From Planctomycetota bacterium (GTDB lineage: Bacteria; Planctomycetota; JAJSAM01; JAJVHW01): 64,000 bases of DNA. The translations under genes and the position numbers were made by a program. Below the pieces are notes generated by a model. That model worked only from the letters and a program-made list of their open reading frames with translations, ran no database searches and had not been told where the DNA came from. The first letter of the stretch is position 1, and each line of letters opens with the position of its first letter. This document shows, in pieces, positions 1-64,000 of the stretch. The stretch is from contig CBDFJG010000004.1 of NCBI GenBank assembly GCA_965248445.1, forward strand, positions 416,001-480,000. The letters run 5' to 3'.

Positions 1-538
1 CCGGGTAGGGCAGCCCGAGCAACTGCGCGACCTTGTCGAACGCCTCGCCTGCGGCGTCGTCACGCGTCGCGCCGAGCAGTTCGTGATGCGTCGCGTCGGT
101 AAGCAGGTAGAGGCTCGTGTGCCCCCCGCTGGCGACCAGCGCCACGCACGGGTACTCCGGCCCGCCGCCCTCTGCGAGGTAGCTGGCATGAATGTGCGCG
201 ACGATGTGGTCGACGCCCACGAGTGGCAGCCCGCGCCCCATCGCGATCCCCTTCGCCGCCGAGACGCCGACGAGGAGGGCATTGACGAGCCCCGGGCGAT
301 TGGTAACGGCGACGCCGTCGATGTCCTCGAGCGTCAGGCCGGCGCGGCGCAGCGCCTCGTCGATCGCCCACGGGTAGTTCTCGACGTGCGCGCGACACGC
401 GATCTCGGGCACCACGCCGCCGAACCGCGCGTGCAGGTCCGTCTGCGTCGCGACCACGCTCGACAGGCACTCGCGGCCGTCGCGTACGAGTGCGGCCGAC
501 GTCTCGTCGCACGAACTGTCGATGCCGAGGACGATCAC
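1..538 (-). CDS. tsaD: tRNA t6A37 threonylcarbamoyltransferase TsaD, 3' part runs off the window
   Basis: Read by hand from GTG at 538: MIVLGIDSSCDETSAALV...HARFGGVVPEIACRAH, with later HI-like metal-binding and GGH/DDAAGEAFDKVA motifs. Not in the ORF track because it is truncated. Confidence 0.93.
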   Translation of the reverse strand, partial: MIVLGIDSSCDETSAALVRDGRECLSSVVATQTDLHARFGGVVPEIACRAHVENYPWAIDEALRRAGLTLEDIDGVAVTNRPGLVNALLVGVSAAKGIAMGRGLPLVGVDHIVAHIHASYLAEGGGPEYPCVALVASGGHTSLYLLTDATHHELLGATRDDAAGEAFDKVAQLLGLPYP

Positions 539-542
539 GCAC

Positions 543-1853
543 TCACCCGCGTTCCGGCGTCTCCGGCGGGACGTCCTCCTCCGGCGGCTGTTCCCCGCGG
601 AGCAGCGACAGCGCGATCTCGAGCTGGCCGTCCATGGGAACATCGCCCGAGCGCCCGTCCAGCACTTCCCAGCGCGGTCCGATCTGTCCGTCGAACGCGA
701 TCCGGAGTGAGCGCCGGGCCGCTTCGTCGAGCCGCACGACGACATCGGGCAGAAGTCCGCCGCGGATCCCGCCAGCGAGATTGCGGTGCGCGCTCCGGCC
801 GATCGGCGTCTCGTAGCGGGCAGTCGTCAAGCGCACCAATCCCTTTGTCGTGCTCAAGGGGACGAGCTTCTGCACGAGGAACTTGCCGTACGTGCGCTCG
901 CCGACCAGGACCGCACGTCCGTGATCCTGCAGAGCGCCGGCGAGGATCTCGCTCGCGCTGGCGGTCACCCCGTCGACGAGCACCACGAGCGCGATGTCGG
1001 CGAACGCTCCAGCGCCAGGCTCCTCTTGGACGCGGTACGTGGAGATGCCGTCACGTGAGCGCGTCGAACAGACGACCGTCCCGGGCGGCAGGAACAACCC
1101 GGCCACCTGCACTGCCGCACGCACCACGCCGCCCAGGTTGCCCCGGAGGTCCAGCACGACTCCGCGTGCGCCCTGCTCACGGACCAGCGCGTGCACGTGC
1201 TGCCGCATTTCCCCCGGAGTGCCCTCGGAGAACTGGTCAAGGCGGAGGTACCCGAACGCATCGGCATCCAGCATCCGGACCGCGGGAACCGTGTCGATGT
1301 CGACGACGCCCCGCTGCACCGGGATCGTCTGCTCCTCGGCGCCGCCCCGGCGAATACCGATGTCGATGCTCGTTCCCGGGGTTCCGCGGACGTGCGTCAC
1401 GACCTCGGTCGCGGGCGACTCCAGGACCGAGAACTCGCCAACGCGCACGATCAGGTCACCGGGCAGTAGGCCGGCCCGCGCCGCCGGTCCGCCGCGCACC
1501 ACGCCGAGGACGAGGATTCCCCCCTCCGCCGGGAGGATGCGGACGCCGATCCCGGCGAACGTGCCGCTGGTCTCGTCGTCGAGCTCCCGTTTCGCGTCTG
1601 CGTCGAAGTACCGGCTGAACGGGTCGAGCTCGGAGACGTACCCCTGCATGGCCGCGTCGAACAACTCGCGCTCGCGCTCGGCGTCGATCGGGTCGAGGTA
1701 CCGGTCGCCGACGATGCCCTGCACCTCCTCGCGAACATCGTCGTCCCAGAACAGCGCCGGACCGCCGATCCGCGGAATCGCGTGGATCAGCGCGAGAAGA
1801 CCGAAGCCCAGGATGACGGGGGAGACGAACAGGAAGAAGACGCGGGAGTTCAC
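543..1853 (-). CDS. S41 family C-terminal processing protease (CtpA-like) with PDZ domain
   Basis: N-terminal TM segment; LDPFSRY, GIG PDZ motif, DLRGNLGG, TASASEI and TYGK motifs. Start moved to GTG 1853. Confidence 0.9.
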   Translation of the reverse strand: MNSRVFFLFVSPVILGFGLLALIHAIPRIGGPALFWDDDVREEVQGIVGDRYLDPIDAERERELFDAAMQGYVSELDPFSRYFDADAKRELDDETSGTFAGIGVRILPAEGGILVLGVVRGGPAARAGLLPGDLIVRVGEFSVLESPATEVVTHVRGTPGTSIDIGIRRGGAEEQTIPVQRGVVDIDTVPAVRMLDADAFGYLRLDQFSEGTPGEMRQHVHALVREQGARGVVLDLRGNLGGVVRAAVQVAGLFLPPGTVVCSTRSRDGISTYRVQEEPGAGAFADIALVVLVDGVTASASEILAGALQDHGRAVLVGERTYGKFLVQKLVPLSTTKGLVRLTTARYETPIGRSAHRNLAGGIRGGLLPDVVVRLDEAARRSLRIAFDGQIGPRWEVLDGRSGDVPMDGQLEIALSLLRGEQPPEEDVPPETPERG

Positions 1854-1958
1854 GCGGTCATCGTATCCCGCCCCGGCCCGCCGCGCGGCCGACCGCTTCA
1901 GCGGAGCGAGCAAGTACGGGGAGTCGCTCTCCGGCCGGCCGTGAGGAGTCTGCTGCGG

Positions 1959-3518
1959 TCAGCGCAGATCGACCGAGAGGCTCTCGCCGCCGAGAGGGAC
2001 ATCGAACGTCTTCTCGCCGCCGGCCCAGCGTACGCGATAACTGCCGGGAGCGAGTTCGCGCCCCGTGCTCCGGCCGTCCGGCCCCACGAACACGGGCCGC
2101 TCGGCGCTGAACGCACCGTCCAGCGTACGCTCCAGCGTGAGTGCGAGTCCCGCCGCCGCGAGGAACACGACGGCAACCGGCAGTGGTCCCGGAGCGAGAT
2201 CCACCCGCGCCGCGCTCGCTGTGGCGCGCACCGTCACACGTCGCTTCACATCGACGTAGCCCGGTTCGCGTGCGACGAGCGTGTACGTGCCCGCCGGGAG
2301 TTCCAGCTCCGTGGGAGACGCGCCGAGCCGCGCCTCGGTTTCGGTACCGTCGGCGGCCACGAGTCGCGCGCGCAGGCCTTCCACAGTCGAGGTCATCGCG
2401 ATGCGTCCTGTCGCGGGACGCGCGCGCTCGGCGATCGAACCGATCGCGGAAGACGGGATGTCGGGTGCCGAACCCGCGTCGATCGCATCGACCACCGGCG
2501 TCACGGCCGCTGAGTCGTCTCCGTCCTGCGTCGGCCACCAGAGGGAAAGCGCGAGCACGACGCCCGCCGCGAGCGCCAGCAGCGCCGCCCACGGCATGCA
2601 GGCAGACTTCGTCGAAGCCCCCCCGGACGACCCGCCCGAAGACACCGGACCCGTGGTCAACGGGGCGCCGGCGAGGCGCGACGCGGCGGCCCCCATCGCC
2701 CGCGAGGGCTCCGGCAGGCCGTCGCCTTCGAACCGCGCGAGCACCACGGTGATGTTGTCGCGGCCGCCCGCCTCGTTGGCGGCTCGGATCAGCTGCGACG
2801 CGACGCGCTCGAGGTCCGCGCCGGTCGTCTCCACGATCTCAGTGATCTTGTCGTCGACCACCATTCCGGTCAGACCGTCCGAGCAGAGGACGAGGACGTC
2901 CTCGCGCCGCAACTCCCAATGCCGTGTCTCGACCCGCAGCGACTCTTCCACGCCGACCGCCTGCAACACGATGTTCCGCGCTGCCAGTCGTTCCGCTTCC
3001 GCCGGGTCCATGCCGTCGTCGATCAGCTGTCCGACAACCGACTGGTCGCGGGTCAAGCGCGTGAGCGTGCCCTTGCGCAGAAGGTAGGCGCGGGAGTCGC
3101 CGACCTGCGAGACGTACACGCGCCCGTGGAGCACAAGAGCGGCCGTCACTGTGGTCGCCATGCCGCGCCGGTCGCGGTGCTCGGCCGCCGACTGGCGGAT
3201 GCGCTCGTTCGCCGAGATCACGGCCGCGTCCATGATCGCTCCGATGCGCGGCGCGGTCGCCTCGTCCAGTTCCGCCACAGCGAAGTGCTCGGCGAGAACG
3301 TCGGCCGCCATTGCGCTGGCAACCTCTCCGGCGGCCTGTCCGCCGAGACCGTCGCAAACAGCGAGCGCCGCTCCGCGCACGGGGTCGATCTGGATCACCT
3401 GGCCGTCGGCCGCGCGCGACGAGGACGCGCGGTCCAGCAGGAGGAACGCATCCTCGTTGTGCTCGCGCACGCGACCCACGTCGGTACGCGCCACGGCGGA
3501 AAACGTCACGTTCGCCAC
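1959..3518 (-). CDS. PP2C-type Ser/Thr phosphatase (Stp1/PrpC-like) with TM helix and C-terminal PEGA-like repeats
   Basis: TDVGRVREHNED, VCDGLGG, VGDSRAY, LCSDGL and GGRDNIT motifs, then a TM helix and LPAGTYTL/LAPGSYRV repeats. Confidence 0.88.
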   Translation of the reverse strand: MANVTFSAVARTDVGRVREHNEDAFLLLDRASSSRAADGQVIQIDPVRGAALAVCDGLGGQAAGEVASAMAADVLAEHFAVAELDEATAPRIGAIMDAAVISANERIRQSAAEHRDRRGMATTVTAALVLHGRVYVSQVGDSRAYLLRKGTLTRLTRDQSVVGQLIDDGMDPAEAERLAARNIVLQAVGVEESLRVETRHWELRREDVLVLCSDGLTGMVVDDKITEIVETTGADLERVASQLIRAANEAGGRDNITVVLARFEGDGLPEPSRAMGAAASRLAGAPLTTGPVSSGGSSGGASTKSACMPWAALLALAAGVVLALSLWWPTQDGDDSAAVTPVVDAIDAGSAPDIPSSAIGSIAERARPATGRIAMTSTVEGLRARLVAADGTETEARLGASPTELELPAGTYTLVAREPGYVDVKRRVTVRATASAARVDLAPGPLPVAVVFLAAAGLALTLERTLDGAFSAERPVFVGPDGRSTGRELAPGSYRVRWAGGEKTFDVPLGGESLSVDLR

Positions 3519-3574
3519 TCGGTCTCCTGCCTCACGCGTCCTGCCCGCCTCTCTTCGCCCGTACTTCAAGGACC

Positions 3575-4015
3575 CTAGGAGCGGGCGTCCTCCCGCACGA
3601 TCGTCACCGGACACGGGGCGGTGTGCGCCACGCGGGCTGCCACACTCCCGAGGAACATGCGGGCCAGCCGGCCCCGGCGCTGTCCGCCCACGATCACCTG
3701 ATCGACTTTCTCCCTCCGGGCGACGCTGACGATCTCGGCCGCCGCACCCCCCACTTCGACCATCGTCCGCACGGGGACGTCTCCGAAGCGGGAGGCCAAC
3801 TCGGCGAGCTTCCGATCCGCCGCCTCCCGAAAAACGTCCACATGCGGAGCGGGGTACCCGGCGGGCAGGTCGATGGGCAGCGCGGTGGGCGCATAGTCCA
3901 CGACGTGGAGAAGCAGGACGTGGGCCCCCATGCGCTCGGCCATGTCGCGCGCGAACGCGATTTCCAGGGGGTGGTCCTCGGCCAGATCGACGGCAACGAG
4001 CAGCGTTTGGCTCAC
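3575..4015 (-). CDS. Universal stress protein (UspA family)
   Basis: LLVAVD..., LLHV and FLGSVAARVAHTAPCPVTIV motifs. Confidence 0.9.
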   Translation of the reverse strand: MSQTLLVAVDLAEDHPLEIAFARDMAERMGAHVLLLHVVDYAPTALPIDLPAGYPAPHVDVFREAADRKLAELASRFGDVPVRTMVEVGGAAAEIVSVARREKVDQVIVGGQRRGRLARMFLGSVAARVAHTAPCPVTIVREDARS

Positions 4016-4118
4016 GGGCAGACGTTACCCGACTTGGGCTCCGTCAGCCTCGGCCCGCCTCGGCACAGGCTCGCCCTCGCGGTGTCGGAGGCTTCGCGGA
4101 CCGGCCTCCGGTGCCCGC

Positions 4119-4997
4119 TCAGGTTCGGCGCAGGCTCGCGACCTGCTCGAAAAGGTCCTTGCTGATCCGCGGCGCCCAGGCGTTCAGTCGGCGCTTCCGC
4201 ACCACCCACGCCCGGCCGCGGACACTCCGCTCGGCGCGTAACTCGGGGTCGGAGAGCAGCGCACTCACCAGGCGGACGAACGAGTCGGCATCGCCCGCCT
4301 GCTCGCCGGCCCGAACGTCAGTGCTCTCCTCGGCATCAGAAGATCCGGCGGCGAGCACAACCGGGACAACCCCGCTCGCGGCCGCCACCAGCACGGCCGC
4401 TGCCCGATCCGGGCCGGGCGTGACGAGGAGGACATCCACCGAGGAGAGGACCCCCGGGAGTTCCGCCAAGGCCGGGGCGGGCCGATGCCGCACGAGGACT
4501 CCCGGCACCTGGACGCGGGCATCCGCTCCGCTGACGTCGAGGGCATAGCGGACGTGGTGGCCCAGTCGCCCCAGGAGCGCCGGTAGCCCAGGCGGGGCAG
4601 CATCCGCGCTGCCGGGCAGCCAGCCCAGGCGCGGCAGCGCGTCGCCGGGACGGGGCCGGAGCGGCGGCGCGAACGCGTCGCAGTCCACGACCGTCGGCGC
4701 CAGGACGGCGGGAGTCCCGCCTGCGCGATACCGGGCGCCGGCCTCGGCATCGGCACAAACGACGATCTGCGCGCCGGCGGCGGCGCCCTCTTCGTGCTCT
4801 TCGTCGTGCCCGAGGTCGCGCACGACGAGTGGTGAGGGGACCGGGCAAGATTGCGCGCCAAACACCACGGCCGCCGCGATCGCGCGCGAGCGGCGATCGG
4901 TCACGTCGCATCCCGCCTGGTGGAGCGCGGCGAGCAGCGCGTGCCGCCGCAACTGCCACGTCAGCCCCGGCGGCGCAGCGGATACGGAGACCCGCAC
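4119..4997 (-). CDS. Glycosyltransferase family 4-like protein (divergent)
   Basis: PTVVD...F.P, AAASGVVPVV and LLSDPELRAERSVRGRAWV resemble a GT-B C-terminal domain. Start is uncertain. Confidence 0.5.
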   Translation of the reverse strand: MRVSVSAAPPGLTWQLRRHALLAALHQAGCDVTDRRSRAIAAAVVFGAQSCPVPSPLVVRDLGHDEEHEEGAAAGAQIVVCADAEAGARYRAGGTPAVLAPTVVDCDAFAPPLRPRPGDALPRLGWLPGSADAAPPGLPALLGRLGHHVRYALDVSGADARVQVPGVLVRHRPAPALAELPGVLSSVDVLLVTPGPDRAAAVLVAAASGVVPVVLAAGSSDAEESTDVRAGEQAGDADSFVRLVSALLSDPELRAERSVRGRAWVVRKRRLNAWAPRISKDLFEQVASLRRT

Positions 4998-5002
4998 GCC
5001 CT

Positions 5003-5389
5003 TTAGTTGACGAAGTTCTGGATGGCGACCCACGTCCACACGATCGCCTCGATCGGCGTCGCCACTGCGGAGACGACGCGCGCGTTGAGGAGCAACGGGT
5101 CCGCCTCTCGCTGGTCCTCGCGCGCCTTGACCACCCGGCCGTGGGAGAGCCACCAGACGATGGCGGAGACCGGAAGGCAGCACACGATCATCCCGACCAC
5201 CGCGGCGGTCAGCAGCCAACGGCCGGAGCGCTCGTCATCGGAGCGGCGGAGATACACGTGCTCGAAGTCGAGATTCTCCGGCACGGTCTCCTGGGCACCG
5301 CACCAGGGGCAGGGGACCGTGCGCGCCCGGTGGTAGCTCTCGAGCACCATCTCCTTCTCACAGCTGGTGCAGCGGTAGAGCAGTCCCAT
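5003..5389 (-). CDS. Zn-ribbon membrane protein, hypothetical
   Basis: CTSC...CPWC followed by two hydrophobic helices. Confidence 0.7.
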   Translation of the reverse strand: MGLLYRCTSCEKEMVLESYHRARTVPCPWCGAQETVPENLDFEHVYLRRSDDERSGRWLLTAAVVGMIVCCLPVSAIVWWLSHGRVVKAREDQREADPLLLNARVVSAVATPIEAIVWTWVAIQNFVN

Positions 5390-5417
5390 CAGTCCGTCCT
5401 CTCGTGCAAGCGAGGGA

Positions 5418-5732
5418 TCATAGAACGATCGAGATGAAGACCGCAGCGGTGAGCGCGAGAAGAGACAGTACGAGGCCGATTATCAGCAGCACGCGCACCG
5501 CGCGGGCCCGGCGCGGGGGCTGCGGATCGGGCACTCCGCGCTGGCGGTTCCCCACCGCGCGGGATATCTCGTCCGCCGCCGACGCCTCGGCGTCCGGTTG
5601 CTCGTCGCCCGAGCCGCTGGGTGCCGCGGGGATCGTGATCGTCCCGCCGCACTCCGCACAGCGAGCGGTGCGGCCGGCGTGGGCGCGGGCGACCGTCAGC
5701 TGCCGCCCGCACGCAGGGCAAGGCACGGTCAT
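5418..5732 (-). CDS. Zn-ribbon protein with C-terminal TM helix, hypothetical
   Basis: CPAC...CAEC; hydrophobic C-terminus; start overlaps the rsmA stop. Confidence 0.7.
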   Translation of the reverse strand: MTVPCPACGRQLTVARAHAGRTARCAECGGTITIPAAPSGSGDEQPDAEASAADEISRAVGNRQRGVPDPQPPRRARAVRVLLIIGLVLSLLALTAAVFISIVL

Positions 5733-6601
5733 CAGCCGGCCACGTCCTTCGCCCGCGCAGCAAGATCACGCCATGCCGCCGGGGGCACGTGCTCCGGGCG
5801 AGCGTCCGTTGCGACGCCGCAAGCGTCGAATGCGTCGTCAGACAGAACGTCCCGAAGCGTGCGGCGGACCCGCTTGCGGCGCGCCTGGAATCCCCGCCGC
5901 GCCAGTTCCGACGCCGCGGCCGCGCCTTCCACGGCTTCAGGACGCGGCACGATACGAAAGACCGCACTCTCGACGTCCGGGCGCGGGAGGAACACGTCAC
6001 GCGGCACGCGGCGCAGCACGCGCGCCCCGCCGTGGAGTGCCGTCAGCACGGCGAGGGGGCCGTAGGCGCGGACGCCGGTCTCGGCACGCAGGCGATCCAC
6101 GACCTCGCGCTGCAACATCGCCGTGATCGACACGGGTGGCGCAGGCAACTGCAGCAGACGCGCCACGATCGCGGTGCCGACGGAGTAGGGCAGATTCGCG
6201 ACCACGTGGCCGCCTCCGCCGCCCGCGGCGCGGCCGAGGCCCTCGACGATCGCGGGGTGCAGGCCGCCGGGCTCCCCGCGGGCGAGCGCGTCTCCCTCGA
6301 TCAGTGTGAGCCGTTCGTCCGCCCCGAGCCGCTCACGCAGCAGCTCCGTTAGCCCGCGGTCCAGTTCGATCGCCGTTACGTGAGCACAGGACTTGAGCAG
6401 CGGCTGCGTGAGTCCCCCCGCGCCGGGTCCGATCTCGACGACCACGTCGTCCGGGCGGAGCTCAGCGTCTGCGACGATCGCGTCAGCGAGGGCGGGGTCG
6501 GCCAGGAAGCACTGGCCGTGGCGTTTGCGCGGACGCAGCCCGCGCGCCTCCAGCAAGGCGGCGAGCTCGGTACGAGTGCGGGGTATGGAGTGTACGCTCA
6601 C
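5732..6601 (-). CDS. rsmA: 16S rRNA m6,2A dimethyltransferase RsmA/KsgA
   Basis: KRHGQCFL, VVEIGPGAG, IELD, VANLPY, MLQREV and FLPRPDVES motifs. Confidence 0.95.
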   Translation of the reverse strand: MSVHSIPRTRTELAALLEARGLRPRKRHGQCFLADPALADAIVADAELRPDDVVVEIGPGAGGLTQPLLKSCAHVTAIELDRGLTELLRERLGADERLTLIEGDALARGEPGGLHPAIVEGLGRAAGGGGGHVVANLPYSVGTAIVARLLQLPAPPVSITAMLQREVVDRLRAETGVRAYGPLAVLTALHGGARVLRRVPRDVFLPRPDVESAVFRIVPRPEAVEGAAAASELARRGFQARRKRVRRTLRDVLSDDAFDACGVATDARPEHVPPAAWRDLAARAKDVAG

Positions 6602-6621
6602 TGAGTGAGCGTACAGCCGCC

Positions 6622-6861
6622 ACTAGCCGCATCTGTTCACCAGATCCCGCGCCTGAGCGATCCAGAGCGCCGATCTCTACGTTGCGCCGCCTCCACAACC
6701 CGTTCAGGGGTGCGTTCGGCGGCGCGCCTTGATCTCGGCGCTCTGCCCTCGCTCAGGACGCACGTCCACATGCCGAGTCGCCGCCCGCAAGCAGCCCGCT
6801 ACTGGTTTCCGCGGCGTGTGTCGTGACGAAGCGCGCAACCTGGTGAACAGATGCGGCTAGT
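6622..6861. mobile_element. MITE-like non-autonomous element (240 bp) with 22-bp perfect terminal inverted repeats
   Basis: ACTAGCCGCATCTGTTCACCAG (6622-6643) and CTGGTGAACAGATGCGGCTAGT (6840-6861); CTAG at both ends; internal long hairpin; no credible ORF. Confidence 0.65.
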
Positions 6862-7621
6862 CGAATTTCAGCGCCACCACGGTCGCGGTGTCGTGCATCG
6901 CGCCATCCGCGTGCGCGTGGACGTCGTCGAGCACACGCCGCACCACGCCGCGGGGACCGGAGCCCCGCGCGGCCGTGAGCGCCGCAGCCGCGCCGTCGCG
7001 ACCGAACGGAGCACCGCCTTCGCGGTGCGCCTCCGTGACTCCGTCGGTCACGGCGAGCAGCGTCACGTGGGGCGGCAGCCGGAGCGGACCGGCGTCGCGA
7101 TAGTCGTACCCCGGCACGATGCCCAGCGCGGGCGCGTGCCCTTCGAGCGCCACGACACCGCCGCTGCGACCAACTGCCAGCGGCTCAACGTGTCCTGCGT
7201 TCGCCATGCGGATCGTGCGGCGTGCCGCATCGAGTTCCATCAGAAGGAGCGAGACGAAGCGCCCGCCGCCTTCGCGCTCGACGACCGACTCCGCGTCACG
7301 AAGCATCTCGGCCGGACGCTGCTGATGCGCCACGCCGTGTGTCAGCGCGGAGCGCACCGCGTGCGCCAGATCTTCTGCCTCCTGTCCGGAACCCATCGCG
7401 TCACCGATGGCGAGCAGCCACCGGCGTAGACCGGTCCGGCGAGCGACAAGGATGTCGCCTCCCGGTCCAAAGTCGCAACCAGCAACCTGGCGAGACACGG
7501 ACCGAGCGGCCACGTGCACGCCATCGTGGCGCAACTCGCGTAGCAATCGCGCGGTCTCGCGAAGGTGTCCCCATTGAACCGGACGTACGTCGTTCGTCGT
7601 GTGCATCGCTGTCATCTTCAA
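6857..7621 (-). CDS. SpoIIE/RsbU-type PP2C phosphatase domain protein
   Basis: GGD, IGDAMGSG, ANAGH, TDGVTEA and HDTAT motifs. Confidence 0.85.
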   Translation of the reverse strand: MKMTAMHTTNDVRPVQWGHLRETARLLRELRHDGVHVAARSVSRQVAGCDFGPGGDILVARRTGLRRWLLAIGDAMGSGQEAEDLAHAVRSALTHGVAHQQRPAEMLRDAESVVEREGGGRFVSLLLMELDAARRTIRMANAGHVEPLAVGRSGGVVALEGHAPALGIVPGYDYRDAGPLRLPPHVTLLAVTDGVTEAHREGGAPFGRDGAAAALTAARGSGPRGVVRRVLDDVHAHADGAMHDTATVVALKFD

Positions 7622-7821
7622 CTCCGTCGGCCCGATGTTGTTTCGCTGCGGTGCTCTTCACCGCGCGGGCCGTCAATGTTCTGACGAGCGAACGCCTTGC
7701 CATCTGCCCGGAATCTCGCGCAGGAGCGTCCGTCGTGCCCGCGGGGAGCGGGCACGTCACCCAGCGGTGACGCCGCAAGATGGAACCGCAAACGAACCGA
7801 CTCGTTCGGCGGGACGCCGTG

Positions 7822-8685
7822 TCAACAATCGTTGTCGGTAGCGGCGGCCCTCTGCTGAAGATCCGCCAGGTGCGCCAGCAAGTCGCGGTAGTCCCAGGGC
7901 ACGTTGTGCCGCGCATGGAGGGACTTCAGAGCGCCTGTGTACCGCTCTGCCATGTCGCCGGTCTGCGACTCCGTGCGTGGGTCACAGAAGTAGGTGCGGC
8001 AAGCCAGCGGGCGGTGCTCCCGGGCGGTGCAGCGACGGTCCTTCCACGCGGGGCACAACCCGGACGACGCATCCCACTTCGCGAGGTCCACGCCCCGAGC
8101 CAGACGCTCGGCCTCGGCGCGCGACACGTAGAGGCGATGGCCTGCGCGGGGAAAGTCGCAGCAGTTGCCCGACGCGAAGCAGACGGGTGCCAGCGCGCGC
8201 ACCTCCGCGTCGACCTCCTCGAGCAGTGTCTCAACCGCCTCGCGAAAGCGAACCAGGCCCGCCCGGCGGTCAATCTCGTCGGCCGGGATCGTGTCTCCCC
8301 GACCGATCCCGCGACAGCTCTCGCCCTCGTGCTCGAACGACTCGCGATCGCGCACCACGCGTGACCAGAACGGATAGTCCCGGCACTGGTCCGGCTTGGC
8401 GGCGTTCACGCGGCAGGCCGTCGTGCCATCTCGGTTCCGTTCGAGCCACTCGCAGTCGGTGCTGCCCGGACGATCGAGCAGGACGGTCTCGCCCAGACTC
8501 TCGCGCGTGTGCTCCGCGCGGAACTCGGCGACCGACATCCCGACATGGTTGGCCAGCGCCTCCGTCTCTCGCGGCGAGAGCTGGACGACGCTCCCCTTAC
8601 CACCGCAGCAGTTCCCGCACCGCTCGCAGCGGAAGCGAAGACCCGCCGCGTACCAACGGGAGTCGCCGGGTGTGCTCTCGGTCAC
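7822..8685 (-). CDS. YkgJ-like cysteine-cluster (CxxCxxCC) protein with two tandem domains
   Basis: CERCGNCC...C...KPDQCRDYPFW, then CFASGNCC...RPLACRTYFC. GTG 8685 overlaps the kinase stop. Confidence 0.8.
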   Translation of the reverse strand: MTESTPGDSRWYAAGLRFRCERCGNCCGGKGSVVQLSPRETEALANHVGMSVAEFRAEHTRESLGETVLLDRPGSTDCEWLERNRDGTTACRVNAAKPDQCRDYPFWSRVVRDRESFEHEGESCRGIGRGDTIPADEIDRRAGLVRFREAVETLLEEVDAEVRALAPVCFASGNCCDFPRAGHRLYVSRAEAERLARGVDLAKWDASSGLCPAWKDRRCTAREHRPLACRTYFCDPRTESQTGDMAERYTGALKSLHARHNVPWDYRDLLAHLADLQQRAAATDNDC

Positions 8686-9857
8686 CGACGGCGGCGCTTG
8701 CCACGCCGCGCGCGATCGCCCGGGCGTCCCCGCGGACGCGGCGCGAGGTCGATCTTCTTCGCGACGAGCTTCGGCGCCTCGGCAATCGGCGCTGCCTCGA
8801 ACGCGACCTGGGTGACGACCTGAGGGACCGGCCCGCGCGCGGCGATGATGTCGCCGGCGACCGCCTGGATGTCCGCGACCAGCTCCGCCGCGGTCGCGTA
8901 CCGGTGCTCGCGGTCCTTCGACATCGCCTTGCGCACCACGAACTGCACCGGAGGCGAGATCTTGGTCATCTGGGCTGGCGTGAAAGCCAGCTCCTGCTTG
9001 ACCTGCGCGATGAGGACTTCCTCGCCCGTCCCCTCGAACGGCGTATCCCCGGTGAGCATGTGGAACAGTGAAGCGCCTAGGGAGTAGATGTCGGTCCTGC
9101 CGTCGACGTCGTCGCCGCGCGCCTGCTCGGGCGACATGTACTCGGGAGTGCCGACGGTCATCGACTCGGCCGTGTCCTCCCACATGCCCCGCACCACACG
9201 CGCCAGACCGAAGTCGATGATCCGGACATGCCCGTCCTGATCGACGACGAGGTTGGCGGGCTTGACGTCGCGATGGACGATGCCCTTCTGGTGCATGTGC
9301 TCGAGGGACAGCCCCACCTGCACGGCGATGTGCAGCGCGAGGCCTTCTTCCAGCGCAGCGCCATCGTCCAGTACGTCGAGCACCGAGATGCCGTCGACGA
9401 ATCCCATCGCGTAGAAGTCGACGCCGTCGGCTGACCCGTACTCGCGGCCGTCCACCAAGCCGTCGTGATCCAGCGCGAGCAGGATGTGCGCTTCGCGCTT
9501 GAAACGCAGACGGTAGCGCTCTTGCAGCCCGAACTCCGTGCGCAGGATCTTCAGCGCGACGCGCCTTGCGAGCGGCTCGTACGTCGCCTCGTAGACGATA
9601 GCCATGCCGCCCTCGCCGACCCTCCGGACGAGCTTGTAGTCTGCGAACGGCTGGTGCTTCTCGAGCGGGACGTCCTTGAGCACCCGCGCCTGTGTCCGCG
9701 TGAGCAGCCCGCGCTTGACGAGGAGGGCCAGGAGCGACACCGGCCGGTCCTCGGCGTGCCGCTGCTGCCAGGCGCGGAGACACTGTTCGGCCTCCTCGCG
9801 CAGGAGCACACCGGTCGCCACGAGGGGGCCTACCAACTGGAGTTCGCTCTGGTCCAC
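8682..9857 (-). CDS. Eukaryote-like (Hanks-type) Ser/Thr protein kinase
   Basis: GEGGMAIVY, VALK, HRDVKPAN, DFGLA, GTPEYMSPE and DIYSLG motifs. Start set at GTG 9857. Confidence 0.93.
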   Translation of the reverse strand: MDQSELQLVGPLVATGVLLREEAEQCLRAWQQRHAEDRPVSLLALLVKRGLLTRTQARVLKDVPLEKHQPFADYKLVRRVGEGGMAIVYEATYEPLARRVALKILRTEFGLQERYRLRFKREAHILLALDHDGLVDGREYGSADGVDFYAMGFVDGISVLDVLDDGAALEEGLALHIAVQVGLSLEHMHQKGIVHRDVKPANLVVDQDGHVRIIDFGLARVVRGMWEDTAESMTVGTPEYMSPEQARGDDVDGRTDIYSLGASLFHMLTGDTPFEGTGEEVLIAQVKQELAFTPAQMTKISPPVQFVVRKAMSKDREHRYATAAELVADIQAVAGDIIAARGPVPQVVTQVAFEAAPIAEAPKLVAKKIDLAPRPRGRPGDRARRGKRRRR

Positions 9858-9859
9858 GG

Positions 9860-10790
9860 CGTGAGGGTACCGCCGTCTGCCCAGCCCGCCGAGGGTGCGT
9901 GGGGGCGATCCACTTATCCCCGGCCAGACGAATGCCGATGACAGAAGTGGGGAGGCCCTCGGGGCCGGAAGACAGACCCGACCGCGCCGGATCGCGGCGA
10001 ACCCGTGGAACGGTGGAGCGGTTATCCGGAAGGATTTCCGGGACTCTTCGGCACGCGAGATGCGTCTTACCTGGGTAGAGGCATGAGTCCGCCCCTGAGG
10101 CGAACCTGCCCCGAGCTGGCTGAAACTGGTCAGGCTGGGAACTGGCCGAGCTGGGAACTGCGACTGACAACGAGGCGGATCACGCCTGCCCCGCACTGCG
10201 CTTCGGGCGCGCCCTCGGGCGCTCACGAACGGTGTCGCGGACCGCGGGCCCCGCGGGGAGCCTTTGAAAAGGCCGGACGGCGGCATCGAGCTGACGCTCG
10301 ACCCCACGTCTTCCTTCCTTTCAATGCCCTATCAGAGCGCCATGCACACAGGCCCGGGCGAGAGCCCGCCGCCTGAGGCGGAACTCCTTCCCACCTCATG
10401 CCCAACACCACTCGGGAGGACCGCCGGCCACGTTCGGCCCTTTCTAGGCTCCCCCAAAGACGATCCGCCTCGTCTCTTCTGGCGTCAACAGCTGACGCTG
10501 TTGACGCACTCGCCTGCGCGGCTGTCTGTGCCGCCGCGACCCTTCGGGCAGACCCGAGCCGGCTGTTCGCTGCGTCGCCTCGGATCGGCGCCACGAACGT
10601 GTCGCCTCACCTCCCCTCCTTGCGCCCGATCACACCCGGACGGTGGTCGCATCCGTTGCGTCGTCTCCGGCACCGCTCGGCTCCCCATTGGCTGATCGGG
10701 TAGTGGGAGGTCGCGATACGCGATACGCGCGATTGCGTCGGGTGTTACTGACAGGCGGGGTGCGTTCTCGGGTTCCGCGCACGTCTGTCG
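9860..10790 (+). ncRNA. Putative large structured non-coding RNA; family not recognised, ends approximate
   Basis: Intergenic with no credible CDS. Nested helices 10170-10181/10462-10473 (12 bp), 10255-10263/10446-10454 and 10271-10279/10431-10439; 11-bp hairpin 10482-10507. GNRA loops and G-U pairs favour the + strand. Confidence 0.55.
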
Positions 10791-10817
10791 CGGGTGTTGT
10801 GGACAATCGCGCTCAAC

Positions 10818-11909
10818 GTGAAGCCGCGAAGCACTCCGGAGACAACGAGCGAACTTGCGGACGATGCGGCCGTCGGCACATCCGACGTGGCACCGCTGCG
10901 CCACATCGATCCGCCGCACGTGCTCGAGCCGATGCTCGCTCTGTGGCCCGCACCTGCACTGCTGGTGGACAGCGACGGGGTCGTGCTCTCCGCGAACGAC
11001 GCGGCGGCGGCACTCCTCGACATCACCGCCGAGAGCGCCCACGGACGCATGCTCGCGGGACTTCTCGGTGTCCCGGCCACGCGCGCTCTGCTCGTCGGTG
11101 CCGGCTCCGCGCGGCTCGCCGCGGCCGCAGAACGCCCCGCGCTGAGGGCCCGCGCGCGGCGCACCGAGACGGGCGACGTCGTCGTGGGCTTCCACGTCGA
11201 AGACGGCCCCGCCGTCGACCTGGAGCACGCCGAGCGTCTCGCCTCGATCGGCGAACTGCTGTCCAGCGTCGCGCATGAGCTCAACAACCCGCTCACGAGC
11301 GTGCTCGGCTACGCCGAGTTGCTGCTCGCCGACGATCACCCGGACCTGCCCCGGGACGAGCTCCAGCGGATCCACGACGAGGCGGCCCGCTGCCGCCGCA
11401 TCGTCCAGAACCTGCTCGACCTCTCTCGCGCCGAACGTGTCGAGTCGCGCCCACTGCTCGTGGGCGACGTCGTCGCACGCGTCGTGGAATTCCGTTCGTA
11501 TGCAGCCCATGTTGCCGGCGTCACGCTCCGGGGCGAGTGCGAAGAGGACCTGCCCGTGATGGTGGGCGACTTCCACCGGCTCGTGCAGGCCGTGCTGAAC
11601 CTCGTCACGAACGCGGAGCACGCCGTCGCAGGACGGGCGGCGGGCCGCAGCGTCACGGTACGCGCCCGGCGCGCGGGCCCAAGGCTCGCGATCGAAGTCG
11701 AGGACAACGGAGCCGGCGTGCGCCCGGAAGACGCGGAGCGCATCTTCGAGCCGTTCGTCACGACCAAGCCGCGCGGGCGCGGAACGGGCCTCGGGCTCTC
11801 CCTCGTGCGGAACACCGCGATCGCTCACGGCGGCGACGTGCGTGTCGAACGCAGCGCCGGCGGCGGCGCCCGCTTCGTGATCGAACTGCCGGCCGCCACC
11901 GACGTCTAG
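10818..11909 (+). CDS. PAS-domain sensor histidine kinase (NtrB-like)
   Basis: AHELNNPL H-box, NLVTNA N-box, DNGAG, FEPFVTTK and GTGLGL motifs. Confidence 0.93.
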   Translation: MKPRSTPETTSELADDAAVGTSDVAPLRHIDPPHVLEPMLALWPAPALLVDSDGVVLSANDAAAALLDITAESAHGRMLAGLLGVPATRALLVGAGSARLAAAAERPALRARARRTETGDVVVGFHVEDGPAVDLEHAERLASIGELLSSVAHELNNPLTSVLGYAELLLADDHPDLPRDELQRIHDEAARCRRIVQNLLDLSRAERVESRPLLVGDVVARVVEFRSYAAHVAGVTLRGECEEDLPVMVGDFHRLVQAVLNLVTNAEHAVAGRAAGRSVTVRARRAGPRLAIEVEDNGAGVRPEDAERIFEPFVTTKPRGRGTGLGLSLVRNTAIAHGGDVRVERSAGGGARFVIELPAATDV

Positions 11910-11972
11910 ATCGCTGCGGTCTGTCGTTCGGATCGCGAAGCGATTCTCACGCCACACCTGGCGATCGTGTCT

Positions 11973-12005
11973 CCCTCCTACGCCGCCTCCGGCGGCGTAG
12001 GAGGG
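11973..12005. terminator. 15-bp perfect hairpin between convergent genes
   Basis: CCCTCCTACGCCGCC-TCC-GGCGGCGTAGGAGGG; no U-tract. Confidence 0.5.
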
Positions 12006-12099
12006 CTACGGTCACGCCGCTTGCTTCGCAACCGTCGCGACCTTCGCGATTCGCGCAACGAGTGCGAGCTCTGCCGCGAGGGCACGGCCACGGCGGCGT

Positions 12100-13500
12100 T
12101 CACTCGCGCGCTAGGAACTCGAACGTCGCGAGGATCTTCTCGAACTCCGGACGCACGACCTCGAACGCAGCGGCGGGACAGGCGGCGAGCAGCCGGAACA
12201 CGCGACCGTCGCGCACGTACAGGTGCGCGAGCGTGCGCGTGTTCTCGCCCTTCGTTGTCGCCGTGGCCTCCATCCAGTAGCGGCGGGCGCCCTCCACGTC
12301 CTCGTAGCCGTCGCGGCGCACGCGGAAGTCCTTGGAGTGCAAGCGCAGCAGCCGCTGCAGCGATTCAGCCGCGCGCTCGACGGTGACACCCGAAGGCGGC
12401 GCCTCCTCGCGCATCACGTCCACGGACGCACCGAGCGGCCGGCTGCGCACCGTGACCAGTGCTGCGGCGCCGGGGATGGCCGGCTCCTCGAACGTCCAGG
12501 ACGGATCCGGCTTGCCGATGGCGAAACCCGCGACCGGGTCGGCGTATCGCGTGCGCGCAGCGCTGTCCGGGCCCGTGACCCGGTCCTGGTCGCCGCCGCG
12601 CACCGCCTCGAGCACTCCGGGTTGAGCAGCCATCGCGCGCAGCGACGGGCCGTTCAACTCGGACATGTGAGCCGCGAGATCGGGCCCGATCCACTCGACC
12701 TCTTCCCGCCCTCCGCGCTTGCGCTTGACGACGCGAACCCGCACGGAGTTCTTCTCGATCTCCACCGTCTTCTCCCCGCCCTCCGTGTAGCGGACCAGTT
12801 CGAATCGGCGTGAACGCGAGTCGTACGCCATGGCCGCGAACACTCCCGAGAGCGCCGCGGACTCGCGCAGGAAGAACTCACGGGCCGCGAGCGGGAAGCG
12901 TGCCTCCTTCGGCATCGCGATCATGGTCGTCTCGGTCTTCCCCTTCTTCTTCGTCTCGACCGACGCGCGCTCGCCGAGTACTTCGACTCGCAGCAACGAC
13001 GTGTCGCCTCCCGGCGCGCTTTCCTGCACCTGCAAGAGGGTCGGCAGGAAGTCCGCGTCGCACCGTTCGACCGTGAAGACCTCCAGCGCGGGCTTTCCCT
13101 CTGCGTCGAGGAACGTGACGCGCTCCTCGAACTGGAAGCCGCCGACGCGTTCGAGCGCGCGGAACACCCGTGTGCCGCCGCGTTTGCCGTCGATGTAGAG
13201 CAGCGCGTGCTCCTCGCGGGCGGGCTCGGCCGGTTCGGCGGCCGGCGTCGGCGCACCCGTCGACGACCCGTCCGAAGACGCTTCGCCGCGCACGATCTCC
13301 TTCACGATCGAACGCGGGTACGTGATCGAGCCGCCGCCGATCCCGAGCTTCACGTGATCCTCGTCGGCTTCGAGAACGGTGCCCTTGATCTCGCGACCGT
13401 TGTGGAGGATGAGCGTGTCCTCGGCGCGGGCGTCGGAAGCAACGGCGAAGAGGAGTGTCAGAAACACGGCGACGGGCACAAGGCGGGGAAGCGGACTCAT
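12100..13500 (-). CDS. Secreted hypothetical protein
   Basis: Signal peptide, then DTLILHNGREIKGTV (small beta domain); PsbP-like C-terminus suspected. Confidence 0.7.
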   Translation of the reverse strand: MSPLPRLVPVAVFLTLLFAVASDARAEDTLILHNGREIKGTVLEADEDHVKLGIGGGSITYPRSIVKEIVRGEASSDGSSTGAPTPAAEPAEPAREEHALLYIDGKRGGTRVFRALERVGGFQFEERVTFLDAEGKPALEVFTVERCDADFLPTLLQVQESAPGGDTSLLRVEVLGERASVETKKKGKTETTMIAMPKEARFPLAAREFFLRESAALSGVFAAMAYDSRSRRFELVRYTEGGEKTVEIEKNSVRVRVVKRKRGGREEVEWIGPDLAAHMSELNGPSLRAMAAQPGVLEAVRGGDQDRVTGPDSAARTRYADPVAGFAIGKPDPSWTFEEPAIPGAAALVTVRSRPLGASVDVMREEAPPSGVTVERAAESLQRLLRLHSKDFRVRRDGYEDVEGARRYWMEATATTKGENTRTLAHLYVRDGRVFRLLAACPAAAFEVVRPEFEKILATFEFLARE

Positions 13501-13587
13501 GTACCTCTCATCGGCCTCCCGGAACATCCGGTCCAGCCTGCGCGCCCGTTCGCCCGGCAGTTCTGTAGGATCGGGCAGGGGGTGCGG

Positions 13588-14583
13588 TCAGCGCGCTTTC
13601 AGCTCCTCGCGGACCCAGTCGTGCCAGGCGGCCTCGCTCTCGCCGAGGTACTCCGGGACCGTTGCGCCGGTCGACTCCATGAGCACGGCCAGACCGGTCA
13701 CCACGGCCGAACGGGGTGTGCCACGCGGTGTCTCATCGATGATGGTGACCAGCGCCGGCACCGCTTTGACGTCGCCCAGCTTGCCCAGGGCGAGCGCCGT
13801 GTGCGTCCGCACGAACGGGTGATCGTCGCGCAACAGGTTGATCAGGGCGTCCACCGATCGCTGGTCGCCGAGGGCGCCGAGCGTCGCGGCCGCGTGCCCG
13901 CGCACGTAGGGATCGTCGGGATCGAACAGCGCCGCCTCGATCAGGGGCATCGCACGGGTGAGGTCGGCCGGGTCCAGTGGCGCCGAACCGGCGGCCGTCC
14001 GAGAGTCGATGACGTGCCACATGGCGATCAGGACGTTGTTGCGAATGTCGTCGTCCTGGCTGTCGAGCCAGCGGATCAGCGAAGCCGGCGGCGTGCTCGC
14101 GCTCTGACGGCGGGCCAGTGCAAAGGCGACGTTGGTGAGCAACCGCGGGTCATCGCTGGTGTCCAGTGCGGTCGCCAGCGCGGCGACGGCTCCGTCGGTC
14201 GCCGAGAATGCGAGCGCCTTGGCCGCAATACGCCGCCTCGAGAGTTCCTCGCCGGTCAACGACCCGATCAACTGAGTCTCGTTCTGCGCGACGACGGCCT
14301 CGAGTGCCGAGGAGAGGAGCTCCCTCTCCCGCATCGACTCCACGCCGGCCTGCGACTTCAGGTGCACGAAGCGGTCCACGCGCGAATCGAGGTCCTGCAG
14401 AAGGCGGCCGTAGGAAATGGCACCGGCGTCCCCCGTCGACTCTCCGACGAGTTCGACCGTCGGGTCGGACGAATCGGAGACGCAGCCCCCCGCGAGAGAC
14501 ACGGCGAGAGGCGCCACGAGGACGAGGAGGATCGCGGGCAGCCGGGCGCTGCGCCGAAGGAGTGCTCGGCTGGGTCTGTGCAT
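13588..14583 (-). CDS. HEAT-repeat lipoprotein
   Basis: Lipobox-like LAGGC; repeated VR..AA.ALG.LGD..AV.AL. Confidence 0.8.
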   Translation of the reverse strand: MHRPSRALLRRSARLPAILLVLVAPLAVSLAGGCVSDSSDPTVELVGESTGDAGAISYGRLLQDLDSRVDRFVHLKSQAGVESMRERELLSSALEAVVAQNETQLIGSLTGEELSRRRIAAKALAFSATDGAVAALATALDTSDDPRLLTNVAFALARRQSASTPPASLIRWLDSQDDDIRNNVLIAMWHVIDSRTAAGSAPLDPADLTRAMPLIEAALFDPDDPYVRGHAAATLGALGDQRSVDALINLLRDDHPFVRTHTALALGKLGDVKAVPALVTIIDETPRGTPRSAVVTGLAVLMESTGATVPEYLGESEAAWHDWVREELKAR

Positions 14584-14615
14584 CAGGTCTTCCCTTGGAC
14601 GGGTGGAGCCGGAGT

Positions 14616-15059
14616 CTATTCCGCCCCGTCGCCCGGAGTCCCACCGCCATCGGAGGACGCCGACGCCGCGCTCTCCGCGGCCAGAAGCTCGCGCAGCTCC
14701 GCCGGCAGGCGCCGGGGCCGGCCCCCATCGTCCACGGCGGCGTGCCTGGAACTGCCCGTGGCGAGGACTTCGCCATCCCGGACGACCTCGTATCGCAACG
14801 TGAGGCGGGTGCGCCCGCACTCGGTGCACCGCGTGACGACCTCGAGCAGATCGTCATAGCTCGCCGGCCGCAGGTACTTCGCGGACGCCTCGATCACGGC
14901 CAGATGCGTGCCCGACTCCATCAGTTCCGCGTAGGGCAGGCCCAGCGCGCGCAGGTACGCGGTCCGCGCGATCTCGAAATACACGAGATATCTCGGGTGG
15001 TGCACGATCCCCATCGTGTCCACCTCATCGAACCGGACCCGGATCTCGGTCGTGTGCAC
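14616..15059 (-). CDS. Acyl-CoA thioesterase (YbgC/FadM hotdog fold)
   Basis: VRFDEVDTMGIVHHPRYLVYFEIAR and YLRPASYDD motifs. Confidence 0.9.
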   Translation of the reverse strand: MHTTEIRVRFDEVDTMGIVHHPRYLVYFEIARTAYLRALGLPYAELMESGTHLAVIEASAKYLRPASYDDLLEVVTRCTECGRTRLTLRYEVVRDGEVLATGSSRHAAVDDGGRPRRLPAELRELLAAESAASASSDGGGTPGDGAE

Positions 15060-15113
15060 GCGGCCGAAGATACTCCGGCCACTTCGGGTGACCCGGCTAA
15101 CTTCGCCCACCCC

Positions 15114-15545
15114 ATGGAGGAGTCACCCTCTCGCCGCCCCTTCGTCCCGGTGCTGCTCGCGTGGCTCGTGCCGGGAGGTGGTCACCTCATGCTCGGCCGT
15201 GCCTGGCCGGCGCTCTGGGTGTTCGCCGGCGTGTTGCCGCTTTTTCTGCTCGGGATGCACCTCACGGGCTACGAGATCGTCAGCCCGGTGCGGCACCCGT
15301 GGTACTTCGCGACGCACGTCTGGATGGGCCTGCCGTCCGGGTTCGCGGCACTGCTGACGACGGAGACCGTGTTGACGGAGCCGCTGCCGTTCCAGGAAGC
15401 AGGCCGGCTCTACACCGCGGTCGCCGGCATGCTGAACCTCATGGCGATCGCCGACGTCTGGGCGCGCTGCAAGCGCGGCGACCCCGAGACGCGCCCCGCG
15501 CCCGCAGGGGACCCGGACCTGGTCGCCGTGGAGCCGGCACCGTGA
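15114..15545 (+). CDS. Membrane protein (DUF6677-like)
   Basis: LAWLVPGGGH...G.LYTAVAGMLNLMAIAD. Confidence 0.7.
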   Translation: MEESPSRRPFVPVLLAWLVPGGGHLMLGRAWPALWVFAGVLPLFLLGMHLTGYEIVSPVRHPWYFATHVWMGLPSGFAALLTTETVLTEPLPFQEAGRLYTAVAGMLNLMAIADVWARCKRGDPETRPAPAGDPDLVAVEPAP

Positions 15546-15742
15546 CCGAGTTCGTCCGCTGGGCAGTGATGCTGCTGATCGTCTGCCTCGCGATCAGCAT
15601 GGTGAACGGCGCGATGCGCGCGAGCACGCTCAACGGTGTCGTCCGAGAATCGATGCGCAGCCTCGTCGCACTGGCAGGCGGACTCGCGCTCCTCATCGCT
15701 GTCGTCGAAGTCGTCCTGCTCGTCGTCCAACAGAACGCGTAG
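15542..15742 (+). CDS. Small membrane protein
   Basis: Two hydrophobic helices; GTGA overlap with the upstream gene. Confidence 0.6.
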   Translation: MTEFVRWAVMLLIVCLAISMVNGAMRASTLNGVVRESMRSLVALAGGLALLIAVVEVVLLVVQQNA

Positions 15743-15803
15743 CTGCCCCGTTTCGCGTCCCGCCTTGGCAGTCAGGGCGTATGCTCCTCCCGTGCGACTG
15801 GCG

Positions 15804-16340
15804 ATGTTCTGTCCGCGCTGCGGCGCCCCGCTCTCGGAGCGGATTCCGGAACTGGACGATCGGCCGCGCAAGGTCTGCTCCGAGTGCGCCTTCGTCGTGT
15901 ACGTCAACCCGAAGGTCGCCGCGGGCACGGTTCCGGTGCGCGATGACGGTCAGATCGCGCTCGTGCGGCGAGCCGTGGAGCCGCAGGTCGGTCTGTGGTC
16001 CTGGCCGTGCGGATACCTCGAGAACGACGAGACCGTCGAGGACTGCGCACGGCGTGAGACCCACGAGGAGACGGGCGTCGAGGTGTTACTCGGCGCTCTC
16101 CTGGGCATCTACAGCTACCCGCAGGACGCCCGCGACGCCACGCTCGCGGGCAGCGGTCTCGTGATCGTGTCGTGGGCGGCGCGCGTCACGTCGATCGAGC
16201 TGGCGCCGGGCTCGGACGTGCAGGAGACCGCGTGGTTCGCCCCCGCCGACATTCCGTGGGACGAGCTGGCGTTCGATTCGTCCCACCGCGCCCTGCGTGA
16301 CTTCCTCGACGGCACGCGCGATTTCGACGGCACAGCATGA
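15804..16340 (+). CDS. NUDIX hydrolase with N-terminal Zn ribbon
   Basis: MFCPRCG...CSEC...YVNP; Nudix box GYLENDETVEDCARRETHEETG. Confidence 0.9.
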   Translation: MFCPRCGAPLSERIPELDDRPRKVCSECAFVVYVNPKVAAGTVPVRDDGQIALVRRAVEPQVGLWSWPCGYLENDETVEDCARRETHEETGVEVLLGALLGIYSYPQDARDATLAGSGLVIVSWAARVTSIELAPGSDVQETAWFAPADIPWDELAFDSSHRALRDFLDGTRDFDGTA

Positions 16341-16528
16341 CCACGCCGCCGGAGCCCGAGACGCAGGAAGCCGGTCCGGGGCGGATACTGCTCCTTCTCC
16401 TAGCCGCCGGCGCCGCCCTAGCGGTCGGCTGGGGCGTCCTCTATGCCGTGATGAGCTTCTTGGGCCCTGGTTGGGGGTGAGTGGGCGCCCGCCAGAACCG
16501 CGAATGGCGTGAGCAGAGGCCCCCCCCC

Positions 16529-17287
16529 TCACCCCGCGCAGTACCGCCCATCCCCCATCAGCTCCACGACTCCGCGCAATTCCATCGCCGTCAGCGACTG
16601 CAACGCCACCTCTGCCGACAGCCCCGTCCGCGCCATCAGTTCATCGGGATCCAGTTCCTCGCCTCGCAGTTCCGCGAGCAGCAACCGCTCCTCGTCGTTC
16701 TTGCCCGCTGCCGAAGTGCCGCGCGCCGCCACGTCGGGAATCTCCAGCCCCAGCGCCCGCAGCACGTCGTCCGCCCCCGCGCAGAGCGCCGCCCCTTCGC
16801 GCAGCAGGCGGTGCGTCCCGCGCGACATCTCTGCATCCACGCGGCCGGGGACCGCGAGCACGTCGCGACCGAGGTCCAGCGCGTGGTCCGCGGTGATCAG
16901 CGCCCCGCTCTTCTCGCCCGCCTCCACGACGACGACAGCGACCGCGAGAGCAGCGATAACGCGGTTGCGCCGCGGGAAGTGGTGCGGCAGCGGCGCGGCG
17001 TCGAGCGGGAGCTCCGACACGACGGCGCCGCGTCCGGCCGCGATGTCCGCCGCCAGCGAGACGTGTTCCGGTGGATAGAGGCGCGCCAGCCCGCTTCCGA
17101 GCACTGCAACGGTCCGCCCCCCGGCCGCCAGGGCGCCGGCGTGCGCGGCGGCATCGACCCCACGCGCCAGTCCGGACACGACCGTGAGATCGAGTTCCGC
17201 GAGCTCGCGGCCGAGCCGCTCGGCCGTTGCCCGTCCGTACCGGGACGCTCGCCGCGCGCCGACGATCGCCACGCACCTCTGATCTGC
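16529..17287 (-). pseudogene. dprA: DNA-processing protein DprA, 5'-truncated at the IS66 end
   Basis: VAIVGAR, VVSGLARGVDAAAH, FPRRNRVI and EAGEKSGALITA motifs plus C-terminal winged helix. The N-terminal part is absent; the frame begins at the IS boundary. Confidence 0.85.
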
Positions 17288-18787
17288 GTAACCGTTCACC
17301 CCTTCGTCGCGAGCCAGGATCCAGATCGTTCGGCCATCGGTCGATCAAGATGTTGTGGGCGAGCGGCAGGACGAGGATCTGCGGGCGATGGTCGAGGGCC
17401 TTCTGGCCTGGATCGAGGAGCTGGAGCGTCGCGAAGCGAAGCATCTGCGCCGCATCGACGAGCTCGAGTCGCGTCTGAAGCGTGACTCCCGCAACAGCTC
17501 GAGGCCTCCGTCGTCGGACCCGGCGTGGTCCAAGCGCCGTCGCGGCCGAAGGCCGCGTAGCGGTCGCAAGCAGGGCGGACAGCCGGGCCATGAGGGCACG
17601 GCGCGCGAGCTGGTGGATCCGTCCAACGTCGATGAGACCAAGGAGCACCGTCCCGACCTCTGCGACGCGTGCGGACACGACGATCTCGAGCAGGGCATCG
17701 GCGATCCGTACCGGCACCAGGTGACGGTGCTCCCGCGCGTGCTCGTCACGGTGCGGGAGCACCGGCTGCACAAGGCGCGGTGCCGGCGCTGTCGTGCGGT
17801 CACGACGGCGGTCCTGCCCGATGGCGTGCCGACCGGGGCCTTCGGTCCGCGGCTGACCACACTTGCCGGCGCGCTGCGCGGCGTGTACCGCGTGAGCGTG
17901 CGGGAGACGCAGCGGCTGCTCGGTGAGATCTTCGGTGTGAAGATGTCGCTGGGCAAGATCAGCGACTGTGAGCGTCGGCTCAGTGACGCTCTGCACTCGT
18001 CGTACCTCGAAGCCCTCGGGGCAGTCCGCACGTCGCTGCGAGCCAACGTGGACGAGACGTCGTGGAAGGAACGGGGCCGGGTGTGCTGGCTGTGGGCGGC
18101 GGAGAGCGAGCACGCCACAGCCTTCGGGATCGATCGCCGCCGCAGTGCCAAGGCGAAAGGGCGGCTGATCGGGCGGCGCTTCGGTGGCACGGTGATCAGC
18201 GACCGGATGGGTGCCTACGAGTCACACCCACTTGCCCGCCGCCAGCTCTGCTGGGCGCACATCGAGCGCGCCTTCCGTGCGCTGGCCGAAGGCCCGCGAG
18301 GACATCGCCGCTTCGGCAACAAGGGCGTCATGATCGCGCAGTCGGTCATGCGCAGCTACCGGCTCTTCGGTGAGCACGGCGACCGTGACCGGCTGCAAGG
18401 CGAAGCCGCTGTGCTGCGCGGACGGCTCGAGCGACTGATCGCGAACGACGACTCGGCTCTGGCCAACCATCTGCGCCCCCGCGTGGTCGCCCTCTTCACC
18501 TATGCGCGGACCCAGGACGTGAGTCCGACGAACAACGCCGCCGAGCGCGCGGTCCGCAAAGCGGTGCTCTGGCGCAAGGGCTCCTTCGGAAGCCAGTCCG
18601 CTCGCGGACTCCGCTTCGCCGAGCGCGTGTTGACCGCCGCGGCCACGCTGCGACGCCGTGGCAACCAAGTCTTCGACTTCCTCGCCGACTCGGTCGCCGC
18701 GCACCTCACCGGCGCCGACCCGCCCGTCATGGTCCCGCTGCCCGTCGCACGCTGAGGCTCACACGCTGTCAAGGGGTGAACGGTTAC
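17288..18787 (+). mobile_element. IS66-family insertion sequence, single-ORF type, 1500 bp
   Basis: 17-bp perfect TIRs GTAACCGTTCACCCCTT / AAGGGGTGAACGGTTAC. The flanks TGATCTGC and GCTGAACG are not duplicated. Confidence 0.92.
17355..18755 (+). CDS. IS66-family DDE transposase (TnpC-like)
   Basis: DSRNSSRPPSSD, GGQPGH, CDAC/CRRC, VDET, QLCWAH and PTNNAAERAVR motifs. Confidence 0.93.
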   Translation: MGERQDEDLRAMVEGLLAWIEELERREAKHLRRIDELESRLKRDSRNSSRPPSSDPAWSKRRRGRRPRSGRKQGGQPGHEGTARELVDPSNVDETKEHRPDLCDACGHDDLEQGIGDPYRHQVTVLPRVLVTVREHRLHKARCRRCRAVTTAVLPDGVPTGAFGPRLTTLAGALRGVYRVSVRETQRLLGEIFGVKMSLGKISDCERRLSDALHSSYLEALGAVRTSLRANVDETSWKERGRVCWLWAAESEHATAFGIDRRRSAKAKGRLIGRRFGGTVISDRMGAYESHPLARRQLCWAHIERAFRALAEGPRGHRRFGNKGVMIAQSVMRSYRLFGEHGDRDRLQGEAAVLRGRLERLIANDDSALANHLRPRVVALFTYARTQDVSPTNNAAERAVRKAVLWRKGSFGSQSARGLRFAERVLTAAATLRRRGNQVFDFLADSVAAHLTGADPPVMVPLPVAR

Positions 18788-19956
18788 GCTGAACGTGGGC
18801 CGCGTCACCTGCGTGTCGAGCGCCCGGTTCTCGAGACCGTCGCTGCCGCAGTCGAGCGCCCGGCAGGCCGTGAGCACGTTGTCCGTGCCGCCGATCAGGC
18901 AGAACCCGTCGCCGGGGACATCCTCGACCGTGTTCCCGGTGAGCGAGTTGCTCGATCCGGTGATCACGACGCCATCCCCGTTCCCCGTGAGGATCGAGTT
19001 GTCGGAGATGGCGTTGCCGTCGCCTCCGATGACGAGTCCCTCGGCGCCGAAGGCCTGCACTCTGTTCTCGGTGACGATGTTGTCGTCGCCGTTGACTTCA
19101 AGCGCGGTGGTGCCGAGGTCCATGCCGACCAGAGTGTTCTCGGACACGGTCGTGCCGGAGACGTCCAGGTCCATGCCCGCGCCTCCGAGCGTGTTGTCCG
19201 TGTGATTCTCAAGAACAGCGCCGCTCGCACCGTGAACGATGATCCCTGGGCACTCCACGATCGCAATGAGCTCGTGCGGCGCATCGCGCACGTCGATCAC
19301 CGGATCGAGCCAGACGGCCGGTGCGTCGTAGGTCGCTGGAATGAACACCGCTGCCTGGACGTCGATCTTTGCATCGAGTCGTCCTACAACCGTCTCGTTT
19401 CCCTCGACGTGGAACCGGTCGCCGCCCACCCGCACTCCGAGGTAGACGCGCTCGCACGCGTTGTCTCGAACCGTCGCCCGGTTGCCGATCACGTCGAACC
19501 CGACGTCCACGTAGTCCGCGTCGTTCGCCGTGACCTCGACCTCGGTTCCGCGGGCGCCCACGCCGACGGCCGTGCCGGAGATGTCGTTGCGCAGAGCGCG
19601 ACAGCGGTCCCCGTCGATCCACACGCCGGTGCCCAGCGGCGGGAACACCTCTGCGACGCTGCGACCGGCGGCCATCTCGGAGGCTGGGCCGAGATCAAGC
19701 GCTTCGACCGGTCCCGGGTTCCCCGCGTCGACGAAGCGGCGGTGTAGCTGATTGCGGTCGACGAGGCCATCCGCACCGGTCACGCGGACCAGCGTCATCG
19801 CCTCCGCTCGATCGGGAGACTCGTGCTCTGCGAGAGCGTGCACGGAGTTCCTGAGAACGCTGGCGCGATCGCCGACGACCGTGAACCCATCGTGCACGAC
19901 GCTGGTGGCTTTGTTGCCCTCGACACGTGCGTCATCGCCGGTGATGCTGCCGAGAG

Positions 19957-21002
19957 CATGGGTATCGGGATAACGACCGTACCCCCTACATCTTGTGGTG
20001 TGGCGTCCGGCCTCGCACGCGCTCTCCGGCGTAGACGTCGCCGTAGCCGTGCGGAGGCGCCTTCGCGGCGATCCCGAGCAGGGTCTGGAACGCGGCCTGC
20101 GGCGTCTTGCGACGGTTGAAGCGGAAGACGAACTCGTCGAGGTAGCGCTGCAGGTGCTTCTTCGATACGCCACCGTGGTGGGTCCCCGACAGCCACGTCT
20201 TCAGGTTGGCGAAGACCATGTGGAGGTGCCCCAGGACGTCGGCCTGCGCATCGCCGATCGATGTTGATTCCACACCGTGTTCATAGCCCGCTTCCTCGAG
20301 CACTGCGTACGTCTCGTGGCCGTCGGTGACCACCAGCGACGACGGCTCGACGACATCCTTCACGAAGCCGATCAGTTTCTCTTTCTTCGCGCGGGCCACG
20401 TGCCGCAGTCGCGCGCGGCCGGGCTGCAGACCGCCCTTCTTCGTCGGGCGCACCTCGACTGCTCCCACGACTACGGCCTTGTCCAAAGGCGTGCGTTCGG
20501 GGCGGCCGCGGTACGGCGCGCCGATCAATGTCTCATCGACCTCCACGACGCCGTGGAGCGGGCGCCTCTCGGGAGCGACCATCGCGGTCCGCAGTTTCTG
20601 CAGCAGCTGATAGGCTGTCTCGTAGCAGCCAAACCCCAACTGGCGCTGGAGCGCGAGTGCTGAGACGCCGCGCTTGTCGGTAGACACCATGTACGCGGCC
20701 CACAACCACGTGCGCAGCGGCAGCCGGCTGTGGTGCATGACCGTCCCGGCGGTGACCGACGTGATCAGATCACACGCCGCGCAGCGCAGTCCCTTGCGGT
20801 CGGGGCGCGGCCACGACTTCGCGCCGCCGCAACGTCGGCAGCGAAACCCATCGGGCCAACGGCAGCGCACGACGTAGTCCAAGCACTGCTGCTCGGTGGC
20901 GAACTGGCGCGTGAATTCCAGGATGCTGCCAGGGTAGCCGGGGCGCGCCACAGGGCACAGACACTACATCTAGTGGCTACGGTCGTCAACCCGATACCCA
21001 TG
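19957..21002 (-). mobile_element. IS1595-family insertion sequence, 1046 bp
   Basis: 25-bp TIRs with 2 mismatches (CATGGGTATCGGGATAACGACCGTA / TACGGTCGTCAACCCGATACCCATG); 8-bp target duplication GCCGAGAG at 19949-19956 and 21003-21010. Confidence 0.93.
19986..20951 (-). CDS. IS1595-family transposase
   Basis: Zn ribbon CRRC/CAAC; VEVDET, TDG and YLDEFVFRFNRR motifs. Confidence 0.93.
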   Translation of the reverse strand: MARPGYPGSILEFTRQFATEQQCLDYVVRCRWPDGFRCRRCGGAKSWPRPDRKGLRCAACDLITSVTAGTVMHHSRLPLRTWLWAAYMVSTDKRGVSALALQRQLGFGCYETAYQLLQKLRTAMVAPERRPLHGVVEVDETLIGAPYRGRPERTPLDKAVVVGAVEVRPTKKGGLQPGRARLRHVARAKKEKLIGFVKDVVEPSSLVVTDGHETYAVLEEAGYEHGVESTSIGDAQADVLGHLHMVFANLKTWLSGTHHGGVSKKHLQRYLDEFVFRFNRRKTPQAAFQTLLGIAAKAPPHGYGDVYAGERVRGRTPHHKM

Positions 21003-21582
21003 GCCGAGAGTCTCACAGCCGACGAACTGACTCCGCCGGAGTCGCGCTCGGTCACCGTTGACGGTCGGTCCCGGGCCGTCGAGGAACGTGCACCGTTCGA
21101 TGCGGGCGTCCGCTCCCTCGATGTGGAGAGGCGGCACGCCGGCGGTGAAGAACGTCGCTTTCGAGATCTTCGCCCGGTCGCCGAAGATCGTGAGCCGCGC
21201 ATACTCGAACCGCCCGCCGCGGATCTTGAGTTTGTCGGCATGCGCGACGATGTGACCGCGGACGTTGGCGCGACGAGCATCGATCGTGACACGCCGGACA
21301 TCCCGGTCGAGCTGTCCGCGCCACGCGATGTCTCCACGCAGGACGATGCGCTGTCCGCTCTTGACCTTGTCGAACGCGTCCTGAAGCGTGTCGAACTTAT
21401 TCTTCCCGATCGAGACGCTGCCGGCAAACGCGGGTGCGGCGAGGGCAAGTACGACGGCAACTGCGATCCCGTGCACGGGCTTGAACATGACCACTCCTCC
21501 GGAACGATGCGCGTTCCTGACTCTCCAACCCCGACCGTTCAGACTAGATCCACACGGGGATCCGACAAGGGTGTGCTCTTCG

Positions 21583-23532
21583 CTATTGCCAGAACGTCTC
21601 GAAACCGTTGCCTTCGAAGACGCCGAACGACCCGAGGTTGTTCACGTCCCAGACGGTGCCGCTAAATGTGGAACGGGTCACCCGCGTGTCGATCGCCCGA
21701 TTCTCAAGGCCGTCGTCACCGCAGTCGACTGCGCGGCAGTTCGTGATCACGTTCTCAGTGCCGCTCATCAGACAGAACCCGTCGCCCGGCACGTCCTTGA
21801 CCGTGTTGTGCGTCAGCGCGTTGTTGGAGCCTTCGACCACGACGCCGTCACCGTTGCCTGCGTAGAGCGAATTGTCCGACACGGTGTTGCTGTCGCCCTG
21901 CACGACCAACCCTTCGTCGCCGAACTCCTGGATATGGTTGTCGACGACGGTGTTGCCGCTTCCGGTGACTTCGAGCGAGGTGGTGCCGGTCTTCGCGCCG
22001 CGCACGGTGTTCCCGGAGATGGTCGTGTTTGTGACGTCGAGATCGACGCCGGAACCGCCCATCGTGTGATCCGCGCGGTTCCCGGAGATCGTACCGTCGG
22101 CACCCTCGACGACGATCGCCGGGCACTCGGAGACCACGATGGGATCGCCCACGGCACCGGGCACCGGAATCTGGAACGTCGTGACGCCCGGTCGGCCGTC
22201 GTAGTCGATGCGCGTCACCGTTCTCGAGTCGACACCGAGCTGGATGTCGAAGCGCCCGACCGATGTGTTGTTGTCGTCCACGGTGAAGTCGTCGCCGGCG
22301 ACACGCACCCCGAGGTAGGCGCGAGCGGTACGGTTGCGGCAGACGATCGCGCCGTCGCCGCCGACATCCACTGCGACGTCGACGTGGTCGAAGCGATTGT
22401 CGTCCGTGAGTGCCGCGTCGCCCCGCACACCGATTCCGAGCGCGGTACCGGCGACGTTGTTCCTCTCGATCTCGGCCCGGTCACCCTCCACCCAGATCGC
22501 CGTACCTGCTGGCGGGAACGCTTCGGCGACCGTGAGGCCGAGATGGGCCGCGGCGAGGACGCCTGTAGCGTTGCGGCGGGTGCCTTGCAGGTTCTGCGCA
22601 TCGACGAAACGGCGGTGCACGGAGTTCTTCTCCACCGAGGCATCGGAGCCGGTGATGTGCAGGAGAGTCACGTCCGCAGCTTCGCCGTCGAGCAGTTCGT
22701 GTGCCGCGAGGGCGACGATCGCGTTGCGATGTACCGTGGCCCGGTCGCCGTCGACCGTGAAGCCGTCACCCATAAGACTGACGCCACGGTTCTTTTCGAT
22801 CAGGCCGTCGTCACCCTGGATACCGCCGGCGCCCACGGTCCACGCGAGTCGGTTGCGCCTGAGTTGCCCGCGATCTCCGTCGATCCGCGGGCCGTAGCCG
22901 CGCGTGAATCGGTTGCGCTCCACGCGGGCGTCGTCGCCCACGACGAGCGGCGAGACGCTTGCATCCTCGATCCGGTTGCCCCGTACGAGTGCGTCGTCGC
23001 CCTCGATCTGGAACGCCCGGATCGGCATCCTGGTCTCGCACACGATCCGGTTCTTCAGGAGGCGCGCGCCGTCGCCCGTGAGCTCCACGGCCGCGGTGTG
23101 CGGCGCCGCTACGACCACGCGACACCCGCGCACGAGCGCGTTGTCCCCTTCGATCGAGACAGCGCCCACGTGACTGATGCCGAACGTGGTGCCGGATATC
23201 TGCGCGTCGTCTCCGAAGACCACGACGCGCGCGTGCTGGAAGATGCCCCCACGTATGCGGTGTCCATCACCGACGAGCACGAGGTTACCGCCCACCACGG
23301 CGCCCCTGGCGTCGATCGTGATGTCGTCGACGTCCCGCGTGAGCACGGCCCAGCGGTCGGTGATCCCGCGAACGACGATGCGCTGACCGTTCTGAACCTC
23401 GTCGAACGCGTGCTGCATCGAATCGAACTTCTTCTTGCCGATCGTGATGGAGCCGGCGAATGCGGGTGCGGCGAGGGCAAGTACGACGGTAACTACGACG
23501 GAGACTGCGATCCCGTGTACGAGCTTGAACAT
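21583..23532 (-). CDS. Secreted right-handed parallel beta-helix repeat protein (intact paralog)
   Basis: Signal peptide ALAAPAFA; many (I/V)xGDxAx(V/I)xxN repeats; RBS GCAGGAG. Confidence 0.85.
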   Translation of the reverse strand: MFKLVHGIAVSVVVTVVLALAAPAFAGSITIGKKKFDSMQHAFDEVQNGQRIVVRGITDRWAVLTRDVDDITIDARGAVVGGNLVLVGDGHRIRGGIFQHARVVVFGDDAQISGTTFGISHVGAVSIEGDNALVRGCRVVVAAPHTAAVELTGDGARLLKNRIVCETRMPIRAFQIEGDDALVRGNRIEDASVSPLVVGDDARVERNRFTRGYGPRIDGDRGQLRRNRLAWTVGAGGIQGDDGLIEKNRGVSLMGDGFTVDGDRATVHRNAIVALAAHELLDGEAADVTLLHITGSDASVEKNSVHRRFVDAQNLQGTRRNATGVLAAAHLGLTVAEAFPPAGTAIWVEGDRAEIERNNVAGTALGIGVRGDAALTDDNRFDHVDVAVDVGGDGAIVCRNRTARAYLGVRVAGDDFTVDDNNTSVGRFDIQLGVDSRTVTRIDYDGRPGVTTFQIPVPGAVGDPIVVSECPAIVVEGADGTISGNRADHTMGGSGVDLDVTNTTISGNTVRGAKTGTTSLEVTGSGNTVVDNHIQEFGDEGLVVQGDSNTVSDNSLYAGNGDGVVVEGSNNALTHNTVKDVPGDGFCLMSGTENVITNCRAVDCGDDGLENRAIDTRVTRSTFSGTVWDVNNLGSFGVFEGNGFETFWQ

Positions 23533-23657
23533 GGCCACTCCTGCGGAACGATGCGCGTTCCTGACTTCCCTACCCCAACTAAACGGTAGTGAGAACCGGG
23601 GATCCCGCAAGTGACGAACTCCGTGCGCTGCGAACGCGGAGAGACCAAAATCACGGT

Positions 23658-25166
23658 GTGCGATTTGCGATCACACTTCTGTTGGTGAGCGGATTTGCTT
23701 CGAGCGCATTCGCACAGGACGCGATTCCTGCGAACGGCGGTTTCGAAGTAACCGGTGAGAACGGACTCCCGGCAGGCTGGGTGGCGTTCCAATCAGCGTC
23801 CACGCGCCGGGATGGCCCGAAGTCGATGGTCGGCGTCGTGCAGTCGCCAGGGGGTGACGGCAAGTGCCTGCACTTCGTCGCGAAGCCGGGCGACACTCGC
23901 TGGATGTCGCTGCGCCAGCCGATCGACGTGCGCGCGGGAGAGTTCATCCGGATGAGGATCCGTGCGCGCAGCCGCGGTATCGACTTGTCCGGCGCGCGGT
24001 TCATCAACGCGGTCGGCGCGCTGTTCTTCGAGACTCCGTCGGGCGAGACGAAGGGCTTCGCCGCCACACCGACACTCTCGGGTGACCGCGACTGGGTCGA
24101 ACTGCACGCTTACGGAGTCGTGCCGGAGGGCGCCACTCGCGCACACGTCCAGGTCGTGCTGACGATGCCCGGCCAGTTGTGGGTGGACGACGTACGGATC
24201 GACTCGACGCCGCTGGATCCCTGGACACCCGACGCGCGCAACGCCGTCGTGGATGCGCTGTCACGCCATCTGCAGCGCTCGTACCCCTTCCGCGGGATCG
24301 AGGTCCGCGCTCCGCTGGACGCGTTCACGACCGACCGCGCCGCAATGCTGGCGGCGGGGACGAAGGCCGCGTTCGCGGAGGCGCTGGTTGCATGGCTCGC
24401 TCGTCTGAACGACCCGCACGTCTACGTCCGCACATCGAAGGGCGTCATCGGGCCGATGTCGAAGTTGCCGCCGCCCGCCTGGAACGTGCGCACGGTGTTC
24501 ACGATGCTGAGCGGCTGGGCGCGCGTCGCGCAGGGGCGTAACGTCGTGGCGTTGCGCAAGGGAGACCGTGCGTATCTTGCGGCCGCCAGTTTCCAGCTGA
24601 ACGAAGCCGATCAAGAGGTCCTCGCCGGGGCCCTGCGGGACCTGCGCGACGTCGCGCACCTGATCGTGGACATCCGCCCGAACTCCGGTGGCAACGAGGT
24701 CCTGGCCCGCACCGTCTTGGCGCCCTACGCCGAGAAGGCCAGTCCCTACGCGCACCAGCGGAGCAAGGACTGGTCTAGCCTCGATCCGGAGGCGCTCCTC
24801 GAGAAGGGCACCCGCGTGCTGGAGCCGCTGCCGGAAGCCGAACGAAGTGCCGGCCGGGTGATCGTGCTGCAGGGGCCGCACTGCATGAGCTCGAGCGACG
24901 CGTTCCTGTTGATGGCCAAGGCGCTGCCGCGTGTCACGACGATGGGGCGCACGTCCTTCGGGGCGAGCGCCAACCCCCAGCCGTTCCAGTTGCTGCCGGA
25001 CCTGACGGTCTGGTCGTCCAGCTGGCGTGCGTACGATCTCGACGGCGAGTGCATCGAGGGTCGTGGCATCGCGCCGGACGTCGTGGTCGAGCCCGGACCA
25101 AGTGAAGAGTGGGCGAAGCGCGATCGCGTGCTGGAGGCGGCGCTGAAGGCGCTCGACGCCGAGTGA
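23658..25166 (+). CDS. Secreted S41-family peptidase with N-terminal galactose-binding/CBM-like domain
   Basis: Signal peptide; NGGFE...LWVDDV beta-sandwich; LNDPH, DIRPNSGG, MSSSD and EGRGIAPDV motifs. Confidence 0.8.
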   Translation: MRFAITLLLVSGFASSAFAQDAIPANGGFEVTGENGLPAGWVAFQSASTRRDGPKSMVGVVQSPGGDGKCLHFVAKPGDTRWMSLRQPIDVRAGEFIRMRIRARSRGIDLSGARFINAVGALFFETPSGETKGFAATPTLSGDRDWVELHAYGVVPEGATRAHVQVVLTMPGQLWVDDVRIDSTPLDPWTPDARNAVVDALSRHLQRSYPFRGIEVRAPLDAFTTDRAAMLAAGTKAAFAEALVAWLARLNDPHVYVRTSKGVIGPMSKLPPPAWNVRTVFTMLSGWARVAQGRNVVALRKGDRAYLAAASFQLNEADQEVLAGALRDLRDVAHLIVDIRPNSGGNEVLARTVLAPYAEKASPYAHQRSKDWSSLDPEALLEKGTRVLEPLPEAERSAGRVIVLQGPHCMSSSDAFLLMAKALPRVTTMGRTSFGASANPQPFQLLPDLTVWSSSWRAYDLDGECIEGRGIAPDVVVEPGPSEEWAKRDRVLEAALKALDAE

Positions 25167-25169
25167 CGC

Positions 25170-25191
25170 GGGCGGGGGTGGAACCCCGCCC
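25170..25191. terminator. GC hairpin between convergent genes
   Basis: GGGCGGGG-GTGGAA-CCCCGCCC. Confidence 0.4.
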
Positions 25192-26279
25192 TACGACGCG
25201 GCTTCGCCGCGCAGCATCTCGCTCGCGTCCGCGAGTTCGCGGCGCTCGGTCGGAGTCAGGTTTTCGAGACCGCCGACCTCGTTGATGCGGTCGAGCAACT
25301 GATCGACGCGCTCGCTCAGCCGGTGCAGCCGCTCTTCGGCAGTTTCGACGAGAGTGTCTTCGTCGTCGCTGTCCTCGTCGTACACGTGCTGCTCCGCGAG
25401 GACCTCCTGTTCGCGCCGCTTCGACGGTGGCGGTGTCTCTGTGAGTGCCGCCTCGTCGAACACGTCGGGCGCGCGCCGCAGCGGACTGCCCCACGGCTGC
25501 GGCTCGGGCCGCGGGTGCCCCAGGAACTGCGCCGAGAACAGGAGGCGCTGCGCAGCGATCAGGTTGGTGATCCCGACCGCGACGAGGACGAGCGCCCAGC
25601 CGATGAACTCCGGCTCCTGGTAGAGCAGCAGAGTGAGTCCGATCAACCCGAGCACGACGGCGCCCGCGTAGCCGAGGTAGGCGGTCCAGAGTTCCGCCGG
25701 CCGGCGTCCGAGCATCGTCGTCAGGAAGCCACGCAGCGCGCGTCCTCCGTCGAGCGGATAGAACGGCAAGAGGTTGAGCACCGCGAGCGCGAGGTTCGCG
25801 ATGAAGAACGTGCGCGCCATCAGTTCGGGGGCAGATCGTTCGGCGCCGCCACCGAGCCAGTACACCGCGAGCCCTGCCGGCAAGAGCCAGAGTCCGTGCA
25901 CGAGCGCGCCGGCCAGGTTGACCAGCACCTCGGAGCCAGGCGTCGGCGTGGGCGGGTCGTCGTGCGAAATGGGACCCAGCGGCGTGAGCACGACGGCGCC
26001 AACCGCCGTTCCCGCACGTCGTGCAGCCCACGCGTGCGCGAGTTCGTGCGAGGCGATGACCAGGATCGTGGCCACCGTCCACACCACGGCCCACCCGAGT
26101 GCGCCGCCCGCGGTCAGTCCGTGGTCGGTGACGAGCGTTGCAATCGCCGCGAGGATCGCGAACGGCACGCTGACGATCGTCCAATGGGCGAACACGTCGA
26201 CGCCGAACAGGCGCGCCACCGGCACGGCAGCGCCGATCGCGCGTCGTCCGAGGGGGTGTTCGCTCTGATGTGGTGCCAA
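25191..26279 (-). CDS. M50 (site-2) intramembrane zinc metalloprotease
   Basis: HELAH and NLLPFYPLDGG motifs; TTG start with AGGAG RBS; C-terminal VDQLLDRI...LTPTER domain. Confidence 0.88.
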   Translation of the reverse strand: MAPHQSEHPLGRRAIGAAVPVARLFGVDVFAHWTIVSVPFAILAAIATLVTDHGLTAGGALGWAVVWTVATILVIASHELAHAWAARRAGTAVGAVVLTPLGPISHDDPPTPTPGSEVLVNLAGALVHGLWLLPAGLAVYWLGGGAERSAPELMARTFFIANLALAVLNLLPFYPLDGGRALRGFLTTMLGRRPAELWTAYLGYAGAVVLGLIGLTLLLYQEPEFIGWALVLVAVGITNLIAAQRLLFSAQFLGHPRPEPQPWGSPLRRAPDVFDEAALTETPPPSKRREQEVLAEQHVYDEDSDDEDTLVETAEERLHRLSERVDQLLDRINEVGGLENLTPTERRELADASEMLRGEAAS

Positions 26280-26350
26280 GGCTGCTCCTGTCGCTCCCGC
26301 AGGACAGCCTACCACCCTCGAGGTCGCCTGGAGAGAGCGTCGAGCCGGGA

Positions 26351-26746
26351 CTACTCGGAGAACCGCAGCGCGACCAACAGGCATGGCCCGCCGTGGATCA
26401 CCGAGAGGCCGAGTTCCTCGGCGCGCGCGACCGCGGCAGGGCTCTGCGCACCCGGTTGCATCCACACGTGCCGTACGCCGCCGGCTGCCGCGGCTTCCAC
26501 GATTTGCTCGGTCACGCGGGGCGGTGTCACGATGGTGAGCGCCTCGGGAGTGTCGGGAATCGCCTCGACGCTCGCGTACGCCGTCACGCCCTCGATCTCG
26601 GACTCGCGGGGATGCACCGCGACCACGTCGCGGCCGCCCTGCAGGTAGGCGCGCAGGCACTTGTTGCCGAACTTGCTGCGGTTCTTCGAGGCGCCCGCCA
26701 CGGCGAACCGGGAGCAGGCCAGGAAGGCGTCGATGCGGTCCCGCAT
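26351..26746 (-). CDS. CoA-binding protein (YccU-like)
   Basis: AVAGAS...K.G, VHP, WMQPGA and C motifs. Confidence 0.88.
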   Translation of the reverse strand: MRDRIDAFLACSRFAVAGASKNRSKFGNKCLRAYLQGGRDVVAVHPRESEIEGVTAYASVEAIPDTPEALTIVTPPRVTEQIVEAAAAGGVRHVWMQPGAQSPAAVARAEELGLSVIHGGPCLLVALRFSE

Positions 26747-26838
26747 GCGCACAGGAGTAACCGATCCGTCAAGTGGGGGCGACTCCCGCCTCGGAAAGGT
26801 TGGTCGCCGACGCGCCCGCGTCCGAACCTCGCCGAACC

Positions 26839-28578
26839 GTGCAGACGTTCGCCGACTCCGTCCGTGACCTGGTGCGCCGCGCTCTCGAGCTGCCGGCGGA
26901 CGCGGAGGTCGTGGTCTCACCGCCTCGTCGTACCGAAATGGGGGACCTGGCTGCGCCGATGTTCCCGTACGCGAAGACCCTGCGGTCCAAGCCGGCGGAG
27001 CTCGCGCAGCGAGTCGTCGATGCGTTCGCGCCCGGGGATGGGCTCGCTTCCGTGGAGGCCGCCGGACCGTTCGTGAACGTCCGGCTGGACCGCGGCGCGT
27101 TCTTCGATCAAGTGCTCGCCGAGGTGGCTGCGCGTGGCGCCGAGTACGGACACGCGGGGGAGCCGGACCTGCGTGACGATGGCGAGCAGTCCACCTACGT
27201 CATCGACTTCTCCTCGCCGAACATCAGCAAGCACCTCGCGTACCACCATCTCCGCTCGACCATGATCGGGAACGCGCTCTGCCGCATCCACCGCGCGCTC
27301 GGCCGCCGCGTCGTCGGACTGAACTTCGTCGGCGACTGGGGCACGACGCACGGCATGCTGATCGCCGCGTGGAAGAAGTGGGGTGAGTCCGAGGGCATCG
27401 ACCTCTCGCACGACGGTGTGACCGCGCTGAACGAGCTGTACGTCAGGTTCCGTGCAGCGATGGAAGACGACCCGTCGCTCGACGCGGACGCCCGCGAGTG
27501 GTTCGGGAAGCTCGAGCGGGGCGACGCGGAGGCGCGCGCGCTGTGGTCCCGCTTCCGCGAGATCTCGCTGGCCGAATTCGAGGACGTGTACGCACGTCTC
27601 GGCGTGCAGTTCGACGCGGTGTATGGCGAGTCATTCTACGAAGACCGCATGGAGCCCGTCATCCAGGAGCTCGACGACAAGGGTCTGACGTCGATGAGTG
27701 ACGGTGCGCTTGTCGTCGACCTGGAAGACGAGAAGATGCCGCCGTGCCTCCTTCGCAAGAAGGACGGCGCCACTCTCTACGCCACGCGCGACATCGCGTC
27801 CGTCGTGCACCGCTTCGACAAGTGGGGCATGGACCACGCGCTGTACGTGGTCGACAAGGGGCAGTCACTGCACTTCAAGCAGTGGTTCGCCGTGGCGCGG
27901 AAGGCCGGCTACCCGTTCGCGGGAGCCCTCGAGCACGTGTCGTTCGGGCAAATCCGGTTCGGTGGAGGGAAGACGTCCTCGCGCAAGGGCAACGTTGTCC
28001 TGTTGCACGAGGTGCTCGACCGCGCGGCCGAGGAGATCGAGGCGGTGATCGCGGAGAAGAACTCCGACATGCCCGCAGAACAGCGGCAGGACGTCGCGCG
28101 ACAGGTCGGTTACGGCGCGATCGTGTTCGCCGACCTCTCTCGCGAGCGGCAGCGGGACGTCGATTTCGACTGGGACCGGTTGCTCTCGTTCGAAGGCGAC
28201 ACCGGGCCGTACTGCCAGTACCAGCACGCGCGCATCGCGAGCATCGTGCGCAAGGCGGGCGTCGATCTCGCGGGAGCCAGTCCGGAGCACCTCGGCACCG
28301 AAGAGGAGTGGCAGGTAGCGCTGCACCTCGCGCGCCTCCCGGAGGTCGTCGGAAAGGCCGGCGACAAGAACGAGCCGCACTGGATCGCCAGCTGGGCGCT
28401 CGATCTCTGCCGTGCGTTCAGCAGCTGGTACGCGGCGGGAAGCCGGGATGCGTCGCTGAAGGTCAACTGCGCGGACGAGGACGTTGCGCGCGCGCGACTG
28501 GCGCTGGCGCGCTCGGTGCAGCAGGCCCTCGCCAACGCGCTCGACCTGCTCGGGCTCGCAGCGCCACAGGAGATGTGA
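26839..28578 (+). CDS. argS: Arginine--tRNA ligase
   Basis: GPFVN, DFSSPN, HLRST, GDWGT, DGATLYATRD, FEGDTGPYCQYQHAR and ARLAL motifs. Start is approximate. Confidence 0.96.
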   Translation: MQTFADSVRDLVRRALELPADAEVVVSPPRRTEMGDLAAPMFPYAKTLRSKPAELAQRVVDAFAPGDGLASVEAAGPFVNVRLDRGAFFDQVLAEVAARGAEYGHAGEPDLRDDGEQSTYVIDFSSPNISKHLAYHHLRSTMIGNALCRIHRALGRRVVGLNFVGDWGTTHGMLIAAWKKWGESEGIDLSHDGVTALNELYVRFRAAMEDDPSLDADAREWFGKLERGDAEARALWSRFREISLAEFEDVYARLGVQFDAVYGESFYEDRMEPVIQELDDKGLTSMSDGALVVDLEDEKMPPCLLRKKDGATLYATRDIASVVHRFDKWGMDHALYVVDKGQSLHFKQWFAVARKAGYPFAGALEHVSFGQIRFGGGKTSSRKGNVVLLHEVLDRAAEEIEAVIAEKNSDMPAEQRQDVARQVGYGAIVFADLSRERQRDVDFDWDRLLSFEGDTGPYCQYQHARIASIVRKAGVDLAGASPEHLGTEEEWQVALHLARLPEVVGKAGDKNEPHWIASWALDLCRAFSSWYAAGSRDASLKVNCADEDVARARLALARSVQQALANALDLLGLAAPQEM

Positions 28579-28582
28579 GCCG

Positions 28583-29119
28583 GTGAGCGATGCGTTCGAG
28601 ATCCTCGGCGAGAACCAGGTCCTCGATCACCCCTACCTGAAGCTATCCGTCATCACTGCCCGCGATCCGCGGGGGAACGAGTTCGACGCGCTGCTCGGCA
28701 CGGGACCGGATCTGGTCTACATCGTGCCCCTCTGGCCGGACGACACCGTCACTCTGATCCGTACGCATCGGATTGGTTTCGAGAAGACGTGCATCGAGGT
28801 GCCCGGAGGTCACGTGAACAGTGAAGAAGCGCTGCGCAACGCTGCGCTCCGCGAGCTGCGCGAAGAGACCGGGCTCGAGGCCGCAGAGGTGACGCCGCTG
28901 TTCACCTGCATGCTCTCGGGCAAGATCCAGCAACACGTGCACCTGTTCGTCGCAGAGAACCTGACACCGGGCGAGCAGCAGCTCGACACCGGAGAGGAGC
29001 TCGTACCTCTCCGCATGCCGTTCGTCGAGGCGCTCCGCCTGGCGACGAGCGGAGAGATCCAGCAGGGCATGTCGGTGCTCGCGCTGCTCGCTGCAGCGCG
29101 CCACATCGAGGGCTCGTGA
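28583..29119 (+). CDS. NUDIX hydrolase (ADP-ribose pyrophosphatase-like)
   Basis: EVPGG...AALRELREETG. Confidence 0.88.
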   Translation: MSDAFEILGENQVLDHPYLKLSVITARDPRGNEFDALLGTGPDLVYIVPLWPDDTVTLIRTHRIGFEKTCIEVPGGHVNSEEALRNAALRELREETGLEAAEVTPLFTCMLSGKIQQHVHLFVAENLTPGEQQLDTGEELVPLRMPFVEALRLATSGEIQQGMSVLALLAAARHIEGS

Positions 29120-29168
29120 TCGCGAGGATCCACCCCGGCCCGCGCACGTGGTCGCGGCTACCCGGCAG

Positions 29169-30230
29169 TCAGTCGCGCGGGTCGATGCGCGTGTTCTGGC
29201 GGGGGTCGCCGCCTTCTTCGAGCGCGGCGATGCGGCGCCGCAGCGCCTTCAGCTCTTCGCGCAGCTCGGGAAGGTGCTTGCCCGCCGCGTGCATGCGCTT
29301 CCAGAGCGACATCGGCACGTTCGGAGCGCCCGCGGTGACCTCGCCCTTCGGGACGTCGCGGAGCACGGCGGACTGCGCGGCCGCCGAGGATCCCTGGCCC
29401 ATGCGTAGGTGTCCGCCCACGCCGGCCTGTCCGGCCAGCACGACGTAATCCTCGAGCACGCTGCTGCCGGCGATGCCCGACTGCCCGCACAGCAGGACGC
29501 TGCGCCCGAGTTGGGTGTTGTGGCCGACCATCACGAGGTTGTCGATCTTGGTGTTGTCGCCGACGCGGGTCGGCGCGAGGGCTCCGGCGTCGACACAGGA
29601 CCCGGCGCCGATCTCGACGTCGTCTCCGATCTCGACACCCCCGATCTGCGGGATCTTGACGTGCTTGCCGTCCACGAGCGTGAACCCGAAGCCGTCGGCG
29701 CCGATCACGACGCCCGAGTGCAGGATGCAGTCTGCGCCGATCGTGACGCGCGAGTAGACGACGACCCGCGGGTGCAGTCGCGTGCGGTCTCCGAGCCTGC
29801 TGCCCGCGGCCACGACCGATCCGGCGCCGACGATGACGTCATCGCCGAGCGTCGCACCGGCTCCGACCACGGCGAACTGTCCGACGGAGACGCGCTCACC
29901 GAGCACTGCATCGGGGCTGACGTCCGCATGGGCGGAGATTCCCGGCTCGATCGCGGGTTCCGGTTCGAACAGAGCGATCGCCACCGCCATGGCCGCGCGG
30001 GGGTTCGCGTGGTGGATCACGTCGCGACCGTCCGCGTCGGCGCCCTCCGGGAGGATGGCAGCGCCGGCCGAGGACTCCTCGAACTTCGAGATCAGCCGCG
30101 GCACGGCGACGAACGTCAGGTCGCTCTCGCCGGCGGCCTCGAGCGACGCCACCCCGGCGAGCACACGTGAGCCGTCTCCGGCGAGACGACCCCCGACGCG
30201 CGCGGCGATCTCAGCGAGCGTGAACGGCAT
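29169..30230 (-). CDS. lpxD: UDP-3-O-acylglucosamine N-acyltransferase LpxD
   Basis: Hexapeptide repeats; IGADGFGF, KIPQIG and TKIDNLVMVGHN motifs. Confidence 0.95.
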   Translation of the reverse strand: MPFTLAEIAARVGGRLAGDGSRVLAGVASLEAAGESDLTFVAVPRLISKFEESSAGAAILPEGADADGRDVIHHANPRAAMAVAIALFEPEPAIEPGISAHADVSPDAVLGERVSVGQFAVVGAGATLGDDVIVGAGSVVAAGSRLGDRTRLHPRVVVYSRVTIGADCILHSGVVIGADGFGFTLVDGKHVKIPQIGGVEIGDDVEIGAGSCVDAGALAPTRVGDNTKIDNLVMVGHNTQLGRSVLLCGQSGIAGSSVLEDYVVLAGQAGVGGHLRMGQGSSAAAQSAVLRDVPKGEVTAGAPNVPMSLWKRMHAAGKHLPELREELKALRRRIAALEEGGDPRQNTRIDPRD

Positions 30231-30326
30231 GCGCGGAGTGTGCCATCCCCTCTCGCGCGGCGGGACGAGGTATCCGGGCGTGTGTTCCGGTCCGGGCTCG
30301 CGCCCTGCGAGTAGTCTCTTCGGCCG

Positions 30327-30983
30327 ATGGACGAAGCCTCGGCGCCGCCGACCTCTGCAGTCTCGCCCGCTCCCGACGCCCCGACGCCGGTGAGAGAGAG
30401 ACTCTGCCCGTGCGGTGCGACCGCTCCGTCGCTTCTACCGTTCCCGGGGCAGCGCCCGCGCAAGTGCGAGGAGTGCGGCACACCGCTCGTCCGCCGCCGC
30501 GGCGAGCAGTGCGGCAGCACCTTCGACCGCGCGCTCGGCGGGGCGCTGGTGGCAGGCACTCTGGGCGCACTCGTCTGGATGTTCGCAGCCCGCGCCACCG
30601 GCACCGGGGCGCACTGGGTGTTGCCGGTGCTGGGCGCCCTGGCCGGCGGTGCGGCGTGGGCAGCGGCCGGGGAGCGGGGTGGCCGCGTGCAGTGGGCAGC
30701 GGTGGCGGGCCTGTTCGTTGCCGCCGTCGTCGGTGAGGTGTTGCTGTATCGCGCGGCGTTGTTGCAGCGGCTCGTCCGGATGCACGAAGACGAGGGCGCT
30801 TCCGACGCCGCGGCGAGCGCTGCCGAAGAGTTCGAGGAGATGCGAGTGGCGGAGTACCTGCACATCGAGCTGTCGCTCGGTCTGCTCGCTGGCTTGGCCG
30901 CGGCGACAGTCATCGCGTGGTGGATCACGCGCGCACCGGCAGCGATCGTCGCGTTCGAACGCCCGGACGCCGCCCCAGACTAG
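30327..30983 (+). CDS. Membrane protein with N-terminal Zn-finger-like cysteines
   Basis: CPCG...CEECG followed by several TM helices. Confidence 0.65.
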   Translation: MDEASAPPTSAVSPAPDAPTPVRERLCPCGATAPSLLPFPGQRPRKCEECGTPLVRRRGEQCGSTFDRALGGALVAGTLGALVWMFAARATGTGAHWVLPVLGALAGGAAWAAAGERGGRVQWAAVAGLFVAAVVGEVLLYRAALLQRLVRMHEDEGASDAAASAAEEFEEMRVAEYLHIELSLGLLAGLAAATVIAWWITRAPAAIVAFERPDAAPD

Positions 30984-31026
30984 GAATTGACACGACTAGG
31001 AACCGACGCGACTAGGAACGGACTAG
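30978..31026. repeat. Short 16-nt-period direct repeats with GACTAGGAA core
   Basis: GACTAGGAA at 30978, 30994 and 31010; GACTAG at 31021. Confidence 0.75.
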
Positions 31027-32462
31027 CGGCGCGGCTTTTTCTTGCCGTCGTCCTCTTCGGGATCGGGAGGCGCGGTACCGATCGCGTACTCCACGAACTG
31101 CTCGATGTCGGGCTCGTTCAGGTTGGTGATGTCGCGCCAATCGAGGATGCGCAGCTGATAGCTGCGACCGTGCTTCTGCGCCTCGTACCAGATCCACTCC
31201 GCTGCGCGCACGTTGCGCCCGCTCATGGTGCCGGCTACCTCCCAGTGCCAGATCTGGGGGCCCTTCTTCTTCTTTCGCTTCTTCTTCTTTTTCTTCTTCT
31301 TGCCGTCTTCCTCGGCGGCCGGCGGGTTCGGGTCGACGAGGTGTGCCTCGATCTCACCGGCGACGTCCGACATCTTCACCTTCTCCGCTTCGAAGCGGCC
31401 CTCGGAGATCTCGTCGAGCTTCGCCCAGCCCTTGCTGCGCCAGCTCTGCCCGTGCTCCCAGAGCTTGAGCATCACCTGCACGGCGGTGTCATCGTCGCCG
31501 ATCTTCACGCTCCAGATGAGCGGCCAGTCCCTCGTGCTCTTCTCGACCTTCCAGCCGGTCGCGCGGGGCACGCGAAGCTTCAGTCCGTCGATTTGGTCCT
31601 TCTTGGGGATCTCGTCCATGAAGACGCGCGGCAAGCCCTCGGTCACGCCGGCGTTCCGCGCCTTGCGCAGCGCGATCACGTGCGTCGTGTATGCGGAGTC
31701 GGGGGCGCCCTTCTGCTCACACGCTTTCGTCGCGAAACTGACGGCGTTCGCGAGGGCTTCATCGTCGCGCTTCTCTTCCTCGAGAGGACGGTGCTCGCCG
31801 ACGAAGGCAGCAAGCGTCATGCAGATCTCCGCGGCGCGGCCGTACGCCTTGCCGGGTGAGTCCGCGCCGTCGGCGCACGAGGCGATGAGGTCGGCGCCGC
31901 GGTTGTAGTCGGCAACGATCTGATCGAAGTCCTCGACCGGGTGGCTCTTCTCGGCGCGCATCGCGTACGCGTCGGCGAGTCCGGTGCGCACGCCCGGCGA
32001 ATCGGCGCCGCCCTCGAGCGCTTTCTCGCCCTCGGTGATTCCCCACGATGCGGCGGCCTCGGCCTGCGCGCCGTTCTTCGCCTCGGTAGCGAGGTCGACG
32101 AGACGCGTCGTTACGTCCATGGCCTTCTCGGCGGAGCCGACGTCCGTCGGATCGAGGTCGCGCGCGACGGCGAAGTTCATCCGTGCCGCGAGCAGGCCCG
32201 CGCGGCGCGCCGGTCCCTGCTGGCGCTTCGCCCACTTGAGCGCCACATCGCCCAGCGCCTGTCGCAGACCGGTGTCGTCGCGGATCTCGGCCGGGGCGGC
32301 GTCGAGGAGCGTCTTGGCTTCGCCGAACTTCCCGTCGAAGTAGAGCAGGCGCAACTGCTTCGCGACGTCCTCGTCGGAGCGTGCCGGCGGTGCGACGAAT
32401 GTCGCTCCCACCAGGAGCAGGAGGGTCATCAGGACGGCGCGGCTACGGCTGGTTCTGGTCAT
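31023..32462 (-). CDS. Secreted hypothetical protein, helical N-terminus, poly-Lys tract
   Basis: Signal peptide; codon bias typical of the host genes. Confidence 0.7.
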   Translation of the reverse strand: MTRTSRSRAVLMTLLLLVGATFVAPPARSDEDVAKQLRLLYFDGKFGEAKTLLDAAPAEIRDDTGLRQALGDVALKWAKRQQGPARRAGLLAARMNFAVARDLDPTDVGSAEKAMDVTTRLVDLATEAKNGAQAEAAASWGITEGEKALEGGADSPGVRTGLADAYAMRAEKSHPVEDFDQIVADYNRGADLIASCADGADSPGKAYGRAAEICMTLAAFVGEHRPLEEEKRDDEALANAVSFATKACEQKGAPDSAYTTHVIALRKARNAGVTEGLPRVFMDEIPKKDQIDGLKLRVPRATGWKVEKSTRDWPLIWSVKIGDDDTAVQVMLKLWEHGQSWRSKGWAKLDEISEGRFEAEKVKMSDVAGEIEAHLVDPNPPAAEEDGKKKKKKKKRKKKKGPQIWHWEVAGTMSGRNVRAAEWIWYEAQKHGRSYQLRILDWRDITNLNEPDIEQFVEYAIGTAPPDPEEDDGKKKPRR

Positions 32463-32592
32463 GTGGGTCTCCCCGGGCGTCTCACCCGACGGGCTCTTCG
32501 CGACTCGCGTGCCGCACGATAGACGCTCGTGAGCCGCGTCGGGTTGCCTGGAATCGTCCCCCCCGGAGTGCAGGGGATGTTACGAAGTCCGC

Positions 32593-33699
32593 ATGGCCGG
32601 CCGAGGGAACCTCCTGCTCACCCACGTGATCGCGGCCGCGCTCGGCGCGGGGGCGGCGTGGCTCGCCGCCCCGAGCGGCGGCGACGGCGAGGCACAGCGC
32701 ATCCCCCAACTCGAGCGGGACCTGGCGGAGTTGCGGCGCGACGCCGGCGACTGGCGGAGCGTCGCCGAGAGCGAGCGAGAGCGCCGCGAGCTGGCCCAGG
32801 GGGAGCTGACGCGGCTTCGAGCGCAGCAGGGCGGGTCCCGAGGCGACGTGCAGGCTCCGGTCCCCGCCGATCCCGAAGGCGCGCGACCGCCGATCGATGC
32901 GACGTCGTGGGACATGACCAAGCTGCGGGCCGAGATGCAGCGGCTGGCACTTGCCGGCCGGCGCATGGCGCGGGTGCCGCTGTTCCAGGCCGTTGTCGAG
33001 GCGGCGCGGGCGAACGGCGCTGAAGGCTCGAGTCTGATGGTCGACATCCTCTCGCAGCCGACGATCGACGGCGGCCTCCAGCGGGCGGCCGCGCTCGTCG
33101 TCGAGCACCTCGAGGAGCCGCGAGCCGTTCCCCCGCTTATGGAACGGTGGGGGCGCGCCGTCGAACGTGAGGACCAGCGGATGACGCTCCGCGTTCTCGC
33201 CACGCTTCCCGGACACGAACAGGTACCGCTGCTCCTGTCGGTCTGGGAGGACCGGGGCGCGGACGCGCGCCTGCGGATGATCGCGATCCACGGGCTCGCC
33301 CGGCGCGGGCACGTGACCGGCATCGAGGTCGTGCGCGGTGAGTCACCGATCTCCACGGGGCCGCTGCGTGCCCGCGCGGTCGAGAGCCTGCACTCGTACG
33401 TGCGGGCGCGGGGTTACGAGGACGCCGAGTTGATCGGCGCATTCGGTGCCTCCCTGACCGGCGCCGACGGCGAGGGCCAGCAGCGTCTCTCGTTGCTCGC
33501 GCTCGAGGGCTATTGGAACGCGGGCTGCATCGCGCATCTCACGCAGTTCGGAGAACTGCCGGACAGCCCCGAAGCGCCGTCGAAGGAGCTCCGCGAGCGT
33601 GCGCTTCGCGGTGCGGGTGCGATCCAGAGGAAGGACCCGCGGCCGCCGGACGCCGGCCTCGCGCGGGGACCGACGTCGCGGGGCGTTCGTCAGGAGTGA
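32593..33699 (+). CDS. Membrane-anchored coiled-coil/HEAT-like hypothetical protein
   Basis: N-terminal TM segment, coiled coil, helical repeats; overlaps the next gene. Confidence 0.65.
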   Translation: MAGRGNLLLTHVIAAALGAGAAWLAAPSGGDGEAQRIPQLERDLAELRRDAGDWRSVAESERERRELAQGELTRLRAQQGGSRGDVQAPVPADPEGARPPIDATSWDMTKLRAEMQRLALAGRRMARVPLFQAVVEAARANGAEGSSLMVDILSQPTIDGGLQRAAALVVEHLEEPRAVPPLMERWGRAVEREDQRMTLRVLATLPGHEQVPLLLSVWEDRGADARLRMIAIHGLARRGHVTGIEVVRGESPISTGPLRARAVESLHSYVRARGYEDAELIGAFGASLTGADGEGQQRLSLLALEGYWNAGCIAHLTQFGELPDSPEAPSKELRERALRGAGAIQRKDPRPPDAGLARGPTSRGVRQE

Positions 33700-34520
33700 G
33701 TGGCGCAGCGCGTTCGCCCGGCGGATTTCTCGGATGCCGCTTCCCGGTGATCGGCGTCGTGCACCTGCTCGCGCTGCCGGGTGCACCGGACTACGCGGGG
33801 AGCATGCGGAAGATCGAACGCCGCGCACGCGACGATGCGGCTGCGCTCGCGTCCGCGGGCTGCGACGCTCTGATCGTCGAGAACCACGGAGACCAACCGT
33901 TCGAGAAGGACAGCGTGTCGCCTGCGACGGTCGCCGCGCTGACGACGGCTGCGCTTGTCGTGCGCGACGCGGCGGCGGGACTCCCGATCGGCGTCAACTG
34001 CTTGCGCAACGACACCCTCTCTGCGCTCTCGGTCGCGGCGGCGGTCGGGGCGCGGTTCGTGCGGGTCAACGTCCTGACCGGTGCGATGGTGACGGACCAG
34101 GGCGTCATCGAGGGACGTGCCGCCGAGGTGCTCCGGTTGCGTGCCGTGCTGGCGCCCGGAGTTCAGATTGCGGCGGACGTGCTCGTGAAACACGCGGCGC
34201 CGCTCGTCGAACGCGACCCGAGGGAGGTCGCCGCTGAGACGGTCGGTCGCGGAGGTGCCGATGCGTTGATCGTGACCGGCGCTGGCACGGGCGCAGCGGT
34301 GGACCTGGACGTCGCCGCGCGCATTCGAAGCGGCGCCGGAGGGCATCCGGTGTTGGCGGGCAGCGGCGCGACGGCGCGCGCGGCCCATTCGCTGACCGCG
34401 CACTTCGACGGCGTCATCGTCGGCACGTCGATCAAGCGAGGCGGGAAGACCTCGGCGGCCGTCAGCGCGGCGCGCGCCGAGACGTTCGTCGCCGCCGTGG
34501 ACGAGGCACTCGGCCGTTGA
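33696..34520 (+). CDS. BtpA/SgcQ family protein
   Basis: IGVVHLLALPGAP, VENHGDQPF, GVNCLRND, DVLVKH and DGVIVGT motifs. Confidence 0.92.
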   Translation: MSGAARSPGGFLGCRFPVIGVVHLLALPGAPDYAGSMRKIERRARDDAAALASAGCDALIVENHGDQPFEKDSVSPATVAALTTAALVVRDAAAGLPIGVNCLRNDTLSALSVAAAVGARFVRVNVLTGAMVTDQGVIEGRAAEVLRLRAVLAPGVQIAADVLVKHAAPLVERDPREVAAETVGRGGADALIVTGAGTGAAVDLDVAARIRSGAGGHPVLAGSGATARAAHSLTAHFDGVIVGTSIKRGGKTSAAVSAARAETFVAAVDEALGR

Positions 34521-35224
34521 CCGCCGCGGAGTCGCTCCAGTCGGTCCGCGGGGTGCTGTTCGACGCCGGCAACGTCCTCCTGTGGCTCGATCACCCGCGG
34601 ATGACCGAGATCGTCAACGATCTGGGCATCACACGATCACTCGATGACGTGGCAGCAGCCGAGATGCGTGCCCGTCCGAAGCTGGACCCGCTGATCGGCC
34701 GCGCGCCGAAGCGCGAGAGTCCGCACGTCCACCGTCGCTACGTCGAGTTGATCGTCGAGGGCCTGGGTGTGACGGCGGCAGACGCAGACCGCGTGTTCGC
34801 GGCGCTCGATACCGCTTGGAACGAACTCTGGGTGCGACCGCCGGACGACGCGCACAGTGTCCTGCGCGCGCTCGCGGCCCGTGGTTACCGCCTCGGGTGT
34901 GTGAGCAACAGCGACGGCCAGGTCTCGCGCCGTCTGGCAGACGCCGGCCTGCTGCACTTGCTCGAGACCGTGACGGACTCCGGCGACGTCGGCTTCGAGA
35001 AGCCGGACCCGCGCATCTTCGCGTTGGGCGTGGCGAGTCTCGGCCTGGCCGTGGACCGGATCGCGTACGTGGGCGACCTCTTCAGCGTCGATATCGTCGG
35101 CGCTCGCGGCGCCGGGCTTGTGCCGGTGTTGATGGACCCGCTCTCGGTCTGGGACGCGGACTGTGTGCGCGTGCGCAGCCTGTCGCACCTGCTCGAGATG
35201 CTGCCCGGCGCCCCCACGTGCTAG
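34517..35224 (+). CDS. HAD-superfamily hydrolase
   Basis: LFDAGNVL, VSNSD, EKPDPRIF and YVGD motifs. Confidence 0.92.
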   Translation: MTAAESLQSVRGVLFDAGNVLLWLDHPRMTEIVNDLGITRSLDDVAAAEMRARPKLDPLIGRAPKRESPHVHRRYVELIVEGLGVTAADADRVFAALDTAWNELWVRPPDDAHSVLRALAARGYRLGCVSNSDGQVSRRLADAGLLHLLETVTDSGDVGFEKPDPRIFALGVASLGLAVDRIAYVGDLFSVDIVGARGAGLVPVLMDPLSVWDADCVRVRSLSHLLEMLPGAPTC

Positions 35225-35317
35225 CTCTGCTCGCGCGCGCGACCCCACCCCCCACGGACCCGCCCACCCCTGGAGGGGATGAGGACGCGGCTCACCGCGT
35301 CTTCGTTACATCGTGCG

Positions 35318-36328
35318 CTACTCCTTCGAGTACATCGCGAGCAGCTTGCGGACCGCGTCCTGGTCCGGCTTCAGCTCGAGCGAACGTCGCAGCGACTTCA
35401 GGGCGCGGTCCCGCACGGACGATTCTCGTCCGTCGATGGGCTGCGACTCGTAGAGGGTGATCAGTGCGGCTCCGAGGCGGGCATGCAGTGTCGGCTCCCG
35501 CGGCGCGACCGCGACCAGGAGCTCCAGCGCGTCGACGTGTGCGACGACCTCGCCGCGGCGGCGCGACAGGTCGGCGACGCGCGTTGCCAGGCGGCCGACA
35601 TCTGCCCGCACCGCGCGCACGTTCCCGCCGTGCTCGAGGGCACGGCGTAGCGCGGACGCCGCGCCTTCCACATCCTCGCCGGCGAGCGCGATCGTCGCGG
35701 TCAGGAGGTGAGCGCTTGGGTTCTTGGGGTGCTCGATCAGGATGCGATCGAGCATGGCGCGCCCCTCGTCGACCTTCGCCGATAAGACGAGCACCGATGC
35801 CAGGGCGACACGCGCGTCGGCGTCGTCACCCTTGATGCGCACCACGCGGCGCAACTCCGCCTCGGCGTCGTCGAGGCGGCCGAGCCGCAGAAGAGCCTGC
35901 CCCCGGTGCCGACGCGCGAGCAGGAACGAACCGTCGACCGCGAGTGCGCGATCGAACGAGGCAAGCGCGTCCTCGTGCCGCCCGCCTGCGGTCTGCACCG
36001 CGCCCAGCGCGTTCCAGCCCCGCGCGAACTTGGGGTCGACGGCGACGGATTCACGGTAGCGCTTCTCCGCCTCGTCGAGTTGGCCGGCCTGCGTGAGCGC
36101 GTTTCCCGCGGCATAGTGCGCGAGATAGAACAGCGGCGCGCGCTTGGCCGCATCGTCGAACGCTCCGGCTGCCTCGGCGTACTTGCGCGCTTCGAGCAGC
36201 GCCTCGCCGCGCCGGTACGACGCGACGGCCGCGTCGTTCGGCGCGCCGGGCAGCGGCGGCTTCTCCTGCCCGAACGCAATCGCGGCGAGGACGAAGAAGA
36301 GCGCAGCGGCGGGAAGAGACAGACGCAC
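35318..36328 (-). CDS. Secreted TPR-repeat protein
   Basis: Signal peptide followed by multiple TPR motifs. Confidence 0.85.
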   Translation of the reverse strand: MRLSLPAAALFFVLAAIAFGQEKPPLPGAPNDAAVASYRRGEALLEARKYAEAAGAFDDAAKRAPLFYLAHYAAGNALTQAGQLDEAEKRYRESVAVDPKFARGWNALGAVQTAGGRHEDALASFDRALAVDGSFLLARRHRGQALLRLGRLDDAEAELRRVVRIKGDDADARVALASVLVLSAKVDEGRAMLDRILIEHPKNPSAHLLTATIALAGEDVEGAASALRRALEHGGNVRAVRADVGRLATRVADLSRRRGEVVAHVDALELLVAVAPREPTLHARLGAALITLYESQPIDGRESSVRDRALKSLRRSLELKPDQDAVRKLLAMYSKE

Positions 36329-36537
36329 GATCCCTAGAGCGTACGGCGTCGTGCAGTAAGCGTTGCCACGCGATCCACTCGATGCAGCTGCGCCGGCGGG
36401 CGCGAAGCGTCCCGCGCCGGAAGCGAGACCACATCGCGAGTTGCGAATCGCGTAGGGCGCGGAGGAAGGGAGACGTGCGCGCAAGGTGTGGCGCGTGGAT
36501 CGCTCCGCGATGCGCGTGACTCAGCGCGGCGCGCCCA

Positions 36538-37521
36538 CTACTGCGGTTCGCAGCGGTCGCAGAAGAAGTAGCCACGCACGCCGTTGGCGCGTTCGCCGTC
36601 GGGCCACATCCGCAGAGTCAGCTGGGCGCCGCAGGTCGCACAGAGGAAGTCGGTGCGCAGCCCCATGGCCTCGGCAAGGTAGGGCGCCTGGCCGACGAGA
36701 TGATTGAGCAGCGTGTCATAGCTGAACACCTGCTGCATCGGAGCCTGCGGTGCACGCGGGGGTGCGTTGGGCGCCGCGCCGTGACCTGTCGGCACCGGAG
36801 GAGGCCCGCTGTCGGTGGGGAGTGGTCCGGTGCCTTGGTGCGTCCCGAACTGACCCGCGCCGCCGAGTTGCGTGCGGCCGATAGGGCGTGGGGGCGCCCC
36901 TCTGCGCACCGGGACGGCTCCGGTGGTCTCCGAGCTCTGCGGGCCCGGCGAGAACTGCTTCGCGCGGTGGAACCCCTCGGGCAATGAGCCGGCGTCGCCG
37001 TGCTGCGAGGCGCCCAAGGGGTGCGGGGTGTTGGCGGCGCGCTGTCCACCGCGGAAGCGCCTCGCCATGGCGTCGACGTCGGCCGGTACCGAGCGGGCCG
37101 GACCGACGACCGCTTGCGGTTGCGCGCCTGGCGTCGCACCGCCGAGAAGATTGACGATCTCGTACGCGATCTGGTCGGGGGACTGCTGATCGCGCCGGAA
37201 GACGCCCTGCGCACCGACGCGCAACGCGGAGTTGAGGATCTCTGATTCGCCGTGTGCGGCGAGCAAGTGCACGGGGGTGTTGGCGGTGTGGGGGTCGAGC
37301 CGGAGCAGGCGTAGAACCTCGGCGCCGTCGCGGTCCCGCAACTGCATGCCGAGCACGACGAGGTCGTACGCGCGCATCTGGACCGCGCGGACGGCGTCGT
37401 AGCCGTCGCTCGCCAGCTTGGCCTGGACGCCCGCCGAGCCGAGATGCGCGGCCACCTGCGCGGCAAACTGAGCGTCGCCGTCGACGATGAGGACCGATCG
37501 GTGCGGACGGTTACCACTCAC
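36538..37521 (-). CDS. Atypical receiver-domain protein with Pro/Gly linker and C-terminal Cys4 Zn finger
   Basis: VLIVDGD...YDLVVLG...DG receiver fold; C-terminal CATC...CDRC. Start is uncertain. Confidence 0.72.
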   Translation of the reverse strand: MSGNRPHRSVLIVDGDAQFAAQVAAHLGSAGVQAKLASDGYDAVRAVQMRAYDLVVLGMQLRDRDGAEVLRLLRLDPHTANTPVHLLAAHGESEILNSALRVGAQGVFRRDQQSPDQIAYEIVNLLGGATPGAQPQAVVGPARSVPADVDAMARRFRGGQRAANTPHPLGASQHGDAGSLPEGFHRAKQFSPGPQSSETTGAVPVRRGAPPRPIGRTQLGGAGQFGTHQGTGPLPTDSGPPPVPTGHGAAPNAPPRAPQAPMQQVFSYDTLLNHLVGQAPYLAEAMGLRTDFLCATCGAQLTLRMWPDGERANGVRGYFFCDRCEPQ

Positions 37522-37857
37522 GCGCACACCCCCATGCGCGCGAGTCTCGAACTCGTCTGGCCGGCCGCAGCCTGCACGGCATCCTCTTCTCTGGTCTTGC
37601 TCTCGGTCCGGCGCCCCCGCGCCATGACTCGTATCGAGAATCGGCCAGTCGGAGCCTCGAAGTTGAGGGGAATCCCGTCTCAGGCTCAGCCTCCCACCAG
37701 GCTCGGCCTCGGCGGCCCGCCCGGCGGCCCCCTCGCCGCAGCCTGGCTCCATGCCCTACAGAGTGGGAACATGCCGCGGCTCCCGGCTGTCTGAGGGAGC
37801 GGAGCCCGCCGTCTGCGATCTCCCCTCCCCGAACCCCCTGCGAAGCAGAGGAGAACC

Positions 37858-39060
37858 ATGAACCTTCACATCGCGAGCACCGCCCTGGCCCTGATCCTCG
37901 GCGCCGTCCCGCTCACGAACGCGTTGGCCGACGAGCCCGTACCGCCCGCCGGTGACGACGCCGCCGCGGCGACGGACACCGAGTTGAAGCCTGCCCTGAA
38001 GCCCATCGAGTGGATCGAAGGCTGGGAAGCAGGACAGGCCGCAGCGGCCGAGAGCGGCAAGCTCATGCTGGTCTACGTCCACCGCAGGTCACCGCCGTGA
38101 CCCCCTTGCATCGCGCTCGAGAACAGTGTGTTCTCGAAAGATGAGAGCGGGGCGATCAGCGACCGTTACGTGGCCGTCCGCCTGACCGGCGGCAGAGACA
38201 TCACTTCCGCAGTTCGCGAGTTCATGACCAAGTACGGCATCGGTGGTTACCCCTCGATCATGGTGATGAACTCCGAGGGTCACGTGGTGAACAACCGCGT
38301 CGACCGCTCGACCGACGGCATCCTCGGCGCGCTCGAGAAGGGCGCTGAACTCGAGACCGAGTTCGCTGCGCTCAAGGGCAAGGAAGACGTCGAGAGCCGC
38401 ACGAAGCTTGCCGGCATGCTGGCGGACCGCAAGCTGTTCGACGAAGCGAGCGCCGCTTTCGACAAGCTGCTCGAACAGGCGCCGTCCGTCGGCGTCCACA
38501 CCGGCATCTTGAAGCTGCACCAGGCCCAGGGCAACTCGGCAGACGAGGAACTCCTCCTCAACGAGATGCTCGAGCTCTACCCGAAGGCCGATGACCGCAT
38601 CTCGTGGCGTGTGCGTCTGGCGACCAAGCCCGCACGTACGCTCAGGCGCTCCACGCCGCCGGAGGAGGGCAAGGCCCTCATGGGCAGCGCCGTCGCGAAC
38701 CTCCAGGAGATCCTGGACGACCTGACGGGTACCGAGGAAGCGCCCGCTGGCGAGAAGGCACCGGTCGAGCACGTGGCCGAGGTCCGCCAGAGCATGATCG
38801 GCCTGCTCACGCGGCTGCAGCGCCGCGACGAGGTCGAGGAGCACATCGATTGGCTGCTCGACGCGGGCAAGGCGACGAAGTTCGCGCCGAGCGCACTGCT
38901 CGCTCGCGCGAACCTCGCGTATAGAGACAAGGACTACGACGCCGCGATCGAAGCGCTCAACCAGGTCCTCGAGGACTACCCAGACAGCGACGAGGCGAAG
39001 AGCGCCCCGTCCTGGATCGAGAACGTCCAGAAGAAGAAGGCCGCCGACTCCGGCGACTGA
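37858..39060 (+). CDS. Secreted thioredoxin-fold/TPR protein, putative selenoprotein (UGA at 38098-38100, U-P-P-C)
   Basis: ORFs 37858-38100 and 38128-39060 are in frame. W...A...SGKLMLVYV..PP*PPC..LE fits a Trx-like WCxxC region; a GGYPS cis-Pro motif follows; SECIS-like hairpin downstream. Confidence 0.8.
38109..38143 (+). promoter_or_regulatory. Putative bacterial SECIS element
   Basis: TCGAGAACA-GTG-TGTTCTCGA (38117-38137), extended by CATC/GATG; the G-starting loop lies 25 nt 3' of the UGA. Confidence 0.65.
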
Positions 39061-39081
39061 TCGCCTCTTCGACACCATTCA

Positions 39082-39110
39082 CGGGCCCCGGCGCACTCCG
39101 CCGGGGCCCG
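39082..39110 (+). terminator. 12-bp GC hairpin after the Trx-TPR gene
   Basis: CGGGCCCCGGCG-CACTC-CGCCGGGGCCCG; weak U-tract. Confidence 0.55.
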
Positions 39111-39186
39111 CTCTCGTTGCGGCCGGGATACGCTTGCCGCCGTTCCGCCGAAGGTCTCGGCGGACACGGCTCTGCCGGAGGAGACC

Positions 39187-40635
39187 GTGCGCGAGGGTCC
39201 GGCGTCCGATCTCACGGGCGTGTCCGAGTTCTTCGATCACGTGGTTCGGTCGCTGGTCCACAGGCGCCCCGAGGGCCGATTTCAGTCGGCAATGGCCCTT
39301 GCCGACGCGCTGTTCAAGGGCGAGTCGTCAGACTGGTGGCAACGGAGGAACTGCCCAGCCGCTGCTGCCGCGGACGCTCGGGCAGCGCCTACGAGCACGC
39401 AGCCACGCACGTCCTTCACGAAGACGGGTCTTCTGATGTTTCACGCGGATGCCCTCCGCGGTCGCGATCGGATGATCGATGCGCTCAGAGTGCTCGATGA
39501 CGCGGCGCGGGCGCAGCCACGGGATCCCGCAATCCGAAACGCGATCGGGCTGTGGTTCCGGGACGCTGGGGACCCAAAGCGCGCCAGAGCCGAACTGCTC
39601 GCCGCCATAGAACTGGCACCGCCTGACCCTCATGGACGTGAGCTTGAGTCGATGGCGAGGTCCAACCTCGGACTCGTTTACATGGACACGGGCCAACTGC
39701 CAGAGGCCCGCGAGCAGTTGCGGCTCCGTCTGGAGTACCTGGATCGCCACCCGGATCCACGCGCGCGAGCCGCGGTTCTGAACAGTCTTGGAAGCGTGTA
39801 TTTTCGGGAACAGCGGTACGCGCAAGCGCGCGAACACTATCAGCTAGCGTGGAGGAGCGCGCGCGCCTGCGGGTATGAGCGTGTCGCGATCGTGAGCCTA
39901 TCGAACCTGGGTAACGTCGCCTATGCGCTGGGCAACTACAACGACGCAGAGCGCCTCTATCGGACGAGCCGAAAGCTCGCTTCCCGGGCCGATGATGTGG
40001 GAGCAGTCGCGTCTGCCCGAGCGAACGAGGCGGGCGTGCTCGTGGCACTTGGGCGCCTTGCGGATGCTCAGCGACTGTATGCGACTTGCCTCGAAGTCGC
40101 CCGCGGGCGAAGTGCCATACGGGACGTCGTACTCGCTCATCTGAACCTCGGAGCGGTGTTCACCTTGCTTGCCCAAGACGTCGCCGCCGAGGCGTCGCTG
40201 TTGGACGCAGTGGAGATGGCGCGTGATCGGGGTCTCGGGGACTTGGAGCCGTTGGCACGTCTCGGCCTTGGCGAATACTTCGCGAGCCGGGGGGACGACT
40301 CCAAAGCGATGGAGTGCTTCTGCCGGGCACTGCTGGCGCTGGGACCGGAGCGTCGTGCTCAATTGGCGCAGGCCCACCTCGGAATCGGACTCGTTGAGGC
40401 TCGCAACGACGACGCGCCTGATGCTCGGCGCGAGTTGTCGCTCGCTCGGGACCTGGCTTTGGAGGCGGGCGGCACGGGCGTTCGCGGTCTGTTCTCGGGC
40501 GCGCGGGCCTCGCGGCTGCTGGCCGAGCGCATCGCCGAAGGCGCAGGTGTCACCGCCCATCGAGCGCCGGTCCTGGGCGTTCTGAGGCGGCCGAACTCGA
40601 GCCCAGGGGGTGGGCGACGTTTGGGCCCACCCTGA
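39187..40635 (+). CDS. TPR-repeat protein starting with a Ser/Thr kinase C-terminal remnant (possibly a pseudogene)
   Basis: RPEGRFQSAMALADAL resembles kinase subdomain XI; repeated (S/N)NLG.VY TPRs; more A/T-ending codons than its neighbours. Confidence 0.6.
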   Translation: MREGPASDLTGVSEFFDHVVRSLVHRRPEGRFQSAMALADALFKGESSDWWQRRNCPAAAAADARAAPTSTQPRTSFTKTGLLMFHADALRGRDRMIDALRVLDDAARAQPRDPAIRNAIGLWFRDAGDPKRARAELLAAIELAPPDPHGRELESMARSNLGLVYMDTGQLPEAREQLRLRLEYLDRHPDPRARAAVLNSLGSVYFREQRYAQAREHYQLAWRSARACGYERVAIVSLSNLGNVAYALGNYNDAERLYRTSRKLASRADDVGAVASARANEAGVLVALGRLADAQRLYATCLEVARGRSAIRDVVLAHLNLGAVFTLLAQDVAAEASLLDAVEMARDRGLGDLEPLARLGLGEYFASRGDDSKAMECFCRALLALGPERRAQLAQAHLGIGLVEARNDDAPDARRELSLARDLALEAGGTGVRGLFSGARASRLLAERIAEGAGVTAHRAPVLGVLRRPNSSPGGGRRLGPP

Positions 40636-40890
40636 GGCGCCGTCCTAAGTCGTTTGCCTGCCTCACGGAATGGCGCGATCGGCGGACACCCTTGCGCCCA
40701 CTCTCGGGGCTCGCGGCTGGCAGGCTCCGGCTGCGCGCGTGTTACATTGTGACACGGCCGGCGGCGTAGCTCAGTCGAGGGGGTACGTCGTGTTGGAGCG
40801 GACGACCCCCACCCGGGGGGACCCATCTCGCGCAGGCTGTGCCGGCTGAACCGAAACGGAGATCCGAAAAATCGAAAACCGAGGATCGCG

Positions 40891-41535
40891 ATGCCGGTGA
40901 GCAAGCCGGGCGGCCGGTGGGAGTGGACCCGTGGCGAGGACGAGATTGTCCAGGCGCTGCGGGTTGCGGGCGTGTCTGCGGACCGTACAGCGGATGCGAT
41001 TGGGTGCGAGCCGCGGTCACTGATTGCGCGGTACGGGGACGTGTTCGGTGCGCCGCGGACGGAGACGCACGAGCGGGCATTCACGGAGAACGAGGTGAAG
41101 ACGGCGGTCGAGATGAAGGCGCACGGGATCGCGGAGCGTCACATCGCGAAGGTGCTGGAGACGTCGATCACGACGTTGCGGAAGCACCTCGGGGACAAGC
41201 TGGCGGTGGCGGAGGCGAACTTGGTGCACGAGGTCGCGCGCGCGCTGGCCGTGAAGGCGAAGAAGGGCGACACGAAGGCGATGATGTTCTTCCTGGAGAA
41301 GCGCGGCGGTGCTGCGTGGCGGGACCGTACGCACGTGGTGCACGAGGGCGTCGGTGTGCTGGTGCCGCCCGGGATGCTGACGGCGGACGCGTGGATTGCG
41401 TCGCACAGCCCGACGGCGCTCGAGGGCGGCGGTGCACGGCCGATTCTCGACGTGGAGCCGGACGCTGTCCGCGACGGGGAGGATGCGCCAGAGGAGGTGG
41501 CGCGCCTCCCCCGCCGGGAAGTCGACGCTGCGTGA
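40891..41535 (+). CDS. Terminase small subunit
   Basis: Two HTH-like segments; KAKKGDTKAMMFFLEKRGG; GTGA overlap with terL. Confidence 0.75.
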   Translation: MPVSKPGGRWEWTRGEDEIVQALRVAGVSADRTADAIGCEPRSLIARYGDVFGAPRTETHERAFTENEVKTAVEMKAHGIAERHIAKVLETSITTLRKHLGDKLAVAEANLVHEVARALAVKAKKGDTKAMMFFLEKRGGAAWRDRTHVVHEGVGVLVPPGMLTADAWIASHSPTALEGGGARPILDVEPDAVRDGEDAPEEVARLPRREVDAA

Positions 41536-44135
41536 GCACGGCGGCTCTTCCGGGCGTGGGTGTGGACGAGCAGCGCGAGCTCGAGGACGGTGTGCGTGCC
41601 GCGCGTGCTTCGGAGTTGTCGCGTGCGTCGAGGTCGGTGAACGGCGCGAAGGTGATCTGGGCGCCGTTGCCCGGTAGCCAGGAAGCGTTCCTGCAGTGCC
41701 CGCTGTTCGAGGTCCTGTACCACGGGAGCCGGGGCGGCGGGAAGACGGACTGCCTGCTGATGTCGTACGCGCAGCACGTCGGACGCGGGCATGGGCCGGC
41801 GTGGCGCGGGATCTTGTTCCGTCAGTCGCACCCGCAGCTGGCGGACGTGATCGCGAAGTCGCAGGAGTGGTTTCCGCGGATCTTCCCCGGTGCGCACTTC
41901 AACATGAGCCGCACGGAGTGGAAGTTCCCCGACGGCGAGATGCTGCTGTTCCGGCACATCGCGCAGCCGGCGGACTACTGGTGCGTGCCGGACGGCGACG
42001 TCCTGACCGAGCGCGGCTGGGCGCCGATCGAGGACGTGCGTGTCGGCGAGCGGGCGCTCACATGCGACCTCGAGACGATGCGCGTCGAGCTGCTTCCGGT
42101 CCGGGAACGGCCGGCCTTCGACTACGACGGTGACATCGTCGAGTACGAGGGCCGCGGACGGTTCATGTCGTTCACGCCGAACCATCGGCTCGTGACCGCC
42201 GATCGAGAGCTCGTCCCGTACTGCGAACTGCCGCGCGAGGCGTCGATCTGCCGTGGCGGGTGGTCCGTGCAGCGCGAGGGGATCGAGTCGTTCGATATCC
42301 CGGCCGTCGAGACGCGGATCCCGTGCGGACAGCCGACGTCGATGAGCGGCGACGACTACTGCGAGTTCATGGGCTGGTATCTCGCAGAGGGGTCGACCGT
42401 CAAGACGCCCGATCGCACCGGCAGGCTGTCGAACATCATCAGCATCGCGCAGAAGAAGACGGACCGCCGCGCGAAGATCGCCGCACTGCTGGATCGGGTT
42501 GGGATCGGCCACAGGGCGACGGACACACAGTTCGTCTGGTCTTCGAAGCGCTGGGCGACCTGGCTCCGGGAGTACGGTGGGTTCCAGCAGAAGTTCATCC
42601 CGCGCAACATCATCGAGTCCGCGAGCGCCGCGCAACTTCGGCAGTTCCTCGACGCGTTCATCGACGGAGACGGGACGCGCCAGGGCGATCGCCTATACGC
42701 GTTCACGTCGTCGCCGGGACTGCGCGACGGAATCTGCGAGGTCGGTGTCCTGCTCGGGTACGCGCCTCACGTGCTCGTGCGCCATCGTGACGAACGCCAG
42801 GTCTCGTACCAGATCTCCCTGAACCCACGATCGAGCCATCGCCTCTACACCGACAACCGCGAGCGGAACATCCGCGAGAACAGCGCGAAGACGCAGGTGA
42901 CCCGTCGTCACCACAAGGGTCGCGTGTACTGCCTGAGCTTCGCGCGGAACCACACGTTCTTCATCCGCCAACGCGGGTCGGTCTGGCTGTCGGGAAACTC
43001 GTATCACGGCCATGAGCTGCCGTGGATCGGGTTCGAGGAGCTGACGAACTGGAACACCGACGAGTGCTACACGCGGATGTTCTCTTGCAGCCGGTCGTCG
43101 CGGAGCGGCATGCCGCGGATGGTGCGGGCGACCACGAACCCGTACGGGGTGGGGACGAACTGGGTGCGGGACCGGTTCAAGCTCGCTGGCCAGTGGGACA
43201 AGGTCGTGGTGATCGAGAAGCCGCTCGGTCGCGGCGGGAAGCTGGAGCCGCCTCGAGCGGCGATCCACAGCCACCTGCGCGAGAACACGGTGCTGATGGC
43301 GGCGGATCCGGACTACGAGCAGAAGATCCGCGCGTCGGCGACCAACGAGGCGATGGCGGAAGCGTGGCTCGACGGATCGTGGGACCTGGTGGCCGGCGGG
43401 ATGTTCGGGGACGTGTGGAACTCGCGCGTCAACGACGTGCCGGACTTCGACGTTCCGGAGTCGTGGCGGATCGATCGCGCGTTCGACTGGGGGTCGAGTG
43501 CGCCGTTCAGCGTGGGCTGGTACGCGGTCAGCGACGGTAGCGATCTGACGCTGCGCGATGACCGCGTGGTGTCGACCGTGCGCGGGGACCTGTTCCGGAT
43601 TCGGGAGTGGTACGGGTGGAACGGGTCGCCGAACAAGGGACTGATGATGCTCGCGGTCGAGATCGCCAAGGGGATCGTGGAGCGCGAGATCGCGTGGGGC
43701 TGGCGGAAAGACCGTCGGTGTCGCGTGAAGGCGGGGCCCGCGGACTCCTCGATCTTCTCGGTCGAGAACGGGATGAGCATCGCGATGGACATGGCGAAGC
43801 CGGTGCACATCGACGGCACGGTGTTCATGGGCATCGAGTGGCTGCGGGCCGACAAGCGGCCTGGCTCACGGAAGATGGGCTGGGAGATGGTGCGGAAGAT
43901 GATGGCGGCCGCGCGGAAACCTGCGCACGGCGGCCCGCGTGAGACGCCGGCGCTGTTCGTGGTCGGGAAGAAGAACCCGCAGTTCCTGCGCACGATGCTC
44001 GTGCTGCCGCGCGATGAGCGGGATCTCGACGACGTCGACACGAAGGCGGAAGACCATGTCGGAGACGAAGTGCGGTATCGCGTGCGTGCCGTCGGGACCG
44101 AGGTGACGTCAGGCACCACGGTGGGGATGTACTGA
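41532..44135 (+). CDS. Terminase large subunit containing an intein
   Basis: Walker A GSRGGGKT, Walker B WIGFEEL, RATTNP, and nuclease DWG and EDH.GDE.RY motifs. Confidence 0.93.
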   Translation: MSTAALPGVGVDEQRELEDGVRAARASELSRASRSVNGAKVIWAPLPGSQEAFLQCPLFEVLYHGSRGGGKTDCLLMSYAQHVGRGHGPAWRGILFRQSHPQLADVIAKSQEWFPRIFPGAHFNMSRTEWKFPDGEMLLFRHIAQPADYWCVPDGDVLTERGWAPIEDVRVGERALTCDLETMRVELLPVRERPAFDYDGDIVEYEGRGRFMSFTPNHRLVTADRELVPYCELPREASICRGGWSVQREGIESFDIPAVETRIPCGQPTSMSGDDYCEFMGWYLAEGSTVKTPDRTGRLSNIISIAQKKTDRRAKIAALLDRVGIGHRATDTQFVWSSKRWATWLREYGGFQQKFIPRNIIESASAAQLRQFLDAFIDGDGTRQGDRLYAFTSSPGLRDGICEVGVLLGYAPHVLVRHRDERQVSYQISLNPRSSHRLYTDNRERNIRENSAKTQVTRRHHKGRVYCLSFARNHTFFIRQRGSVWLSGNSYHGHELPWIGFEELTNWNTDECYTRMFSCSRSSRSGMPRMVRATTNPYGVGTNWVRDRFKLAGQWDKVVVIEKPLGRGGKLEPPRAAIHSHLRENTVLMAADPDYEQKIRASATNEAMAEAWLDGSWDLVAGGMFGDVWNSRVNDVPDFDVPESWRIDRAFDWGSSAPFSVGWYAVSDGSDLTLRDDRVVSTVRGDLFRIREWYGWNGSPNKGLMMLAVEIAKGIVEREIAWGWRKDRRCRVKAGPADSSIFSVENGMSIAMDMAKPVHIDGTVFMGIEWLRADKRPGSRKMGWEMVRKMMAAARKPAHGGPRETPALFVVGKKNPQFLRTMLVLPRDERDLDDVDTKAEDHVGDEVRYRVRAVGTEVTSGTTVGMY
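41982..42998 (+). mobile_element. Intein (339 aa) with LAGLIDADG homing endonuclease
   Basis: Starts CVPDGDVLTERGW; block B TPNHR; LAGLIDADG-like motifs GWYLAEGS and DAFIDGDG; block F VYCL..NHTF; ends SGN followed by +1 Ser. Confidence 0.92.
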
Positions 44136-44839
44136 TGCGAGATCCGCTGTTCGGTTCCTTCATGAGCGCCACCGACGCGGCTGAGAAGGCATATGAACTG
44201 ATCCGCGCGATCCCGCGCGACGGGCGGGGGAACCCGCTGACACTCGAGGGCACGATTCGGTCTGTGATCCTCAAACACCCAGGCATGTTCAAGTACCGAG
44301 ACGACGTGCTCGGCATCCTCTACTGCGTGCTCGGGACCGGGATCCGGTGGCTGGGCGGGCGCCTCGGTGACGTGAACCCCAACGGCTACACCAATCCCCC
44401 GCCCGAGGCGGGAGGGCAGGGGGTCTGGTCGCTGGACCACGGCTTCGACGACTCTCTCAAGAGCATGGGAGCCGCTGGCGAGGCCATGCGAGAGCGCCTC
44501 AAGCAGCGGCACGCGGGGGAACTCCAGGCCGCGATCGAGACGATCGAGAGCATCGACGAGCGGTGCCAGCAGCTCCGGCCGGACGGCAAGTCCTGGTATC
44601 CGATCAGCTGGTACGCGTGCAACCTCTGCGCCCCTGAGGGAGCGCAGGCAGACTTCCGCGACGGAGCGATCGAGACAGCAACGCTCATCGTGAACGCAAC
44701 ACCGGAGCCGGGCACTCAGCGGTGGCTCATTCACCAGCGTACGAAGCGCGTCGCCGGGGAGATCCTCAGCGTGCTGCTGGCAAGGCCGACTGGCGATTCG
44801 CCACCGATCGCTGACGCGACTGCGGTAACGGTCCCGTGA
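44135..44839 (+). CDS. Phage hypothetical protein
   Basis: TGATG coupling to terL; no recognised motif. Confidence 0.65.
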   Translation: MRDPLFGSFMSATDAAEKAYELIRAIPRDGRGNPLTLEGTIRSVILKHPGMFKYRDDVLGILYCVLGTGIRWLGGRLGDVNPNGYTNPPPEAGGQGVWSLDHGFDDSLKSMGAAGEAMRERLKQRHAGELQAAIETIESIDERCQQLRPDGKSWYPISWYACNLCAPEGAQADFRDGAIETATLIVNATPEPGTQRWLIHQRTKRVAGEILSVLLARPTGDSPPIADATAVTVP

Positions 44840-45321
44840 TGGAGGCGCTTGCCCTCCCGGAGACGTCCGACAGCGTGAGGGCGCTCCACGTGATCGAGTG
44901 TCCGGACCCCGCGTGTGATTACGAGGCAGAGGTCCGTGGCCGGTTCATCCGCGCTGACGAAGCGCTGACGGCGCACCTTGTCGGCGAACACGGCGTGCGT
45001 CGACTGGCGGAGCTCGTGATCTCGCTCAGCACCGCGAAGACCATCGCGACCGGCGCTGCACTGCGCGCCACCGGAGCACCGGCGCGGCGTGTCGGGTGGA
45101 TGCGGGGCGATTCTCTGCCACCGATCGGGACAGTCGCGCGAGCGATCCTCGAGCACATGAAGACGATGCCGTTGCGGGAGTGGCGGAACCGTGAGCTGAT
45201 CTCGTTCGCGCCGGCGCATCTGAAGTCGAAGCCGGACACTCGGATCGGGGCAGAACTCACCAACCTCAAGAAGGCGCGGCTGATCGTGAAGGTCGGCCAC
45301 GGCCTGTGGAGAGTGCGATGA
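44836..45321 (+). CDS. Phage protein with C2H2-like Zn finger and C-terminal winged-helix-like domain
   Basis: CPDPAC...HLVGEH; LTNLKKARLIVKVGHGLWRV. Confidence 0.6.
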   Translation: MMEALALPETSDSVRALHVIECPDPACDYEAEVRGRFIRADEALTAHLVGEHGVRRLAELVISLSTAKTIATGAALRATGAPARRVGWMRGDSLPPIGTVARAILEHMKTMPLREWRNRELISFAPAHLKSKPDTRIGAELTNLKKARLIVKVGHGLWRVR

Positions 45322-45385
45322 GCAGCCGAGTACTTGCGTCAGAAGCGCGCGGGCGACGGCGACAACGACGAAAGGGAGACTCAGA

Positions 45386-45970
45386 GTGAGCATCGACACG
45401 CACCGCGTGGTCTGGGGAGCGGTCAATCCTGAGACAGCGATCGACATCAAGGCGACGGAGCTCGCGGCGAAACACGCTGACGAGCAACGCGCGCTTGGTC
45501 GGGAGATCCTGCACATCGATCACAGCGCAACGCGCTTGTCGACGGTCGTCGTGCAGGAGGTTCACGAGACGCGTGAGTCCGCGGAGGCGCTGGCGAACGC
45601 GGCGGAAGGCTGGGAGGCACTGAACAAGCACACGGGCGCGCCGGTACGCGGCATTCAGTACTTCGCGCCCAGCGTGGCGGTGGATCTCGCGCTGCTGTTC
45701 CGAGACGAGACGGAGACCGAGATCGACGCGCGCGCGGAGCTGCGCGGGATCGACCTGGCGCTTGGCGCCGCACAGCAGGCCGCGGACCGGGACTTCGGTC
45801 CTAGCCACATCCTGTGCGTGTGCACCGGTGATGATGAGGTGGACTCGAACTGCCCGGTGCACGGGAGCGTTCGCGCGATCGAGGCCCTCCGGGGGCCGAA
45901 GGCAGAGCGCATCCGGAAGAAGTACGCGGACGCGTCGAAGTCGATGGCGGGCGAGGCGGCGGATGGCTGA
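45386..45970 (+). CDS. Phage hypothetical protein with CxC...CPVH motif
   Basis: GGGAG RBS; CVC...NCPVHG. Confidence 0.6.
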   Translation: MSIDTHRVVWGAVNPETAIDIKATELAAKHADEQRALGREILHIDHSATRLSTVVVQEVHETRESAEALANAAEGWEALNKHTGAPVRGIQYFAPSVAVDLALLFRDETETEIDARAELRGIDLALGAAQQAADRDFGPSHILCVCTGDDEVDSNCPVHGSVRAIEALRGPKAERIRKKYADASKSMAGEAADG

Positions 45971-46313
45971 CGACGCTCCCGATCGCCACCGCCAAGGCAT
46001 CGCGGACGGCATCGCGCTCAGCGCGGCCGTGCTACGCGAGCTCCCCCTCCTCTGGGCGGAGGCGTTCCCGACCGGCGTCGCGCGCGAAGGTGACTCGCCG
46101 GACGACATGCGCGCGTTCGTCGCCATGTTGGGCCCGTACGCGAAGTGGGTCGGAACGCACCTGTCGACCGTCGCGAACGTGTATCCGGCGCCCACGCACA
46201 GCCCCGAGAAGCTCGACGCGTTCATGGCCCGGAACAGGGCTTCAGCGGCGCTCGACATGGCGATGGGCGCGGCTTCGGTCGGCGCTCGCCCCCTGCCCGA
46301 CACCGACTACTGA
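45963..46313 (+). CDS. Phage hypothetical protein
   Basis: ATG overlapping the upstream stop; fills the gap to the portal gene. Confidence 0.55.
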   Translation: MADDAPDRHRQGIADGIALSAAVLRELPLLWAEAFPTGVAREGDSPDDMRAFVAMLGPYAKWVGTHLSTVANVYPAPTHSPEKLDAFMARNRASAALDMAMGAASVGARPLPDTDY

Positions 46314-46334
46314 CCACGAAGCGAGGACCCGTCC

Positions 46335-47801
46335 ATGTCCGTCAGCAGCCCCCACCCGCTCTACTCCGAGTTCCTGCCGGACTGGGAGCAGATGGACGAC
46401 ACGTTCCGCGGTCAGCGCGCCGTCAAGGACAAGGGCGTCCTCTACCTGCCGGCGACGAGCGGGATGATCGACGACGGCATGGGGGTGGAGGACAAGGGCT
46501 ACAAGCAGTACGTCTCGTACCGGCTTCGTGCTCGGTTCCCGAATCTCGTCGGTGAGGCAGTGCGTGCAGCGCTGGGCGTCATGCACCGCGAGCCGCCGAG
46601 GTTCGAGCTGCCGTCCCAGATGGAGTACCTGCGCGAGAGCGCGACGCCGACCGGCGAGTCGCTGTGGATGTTGCTGCAGCGCATCAACGAGCAGCAGCTG
46701 GCGTTCGGGCGTCTCGGGATCCTGGGCGACGTGTTCGACAGCGGCGCGCGCAGGAACAAGCTCTACGTCGCCATCTACTTCGCCAAGGACATCATCAACT
46801 GGGACCAGGGTCGTCGATCCGGCACCGGCGACAAGACCACGAACCTCGTCGTCCTGAACGAGACCGGGAACGTGCGAGACGGCGGCTTCACGTGGAAGGT
46901 CGTCACCAAGTACCGCGTGCTGGTGCTGGGCGACCTGGCGGCGAACGAGGTCGCCGGCGAGGGCGACTACGGCGTAGCGATGGTGGACGAGGACCAGGAA
47001 CTGGGCGCGGTGACGTTCACGCCCCCCGGGGTGTCCGGGAAGGCGGCAACCGAGATCCCGTTCGAGTTCATCAACGCGTCCGACCTCGTCGCGGAGCCGC
47101 AGTGCCCGCCGCTGCTTGGACTCTCGGACCTCTCGCTCGTGGTCTACCGCGGCGACGCCGACCACCGACAGTCGCTGTTCATGCAGGGCCAGGACACGCT
47201 CGTGGTCAGCGGGGGATCGTCGGACGACGAGGAGATTCGCGTAGGAGCCGGTGCCGTCCTCCGCGTGTCCGCTGAGGGCGACGCGAAGTACATCGGGGTC
47301 GAGTCGTCCGGGCTGGAAGAGCAGCGCAGGGCGATTGAGAACGATCGCAAGGAGGGCGCGGCGCTGTCAGGCGAGCTGCTCGACACGACGTCGCGCGAGA
47401 AGGAGTCGGGCGACGCGCTGCGCGTGCGGGTGTCTTCGCGCACCGCGAACCTCAACCAGGTGGCCACCACCGGTGCAGCGGGCCTGCAGTCGCTGCTGCA
47501 GCGGCTCGCGCGATGGATCGGCGCTGACCCCGCGAAGGTCGTGGTCACCCCGAACCTGGACTTCGTCGACGACCGCATGCCGGGTCGCGACCTGATCGAC
47601 CTTGTGACCGCCAAGGGGCTCGGCGCGCCGATCTCCTACGAGTCGATCCACGGTCAGATGAAGGCGCGCGAGCTGACCCAGTTGGACTTCGCTGAGGAGA
47701 TCAAGAAGATCGAGGCAGAGGGAGACCTCGAGTTGGCCGGCATCGCCGGCAGCACGAACCCGAACGGTCCGGCGTCAGGCGACGGCGGAGGTAGCGAGTG
47801 A
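46335..47801 (+). CDS. Portal protein (DUF4055-like)
   Basis: HPLY..W..G..AVK..G..YLP, Y..Y..RA.F, IINW and PPLL.L motifs; position in the module. Confidence 0.88.
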   Translation: MSVSSPHPLYSEFLPDWEQMDDTFRGQRAVKDKGVLYLPATSGMIDDGMGVEDKGYKQYVSYRLRARFPNLVGEAVRAALGVMHREPPRFELPSQMEYLRESATPTGESLWMLLQRINEQQLAFGRLGILGDVFDSGARRNKLYVAIYFAKDIINWDQGRRSGTGDKTTNLVVLNETGNVRDGGFTWKVVTKYRVLVLGDLAANEVAGEGDYGVAMVDEDQELGAVTFTPPGVSGKAATEIPFEFINASDLVAEPQCPPLLGLSDLSLVVYRGDADHRQSLFMQGQDTLVVSGGSSDDEEIRVGAGAVLRVSAEGDAKYIGVESSGLEEQRRAIENDRKEGAALSGELLDTTSREKESGDALRVRVSSRTANLNQVATTGAAGLQSLLQRLARWIGADPAKVVVTPNLDFVDDRMPGRDLIDLVTAKGLGAPISYESIHGQMKARELTQLDFAEEIKKIEAEGDLELAGIAGSTNPNGPASGDGGGSE

Positions 47802-48070
47802 GCGAGCCACGGCGCCTGGTCGTTGTGACGTGGGTCGACTCGATGGGCTGCGCATCGACGTGGTCAGACATCGAGGAGGAGATGACCACTCCGGCTCTGC
47901 CGACCTGTCGGTCCGTCGGCTGGGTGGCACACGACAGCGAGACCTGCATCGTCGTGGTCCCACATGTCGCGACCCACGAGGATCATGAACTCGACCACGG
48001 CTGCGGCGATATGACGATTCCGCGTGCGGCGGTCGTCAGCGTCGAGGACCTCGTGAAGGCGCCGGCGTGA
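47798..48070 (+). CDS. Small phage hypothetical protein
   Basis: VVTWVDS...SVGWV...IPRAAV; overlaps both neighbours. Confidence 0.7.
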   Translation: MSEPRRLVVVTWVDSMGCASTWSDIEEEMTTPALPTCRSVGWVAHDSETCIVVVPHVATHEDHELDHGCGDMTIPRAAVVSVEDLVKAPA

Positions 48071-49308
48071 CCACCACCGCCATCCCGCCCATCGACACCG
48101 ACGCGCCGACCGCGTCCGACCAGTGGACCGACGCGAACGTGCGCCACGTGATCGGGTTGCTGATGGTGTCAGACGGTCTGCGCGAGCGGCTGTGGAGGAC
48201 GCTGGACGCCACCGAGCCAGAACTGCGTCACGAGATCCTGGACCGGCTGCGACGCGTGCGCGGCCTGCAGTCGGCGTCGGACGTGCGCCGTGTGAAGCGC
48301 CTCATCGAGCGCCTGCGCGCGATCCGATCGCGGGCCTGGGAGGACGTGTCGAAGCACTGGCGAGAGCAGGCTGTCGACGTCGCGCTCAGCGAGCCTGGCA
48401 CGGTGGCTCGGATGCTGCGCACCGTGTTGCCGGTTGCGGTCGTGCTCGCCCTCCCCGCGCGGGCAGCGCTGCGAGGTCTGGTCGGTTCTGGCGAGATCCG
48501 TGGCCGCACGCTCGCCGCGTGGATTCGTGACCTGCGTGCCGCAGACCTCAAGCGCATCGAGGACCAGATCCGGATCGCCGTGTCCGCCGGCGAACCGTCG
48601 GAGGTCGCGGCCCGCCGTGTCGTCGGAACGACCCGCGCGCGCGGGATCGACGGTGCAACGCAGACGACTCGCAGGCATGTCGGCGGGCTGGTGCACACCA
48701 GCGTGATCTTCGTCAGCCAGGCCGCGCGATCGTTGTTCTTCGGCGAGAACAAGGCGCTGCTGCTGCAGGAGTTGTACGTCGCCGTACTCGACGGCCGCAC
48801 GACACCGATCTGTCGGAGCCTCAGCGGCAACGTGTACGCGATCGGCGTCGGTCCGCATCCACCGGTGCACTTCCGATGCCGTTCACATCGCGTCCCGTTC
48901 CTGAACGGCGACGCGATGACCAGCGTGCCCACCAAGCCGTTCACGGAGCAATTGCTGCTGGGCGAGTTCGCGGCCCAGCAGGGCTTCACGGCACGCCCGA
49001 GGTCGCGCGCTGCGATCCCGCGCGGGTTCCGGGGCAAGTACGACGCGTTTCGGCGCCGGCGGATCCGCGAGCTCGTCGGGACAGCAAGCGCCGAACTGTC
49101 CTACGCGGAGTTCCTGCGCCGGCAGTCGGCTGCGTTTCAGGACGAGGTCCTCGGCAAGGCGCGCGGGAAGCTCTTCCGGTCCGGCGAACTCGAGCTCCGG
49201 AAGTTCGTCAACGCGCGCGGACGGCAGATTCCGCTCAGCGATCTGGCGCGGTTCCACGCCGACGCGTTCCGGGCGGCGGGCCTCGACCCGTCGGAGTTCA
49301 CGATATGA
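48067..49308 (+). CDS. Head morphogenesis/minor head protein (SPP1 gp7 / Mu F-like)
   Basis: LDGRTTPICRSL..PPVHFRCRS and Q..VLGKARGKLFR motifs. Confidence 0.88.
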   Translation: MTTTAIPPIDTDAPTASDQWTDANVRHVIGLLMVSDGLRERLWRTLDATEPELRHEILDRLRRVRGLQSASDVRRVKRLIERLRAIRSRAWEDVSKHWREQAVDVALSEPGTVARMLRTVLPVAVVLALPARAALRGLVGSGEIRGRTLAAWIRDLRAADLKRIEDQIRIAVSAGEPSEVAARRVVGTTRARGIDGATQTTRRHVGGLVHTSVIFVSQAARSLFFGENKALLLQELYVAVLDGRTTPICRSLSGNVYAIGVGPHPPVHFRCRSHRVPFLNGDAMTSVPTKPFTEQLLLGEFAAQQGFTARPRSRAAIPRGFRGKYDAFRRRRIRELVGTASAELSYAEFLRRQSAAFQDEVLGKARGKLFRSGELELRKFVNARGRQIPLSDLARFHADAFRAAGLDPSEFTI

Positions 49309-49529
49309 AGGTCGACATGGACCGGGCTCTCCTGTGCGGCTGCTCGGTAGCCCTGACGGGCGACGGCCGCACCGGCGGTAGCGTCACCTTCGAGTGGTGC
49401 CCGAAGCACGACGCGCTGCACGGGAGCCCACTCTGCGACTGCGCGGTTTGTCAGGCGAAGGACCGAGGCGAGGACACTGAGACCCTGCGCATCCTGCACG
49501 CGACGCGGGCCATCTACGATCACCAGTGA
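49305..49529 (+). CDS. Small Cys-rich phage protein
   Basis: ATGA overlap; CGC, CPKH and CDCAVC motifs. Confidence 0.55.
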   Translation: MKVDMDRALLCGCSVALTGDGRTGGSVTFEWCPKHDALHGSPLCDCAVCQAKDRGEDTETLRILHATRAIYDHQ

Positions 49530-49595
49530 CCGGCATGTGCCGGTCGAAGACCGAGAGCGAGCATGGCTCGCAGAAGGAGATAGGGCATGGCCCTA
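49528..49595 (+). promoter_or_regulatory. Three AUG-loop hairpins in the scaffold gene leader (putative translational operator)
   Basis: GACCGGC-ATGT-GCCGGTC, GCGAGC-ATG-GCTCGC and TAGGGC-ATG-GCCCTA (the last loop is the start codon). Confidence 0.6.
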
Positions 49596-50414
49596 CGACA
49601 CGTCTACGAGAAACAGGAAGACATCCCCGAGCAGTACGCGGAGTTGTTCGCCGAGAAGAACGGCCAGTGGGAGCTGACCGGGATTACCGGGATGAAGACC
49701 CAGGCCGACGTCGCGCGGGTGCAGGAGGGGCTGAAGAAAGAGCGCCGCGCACACGGGGCGACGAAGGAAGCGCTCGAGAGCTACACGGAGCTCGGTGAAC
49801 TCGAGGATTTGCAGAAGACGCTCGACAGGATCCCGACACTCGAAGCCGCCTCCAAGGGGAAGCTCGACGACAACGCGATTCAGGAGGCGGTCGATCGTCG
49901 ACTGGAAGGCGAGATGCGCACACGCATCGCGCCCGTCGAGAGAGAACTCGCCGCGGTCAAGAAGAAGAACGGCGAACTCGAGTCCGAGAACCAGGAGCTC
50001 AACAAGGACAAGATCCAACGCAAGCTCTGGGACGTCCTGGACCCGCACCTCGCGGACGCGAAGGTCCGCCTCGAGCACATCGAGGACGCGCGCATGTACG
50101 CGGACAAGCACTTCGAGTTGACCGACGACGGCAAGTTCGTCACCCGGGACCAGGTCGGCGTCACTCCGGGGGTCGACGCGAAGATCTGGCTCGAGGAGAT
50201 GGTCGCGAAGAAGCCGGGCTGGGTCCCCCCATCGCAGGGCGGAGGCGCTGCCGGCAGCGGGAACACCGGTCTGGGCGGCGAGAACCCATGGTCCCCGAAG
50301 ACGTGGGACATGACCGCGCAGGGCAAGTACCTCCTGGCGCACGGTCCCGAGAAGGCGGCCCGGATGGCCGCCGCCGCGGGGACCACCGTCGGAGGGACGC
50401 CCGCGGCCGCATGA
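49587..50414 (+). CDS. Capsid scaffolding protein
   Basis: AAGGAG RBS; coiled coil; C-terminal SQGGGAAG..NPW; directly upstream of the capsid gene. Confidence 0.82.
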   Translation: MALRHVYEKQEDIPEQYAELFAEKNGQWELTGITGMKTQADVARVQEGLKKERRAHGATKEALESYTELGELEDLQKTLDRIPTLEAASKGKLDDNAIQEAVDRRLEGEMRTRIAPVERELAAVKKKNGELESENQELNKDKIQRKLWDVLDPHLADAKVRLEHIEDARMYADKHFELTDDGKFVTRDQVGVTPGVDAKIWLEEMVAKKPGWVPPSQGGGAAGSGNTGLGGENPWSPKTWDMTAQGKYLLAHGPEKAARMAAAAGTTVGGTPAAA

Positions 50415-50478
50415 GCCCCCCCGGGGGCTCGGTGCTGCGGCAGCGAGCCCCCATCCTCAGCCCGTGACCTACTACGGG

Positions 50479-50506
50479 TTGCGCGTGTCTTGCAATGTGA
50501 TACACT
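50479..50506 (+). promoter_or_regulatory. Putative sigma70-like promoter for the capsid gene
   Basis: TTGCGC-16 nt-TACACT with an extended -10 TG. Confidence 0.4.
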
Positions 50507-50667
50507 CCGTACGTGGCCGAGGCGCATGGCGTTCTCGACCACTCCCGCTCGCTGCAGGGACGAAGTCGCCCATGGGGTTTGACTCCGAAGTTGCAGCGCC
50601 AAGTGGGCCGGCCATGGCGTGCGGCTCGTAGCCGAATCGTCACTCCAACCTCTTTCGGAGGTTCCCC

Positions 50668-51771
50668 ATGGCCGCAGGTCCGCTCACCCAGGTCACCGAC
50701 ATCGTCGTCCCGGCGATCTTCACTCCGTACGTCCAACAGCGGACCGAGGAGAAGTCACGCATCGTGCAAAGCGGTGCGCTGGTCCGTTCACCGCTGCTCG
50801 ACCAGAAGCTCGCGGGCGGCGGAGTCACGTTCAACATGCCGTCGATGCGCGACCTCGACAACGACGCGGACAACGTGTCGGCCGACAACGCGCCGGACAT
50901 CGTGGCGCTGTCGGTGTCGGGCGGTTCCCCCGCGCTGCCGGCGTCGTTCAACGACGCAGTCCCGAAGAAGATCCAGACGGCGACCGAGATCGCTGTTCGT
51001 CTCTCGCGCAACCAGGCGTGGTCGAGCGCGGACCTCGCGGCCGCTCTCGCTGGCATCGATCCGATGTCGGCTATCGCCGAGCTCGTCTCGGGCTACTGGT
51101 CGCGCCGTCTGCAGGCGTGCTTCATCGCGGCGATGCAGGGCGTCTGCAAGGACAACTCCGCGAACGACGCCGAAGACTACGCGCACGACGTCGCGGGCGC
51201 CTCGTACGTGAAGGGCACGACGGACTTCAGCGCGGAGGCGGTGCTCGACGCGATGGTCACGATGGGTGACTCCATGGGCGGCCTCGTCGCGGTCATGGTG
51301 CACTCGATCGTGTTCAACACGATGCAGAAGAACAACCTGATCGACTTCATTCCGGACGCTCGCGGCGAGACCGAAATCGCGACGTTCCTGGGCCGTGAGG
51401 TCATCATCGACGACGGCATCCCGAGCGGAACGAGCGCCCTGCGTGGCGACGGCACCGCCGGAGCCGCCGGCATCTACGAGTCGTGGCTGTTCGGCGCTGG
51501 CACAGTGCAGCTGGGCGTCTCGACTCCGAAGGTCGCGACCGAGGTCCAGCGCTACGCGGCCGCCGCCAACGGCGCGGGCGTCGAGGCGTTGCACAACCGG
51601 AACGAATGGTGCATCCACCCGACCGGCCACGCGTACACGGGCACGCCCGCGGACGGCGGACCGGGCAACGGCACCGGCTCCAACGACCTGAACAACGCGG
51701 GTTCGTGGAACCGCGTCTACCCGGAGCGCAAGCAGATCAAGTTCGCGCGTTTGGTAACGCGGGAAAGCTGA
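50668..51771 (+). CDS. Major capsid protein (SPP1 gp13-like)
   Basis: DIVVPAIFTPYV, QSG, GGG.TFNMP, R.QAWSSADLAA.LAG.DPM.AI...YW.R and W.RVY match the SPP1-type coat pattern as I recall it. Confidence 0.9.
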   Translation: MAAGPLTQVTDIVVPAIFTPYVQQRTEEKSRIVQSGALVRSPLLDQKLAGGGVTFNMPSMRDLDNDADNVSADNAPDIVALSVSGGSPALPASFNDAVPKKIQTATEIAVRLSRNQAWSSADLAAALAGIDPMSAIAELVSGYWSRRLQACFIAAMQGVCKDNSANDAEDYAHDVAGASYVKGTTDFSAEAVLDAMVTMGDSMGGLVAVMVHSIVFNTMQKNNLIDFIPDARGETEIATFLGREVIIDDGIPSGTSALRGDGTAGAAGIYESWLFGAGTVQLGVSTPKVATEVQRYAAAANGAGVEALHNRNEWCIHPTGHAYTGTPADGGPGNGTGSNDLNNAGSWNRVYPERKQIKFARLVTRES

Positions 51772-51777
51772 AACCGC

Positions 51778-52365
51778 GTGAGAACGGAACAGGTCTGCGA
51801 GGCGTGCTCCGAAGTGAAGCCGATCGACGAGTTCTACGGCGTCGGCATCACTCGGACGCGTCCTCGGGCTCGCTGCAGTGAGTGCTACGCCGACCCGCTG
51901 TCACCGGCAGGTCGAGCGACGCGCTCCGCGTACATGAAGAAGTACATGAAGGACAACAAGGAGCGGCTGGACGCGCAGCGCGCCGACTACCGGCTGCGCA
52001 CTCGCGATCAACGTCGGGCGCACCACCGCGAGTGGCACGCCAAGTTTCCGCACAAGAAGATGCTCAACCTGGCAAAGGCGCGCGCGAAAAAGAGGGGCCT
52101 CGAGTTCACGATCACCGAGGACGACATCCTGCCGTTCCCGGACACATGTCCGGTGCTCGGCATTCCGTTGCGCAAGGGCGCCTACAGCGGTGACCCCAAC
52201 GTGCGGAGCCTGGATCGAATCGACAACTCGAGGGGCTACGTGCCCGGGAACGTCGCGGTCATCAGCCGTCGCGCCAACGTGTTGAAGCGTGACGCGACGC
52301 TCGACGAACTGCGCAAGTTGGTGGCCTGGCTGGAGAGCCGCACGCAGAAGGGAACCATCCGATGA
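51778..52365 (+). CDS. HNH-type endonuclease with N-terminal Zn-finger
   Basis: CEAC..K...F...CSEC; CPVLG; SLDRIDNSRGYVPGNVAVIS..AN..K. Confidence 0.85.
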   Translation: MRTEQVCEACSEVKPIDEFYGVGITRTRPRARCSECYADPLSPAGRATRSAYMKKYMKDNKERLDAQRADYRLRTRDQRRAHHREWHAKFPHKKMLNLAKARAKKRGLEFTITEDDILPFPDTCPVLGIPLRKGAYSGDPNVRSLDRIDNSRGYVPGNVAVISRRANVLKRDATLDELRKLVAWLESRTQKGTIR

Positions 52366-52874
52366 AGGGATACCCAAGAGGACTGTCGCGCGGCGATCCG
52401 CAGCAACAGGAGATCGTCAAGCAGACGATCGCGTTCAAGGACTTGGCAGTCGAGATCGACGGTGCAACGGGTGTCGGCTTCGGCAGCGCGGTCATCGGCG
52501 GTCTTCCGGAGGGCAACATCCTGCTGCTGGGCGCCGTCGCCTACGCCGCGATCTCCGGCCCGACGTCCGCAAGCCTCGGCGACACGTGGAGCGGCGACTA
52601 CGGCGTCGGCACGACTCCCGCGTCGGACGGCACCATCACCGCCGGCGACGTTGACGTGGTCCAGTCGACCGCGCTCGGTCCAGCCGTGGCCGAGGTGTCG
52701 CCGCGCACGCGCGGTGTGACCGGCACGACCGGGGTCATCCTCGACAACACCGCGGGCGACCTCGAGCTGAACCTCAACGTGCTCGTCGACGACGCGGACA
52801 TCAGCGCCGACGACATCGCCTGCACGGCGGACGGCGAACTCAAGCTCGCCTACATCATGCTCGGTGACGACTGA
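52362..52874 (+). CDS. Putative virion structural (decoration-like) protein
   Basis: Acidic and beta-rich; position after the capsid gene. Confidence 0.6.
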   Translation: MKGYPRGLSRGDPQQQEIVKQTIAFKDLAVEIDGATGVGFGSAVIGGLPEGNILLLGAVAYAAISGPTSASLGDTWSGDYGVGTTPASDGTITAGDVDVVQSTALGPAVAEVSPRTRGVTGTTGVILDNTAGDLELNLNVLVDDADISADDIACTADGELKLAYIMLGDD

Positions 52875-52924
52875 GTTCGCGCGGCACTCCGAGCCGGGCA
52901 CGAAGCGCAGAGGAGGCGCGCGAC

Positions 52925-53818
52925 ATGTCGACTGACCCCAACGCACTCAAGGAAGCGCTCTCCGCGCTCGACGCAGAGGATGACGCGCACTGGACCAACG
53001 AGGGTCTGCCGCGCATCGACGCGCTGTCTCTCGAGGACGCGCCGACCCGCGAGGACATCGAGAACGCCGCGCCGGGCTTCACACGTGAGGTCGCTCGAGA
53101 GATGCGGGCGGCTTCGACGGACACGCCCGACTCGACGGATCCTGCCGAGCCGGTGGAGTCAGCTGCTCCGACGGAGCAGCAGCCGAGCGACGCGCAGGCG
53201 CCTCAGGACCCGACGGAGAGCGCGGAGTTCCCCACGATGTCCGTCCACCCCGTCGTGTTCGAGCAGATGCGGAAGTCCAACCAGCTCGACGCCGTCGAGG
53301 ACCCCGTCGACGGGTCGACAGTCCTGACCTACCGGGGCCACCGCCTCGTCCTCGACGATGAAGCAGACAACCCCTACGCGACGCCCGCTGAGGTCGACGT
53401 GATGTCGATGCCGTTCGCCGAAGTGCTCGCGGACGAGGGACTGCTCCGCAAGGTCATCGCGGAACTCAATCAGTGCGCGCAGGACCTCCGCACGCAGAAG
53501 GCCGAGATCGACGAGGAACTGGAGGTCGTCTACCGCAGGAGCGTGCTCGCGAGCCGGCATCTCCAGCGTTTCGAGGACGCGAAGCCGAACTCGGACACCG
53601 AGCACGTTCGCCACTACCTGGCCAGTCAGCGTCGCGCGAACGAGCAGCGCGCGGCCAAGCAGAAGGCGTTGCTCTCCGGTCTTCCCGTGCAGACGCTCCG
53701 GGAGCTCGCCGAGACGCGCTCACCGCTCGACGCGGCCATGAACAGCCGGAAGCCGGCGCTCGGTCAGACGCGTCCGGCTCCTCGAGCGCCTGCGCGCGTC
53801 GGCGGAGACGGTGACTGA
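52925..53818 (+). CDS. Phage hypothetical protein
   Basis: GAGGAGG RBS; ALDAEDDAHWT.EGLP N-terminus; coiled coil. Confidence 0.65.
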   Translation: MSTDPNALKEALSALDAEDDAHWTNEGLPRIDALSLEDAPTREDIENAAPGFTREVAREMRAASTDTPDSTDPAEPVESAAPTEQQPSDAQAPQDPTESAEFPTMSVHPVVFEQMRKSNQLDAVEDPVDGSTVLTYRGHRLVLDDEADNPYATPAEVDVMSMPFAEVLADEGLLRKVIAELNQCAQDLRTQKAEIDEELEVVYRRSVLASRHLQRFEDAKPNSDTEHVRHYLASQRRANEQRAAKQKALLSGLPVQTLRELAETRSPLDAAMNSRKPALGQTRPAPRAPARVGGDGD

Positions 53819-53983
53819 TGGCGGAGAGGGGCGGAGCCCGTCGCGCTCGCCCGACCGGGCGAACGGTCGGATTCCGCACCACCGGTGGCCGCAAGACCAC
53901 CGAACGGCAGCGCCGGCGTCTTCAGGTCGCGCTGTTCCACGCCCGCGAGAATCGCAAAGCGCGGGCGGGAGGGTAGCTGACGC

Positions 53984-54880
53984 ATGAGCTTCCTGGTCGA
54001 GACAGGTGCCGGAACCCCGAGCGCGACGGCGTACACAACGCCGGCGTTCGTGACCGCGTACCTGACCGACCACGCGCGCGAGGTCGAGAACCTGTGGAGC
54101 ACGCAGAACGCGGCTCGCCAGCAGGAAGCGGTCATGGTCGCGACCGCGTATGTCGACTCGCGCTGGGGCGCGCGGTTCAAGGGAGCGCGGCTGCGGTCGT
54201 TGATCGGCGGCCGCGCGGCCAAGGGCACGGTGACGTTCACCGCCAACCCGCTCGACACCGAGACGGTCGTGCTCGGTCAGATCACGTATCGGTTCGTGGC
54301 GACGCTCGCGCAGGAGAACGACGTCCTGATCGGCGCGGCGCTCGCGGACTCGCTGGCGTCGCTGCTCTCCGCGGTGCTCGGCGTCACGACGGGCCTCGAC
54401 GTCCACGTGGACACGCTGCCCAACTACGAGGTGGCGACGACGCTGTCCGGCTCCGTGGTCACTGTCGGCGCCGCCGCCGAGGGCGTGAACAGCAACGAGA
54501 TCGTGCTCACGACCACCGTGACGGGCGCGACGGCATCGGGCAGCGGGACACTCGCTGGCGGGCTCGATGAGGGGCCACAGCCGCTCTGCTTCCCGCGTGG
54601 GGGGCTGTTCGACCGTGACGGCCGGCTGGTCCAGGGCGTCCCGCTGAAGCTCCGCCAGGCGGTCGCCGAGTACGCGGTGCGATCGCTGTCGTCGGCGCTG
54701 CAGCCAGACCCGACCGCGGATGCGTATGGGTCGCGCGTGCAGCGCACGAAGAGCCGCGTGGGATCGCTGCTGCGCGAAGTCGAGTACGTCGAGGGCGCCG
54801 CTCTCCAGATCAACCGCCCGTACCCGGCGGCCGACCAGCTGCTGAGCGAGTACGTCACCAGCGTCGGGGTCGTGCGGTGA
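53984..54880 (+). CDS. Head-tail adaptor (DnaT-like domain) with an inserted beta-rich domain
   Basis: VETGAG..A.AY, AT.YVD...FKG.R, then Q.L.FPR...VP..L.QAVAE, separated by ~125 extra residues. Confidence 0.7.
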   Translation: MSFLVETGAGTPSATAYTTPAFVTAYLTDHAREVENLWSTQNAARQQEAVMVATAYVDSRWGARFKGARLRSLIGGRAAKGTVTFTANPLDTETVVLGQITYRFVATLAQENDVLIGAALADSLASLLSAVLGVTTGLDVHVDTLPNYEVATTLSGSVVTVGAAAEGVNSNEIVLTTTVTGATASGSGTLAGGLDEGPQPLCFPRGGLFDRDGRLVQGVPLKLRQAVAEYAVRSLSSALQPDPTADAYGSRVQRTKSRVGSLLREVEYVEGAALQINRPYPAADQLLSEYVTSVGVVR

Positions 54881-54914
54881 GCCGCCGCGTTCTCACGAGA
54901 GACAGGAGCCGCAG

Positions 54915-55136
54915 ATGAAGCCAGGCGACGAGATCAAGGTCCACGCGCGTCGCGCGGTCTGCCCGGGCGTCATCGTCGAGATGAACGCGGACGGCAGCGC
55001 GAAGGTGCAGTGGGACACCGAGAACGGCCGGCGGCAGTTCAACGCCGCCGAGGCGCTGGATCCCGATTCGGAGGTCACGCAGGAGTGCCCCGTGCTCTTC
55101 GAGCCGGTGGCGGCCGCGCCTGAGGGAGGTGGCTGA
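54915..55136 (+). CDS. Small phage hypothetical protein (SH3-like)
   Basis: AGGAG RBS; TGATG coupling to the next gene. Confidence 0.6.
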   Translation: MKPGDEIKVHARRAVCPGVIVEMNADGSAKVQWDTENGRRQFNAAEALDPDSEVTQECPVLFEPVAAAPEGGG

Positions 55137-55852
55137 TGTCAAAGGGCAACACCACCGAGATCGACATCCTGAAGCTGTACTACCAGGCAGTCGCGATCGC
55201 GGACATCGCCGAGAACGACGGCTCGTCGCCGGAGACGCTGATCGACATCGCGCTGCACAGCGCGGATCCGGGTGAGGCCGGCACGCAGGCGACGAACGAG
55301 CTCTCGTACACCGGCTACGCGCGTCTGACCGAGACCCGCAACGCCACCCAGTTCCCGGTCGTCAGCAACCACATCGAGAACCTGGCCGTGCAGACGTTCG
55401 GCAAGAACACCGACGTCTCCGCTCAGACCGCCCTCTACTGGAGCACCGGGTACGGCGCCGGCATCATCATCCACAAGGGCCCGCTCGGTGCGTCGAGTTT
55501 CATCGGTGAGGGCATCGTGGACGCGGGCGACGTCACCGCCGACACCGTGCAGATCCCGGCGCACGGTCTGGCGCAGGACGACAACGACCTCGAGCTCATC
55601 GTCTTCGACGCCGCGAACCTCAAGATCGACGACTTCGACCTGACGCCACTCATCACGGACGCGAAGAAGTCGCTGAGCCCGTCCACCGGCCTGCTTGTCG
55701 CCAACAAGGCCATCGTCACGGTGCTGCCAACCGGGAGCTCGGGCAATTACTGGTGGCATGTCGTCGGCTCGACAGCCGCTGCGCCGACGGTCTTCTGGCA
55801 GCTCGGTCAGCCCGCCACGATCGGCTACTACCCGGGGCCTCCGTCATCGTGA
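55136..55852 (+). CDS. Putative virion structural protein
   Basis: ALHSADPGEAG.Q.TNE.SYTGYAR pattern, seen in phage structural proteins. Confidence 0.6.
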   Translation: MSKGNTTEIDILKLYYQAVAIADIAENDGSSPETLIDIALHSADPGEAGTQATNELSYTGYARLTETRNATQFPVVSNHIENLAVQTFGKNTDVSAQTALYWSTGYGAGIIIHKGPLGASSFIGEGIVDAGDVTADTVQIPAHGLAQDDNDLELIVFDAANLKIDDFDLTPLITDAKKSLSPSTGLLVANKAIVTVLPTGSSGNYWWHVVGSTAAAPTVFWQLGQPATIGYYPGPPSS

Positions 55853-55994
55853 AGGACAACGGAGCCGTCACCACTCTCCTGCCGCCAGGGGTCGTCGCTG
55901 GGCGTCGGTCGGGCCTCCTCCCCGCCGGCCTGCTCGCTGGGCGCTGCTCGCGCGCAGGAGCGTCCGTGGCGGCCTCTGTCGGACGGAGGGCGCC

Positions 55995-56381
55995 GTGACC
56001 GCGCTCGACACAGCGCTGGTCCCGATGGTCACGGACCTGCTCGACGACGTCGGTGTCACCGCGACGCTGACGCGCGTCACGCAGGGCGAGTACGACGGCA
56101 TCGCGAACGTGCGCACCCCGAACACCATGGCCACGCAGACCGTCAAGGCGTCGCCGCCCGAGAAGCACGTCGCTGAGAAGAGTGACGGCACGTCCGTGGT
56201 CAAGACCTCGCTCGCGACCTACATCGGATCCACCGACACGTCGGGCGTGGCGGTCACGGAGCCGACGCCCAAGGTGGACCGAATCCTGATCTCCGGCGCC
56301 ACGTACCGGATCGTGTGGGTCGAGACGCTCCGCTCGGGTGACTCCGTCGCGGCCTACCAGCTGGGGGTCGCGAAGGGATGA
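55995..56381 (+). CDS. Head closure/head-tail joining protein
   Basis: GGAGG RBS; size and position; beta-rich with a D.I.I.G..Y.I motif. Confidence 0.65.
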   Translation: MTALDTALVPMVTDLLDDVGVTATLTRVTQGEYDGIANVRTPNTMATQTVKASPPEKHVAEKSDGTSVVKTSLATYIGSTDTSGVAVTEPTPKVDRILISGATYRIVWVETLRSGDSVAAYQLGVAKG

Positions 56382-56827
56382 GTTTCGCGCGACAGTCCTT
56401 CTCGGCCCAGGCGCGCCTCTGGGTGAAGACGACGCGCAAGCGCGCGGATCGACTCCTGCGCATGCTGGCCGTGTTCTCGATCCGGAGGTTGATCGACCTC
56501 ACTCCGATCGACACGGGTCGCGCGAAGGCAAGCTGGCGCGTCGCCGTGAACAAGATCGACCGGAGCGTCGACAAGCGCCCGAACCGCGGTGCACAGAACT
56601 TCAACGCGCTGGCGCGACTGGGAGGCAGTACGACGTCCGCGCAGATCCGCCGTGCACAGGGCGCGAAGATCGGCACCGTCCTGTGGATGACGAACGACCT
56701 GCGATACATCGTCCCGCTCGAGGACGGACACAGCCCGCAGAGCCGCTTCATGTTGCGACGCACGTTCGGTGAGGCCATCGCCGCGTGGCCCACGATGGTC
56801 GCCAGAGTGCGGCGGGGTGCAGCATGA
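56378..56827 (+). CDS. Neck/tail completion protein (HK97 gp10-like)
   Basis: TPIDTGRAKASW...N.L.YIVPLE.GHS.Q; basic. Confidence 0.8.
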   Translation: MSFARQSFSAQARLWVKTTRKRADRLLRMLAVFSIRRLIDLTPIDTGRAKASWRVAVNKIDRSVDKRPNRGAQNFNALARLGGSTTSAQIRRAQGAKIGTVLWMTNDLRYIVPLEDGHSPQSRFMLRRTFGEAIAAWPTMVARVRRGAA

Positions 56828-57240
56828 TCGACGTCGACGAGGTGGTCACCACCGTGCGGTCGAAGCTCTTGGCTCTGCCCGACCTCGACCTGTCGACGCA
56901 GCTCGCGTGGGAAAACAACGCGTTCGACCCGCCCGACGAAGAGTCGCTATACGTCGAGGAGAAGTTCATCCCGTTCGGCGAGCGCAACGCCGGCAGCGGC
57001 TACGACCGCCTCACCGGAGAGGTCCGGTTCACCGTCGTGATGCCGCGCGGGAAGGGCACGGAGGAGGGCCGCGCGCTCGCGACCCAGATCAAGAGCCTCT
57101 ACCCGATCGACAGCAGCATCGTCGGCGTCGTGACGGTGGTGGTCGAGGGCTCCGAAGTCCTGTCAGGTCGCGACCACGGCGACACACGCTACGCAATCCC
57201 TGTCTCGGTCTCTGTCAGAGCCGGGGCGCTGAGAACTTAG
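56824..57240 (+). CDS. Tail terminator protein
   Basis: AWENNAFDPP...P.GKG; position before the tail tube. Confidence 0.7.
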   Translation: MIDVDEVVTTVRSKLLALPDLDLSTQLAWENNAFDPPDEESLYVEEKFIPFGERNAGSGYDRLTGEVRFTVVMPRGKGTEEGRALATQIKSLYPIDSSIVGVVTVVVEGSEVLSGRDHGDTRYAIPVSVSVRAGALRT

Positions 57241-57253
57241 AAGGAGATACGAC

Positions 57254-58432
57254 ATGCCTCCGCCGTTCGGCTCTGGAGCAGAAGTACAGCTGACCTACAT
57301 CGCGGAAGTGACGCACGGCGTCACTCCCGCCACGCCGACCATGCAGATCCTGCGGCTGAACGGCTTCGACATCAACGCCAAGAAGGGCGAACTGGTGTCG
57401 CAGGAGGTTCGCGCGGATCGGCAGACGGCGTCGAAGCGCCACGGGCTGCGTTCGGTCGAGGGCACGCTCCCCGGCGAACTCATGCTCGCGAACCACGACG
57501 ACATGCTCGAGGCCGCAATGTCTGGCACGTGGGACGCGACCGTCGCTGAGACGACCGACATCGGGGTCACTGCCACCCACCAGGTCGTGCGCGCAGCGGG
57601 CTCGTTCCTCACGGACGGCTTCCGGCCCGGCGACATCGTCACGCTCGGCGCACTCGTCGTCGGCGGAGACAACGGCGACTATCGCGTCGCGGTCGTAACG
57701 GCGCTGGCGATGACGCTGGTCAACCTCAACGGCACGGCGATGGGACTGACGACCGAGGCCGCCAGCGCGATGTCGACGTGCGTCCTGAAGGGCTCGCGCG
57801 TCGACATCGGGACGTTGCTGCGGACCTTCAGCATGGAGCGCGCCTTCACGAAGATCAACCAGTACCAGGTGCTCCGCGGCTGCGCGATCAACACGATGGA
57901 CGTGACGATCCAGCCCGGCGAAATCCCGGGCATCTCGTGCGGCGTCCTGGGCATGGACTTCGACGACTGGGCGGGGTCAACGGCCGCCTCGGTGACGACG
58001 GCGGCGCCGACGAACGAGGCGATGAGTCCGTTCGACGGCCGCATGTACGAGGGCGGCGCCAGCATCGGGATACTGACGGGCCTGAACTTCCAGCTCAACA
58101 ACAACCGGGAACTCGGCGAGGTCGTCGGTGCCACGTCGAGCCCCGACGTGTTCGAGGGCGACGCGAAGGTCACGGGCACGGTGACGATGCTGTTCGAGAA
58201 CGCGACGCACCTGAGCAAGTTCATCAACGAGACCGAGACGAAGCTCTGGGGCCGACTGCGGGACCCCGCGGACTCGACCGCGTTCATCAATTTCGTGATG
58301 AACCGCGTGAAGTACTTCGGCGCCGACATCAACCCGCCGCGCACCGGCGAGGCAATCATCACGCTGCCCTTCGAGGCGCTCCGCGACTCGGTGTCCGGCG
58401 TCCTGATGTCGATCCAGCGTTCCAACGCGTAA
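57254..58432 (+). CDS. Major tail tube protein
   Basis: AAGGAG RBS; E...GVTPATP, S.E.R.DRQ and FSME..F motifs; position before the chaperone and TMP. Confidence 0.85.
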   Translation: MPPPFGSGAEVQLTYIAEVTHGVTPATPTMQILRLNGFDINAKKGELVSQEVRADRQTASKRHGLRSVEGTLPGELMLANHDDMLEAAMSGTWDATVAETTDIGVTATHQVVRAAGSFLTDGFRPGDIVTLGALVVGGDNGDYRVAVVTALAMTLVNLNGTAMGLTTEAASAMSTCVLKGSRVDIGTLLRTFSMERAFTKINQYQVLRGCAINTMDVTIQPGEIPGISCGVLGMDFDDWAGSTAASVTTAAPTNEAMSPFDGRMYEGGASIGILTGLNFQLNNNRELGEVVGATSSPDVFEGDAKVTGTVTMLFENATHLSKFINETETKLWGRLRDPADSTAFINFVMNRVKYFGADINPPRTGEAIITLPFEALRDSVSGVLMSIQRSNA

Positions 58433-58492
58433 CCACCAACCCTCGTGAGCGCGACGCTCTCGAGTCACATCTTCTGAGGAGGAGAAGAACCG

Positions 58493-58948
58493 ATGGACTT
58501 GAAACAATTCGACACGAGGGCGCCGTCCGAGGATGGCGCGGACATGCCGGTTCTCGGACCGGACGACGAGCCGTTCTTCAAAGACGGCACCGATGACCCG
58601 GTCACGATCCGGCTCATGGGCAACGACAGCCCAACGTTCGAGCGCGAACAGCACCGCATCGCGAAGGGCCGCAAGGGGCTCAAGATCAGTCGCAGCGGCG
58701 TCAAGCTCGACTCGCGGCAAGCGAAGCTCGACCTGATCCAGATGATGGCCGCCTGCACGATCAGTTGGGACGGCATCGACTACGACGGCGAGTCCCCGTA
58801 CCCGTGCACGCGCCAGAACGCGATCCGCCTCTACACGGACCTGCCGTGGCTCCGCGACCAGGTCGTGGCGTTCATGGAGGACCGCATGAACTTCCTGGGG
58901 GAAGCGTCCAGGGACTCCTCGAGTTCGCCCGTGAAGAGTTCCGCCTGA
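58493..58948 (+). CDS. Tail assembly chaperone (lambda G-like)
   Basis: GAGGAG RBS; I.WDG...P.T..NA..LY...PWLRDQV..F..DR.NF. Confidence 0.82.
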   Translation: MDLKQFDTRAPSEDGADMPVLGPDDEPFFKDGTDDPVTIRLMGNDSPTFEREQHRIAKGRKGLKISRSGVKLDSRQAKLDLIQMMAACTISWDGIDYDGESPYPCTRQNAIRLYTDLPWLRDQVVAFMEDRMNFLGEASRDSSSSPVKSSA

Positions 58949-59304
58949 AGGTCACGAAGAAGGGCGGCGCGACGCTCGATGCACACATTCGATCGGCGCG
59001 CAGACAGCAAGGACTAGGAGAGGAGGAGAGCAACAGGCACTGGGAGAGCTTCCCCGCGGGGCTGGACTACCTGTGGGGATGGTTCATCGAGCTCAACGGC
59101 GCGCGGGGCACGAACGGCTTCGCGCCGGAGACGATCAGCTACACGCAGATCGACGCATGGGCGCGGCTGAAGCGCATCGACATCTCTCCCTGGGAAGTGT
59201 CCGTCATCCGTCTGCTGGATGACGCGTGGGCAGACAGCTATGCCGGATCTCGCGCAACTGAATCTCAAGATCGACAGCACGAGCGTCAAGCGCTCGGCGC
59301 GTGA
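58897..59304 (+). CDS. Tail chaperone -1 frameshift extension (G-T-like)
   Basis: GGGGGAA at 58897-58903; the -1 frame encodes YLWGWF.EL..AR...GF.P.ISY..IDAW and has no strong own start. Confidence 0.72.
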   Translation, partial: GGSVQGLLEFAREEFRLKVTKKGGATLDAHIRSARRQQGLGEEESNRHWESFPAGLDYLWGWFIELNGARGTNGFAPETISYTQIDAWARLKRIDISPWEVSVIRLLDDAWADSYAGSRATESQDRQHERQALGA

Positions 59305-61831
59305 TCTCGGGAAATTCGGGAAGGCATCAGGCGCCGCCGAGCGCGCCGTCAGGCGTCTTGAGCTCGCTGCGATCGCAGCGATTACCGCATTGGCGGGGGT
59401 TGGGATCAAGGCGGTCGCAGCGTTCGCGAAGTTCGAGCAGACAGCGGTGGGTATCGAGGCGCTGATCGGGAACGCGGAGAAGGCGCGCGAGGTCATCGAG
59501 GGCATCAAGGAACTGTCCTCTGTGTCGATCTTCGACGTCGACGACCTCGCGCGGAACGTCTCGATCCTCGCGGCGCTCGGCGAAGAGACGGACAATCTCA
59601 TCCCCCAGCTCCGGACCCTCGCCGATGCCGCCGCGGCGTTCGGCGGCAGCCAGGCGACCGAGACGCTGCGCCGCCTGATCCTCAACTTCGCGGAGATCCG
59701 CGCGCAGGGCCGGATCGACGCCGAAGACATCCGGCGCTTGACCGAGAGCCGCATTCCGATTCTTCGGTTCTTGCAAGAGGCGACGGGCATCGCCGTCAAG
59801 GACATCCGCAAGCTCGCGGAACAGGGCAAGCTCCTCGCCGACGACGTGCTCCCCGTGATCTTCGAGGCACTGAAGCGGGAGACCGGCGGGTTCGTCGAGA
59901 AGCTGTCGGCGACAACCCGCGGCCAGTTCCAAGTGCTCATGAACAACGTCAAGCTCGCGCTGATCGACATCGGTGGAACGCTGGCGCAAGAGTTCGACAT
60001 CCTGACGCTGCTCGAGTCCGCAATCGTCAAGACACGCGAGTGGGCACGGGTCACCCGCGAAGTTGTCGCTGTTCTGATCAACGGACGAGATGCGGTCGGA
60101 GAGATTTCCGGCTCGGCGCAGGAGGTCCTCCGGGTGCTGGGGATACTCAAGTCGGCGCTGATCGCGTTGGTCGCGATAAGGATCGGTACGGGCGTACTGA
60201 GTCTCTTCGCCGCGGGCCCGGCAGGTCTAGGATCGCTCGCGGCCGTCGGAGTCGTGGTCCTCATCGACCAAGTGCACCAACTGACGGATGCCTTGGAAGA
60301 GTTGAACGAAGCCGAGGCCCGGCGCGACCGACCCCTGTCGCGGCGCGAGAGCGAGATCGAGTTCTCCCAAGCCGCCACAGCACTCGATGACGTCGATGCG
60401 TTCCTGAAGCTGGTGCCCGAAGGTCTGAGCGTCATCAGGGACGATCTTGAGGGCCTGAAGGTTGCGATCAACGCCGCGTTCGACCCGGACAACCTGAGTT
60501 TGAAACGGTACGACGAGTTCGCGCGGGAACTCGAGCTGATCAAGACGAGATTCGCGGCCGCCGGTGGCCTCACCGTGAGCGAGGAAGGGGCCCTTGGGGG
60601 CGCGGACGCGACCTCGCTCGGGAGCGCCCTCGCAGCCGAGAAGCGGCAGAGAGTGGCAGACAAGGTGCGCGCCGCGCGCCAGAACGAGATCGACGAACTG
60701 CGCGCGTTGATGGCGGACTCTGTGCGCATCGCGAAGGACGGCGCGCGCGAACTCGAGCAGGCTGGCCTGAGTTCTCTCGACAAGCGCCTTCTCGACCATA
60801 TGGCGCACTTCGAGGACCTGCGGGACGAGTTCACGACGAGCGAGTTCGCCCTGCAGCAGATCGCGCAAGCGGAGCGTGACACGCTGAACGCGATCTTCCG
60901 GGAAGCTGACGCCGAGCGACTTGCGCAGGAGAACGAGGCCGCGAAGCAGTCGCAGGCGCTGCTGGGCGCGCTGGCGGCACGCCGCTCCCTAGTCGGCGCG
61001 TCACCGGAGGATCGTGAGGCGCTCGCTCTCGTACTGGAGTACTCGCGCGCTCTGAAGGGTACGAGCATGTCCGCAGACGAAGCGGCGGCGGCGCTTGCCC
61101 GATTCACGGAAGAGGTGCGGGACGTTCAAGCTCTCGAGTCCGCCACGTCCGCAAAGAAGGAGCTGGGCGAGCTGCTGGAAGGGATGCGTCTTGAGCAGGA
61201 GCTGCTGTTCCTGACGAGTGAGGGACGAGAGCGAGCCATCCGTCTCCGTGAGGGCGAGTTGCTCATCATGGAGGCGTTCGGTGAGGGCACCGCCGAGGCC
61301 GCCGCCGCGATGGCGGAACTCCGAGAGGAGATCGACAACCTCGGCCAGCTCGAGGAGTTGGCGAACTTCCTCAACAACCTCGAGACCGGCGTCCGTGACG
61401 CCTTCGTGGACGGCCTCTGGCAGGCCCTGAACGACGAAGACTGGCAGAAGGGGCTGAGCCTCGCGCTCATGGATATCGCGCGCGATGCGTTCAAGGAAGG
61501 CGCCCAGGCGGGCCTCAATGCTCTTGCCGGAGAGGACGACAGGGGGAACCAGCGGTCATTCGTCAGCGCCCTGATCCGGACGGTCGGGAACATCATCACG
61601 GGTGGCGGCGGGGACGACGCCACGGGGTCCAACGAGGGCACGATGGAGGAGGGCGTCTCGGCCGCCGCGGACAGCAAGTCCCTCGTACTCATCAACGTCA
61701 TCGACGAGGGGACCGCGAACGCGGTCCAGAGCAAGGTCAGTTCGGCCGGCCACGAGAGCGCCACAATGCGCGGCAACGGCCAACCCGGCGTGACGGCTGG
61801 CCGGATCCGCGCAGGTCGCGGGAGGCGCTGA
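59240..61831 (+). CDS. Tape measure protein
   Basis: DLAQLNLKIDS N-terminus; Ala/Leu-rich helical; tape-measure domain (I.AQGRI.AEDIR.L.E..IP). Confidence 0.88.
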   Translation: MPDLAQLNLKIDSTSVKRSARDLGKFGKASGAAERAVRRLELAAIAAITALAGVGIKAVAAFAKFEQTAVGIEALIGNAEKAREVIEGIKELSSVSIFDVDDLARNVSILAALGEETDNLIPQLRTLADAAAAFGGSQATETLRRLILNFAEIRAQGRIDAEDIRRLTESRIPILRFLQEATGIAVKDIRKLAEQGKLLADDVLPVIFEALKRETGGFVEKLSATTRGQFQVLMNNVKLALIDIGGTLAQEFDILTLLESAIVKTREWARVTREVVAVLINGRDAVGEISGSAQEVLRVLGILKSALIALVAIRIGTGVLSLFAAGPAGLGSLAAVGVVVLIDQVHQLTDALEELNEAEARRDRPLSRRESEIEFSQAATALDDVDAFLKLVPEGLSVIRDDLEGLKVAINAAFDPDNLSLKRYDEFARELELIKTRFAAAGGLTVSEEGALGGADATSLGSALAAEKRQRVADKVRAARQNEIDELRALMADSVRIAKDGARELEQAGLSSLDKRLLDHMAHFEDLRDEFTTSEFALQQIAQAERDTLNAIFREADAERLAQENEAAKQSQALLGALAARRSLVGASPEDREALALVLEYSRALKGTSMSADEAAAALARFTEEVRDVQALESATSAKKELGELLEGMRLEQELLFLTSEGRERAIRLREGELLIMEAFGEGTAEAAAAMAELREEIDNLGQLEELANFLNNLETGVRDAFVDGLWQALNDEDWQKGLSLALMDIARDAFKEGAQAGLNALAGEDDRGNQRSFVSALIRTVGNIITGGGGDDATGSNEGTMEEGVSAAADSKSLVLINVIDEGTANAVQSKVSSAGHESATMRGNGQPGVTAGRIRAGRGRR

Positions 61832-62433
61832 TGGCGATCGAGAAGTTCCCGTTCGCGCTGTTCGGTCGCTTCCGGTCCGGGGCCATGCGCGACAAGACCG
61901 TCGAGCCGGGCAACGGTGGCGTCGAGGTCATCCGGGTGGACTGCCCGGACGTCCGCGGCGAGTACCGGGCGTCGAACTGCGTGATCTGGGTCCCGCACAA
62001 CGGGTACACGGCCGACGACGTCCATCAGTTCTGGGAGGACGTCGAGGACGGCGCGCTGATCTTCGGCTTCAAGGAGCCGATCCACGAGCGGTTCTACAAG
62101 GTCACCCTGGAGGCCCTCGGGACCGCGACGGCCGCGGAGACGGACTTCCCGCTCGACCTCCGGTACGTGGACGAGTCAACGCTGCTGGTCTACGAGGACG
62201 CCGTCCTCAAGAGCAACCCAGGCGACTACACGCTGGTCGGGAACGAGACCGCGCCGATCGTCCGGTTCGGCTCCGGGATGTCGGGCGGCGAGGTGATCAC
62301 GGCCACCTACGAGTTCTGGATCCCAGTGGTCGCGGACCGCGGCGGGGAGGACGAGTGGCCGGGCGGCGGCGTGGTCCTCAAGTGCCCGCCGTTCGAGATG
62401 CACGAATACTTCGCCGGCGGGCGCTTCGTCTGA
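61831..62433 (+). CDS. Distal tail protein (DUF2460-like)
   Basis: Follows the TMP; G...F.F, F.L and G..ITATYEF.IPV motifs. Confidence 0.65.
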   Translation: MAIEKFPFALFGRFRSGAMRDKTVEPGNGGVEVIRVDCPDVRGEYRASNCVIWVPHNGYTADDVHQFWEDVEDGALIFGFKEPIHERFYKVTLEALGTATAAETDFPLDLRYVDESTLLVYEDAVLKSNPGDYTLVGNETAPIVRFGSGMSGGEVITATYEFWIPVVADRGGEDEWPGGGVVLKCPPFEMHEYFAGGRFV

Positions 62434-62436
62434 CCG

Positions 62437-63132
62437 ATGCGCGCCTTCACGTCCGCCATCCAGACGATCTTCGCGGCCCTCCAGTTGCCGATGATGTCGG
62501 TGATCGTCTCGATCCCGGATCTCTCCCTGCACCTGACGAACCTCCCCCGGAGCGTCACCGTGGACGGCCAGGTCTACACGGGCGCGAAGGCGGGCGCTGA
62601 GCAATGGACGCTCGTCGCGAAGGGGCTCGGGGAGAACCTGAAGTTCGAGGGGACGTCCGCGGTCCTGGAGATCAACAGCCTGCTCGGGGCCATGCAGACC
62701 CGGATGATCAACGACAACTTCCGGGGGGTGAACGTCACGATCTCGGTCATCTACATGAGCGGCCTGACGGCGATCGCGAGCGGGTGGGCGACGACGTGGC
62801 GCTGTGACGTCGACACCGGGGACGAGGATCAGGTCACGATCCGCCTCGCCTCGAGCGACGCGACTACCGGGGAGGAGTACCCCCGGAACACCAACCAGGA
62901 CTACGCCTGCCCGTACACGCTCTCGCTGGGCTACTGCACGTTCCGGTGGTCCAGCGCGCTCCCCGGCGTCGCCGTGAAGTGCGACCACGGATACGACACT
63001 CCGAACGGCTGCAAGATCCACCACCCCGACATCATCGACCCGCTCACGCTGCTCACGATCCCGCAGTCCAAGCCGTTCGGGGGCCGGATCTCCCATATCG
63101 ACGAGGGCCTCCTTCTCGTCGGGGGGGCGTGA
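62437..63132 (+). CDS. Tail hub/minor tail protein (gpL/DUF2163-like) with Cys cluster
   Basis: CPY...C...CDH...GC..H...PFGG C-terminus. Confidence 0.68.
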   Translation: MRAFTSAIQTIFAALQLPMMSVIVSIPDLSLHLTNLPRSVTVDGQVYTGAKAGAEQWTLVAKGLGENLKFEGTSAVLEINSLLGAMQTRMINDNFRGVNVTISVIYMSGLTAIASGWATTWRCDVDTGDEDQVTIRLASSDATTGEEYPRNTNQDYACPYTLSLGYCTFRWSSALPGVAVKCDHGYDTPNGCKIHHPDIIDPLTLLTIPQSKPFGGRISHIDEGLLLVGGA

Positions 63133-63133
63133 C

Positions 63134-64000
63134 GTGGGAGCTCCCGCGGGTGCCTTCCAGATCGCGCTCGGCGTACTGATCAGCATCATCCCGGGCGGCG
63201 CCGTGCACGGGATTCCGCTCATCATCGGCGGCGTCGCGACGATCGCGGCCTCGCTGATCTTGCCGGACGTCAGCGAGGCGACCGACGAGGCCCAGTCCCC
63301 GGTCTACGGCTACAGGCCGTTCAGCAACCCGTCGAAGGCCGGCGCCGTCCACCCCGTCATCTACTCCGTGAACGGCGTCCGGACGGCGCCGATCTGGACG
63401 CAGGCGTGGATCACCCCGATCGGTCACAGCGACGAGGAGGCCGCGAAGACACAGAGCCGCAAGGGCCAGCGAATGTCCGGGGTCCTCACGGTCTGCGAGG
63501 GCCCGATCGTCCGGATGGACAACCTCCAGTTCAACGACGACCACGTCTGGGACGTCTTCACGGAGCACGACCTCGGGACCGGGAACGGGTCCAACAAGAC
63601 GTTCCGGATCAACGCGTCACGGGTGGACATGGAGTCGGTCCGGGTCTACGTGGGCGCGCTCCAGGACACCCTGAAGGGGTGGATCGTCGAGGAGGTCATC
63701 GAGCCGGTCGCGACCGGGAACGGGTCCCGGTCCGTCTACAGCTTCGAGTCGTCCCAGGGCGTGTTCGACGCCACGAAGACGTTCAAGTTCTACTCGGAGA
63801 ATCCCACGAACCGCCCGGACGCGGAACTGTACGCGCTCTCGACGGCCGTCTCCTCGCTGACCGAGATGGTCCCGACGATGCAGCTGATGAGCCCGACCCG
63901 GATGGTGATCAACACCCAGATCCCGCTCGCGTTCGGGAAGGTGCTCTGGGTGAAGTTCTGGCGCCGGCGCCTGGAGGGCATCCAGATCGTCCGAGCGGAC
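63134..64000 (+). CDS. Tail tip/host-specificity protein, partial (runs off the window)
   Basis: Read by hand: MGAPAGAFQIALG...SPVYGY..FSNP..AG.VHPVIY...VCEGPI. Appears open to the window end. Confidence 0.72.
   Translation, partial: MGAPAGAFQIALGVLISIIPGGAVHGIPLIIGGVATIAASLILPDVSEATDEAQSPVYGYRPFSNPSKAGAVHPVIYSVNGVRTAPIWTQAWITPIGHSDEEAAKTQSRKGQRMSGVLTVCEGPIVRMDNLQFNDDHVWDVFTEHDLGTGNGSNKTFRINASRVDMESVRVYVGALQDTLKGWIVEEVIEPVATGNGSRSVYSFESSQGVFDATKTFKFYSENPTNRPDAELYALSTAVSSLTEMVPTMQLMSPTRMVINTQIPLAFGKVLWVKFWRRRLEGIQIVRAD

What the first reader, a model, noticed from the sequence alone, without database searches (positions are those of the whole stretch)
9860..10790. Candidate large structured ncRNA (~0.9 kb) between a divergent Ser/Thr kinase and histidine kinase
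Seen: this is the largest intergenic gap in a gene-dense region, and its ORFs look like shadows. It holds nested long-range helices: ACGAGGCGGATC 10170-10181 / GATCCGCCTCGT 10462-10473 (12 bp perfect) encloses GGGGAGCCT 10255-10263 / AGGCTCCCC 10446-10454 and GGCCGGACG 10271-10279 / CGTTCGGCC 10431-10439. Separately, CTCGGGGC 9958-9965 / GCCCCGAG 10108-10115 encloses GGACTC 10041-10046 / GAGTCC 10085-10090. Further helices are CCCGATCA 10625-10632 / TGATCGGG 10693-10700 and GACAGGCG 10750-10757 / CGTCTGTC 10782-10789. Two hairpins share a UGAC loop (10286-10301; 11-bp stem 10482-10507), and CGGGC-GAGA-GCCCG (10355-10368) is a GNRA hairpin. G-U pairs and GNRA loops favour the + strand. A possible cross-domain pairing is GGCATGAG 10080-10087 / CTCATGCC 10395-10402. 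Inference: a multi-domain RNA in the size class of large ncRNAs such as OLE, GOLLD, ROOL or MISL, but with no signature I recognise. High GC inflates chance hairpins, though nested 9-12 bp helices are hard to explain that way.
Basis: partly seen in the sequence, partly recalled or inferred. Interest (0 to 1): 0.85.

Follow-up and report, generated by a model that had tools for sequence, protein, structure and literature searches.

The report
Sigma54-driven small RNA of uncultured planctomycetes
The gap hides a real, apparently undescribed small regulatory RNA of about 400 bases (not a 0.9 kb giant), switched on by a sigma54-type promoter and carrying exposed C/U-rich loops that probably block ribosome-binding sites; its targets are still unknown.

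Summary
The helices listed are in the sequence, but the 931-nt unit is not supported. It folds no better than shuffles (z -1.3). Only a 180-nt core (10266-10445) and a promoter patch match relatives, and two of the helices straddle that promoter. The real element is a + strand non-coding RNA, about 10075-10475, behind a sigma54-type promoter that ranks first in the genome with a matrix built from homologs only. It is single-copy in 15 of 17 genomes of the class and in 4 genomes of a second class. A covarying stem (7 of 9 pairs with double-sided changes) holds a near-invariant unpaired C/U loop. A second loop repeats GCCC(A/T), and one genome has six copies. No reading frame is conserved and there is no Rfam match. 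Contigs from 3 of 4 RNA runs cover the core. Best reading: an Hfq-independent sRNA pairing through redundant anti-Shine-Dalgarno loops (0.45); rival: a protein-titrating decoy (0.3). No conserved target was found. New sRNA family of a known kind.

The parts
8682..9857 (-). Divergent Ser/Thr protein kinase gene (391 aa); its ortholog lies next to the RNA in most carriers
   Evidence: Pfam Pkinase E 7.5e-44. Best kinase match within about 1.3 kb of the RNA in 12 of the 15 class genomes that carry it and in 4 of 4 second-class loci.
9864..9869 (-). Likely -10 element of the kinase promoter, right beside its start codon, so the kinase mRNA should not include the RNA
   Evidence: The word at this place is among the five most over-represented hexamers in 2344 non-redundant leaders. 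Role inferred.
9934..9943 (.). Conserved box about 115 nt upstream of the promoter; candidate site for a sigma54 activator
   Evidence: Similar 10-mer seen by eye in L009-L013, L044 and L106. Function inferred; 13 full-length sigma54-activator domains in the genome.
10048..10067 (+). Sigma54-type -24/-12 promoter (GG 10050-51, GC 10062-63); predicted start about 10075
   Evidence: GG-N10-GC spacing 76-253 nt upstream of the loop in 20 of 22 loci: GC exact in 18, one locus cut short, one poor; also in G003. A matrix built without this site ranks it 1st in 5.4 Mb, 21.3 bits against 18.1 for the next. rpoN present. Consensus recalled, not from a call.
10075..10475 (+). Predicted sRNA (primary transcript; 3' end uncertain in this family)
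   Evidence: Promoter position; fold z -2.1 for 10076-10475 and -5.2 for 10166-10475; no conserved frame on either strand.
10170..10473 (+). Outer helices 10170-10181/10462-10473 and 10255-10263/10446-10454
   Evidence: Present. A pairing at the same place with changed sequence in L009, L012, L013 and L010: 5 of 9 family loci with the window.
10266..10445 (+). Conserved core: closing stem plus three-way junction
   Evidence: 21 of 21 loci hit. 35 pairs, 90.4% of cells paired, 6 pairs with double-sided changes. RNA-run contigs at 10278-10437, 10278-10416 and 10333-10423.
10292..10342 (+). Stem-loop A: covarying stem closing the near-invariant C/U loop 1 (CCCACGTCTTCCTTCCTT at 10303-10320, then ATGCCC)
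   Evidence: 9 pairs, 91.4% paired, 7 with double-sided changes, 0 of 500 shuffles reach the score. Loop unpaired with mean probability 0.70-0.97 in 22 of 22 loci. 12 consecutive loop columns invariant in 25 of 25 rows over two classes.
10350..10373 (+). Stem-loop B (GAGA tetraloop here; sequence variable)
   Evidence: A hairpin at this place in the folds of the homologs; 9-11 bp in families f2/f3.
10377..10425 (+). Stem-loop C with C-rich loop 2, repeating CCCAC and ATGCCC of loop 1
   Evidence: 10 pairs, 87.6% paired, mostly one-sided changes; second GCCCA unpaired at 0.72-0.99 in 9 of 9 family loci.
10482..10507 (.). Dispersed 26-nt palindrome; may cap the 3' end, no U-tract behind it
   Evidence: Two near copies elsewhere in the genome; not in homologs; no + strand terminator found.
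10794..11909 (+). PAS-HisKA-HATPase histidine kinase gene (start may be 10818); neighbour in family f1 only
   Evidence: Pfam. Downstream of the RNA in 8 of 9 f1 loci, one cut short; other genes follow the RNA in G003, f2, f3 and f53.

Best explanation
A trans-acting small regulatory RNA. Shown by comparison: it is non-coding, on the + strand, single-copy, and keeps a stem that holds an invariant C/U loop open. Inferred (about 0.85): sigma54 RNA polymerase, switched on by an enhancer-binding activator at the upstream box, transcribes it from about 10075 as its own unit, and it may be trimmed to the 160-180 nt core. Inferred (about 0.5 given that): the open loops are redundant anti-Shine-Dalgarno seeds. 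CUUCCU can pair with AGGAGG through one G-U, and CACCUC with GAGGUG. They would bind the ribosome-binding sites of several mRNAs without Hfq and shut down translation, as the cuckoo/NfeR1 RNAs do. The RNA would turn a sigma54 signal into fast repression of a gene set, probably in a circuit with the divergent Ser/Thr kinase to which it stays linked.
For: Promoter conserved in 20 of 22 loci and ranked first in the genome. Covarying stem, with 32 G-U/U-G cells among 198 on the + strand. Loop unpaired and invariant across two classes. Downstream gene varies and is convergent in f3, and a hairpin plus T-run ends most f2/f3 copies, so it is an independent unit. No conserved frame. The genome uses Shine-Dalgarno sites: 39% of leaders against 19% in coding DNA, GGAGGT over-represented. 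No Hfq match in the 92%-complete genome. Precedents: NfeR1, Hfq-independent with three redundant aSD loops and variable stems (PMC10746234, passages); CJnc230, RpoN-dependent with an aSD motif (PMC11187230, passages). RNA-run contigs from 3 studies cover the core.
Against: No target found. The longest perfect complement to loop 1 elsewhere in the genome is 13 nt, inside a gene. The loop pairs with 800 sampled start regions no better than 12 shuffled loops. The top candidate (DUF533) matched only 2 of 17 class genomes. The glutamine synthetase III site is not conserved and the gene was found in 7 of 17. No conserved site in the flanking genes. Complements of the loop words are not enriched in leaders. 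In the window itself the lowest-energy fold prefers the UGAC hairpin to stem A. No sigma54 motif is clear in the 4 second-class loci, and rpoN was not found in carrier G013. The RNA-run contigs give no strand or level, and the runs were picked for holding the sequence.
Confidence: 0.45

Rival explanations
1. Protein-titrating decoy, working like CsrB/RsmY, CrcZ or GlmY: the loops display repeated GCCC(A/U) and CUUC words that soak up an unknown RNA-binding regulator when sigma54 is activated.
For: A second GCCCA lies in an open loop in all three families although the hairpins differ. G003 has 10 CUUC and 6 GCCCA copies inside the conserved closing stem, and G002 has CCCAA repeats. No long or conserved complementary target. 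GlmY is a sigma54-driven decoy under a two-component system (PMC6075780, PMC4152352: search listing and abstract starts).
Against: No CsrA or Hfq match in the genome. RRM proteins were found in only 11 of 17 class genomes and not in five carriers, one of them 98% complete. The loop words are not enriched as sense motifs in leaders. Redundant loops also occur in base-pairing RNAs. No candidate protein identified.
Confidence: 0.3
2. Cis-regulatory leader (riboswitch or attenuator) of the downstream histidine kinase, or of the kinase on the other strand.
For: The histidine kinase follows in 8 of 9 f1 loci; no terminator in the window; the kinase stays linked in 12 of 15 class carriers; on the - strand an open frame runs from 10307 into the kinase in this genome.
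Against: The downstream gene differs or is convergent in f2, f3, f53 and G003. The - strand frame is 6-541 aa long and shifts between loci. Promoter, G-U pairs and T-runs all point to the + strand. The kinase has its own -10-like word beside its start. Two f2 carriers have the kinase on another contig and one has it 8.5 kb away.
Confidence: 0.08
3. One 0.9 kb multi-domain RNA of the OLE/GOLLD/ROOL type.
For: Nested 12-bp and 9-bp helices are real; gap of 936 nt.
Against: z -1.3 for the whole; four of six pieces match 0 of 21 homologs; promoter inside the interval; in relatives the next gene starts within about 130-460 nt of the loop.
Confidence: 0.03
4. A small protein gene, or a DNA-level site, explains the conservation.
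For: The loop's complement reads as a purine-rich ribosome site plus GTG, and ATG lies in both loops.
Against: Frames from either codon vary from 2 to over 500 aa without conserved sequence. The distance between the loops is a multiple of 3 in only 4 of 9 f1 loci. Compensatory and G-U changes fit RNA pairing.
Confidence: 0.05

Closest known systems
Cuckoo / alpha-r14 family (NfeR1, CcsR1)
   Same: Pyrimidine-rich anti-SD-like loops held open by stems of variable sequence; more than one loop; NfeR1 is Hfq-independent (PMC10746234 passages; PMC4615179 abstract).
   Different: The loop motif is not CCUCCUCCC; loops are 31-50 nt and unlike each other; nested three-way junction in f1; sigma54-type promoter; no Rfam match.
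Pxr of myxobacteria
   Same: Depends on a sigma54 response regulator and a histidine kinase; stem-loop sRNA processed from longer forms (PMC10217877 passages).
   Different: No Rfam match; different phylum; here the constant neighbour is a Ser/Thr kinase and the activator is unknown.
GlmY (Enterobacteriaceae)
   Same: Sigma54 promoter with upstream activating sites under a two-component system; acts as a protein decoy (abstract starts).
   Different: No Rfam match; histidine kinase neighbour only in one family; no evidence for a GlmZ/RapZ-type partner (not searched).
CJnc230/FlmE (Campylobacter jejuni)
   Same: RpoN-dependent, processed, single-stranded anti-SD motif, represses mRNAs (PMC11187230 passages).
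   Different: Cut from the flgE mRNA, 98 nt; this RNA has its own promoter and is 2-4 times longer.
OLE, GOLLD, ROOL and other large ncRNAs
   Same: Intergenic, + strand, long-range helices.
   Different: No Rfam match; only 180 nt conserved; conservation lies in unpaired loops; homologs are 110-410 nt.

Membership tests
Any Rfam 15 family | Score at or above the gathering cut-off | tested here: not met
   0 matches in the window; best E 0.47 in 9500-11200; no match over the RNA in 6 homolog loci.
Large ncRNA (OLE/GOLLD/ROOL-like) | Conserved structure over 600 nt or more (size recalled) | tested here: not met
   Only 10266-10445 and the promoter patch match relatives; whole-region z -1.3.
6S, RNase P, tmRNA, SRP | The genome's single copy of that RNA | tested here: not met
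   Each found over cut-off elsewhere in the genome.
Cuckoo / alpha-r14 | 2-4 adjacent hairpins each with CCUCCUCCC in the loop (PMC4615179 abstract) | tested here: not met
   The loop consensus differs in alignments A1-A4.
Cuckoo / alpha-r14 | Silences mRNAs by pairing at the start region | tested here: inconclusive
   Complementarity to SD is possible, but no conserved target.
CsrB/Rsm decoy RNAs | Many GGA motifs in loops and a CsrA partner (recalled) | tested here: not met
   The + strand loops are C/U-rich; no CsrA match in the genome.
Sigma54-dependent sRNA (class) | Conserved -24/-12 promoter, rpoN and activators in the genome | tested here: met
   not clear in the second class.
Sigma54-dependent sRNA (class) | Transcript lost without rpoN; start site mapped | not testable with these tools
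   Only contigs of RNA runs were available.
Trans-acting sRNA (class) | Non-coding, own transcription unit, conserved unpaired seed | tested here: met
   3' end unresolved in family f1.
Rhodopirellula-1 motif (PMC2864571) | Its alignment and cis-regulatory position | tested here: inconclusive
   The three alignment rows and the diagram text shown in the supplement lack the C/U loop; the full alignment was not compared.

The most novel reading that the evidence does not exclude
A new post-transcriptional control system in uncultured Planctomycetota where CsrA and Hfq were not found: a sigma54-driven decoy RNA with an expandable array of GCCC(A/U) and CUUC words titrates an RNA-binding protein of an unrecognised family, wired to the divergent Ser/Thr kinase that has stayed beside it across two classes.
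Probability: 0.25. Interest if true: 0.78.

Novelty: new variant of a known kind. Interest (0 to 1): 0.58.

Why it matters
Six searches of the paper library for planctomycete sRNAs or this motif listed no paper describing it, and three look-ups of earlier scan findings were empty. Subscription journals and most supplements were not searched. It gives a class-wide riboregulator, with promoter, structure and seed defined, in a phylum whose RNA regulation those searches found little on. A loop kept letter for letter across three families implies a strongly conserved partner. Finding that partner would show either how sRNAs pair without Hfq in this lineage or a new regulatory RNA-binding protein.

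Tried and rejected
Housekeeping RNA in disguise (6S, RNase P, tmRNA, SRP): all found elsewhere. Phage or mobile element: 0 matches in viral contigs, single copy per genome. Targets: DUF533 gene, best duplex -34.6 kcal/mol over SD and start, but 2 of 17 class genomes matched, one weakly. Glutamine synthetase III: 7 of 17 class genomes and 0 of 5 f53 genomes; the site lies about 110 nt from the likely start and is not conserved, though 3 of 7 leaders show a loose GGCA..GGAGGT pattern. The second-ranked gene and the other 27 of the top 30 were not checked in relatives. No shared site in flanking genes of 26 loci. The enrichment of GGGCAT in leaders came from a 73-copy transposase leader and vanished after removing duplicates. 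RRM proteins as partner: 11 of 17 genomes. Wider spread: model R1 on 151 phylum genomes gave 2 hits outside the class, one true (L066) and one inside a gene (L067). Of the pattern hits outside the class, 13 and 10, only G132 and G073 showed stem, loop and kinase; the rest were judged chance. R1 missed the expanded G003 copy, so diverged copies may have been missed elsewhere. G011 (79% complete) and G015 (93%, 7% contamination) gave no RNA; their best kinase matches have different neighbours and look like paralogs. Reads: run X7 did not cover the core. The flanking genes were covered only by short pieces that run on unlike the window. No silent-stretch or DNA-run control was laid, so neither the lack of cover nor the shared contig end at 10278 (X1, X2) is counted as evidence. 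Rows left out: L035-L037 (duplicates of loci already held), L021 and L023 (inside genes or unrelated), L022 from alignment A4, and L106 from all alignments.

Full report
Observation. The interval lies between a Ser/Thr kinase gene (8682-9857, -) and a PAS histidine kinase gene (10794-11909, +). Most are what 68% GC gives; only the 12-bp helix and the 11-bp hairpin approach significance. The 931 nt fold no better than shuffles on either strand, whereas 10166-10475 does (z -5.0; reverse strand -4.5). Rfam gives nothing, and 6S, RNase P, tmRNA and SRP RNAs are elsewhere in the genome.

Homologs. A DNA search of 60 relatives hit 15. Thirteen of these hits fall on one core, 10257-10444; the other two were unrelated. 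The loop motif matched exactly in 13 of 17 genomes of the class, with 0 matches for the reversed control, in 8 metagenome contigs and in no viral contig. A covariance model found one strong copy in 14 of 17. G003 carries a fifteenth, expanded copy beside the kinase ortholog. Record titles place the lineage in Planctomycetota. Outside the class, 3 of 40 genomes of a second class matched the model and a fourth matched by pattern. All four have the stem, the loop and the divergent kinase. In phylum samples of 151, 401 and 401 overlapping genomes no other convincing copy was found.

Anatomy. In 20 of 22 loci a GG-N10-GC promoter of the sigma54 type (consensus recalled) lies 76-253 nt upstream of the loop on the + strand. 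A matrix from 19 homolog sites, without the window's own, ranks 10048-10067 first in the genome. rpoN and 13 full-length activator domains are present. After a variable 5' domain comes stem-loop A: 9 pairs, 91.4% of 198 cells paired, 7 pairs with changes on both sides, 0 of 500 shuffles reaching the covariation score, and slid controls at 27-53% paired. That control does not correct for relatedness. The 31-50 nt loop is predicted unpaired in 22 of 22 loci, and 12 consecutive loop columns are invariant in 25 rows from two classes. A GC-rich hairpin follows, then a second C-rich loop. Most f2/f3 copies end in a hairpin plus T-run; the window has no terminator, so its 3' end is open.

Coding and context. 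Frames from the loop's ATG or from the complementary GTG range from 2 to over 500 aa with no shared sequence, and the spacing between loops breaks frame in 5 of 9 loci. The divergent kinase is adjacent in 12 of 15 class carriers. The downstream gene is a histidine kinase only in f1 and is convergent in f3. This fits an independent RNA, not a leader.

Expression. Seven RNA-labelled runs held a small share of the words. Of the four laid, three from different studies had contigs on the core only: 10278-10437 (3 substitutions, 2 gaps), 10278-10416 and 10333-10423. These come from close relatives, carry no strand, and could include DNA; they are a hint, not proof.

Mechanism. Loop 1 holds overlapping CUUCCU words and loop 2 holds CACCUC, both complementary to Shine-Dalgarno sites, which this genome uses. 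NfeR1 shows that redundant aSD loops on variable stems can silence mRNAs without Hfq (PMC10746234, passages). CJnc230 shows an RpoN-dependent aSD sRNA (PMC11187230, passages). I put pairing at 0.45. Against it, no conserved target emerged. For the decoy reading (0.3), GCCCA recurs in open loops in all three families and expands to six copies, with ten CUUC, in G003. But CsrA and Hfq were not found (genome 92% complete) and RRM genes were not found in five carriers. Activation by a two-component system, as for Pxr (PMC10217877, passages) and GlmY (abstract starts only), is inferred and not shown. I also read passages of PMC11697453 on RRM-bound sRNAs; they did not change the reading.

Novelty. 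No Rfam match in the window or in six homolog loci. Nothing describing it appeared in the listings of six paper searches. The one planctomycete motif in PMC2864571, Rhodopirellula-1 (table row and supplement passages), looks different. Motif catalogues in supplements that I did not read could still hold it. It works like known sigma54-dependent sRNAs but belongs to no family tested. Verdict: a real, apparently undescribed sRNA family of about 110-410 nt; not the 0.9 kb large ncRNA proposed. Interest 0.58.

Noticed in passing
L146:1375-1499 (+), also L142, L143, L147, L149, L153, L158: A conserved structured leader of about 110 nt directly upstream of RRM (PF00076) genes in 4 family-f1 genomes (7 loci). 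23 consensus pairs, 3 with double-sided changes, and the outer helix covers the start codon. No Rfam match over it. Candidate new cis-regulatory RNA, perhaps autoregulatory.
   Followed up: partly
L106:1745-2050 (-), genome G003: Expanded copy of the RNA with tandem CUUC repeats and six GCCCA words inside the conserved closing stem; z -2.9.
   Followed up: yes
window 10482-10507; G000:C3:1306440-1306472 and C4:1541361-1541389: 26-nt palindrome with two near copies elsewhere in the genome.
   Followed up: partly
window 17355-18755 and genome-wide: Transposase-like gene whose leader recurs about 40 times; another transposase-like gene has 73 identical leaders, so the genome is heavily loaded with insertion sequences. 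Family names not tested.
   Followed up: no
window 7822-8685 (-): 287-aa gene with a CxxCxxCC domain overlapping the kinase stop by 4 nt, likely co-transcribed with it.
   Followed up: no
window 39061-40890: Apparent 1.8 kb gap that reads like a lower-GC gene missed by my codon model, possibly acquired.
   Followed up: no
genome-wide leaders: The most over-represented leader words are TA-N-N-N-T hexamers within 60 nt of start codons, suggesting many short-leader promoters.
   Followed up: no
L015, L016, L019, L020, L017, L018, L038-L042 upstream regions: A short TGA(T/C)AAG box recurs about 200-320 nt upstream of the loop in families f2 and f3, where f1 has a different box; candidate activator or kinase-promoter site (by eye).
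   Followed up: no
window 16166-16255 (+): tRNA-Ser(CGA) call by ARAGORN lying inside a predicted NUDIX-like gene (15792-16340), possibly spurious.
   Followed up: no
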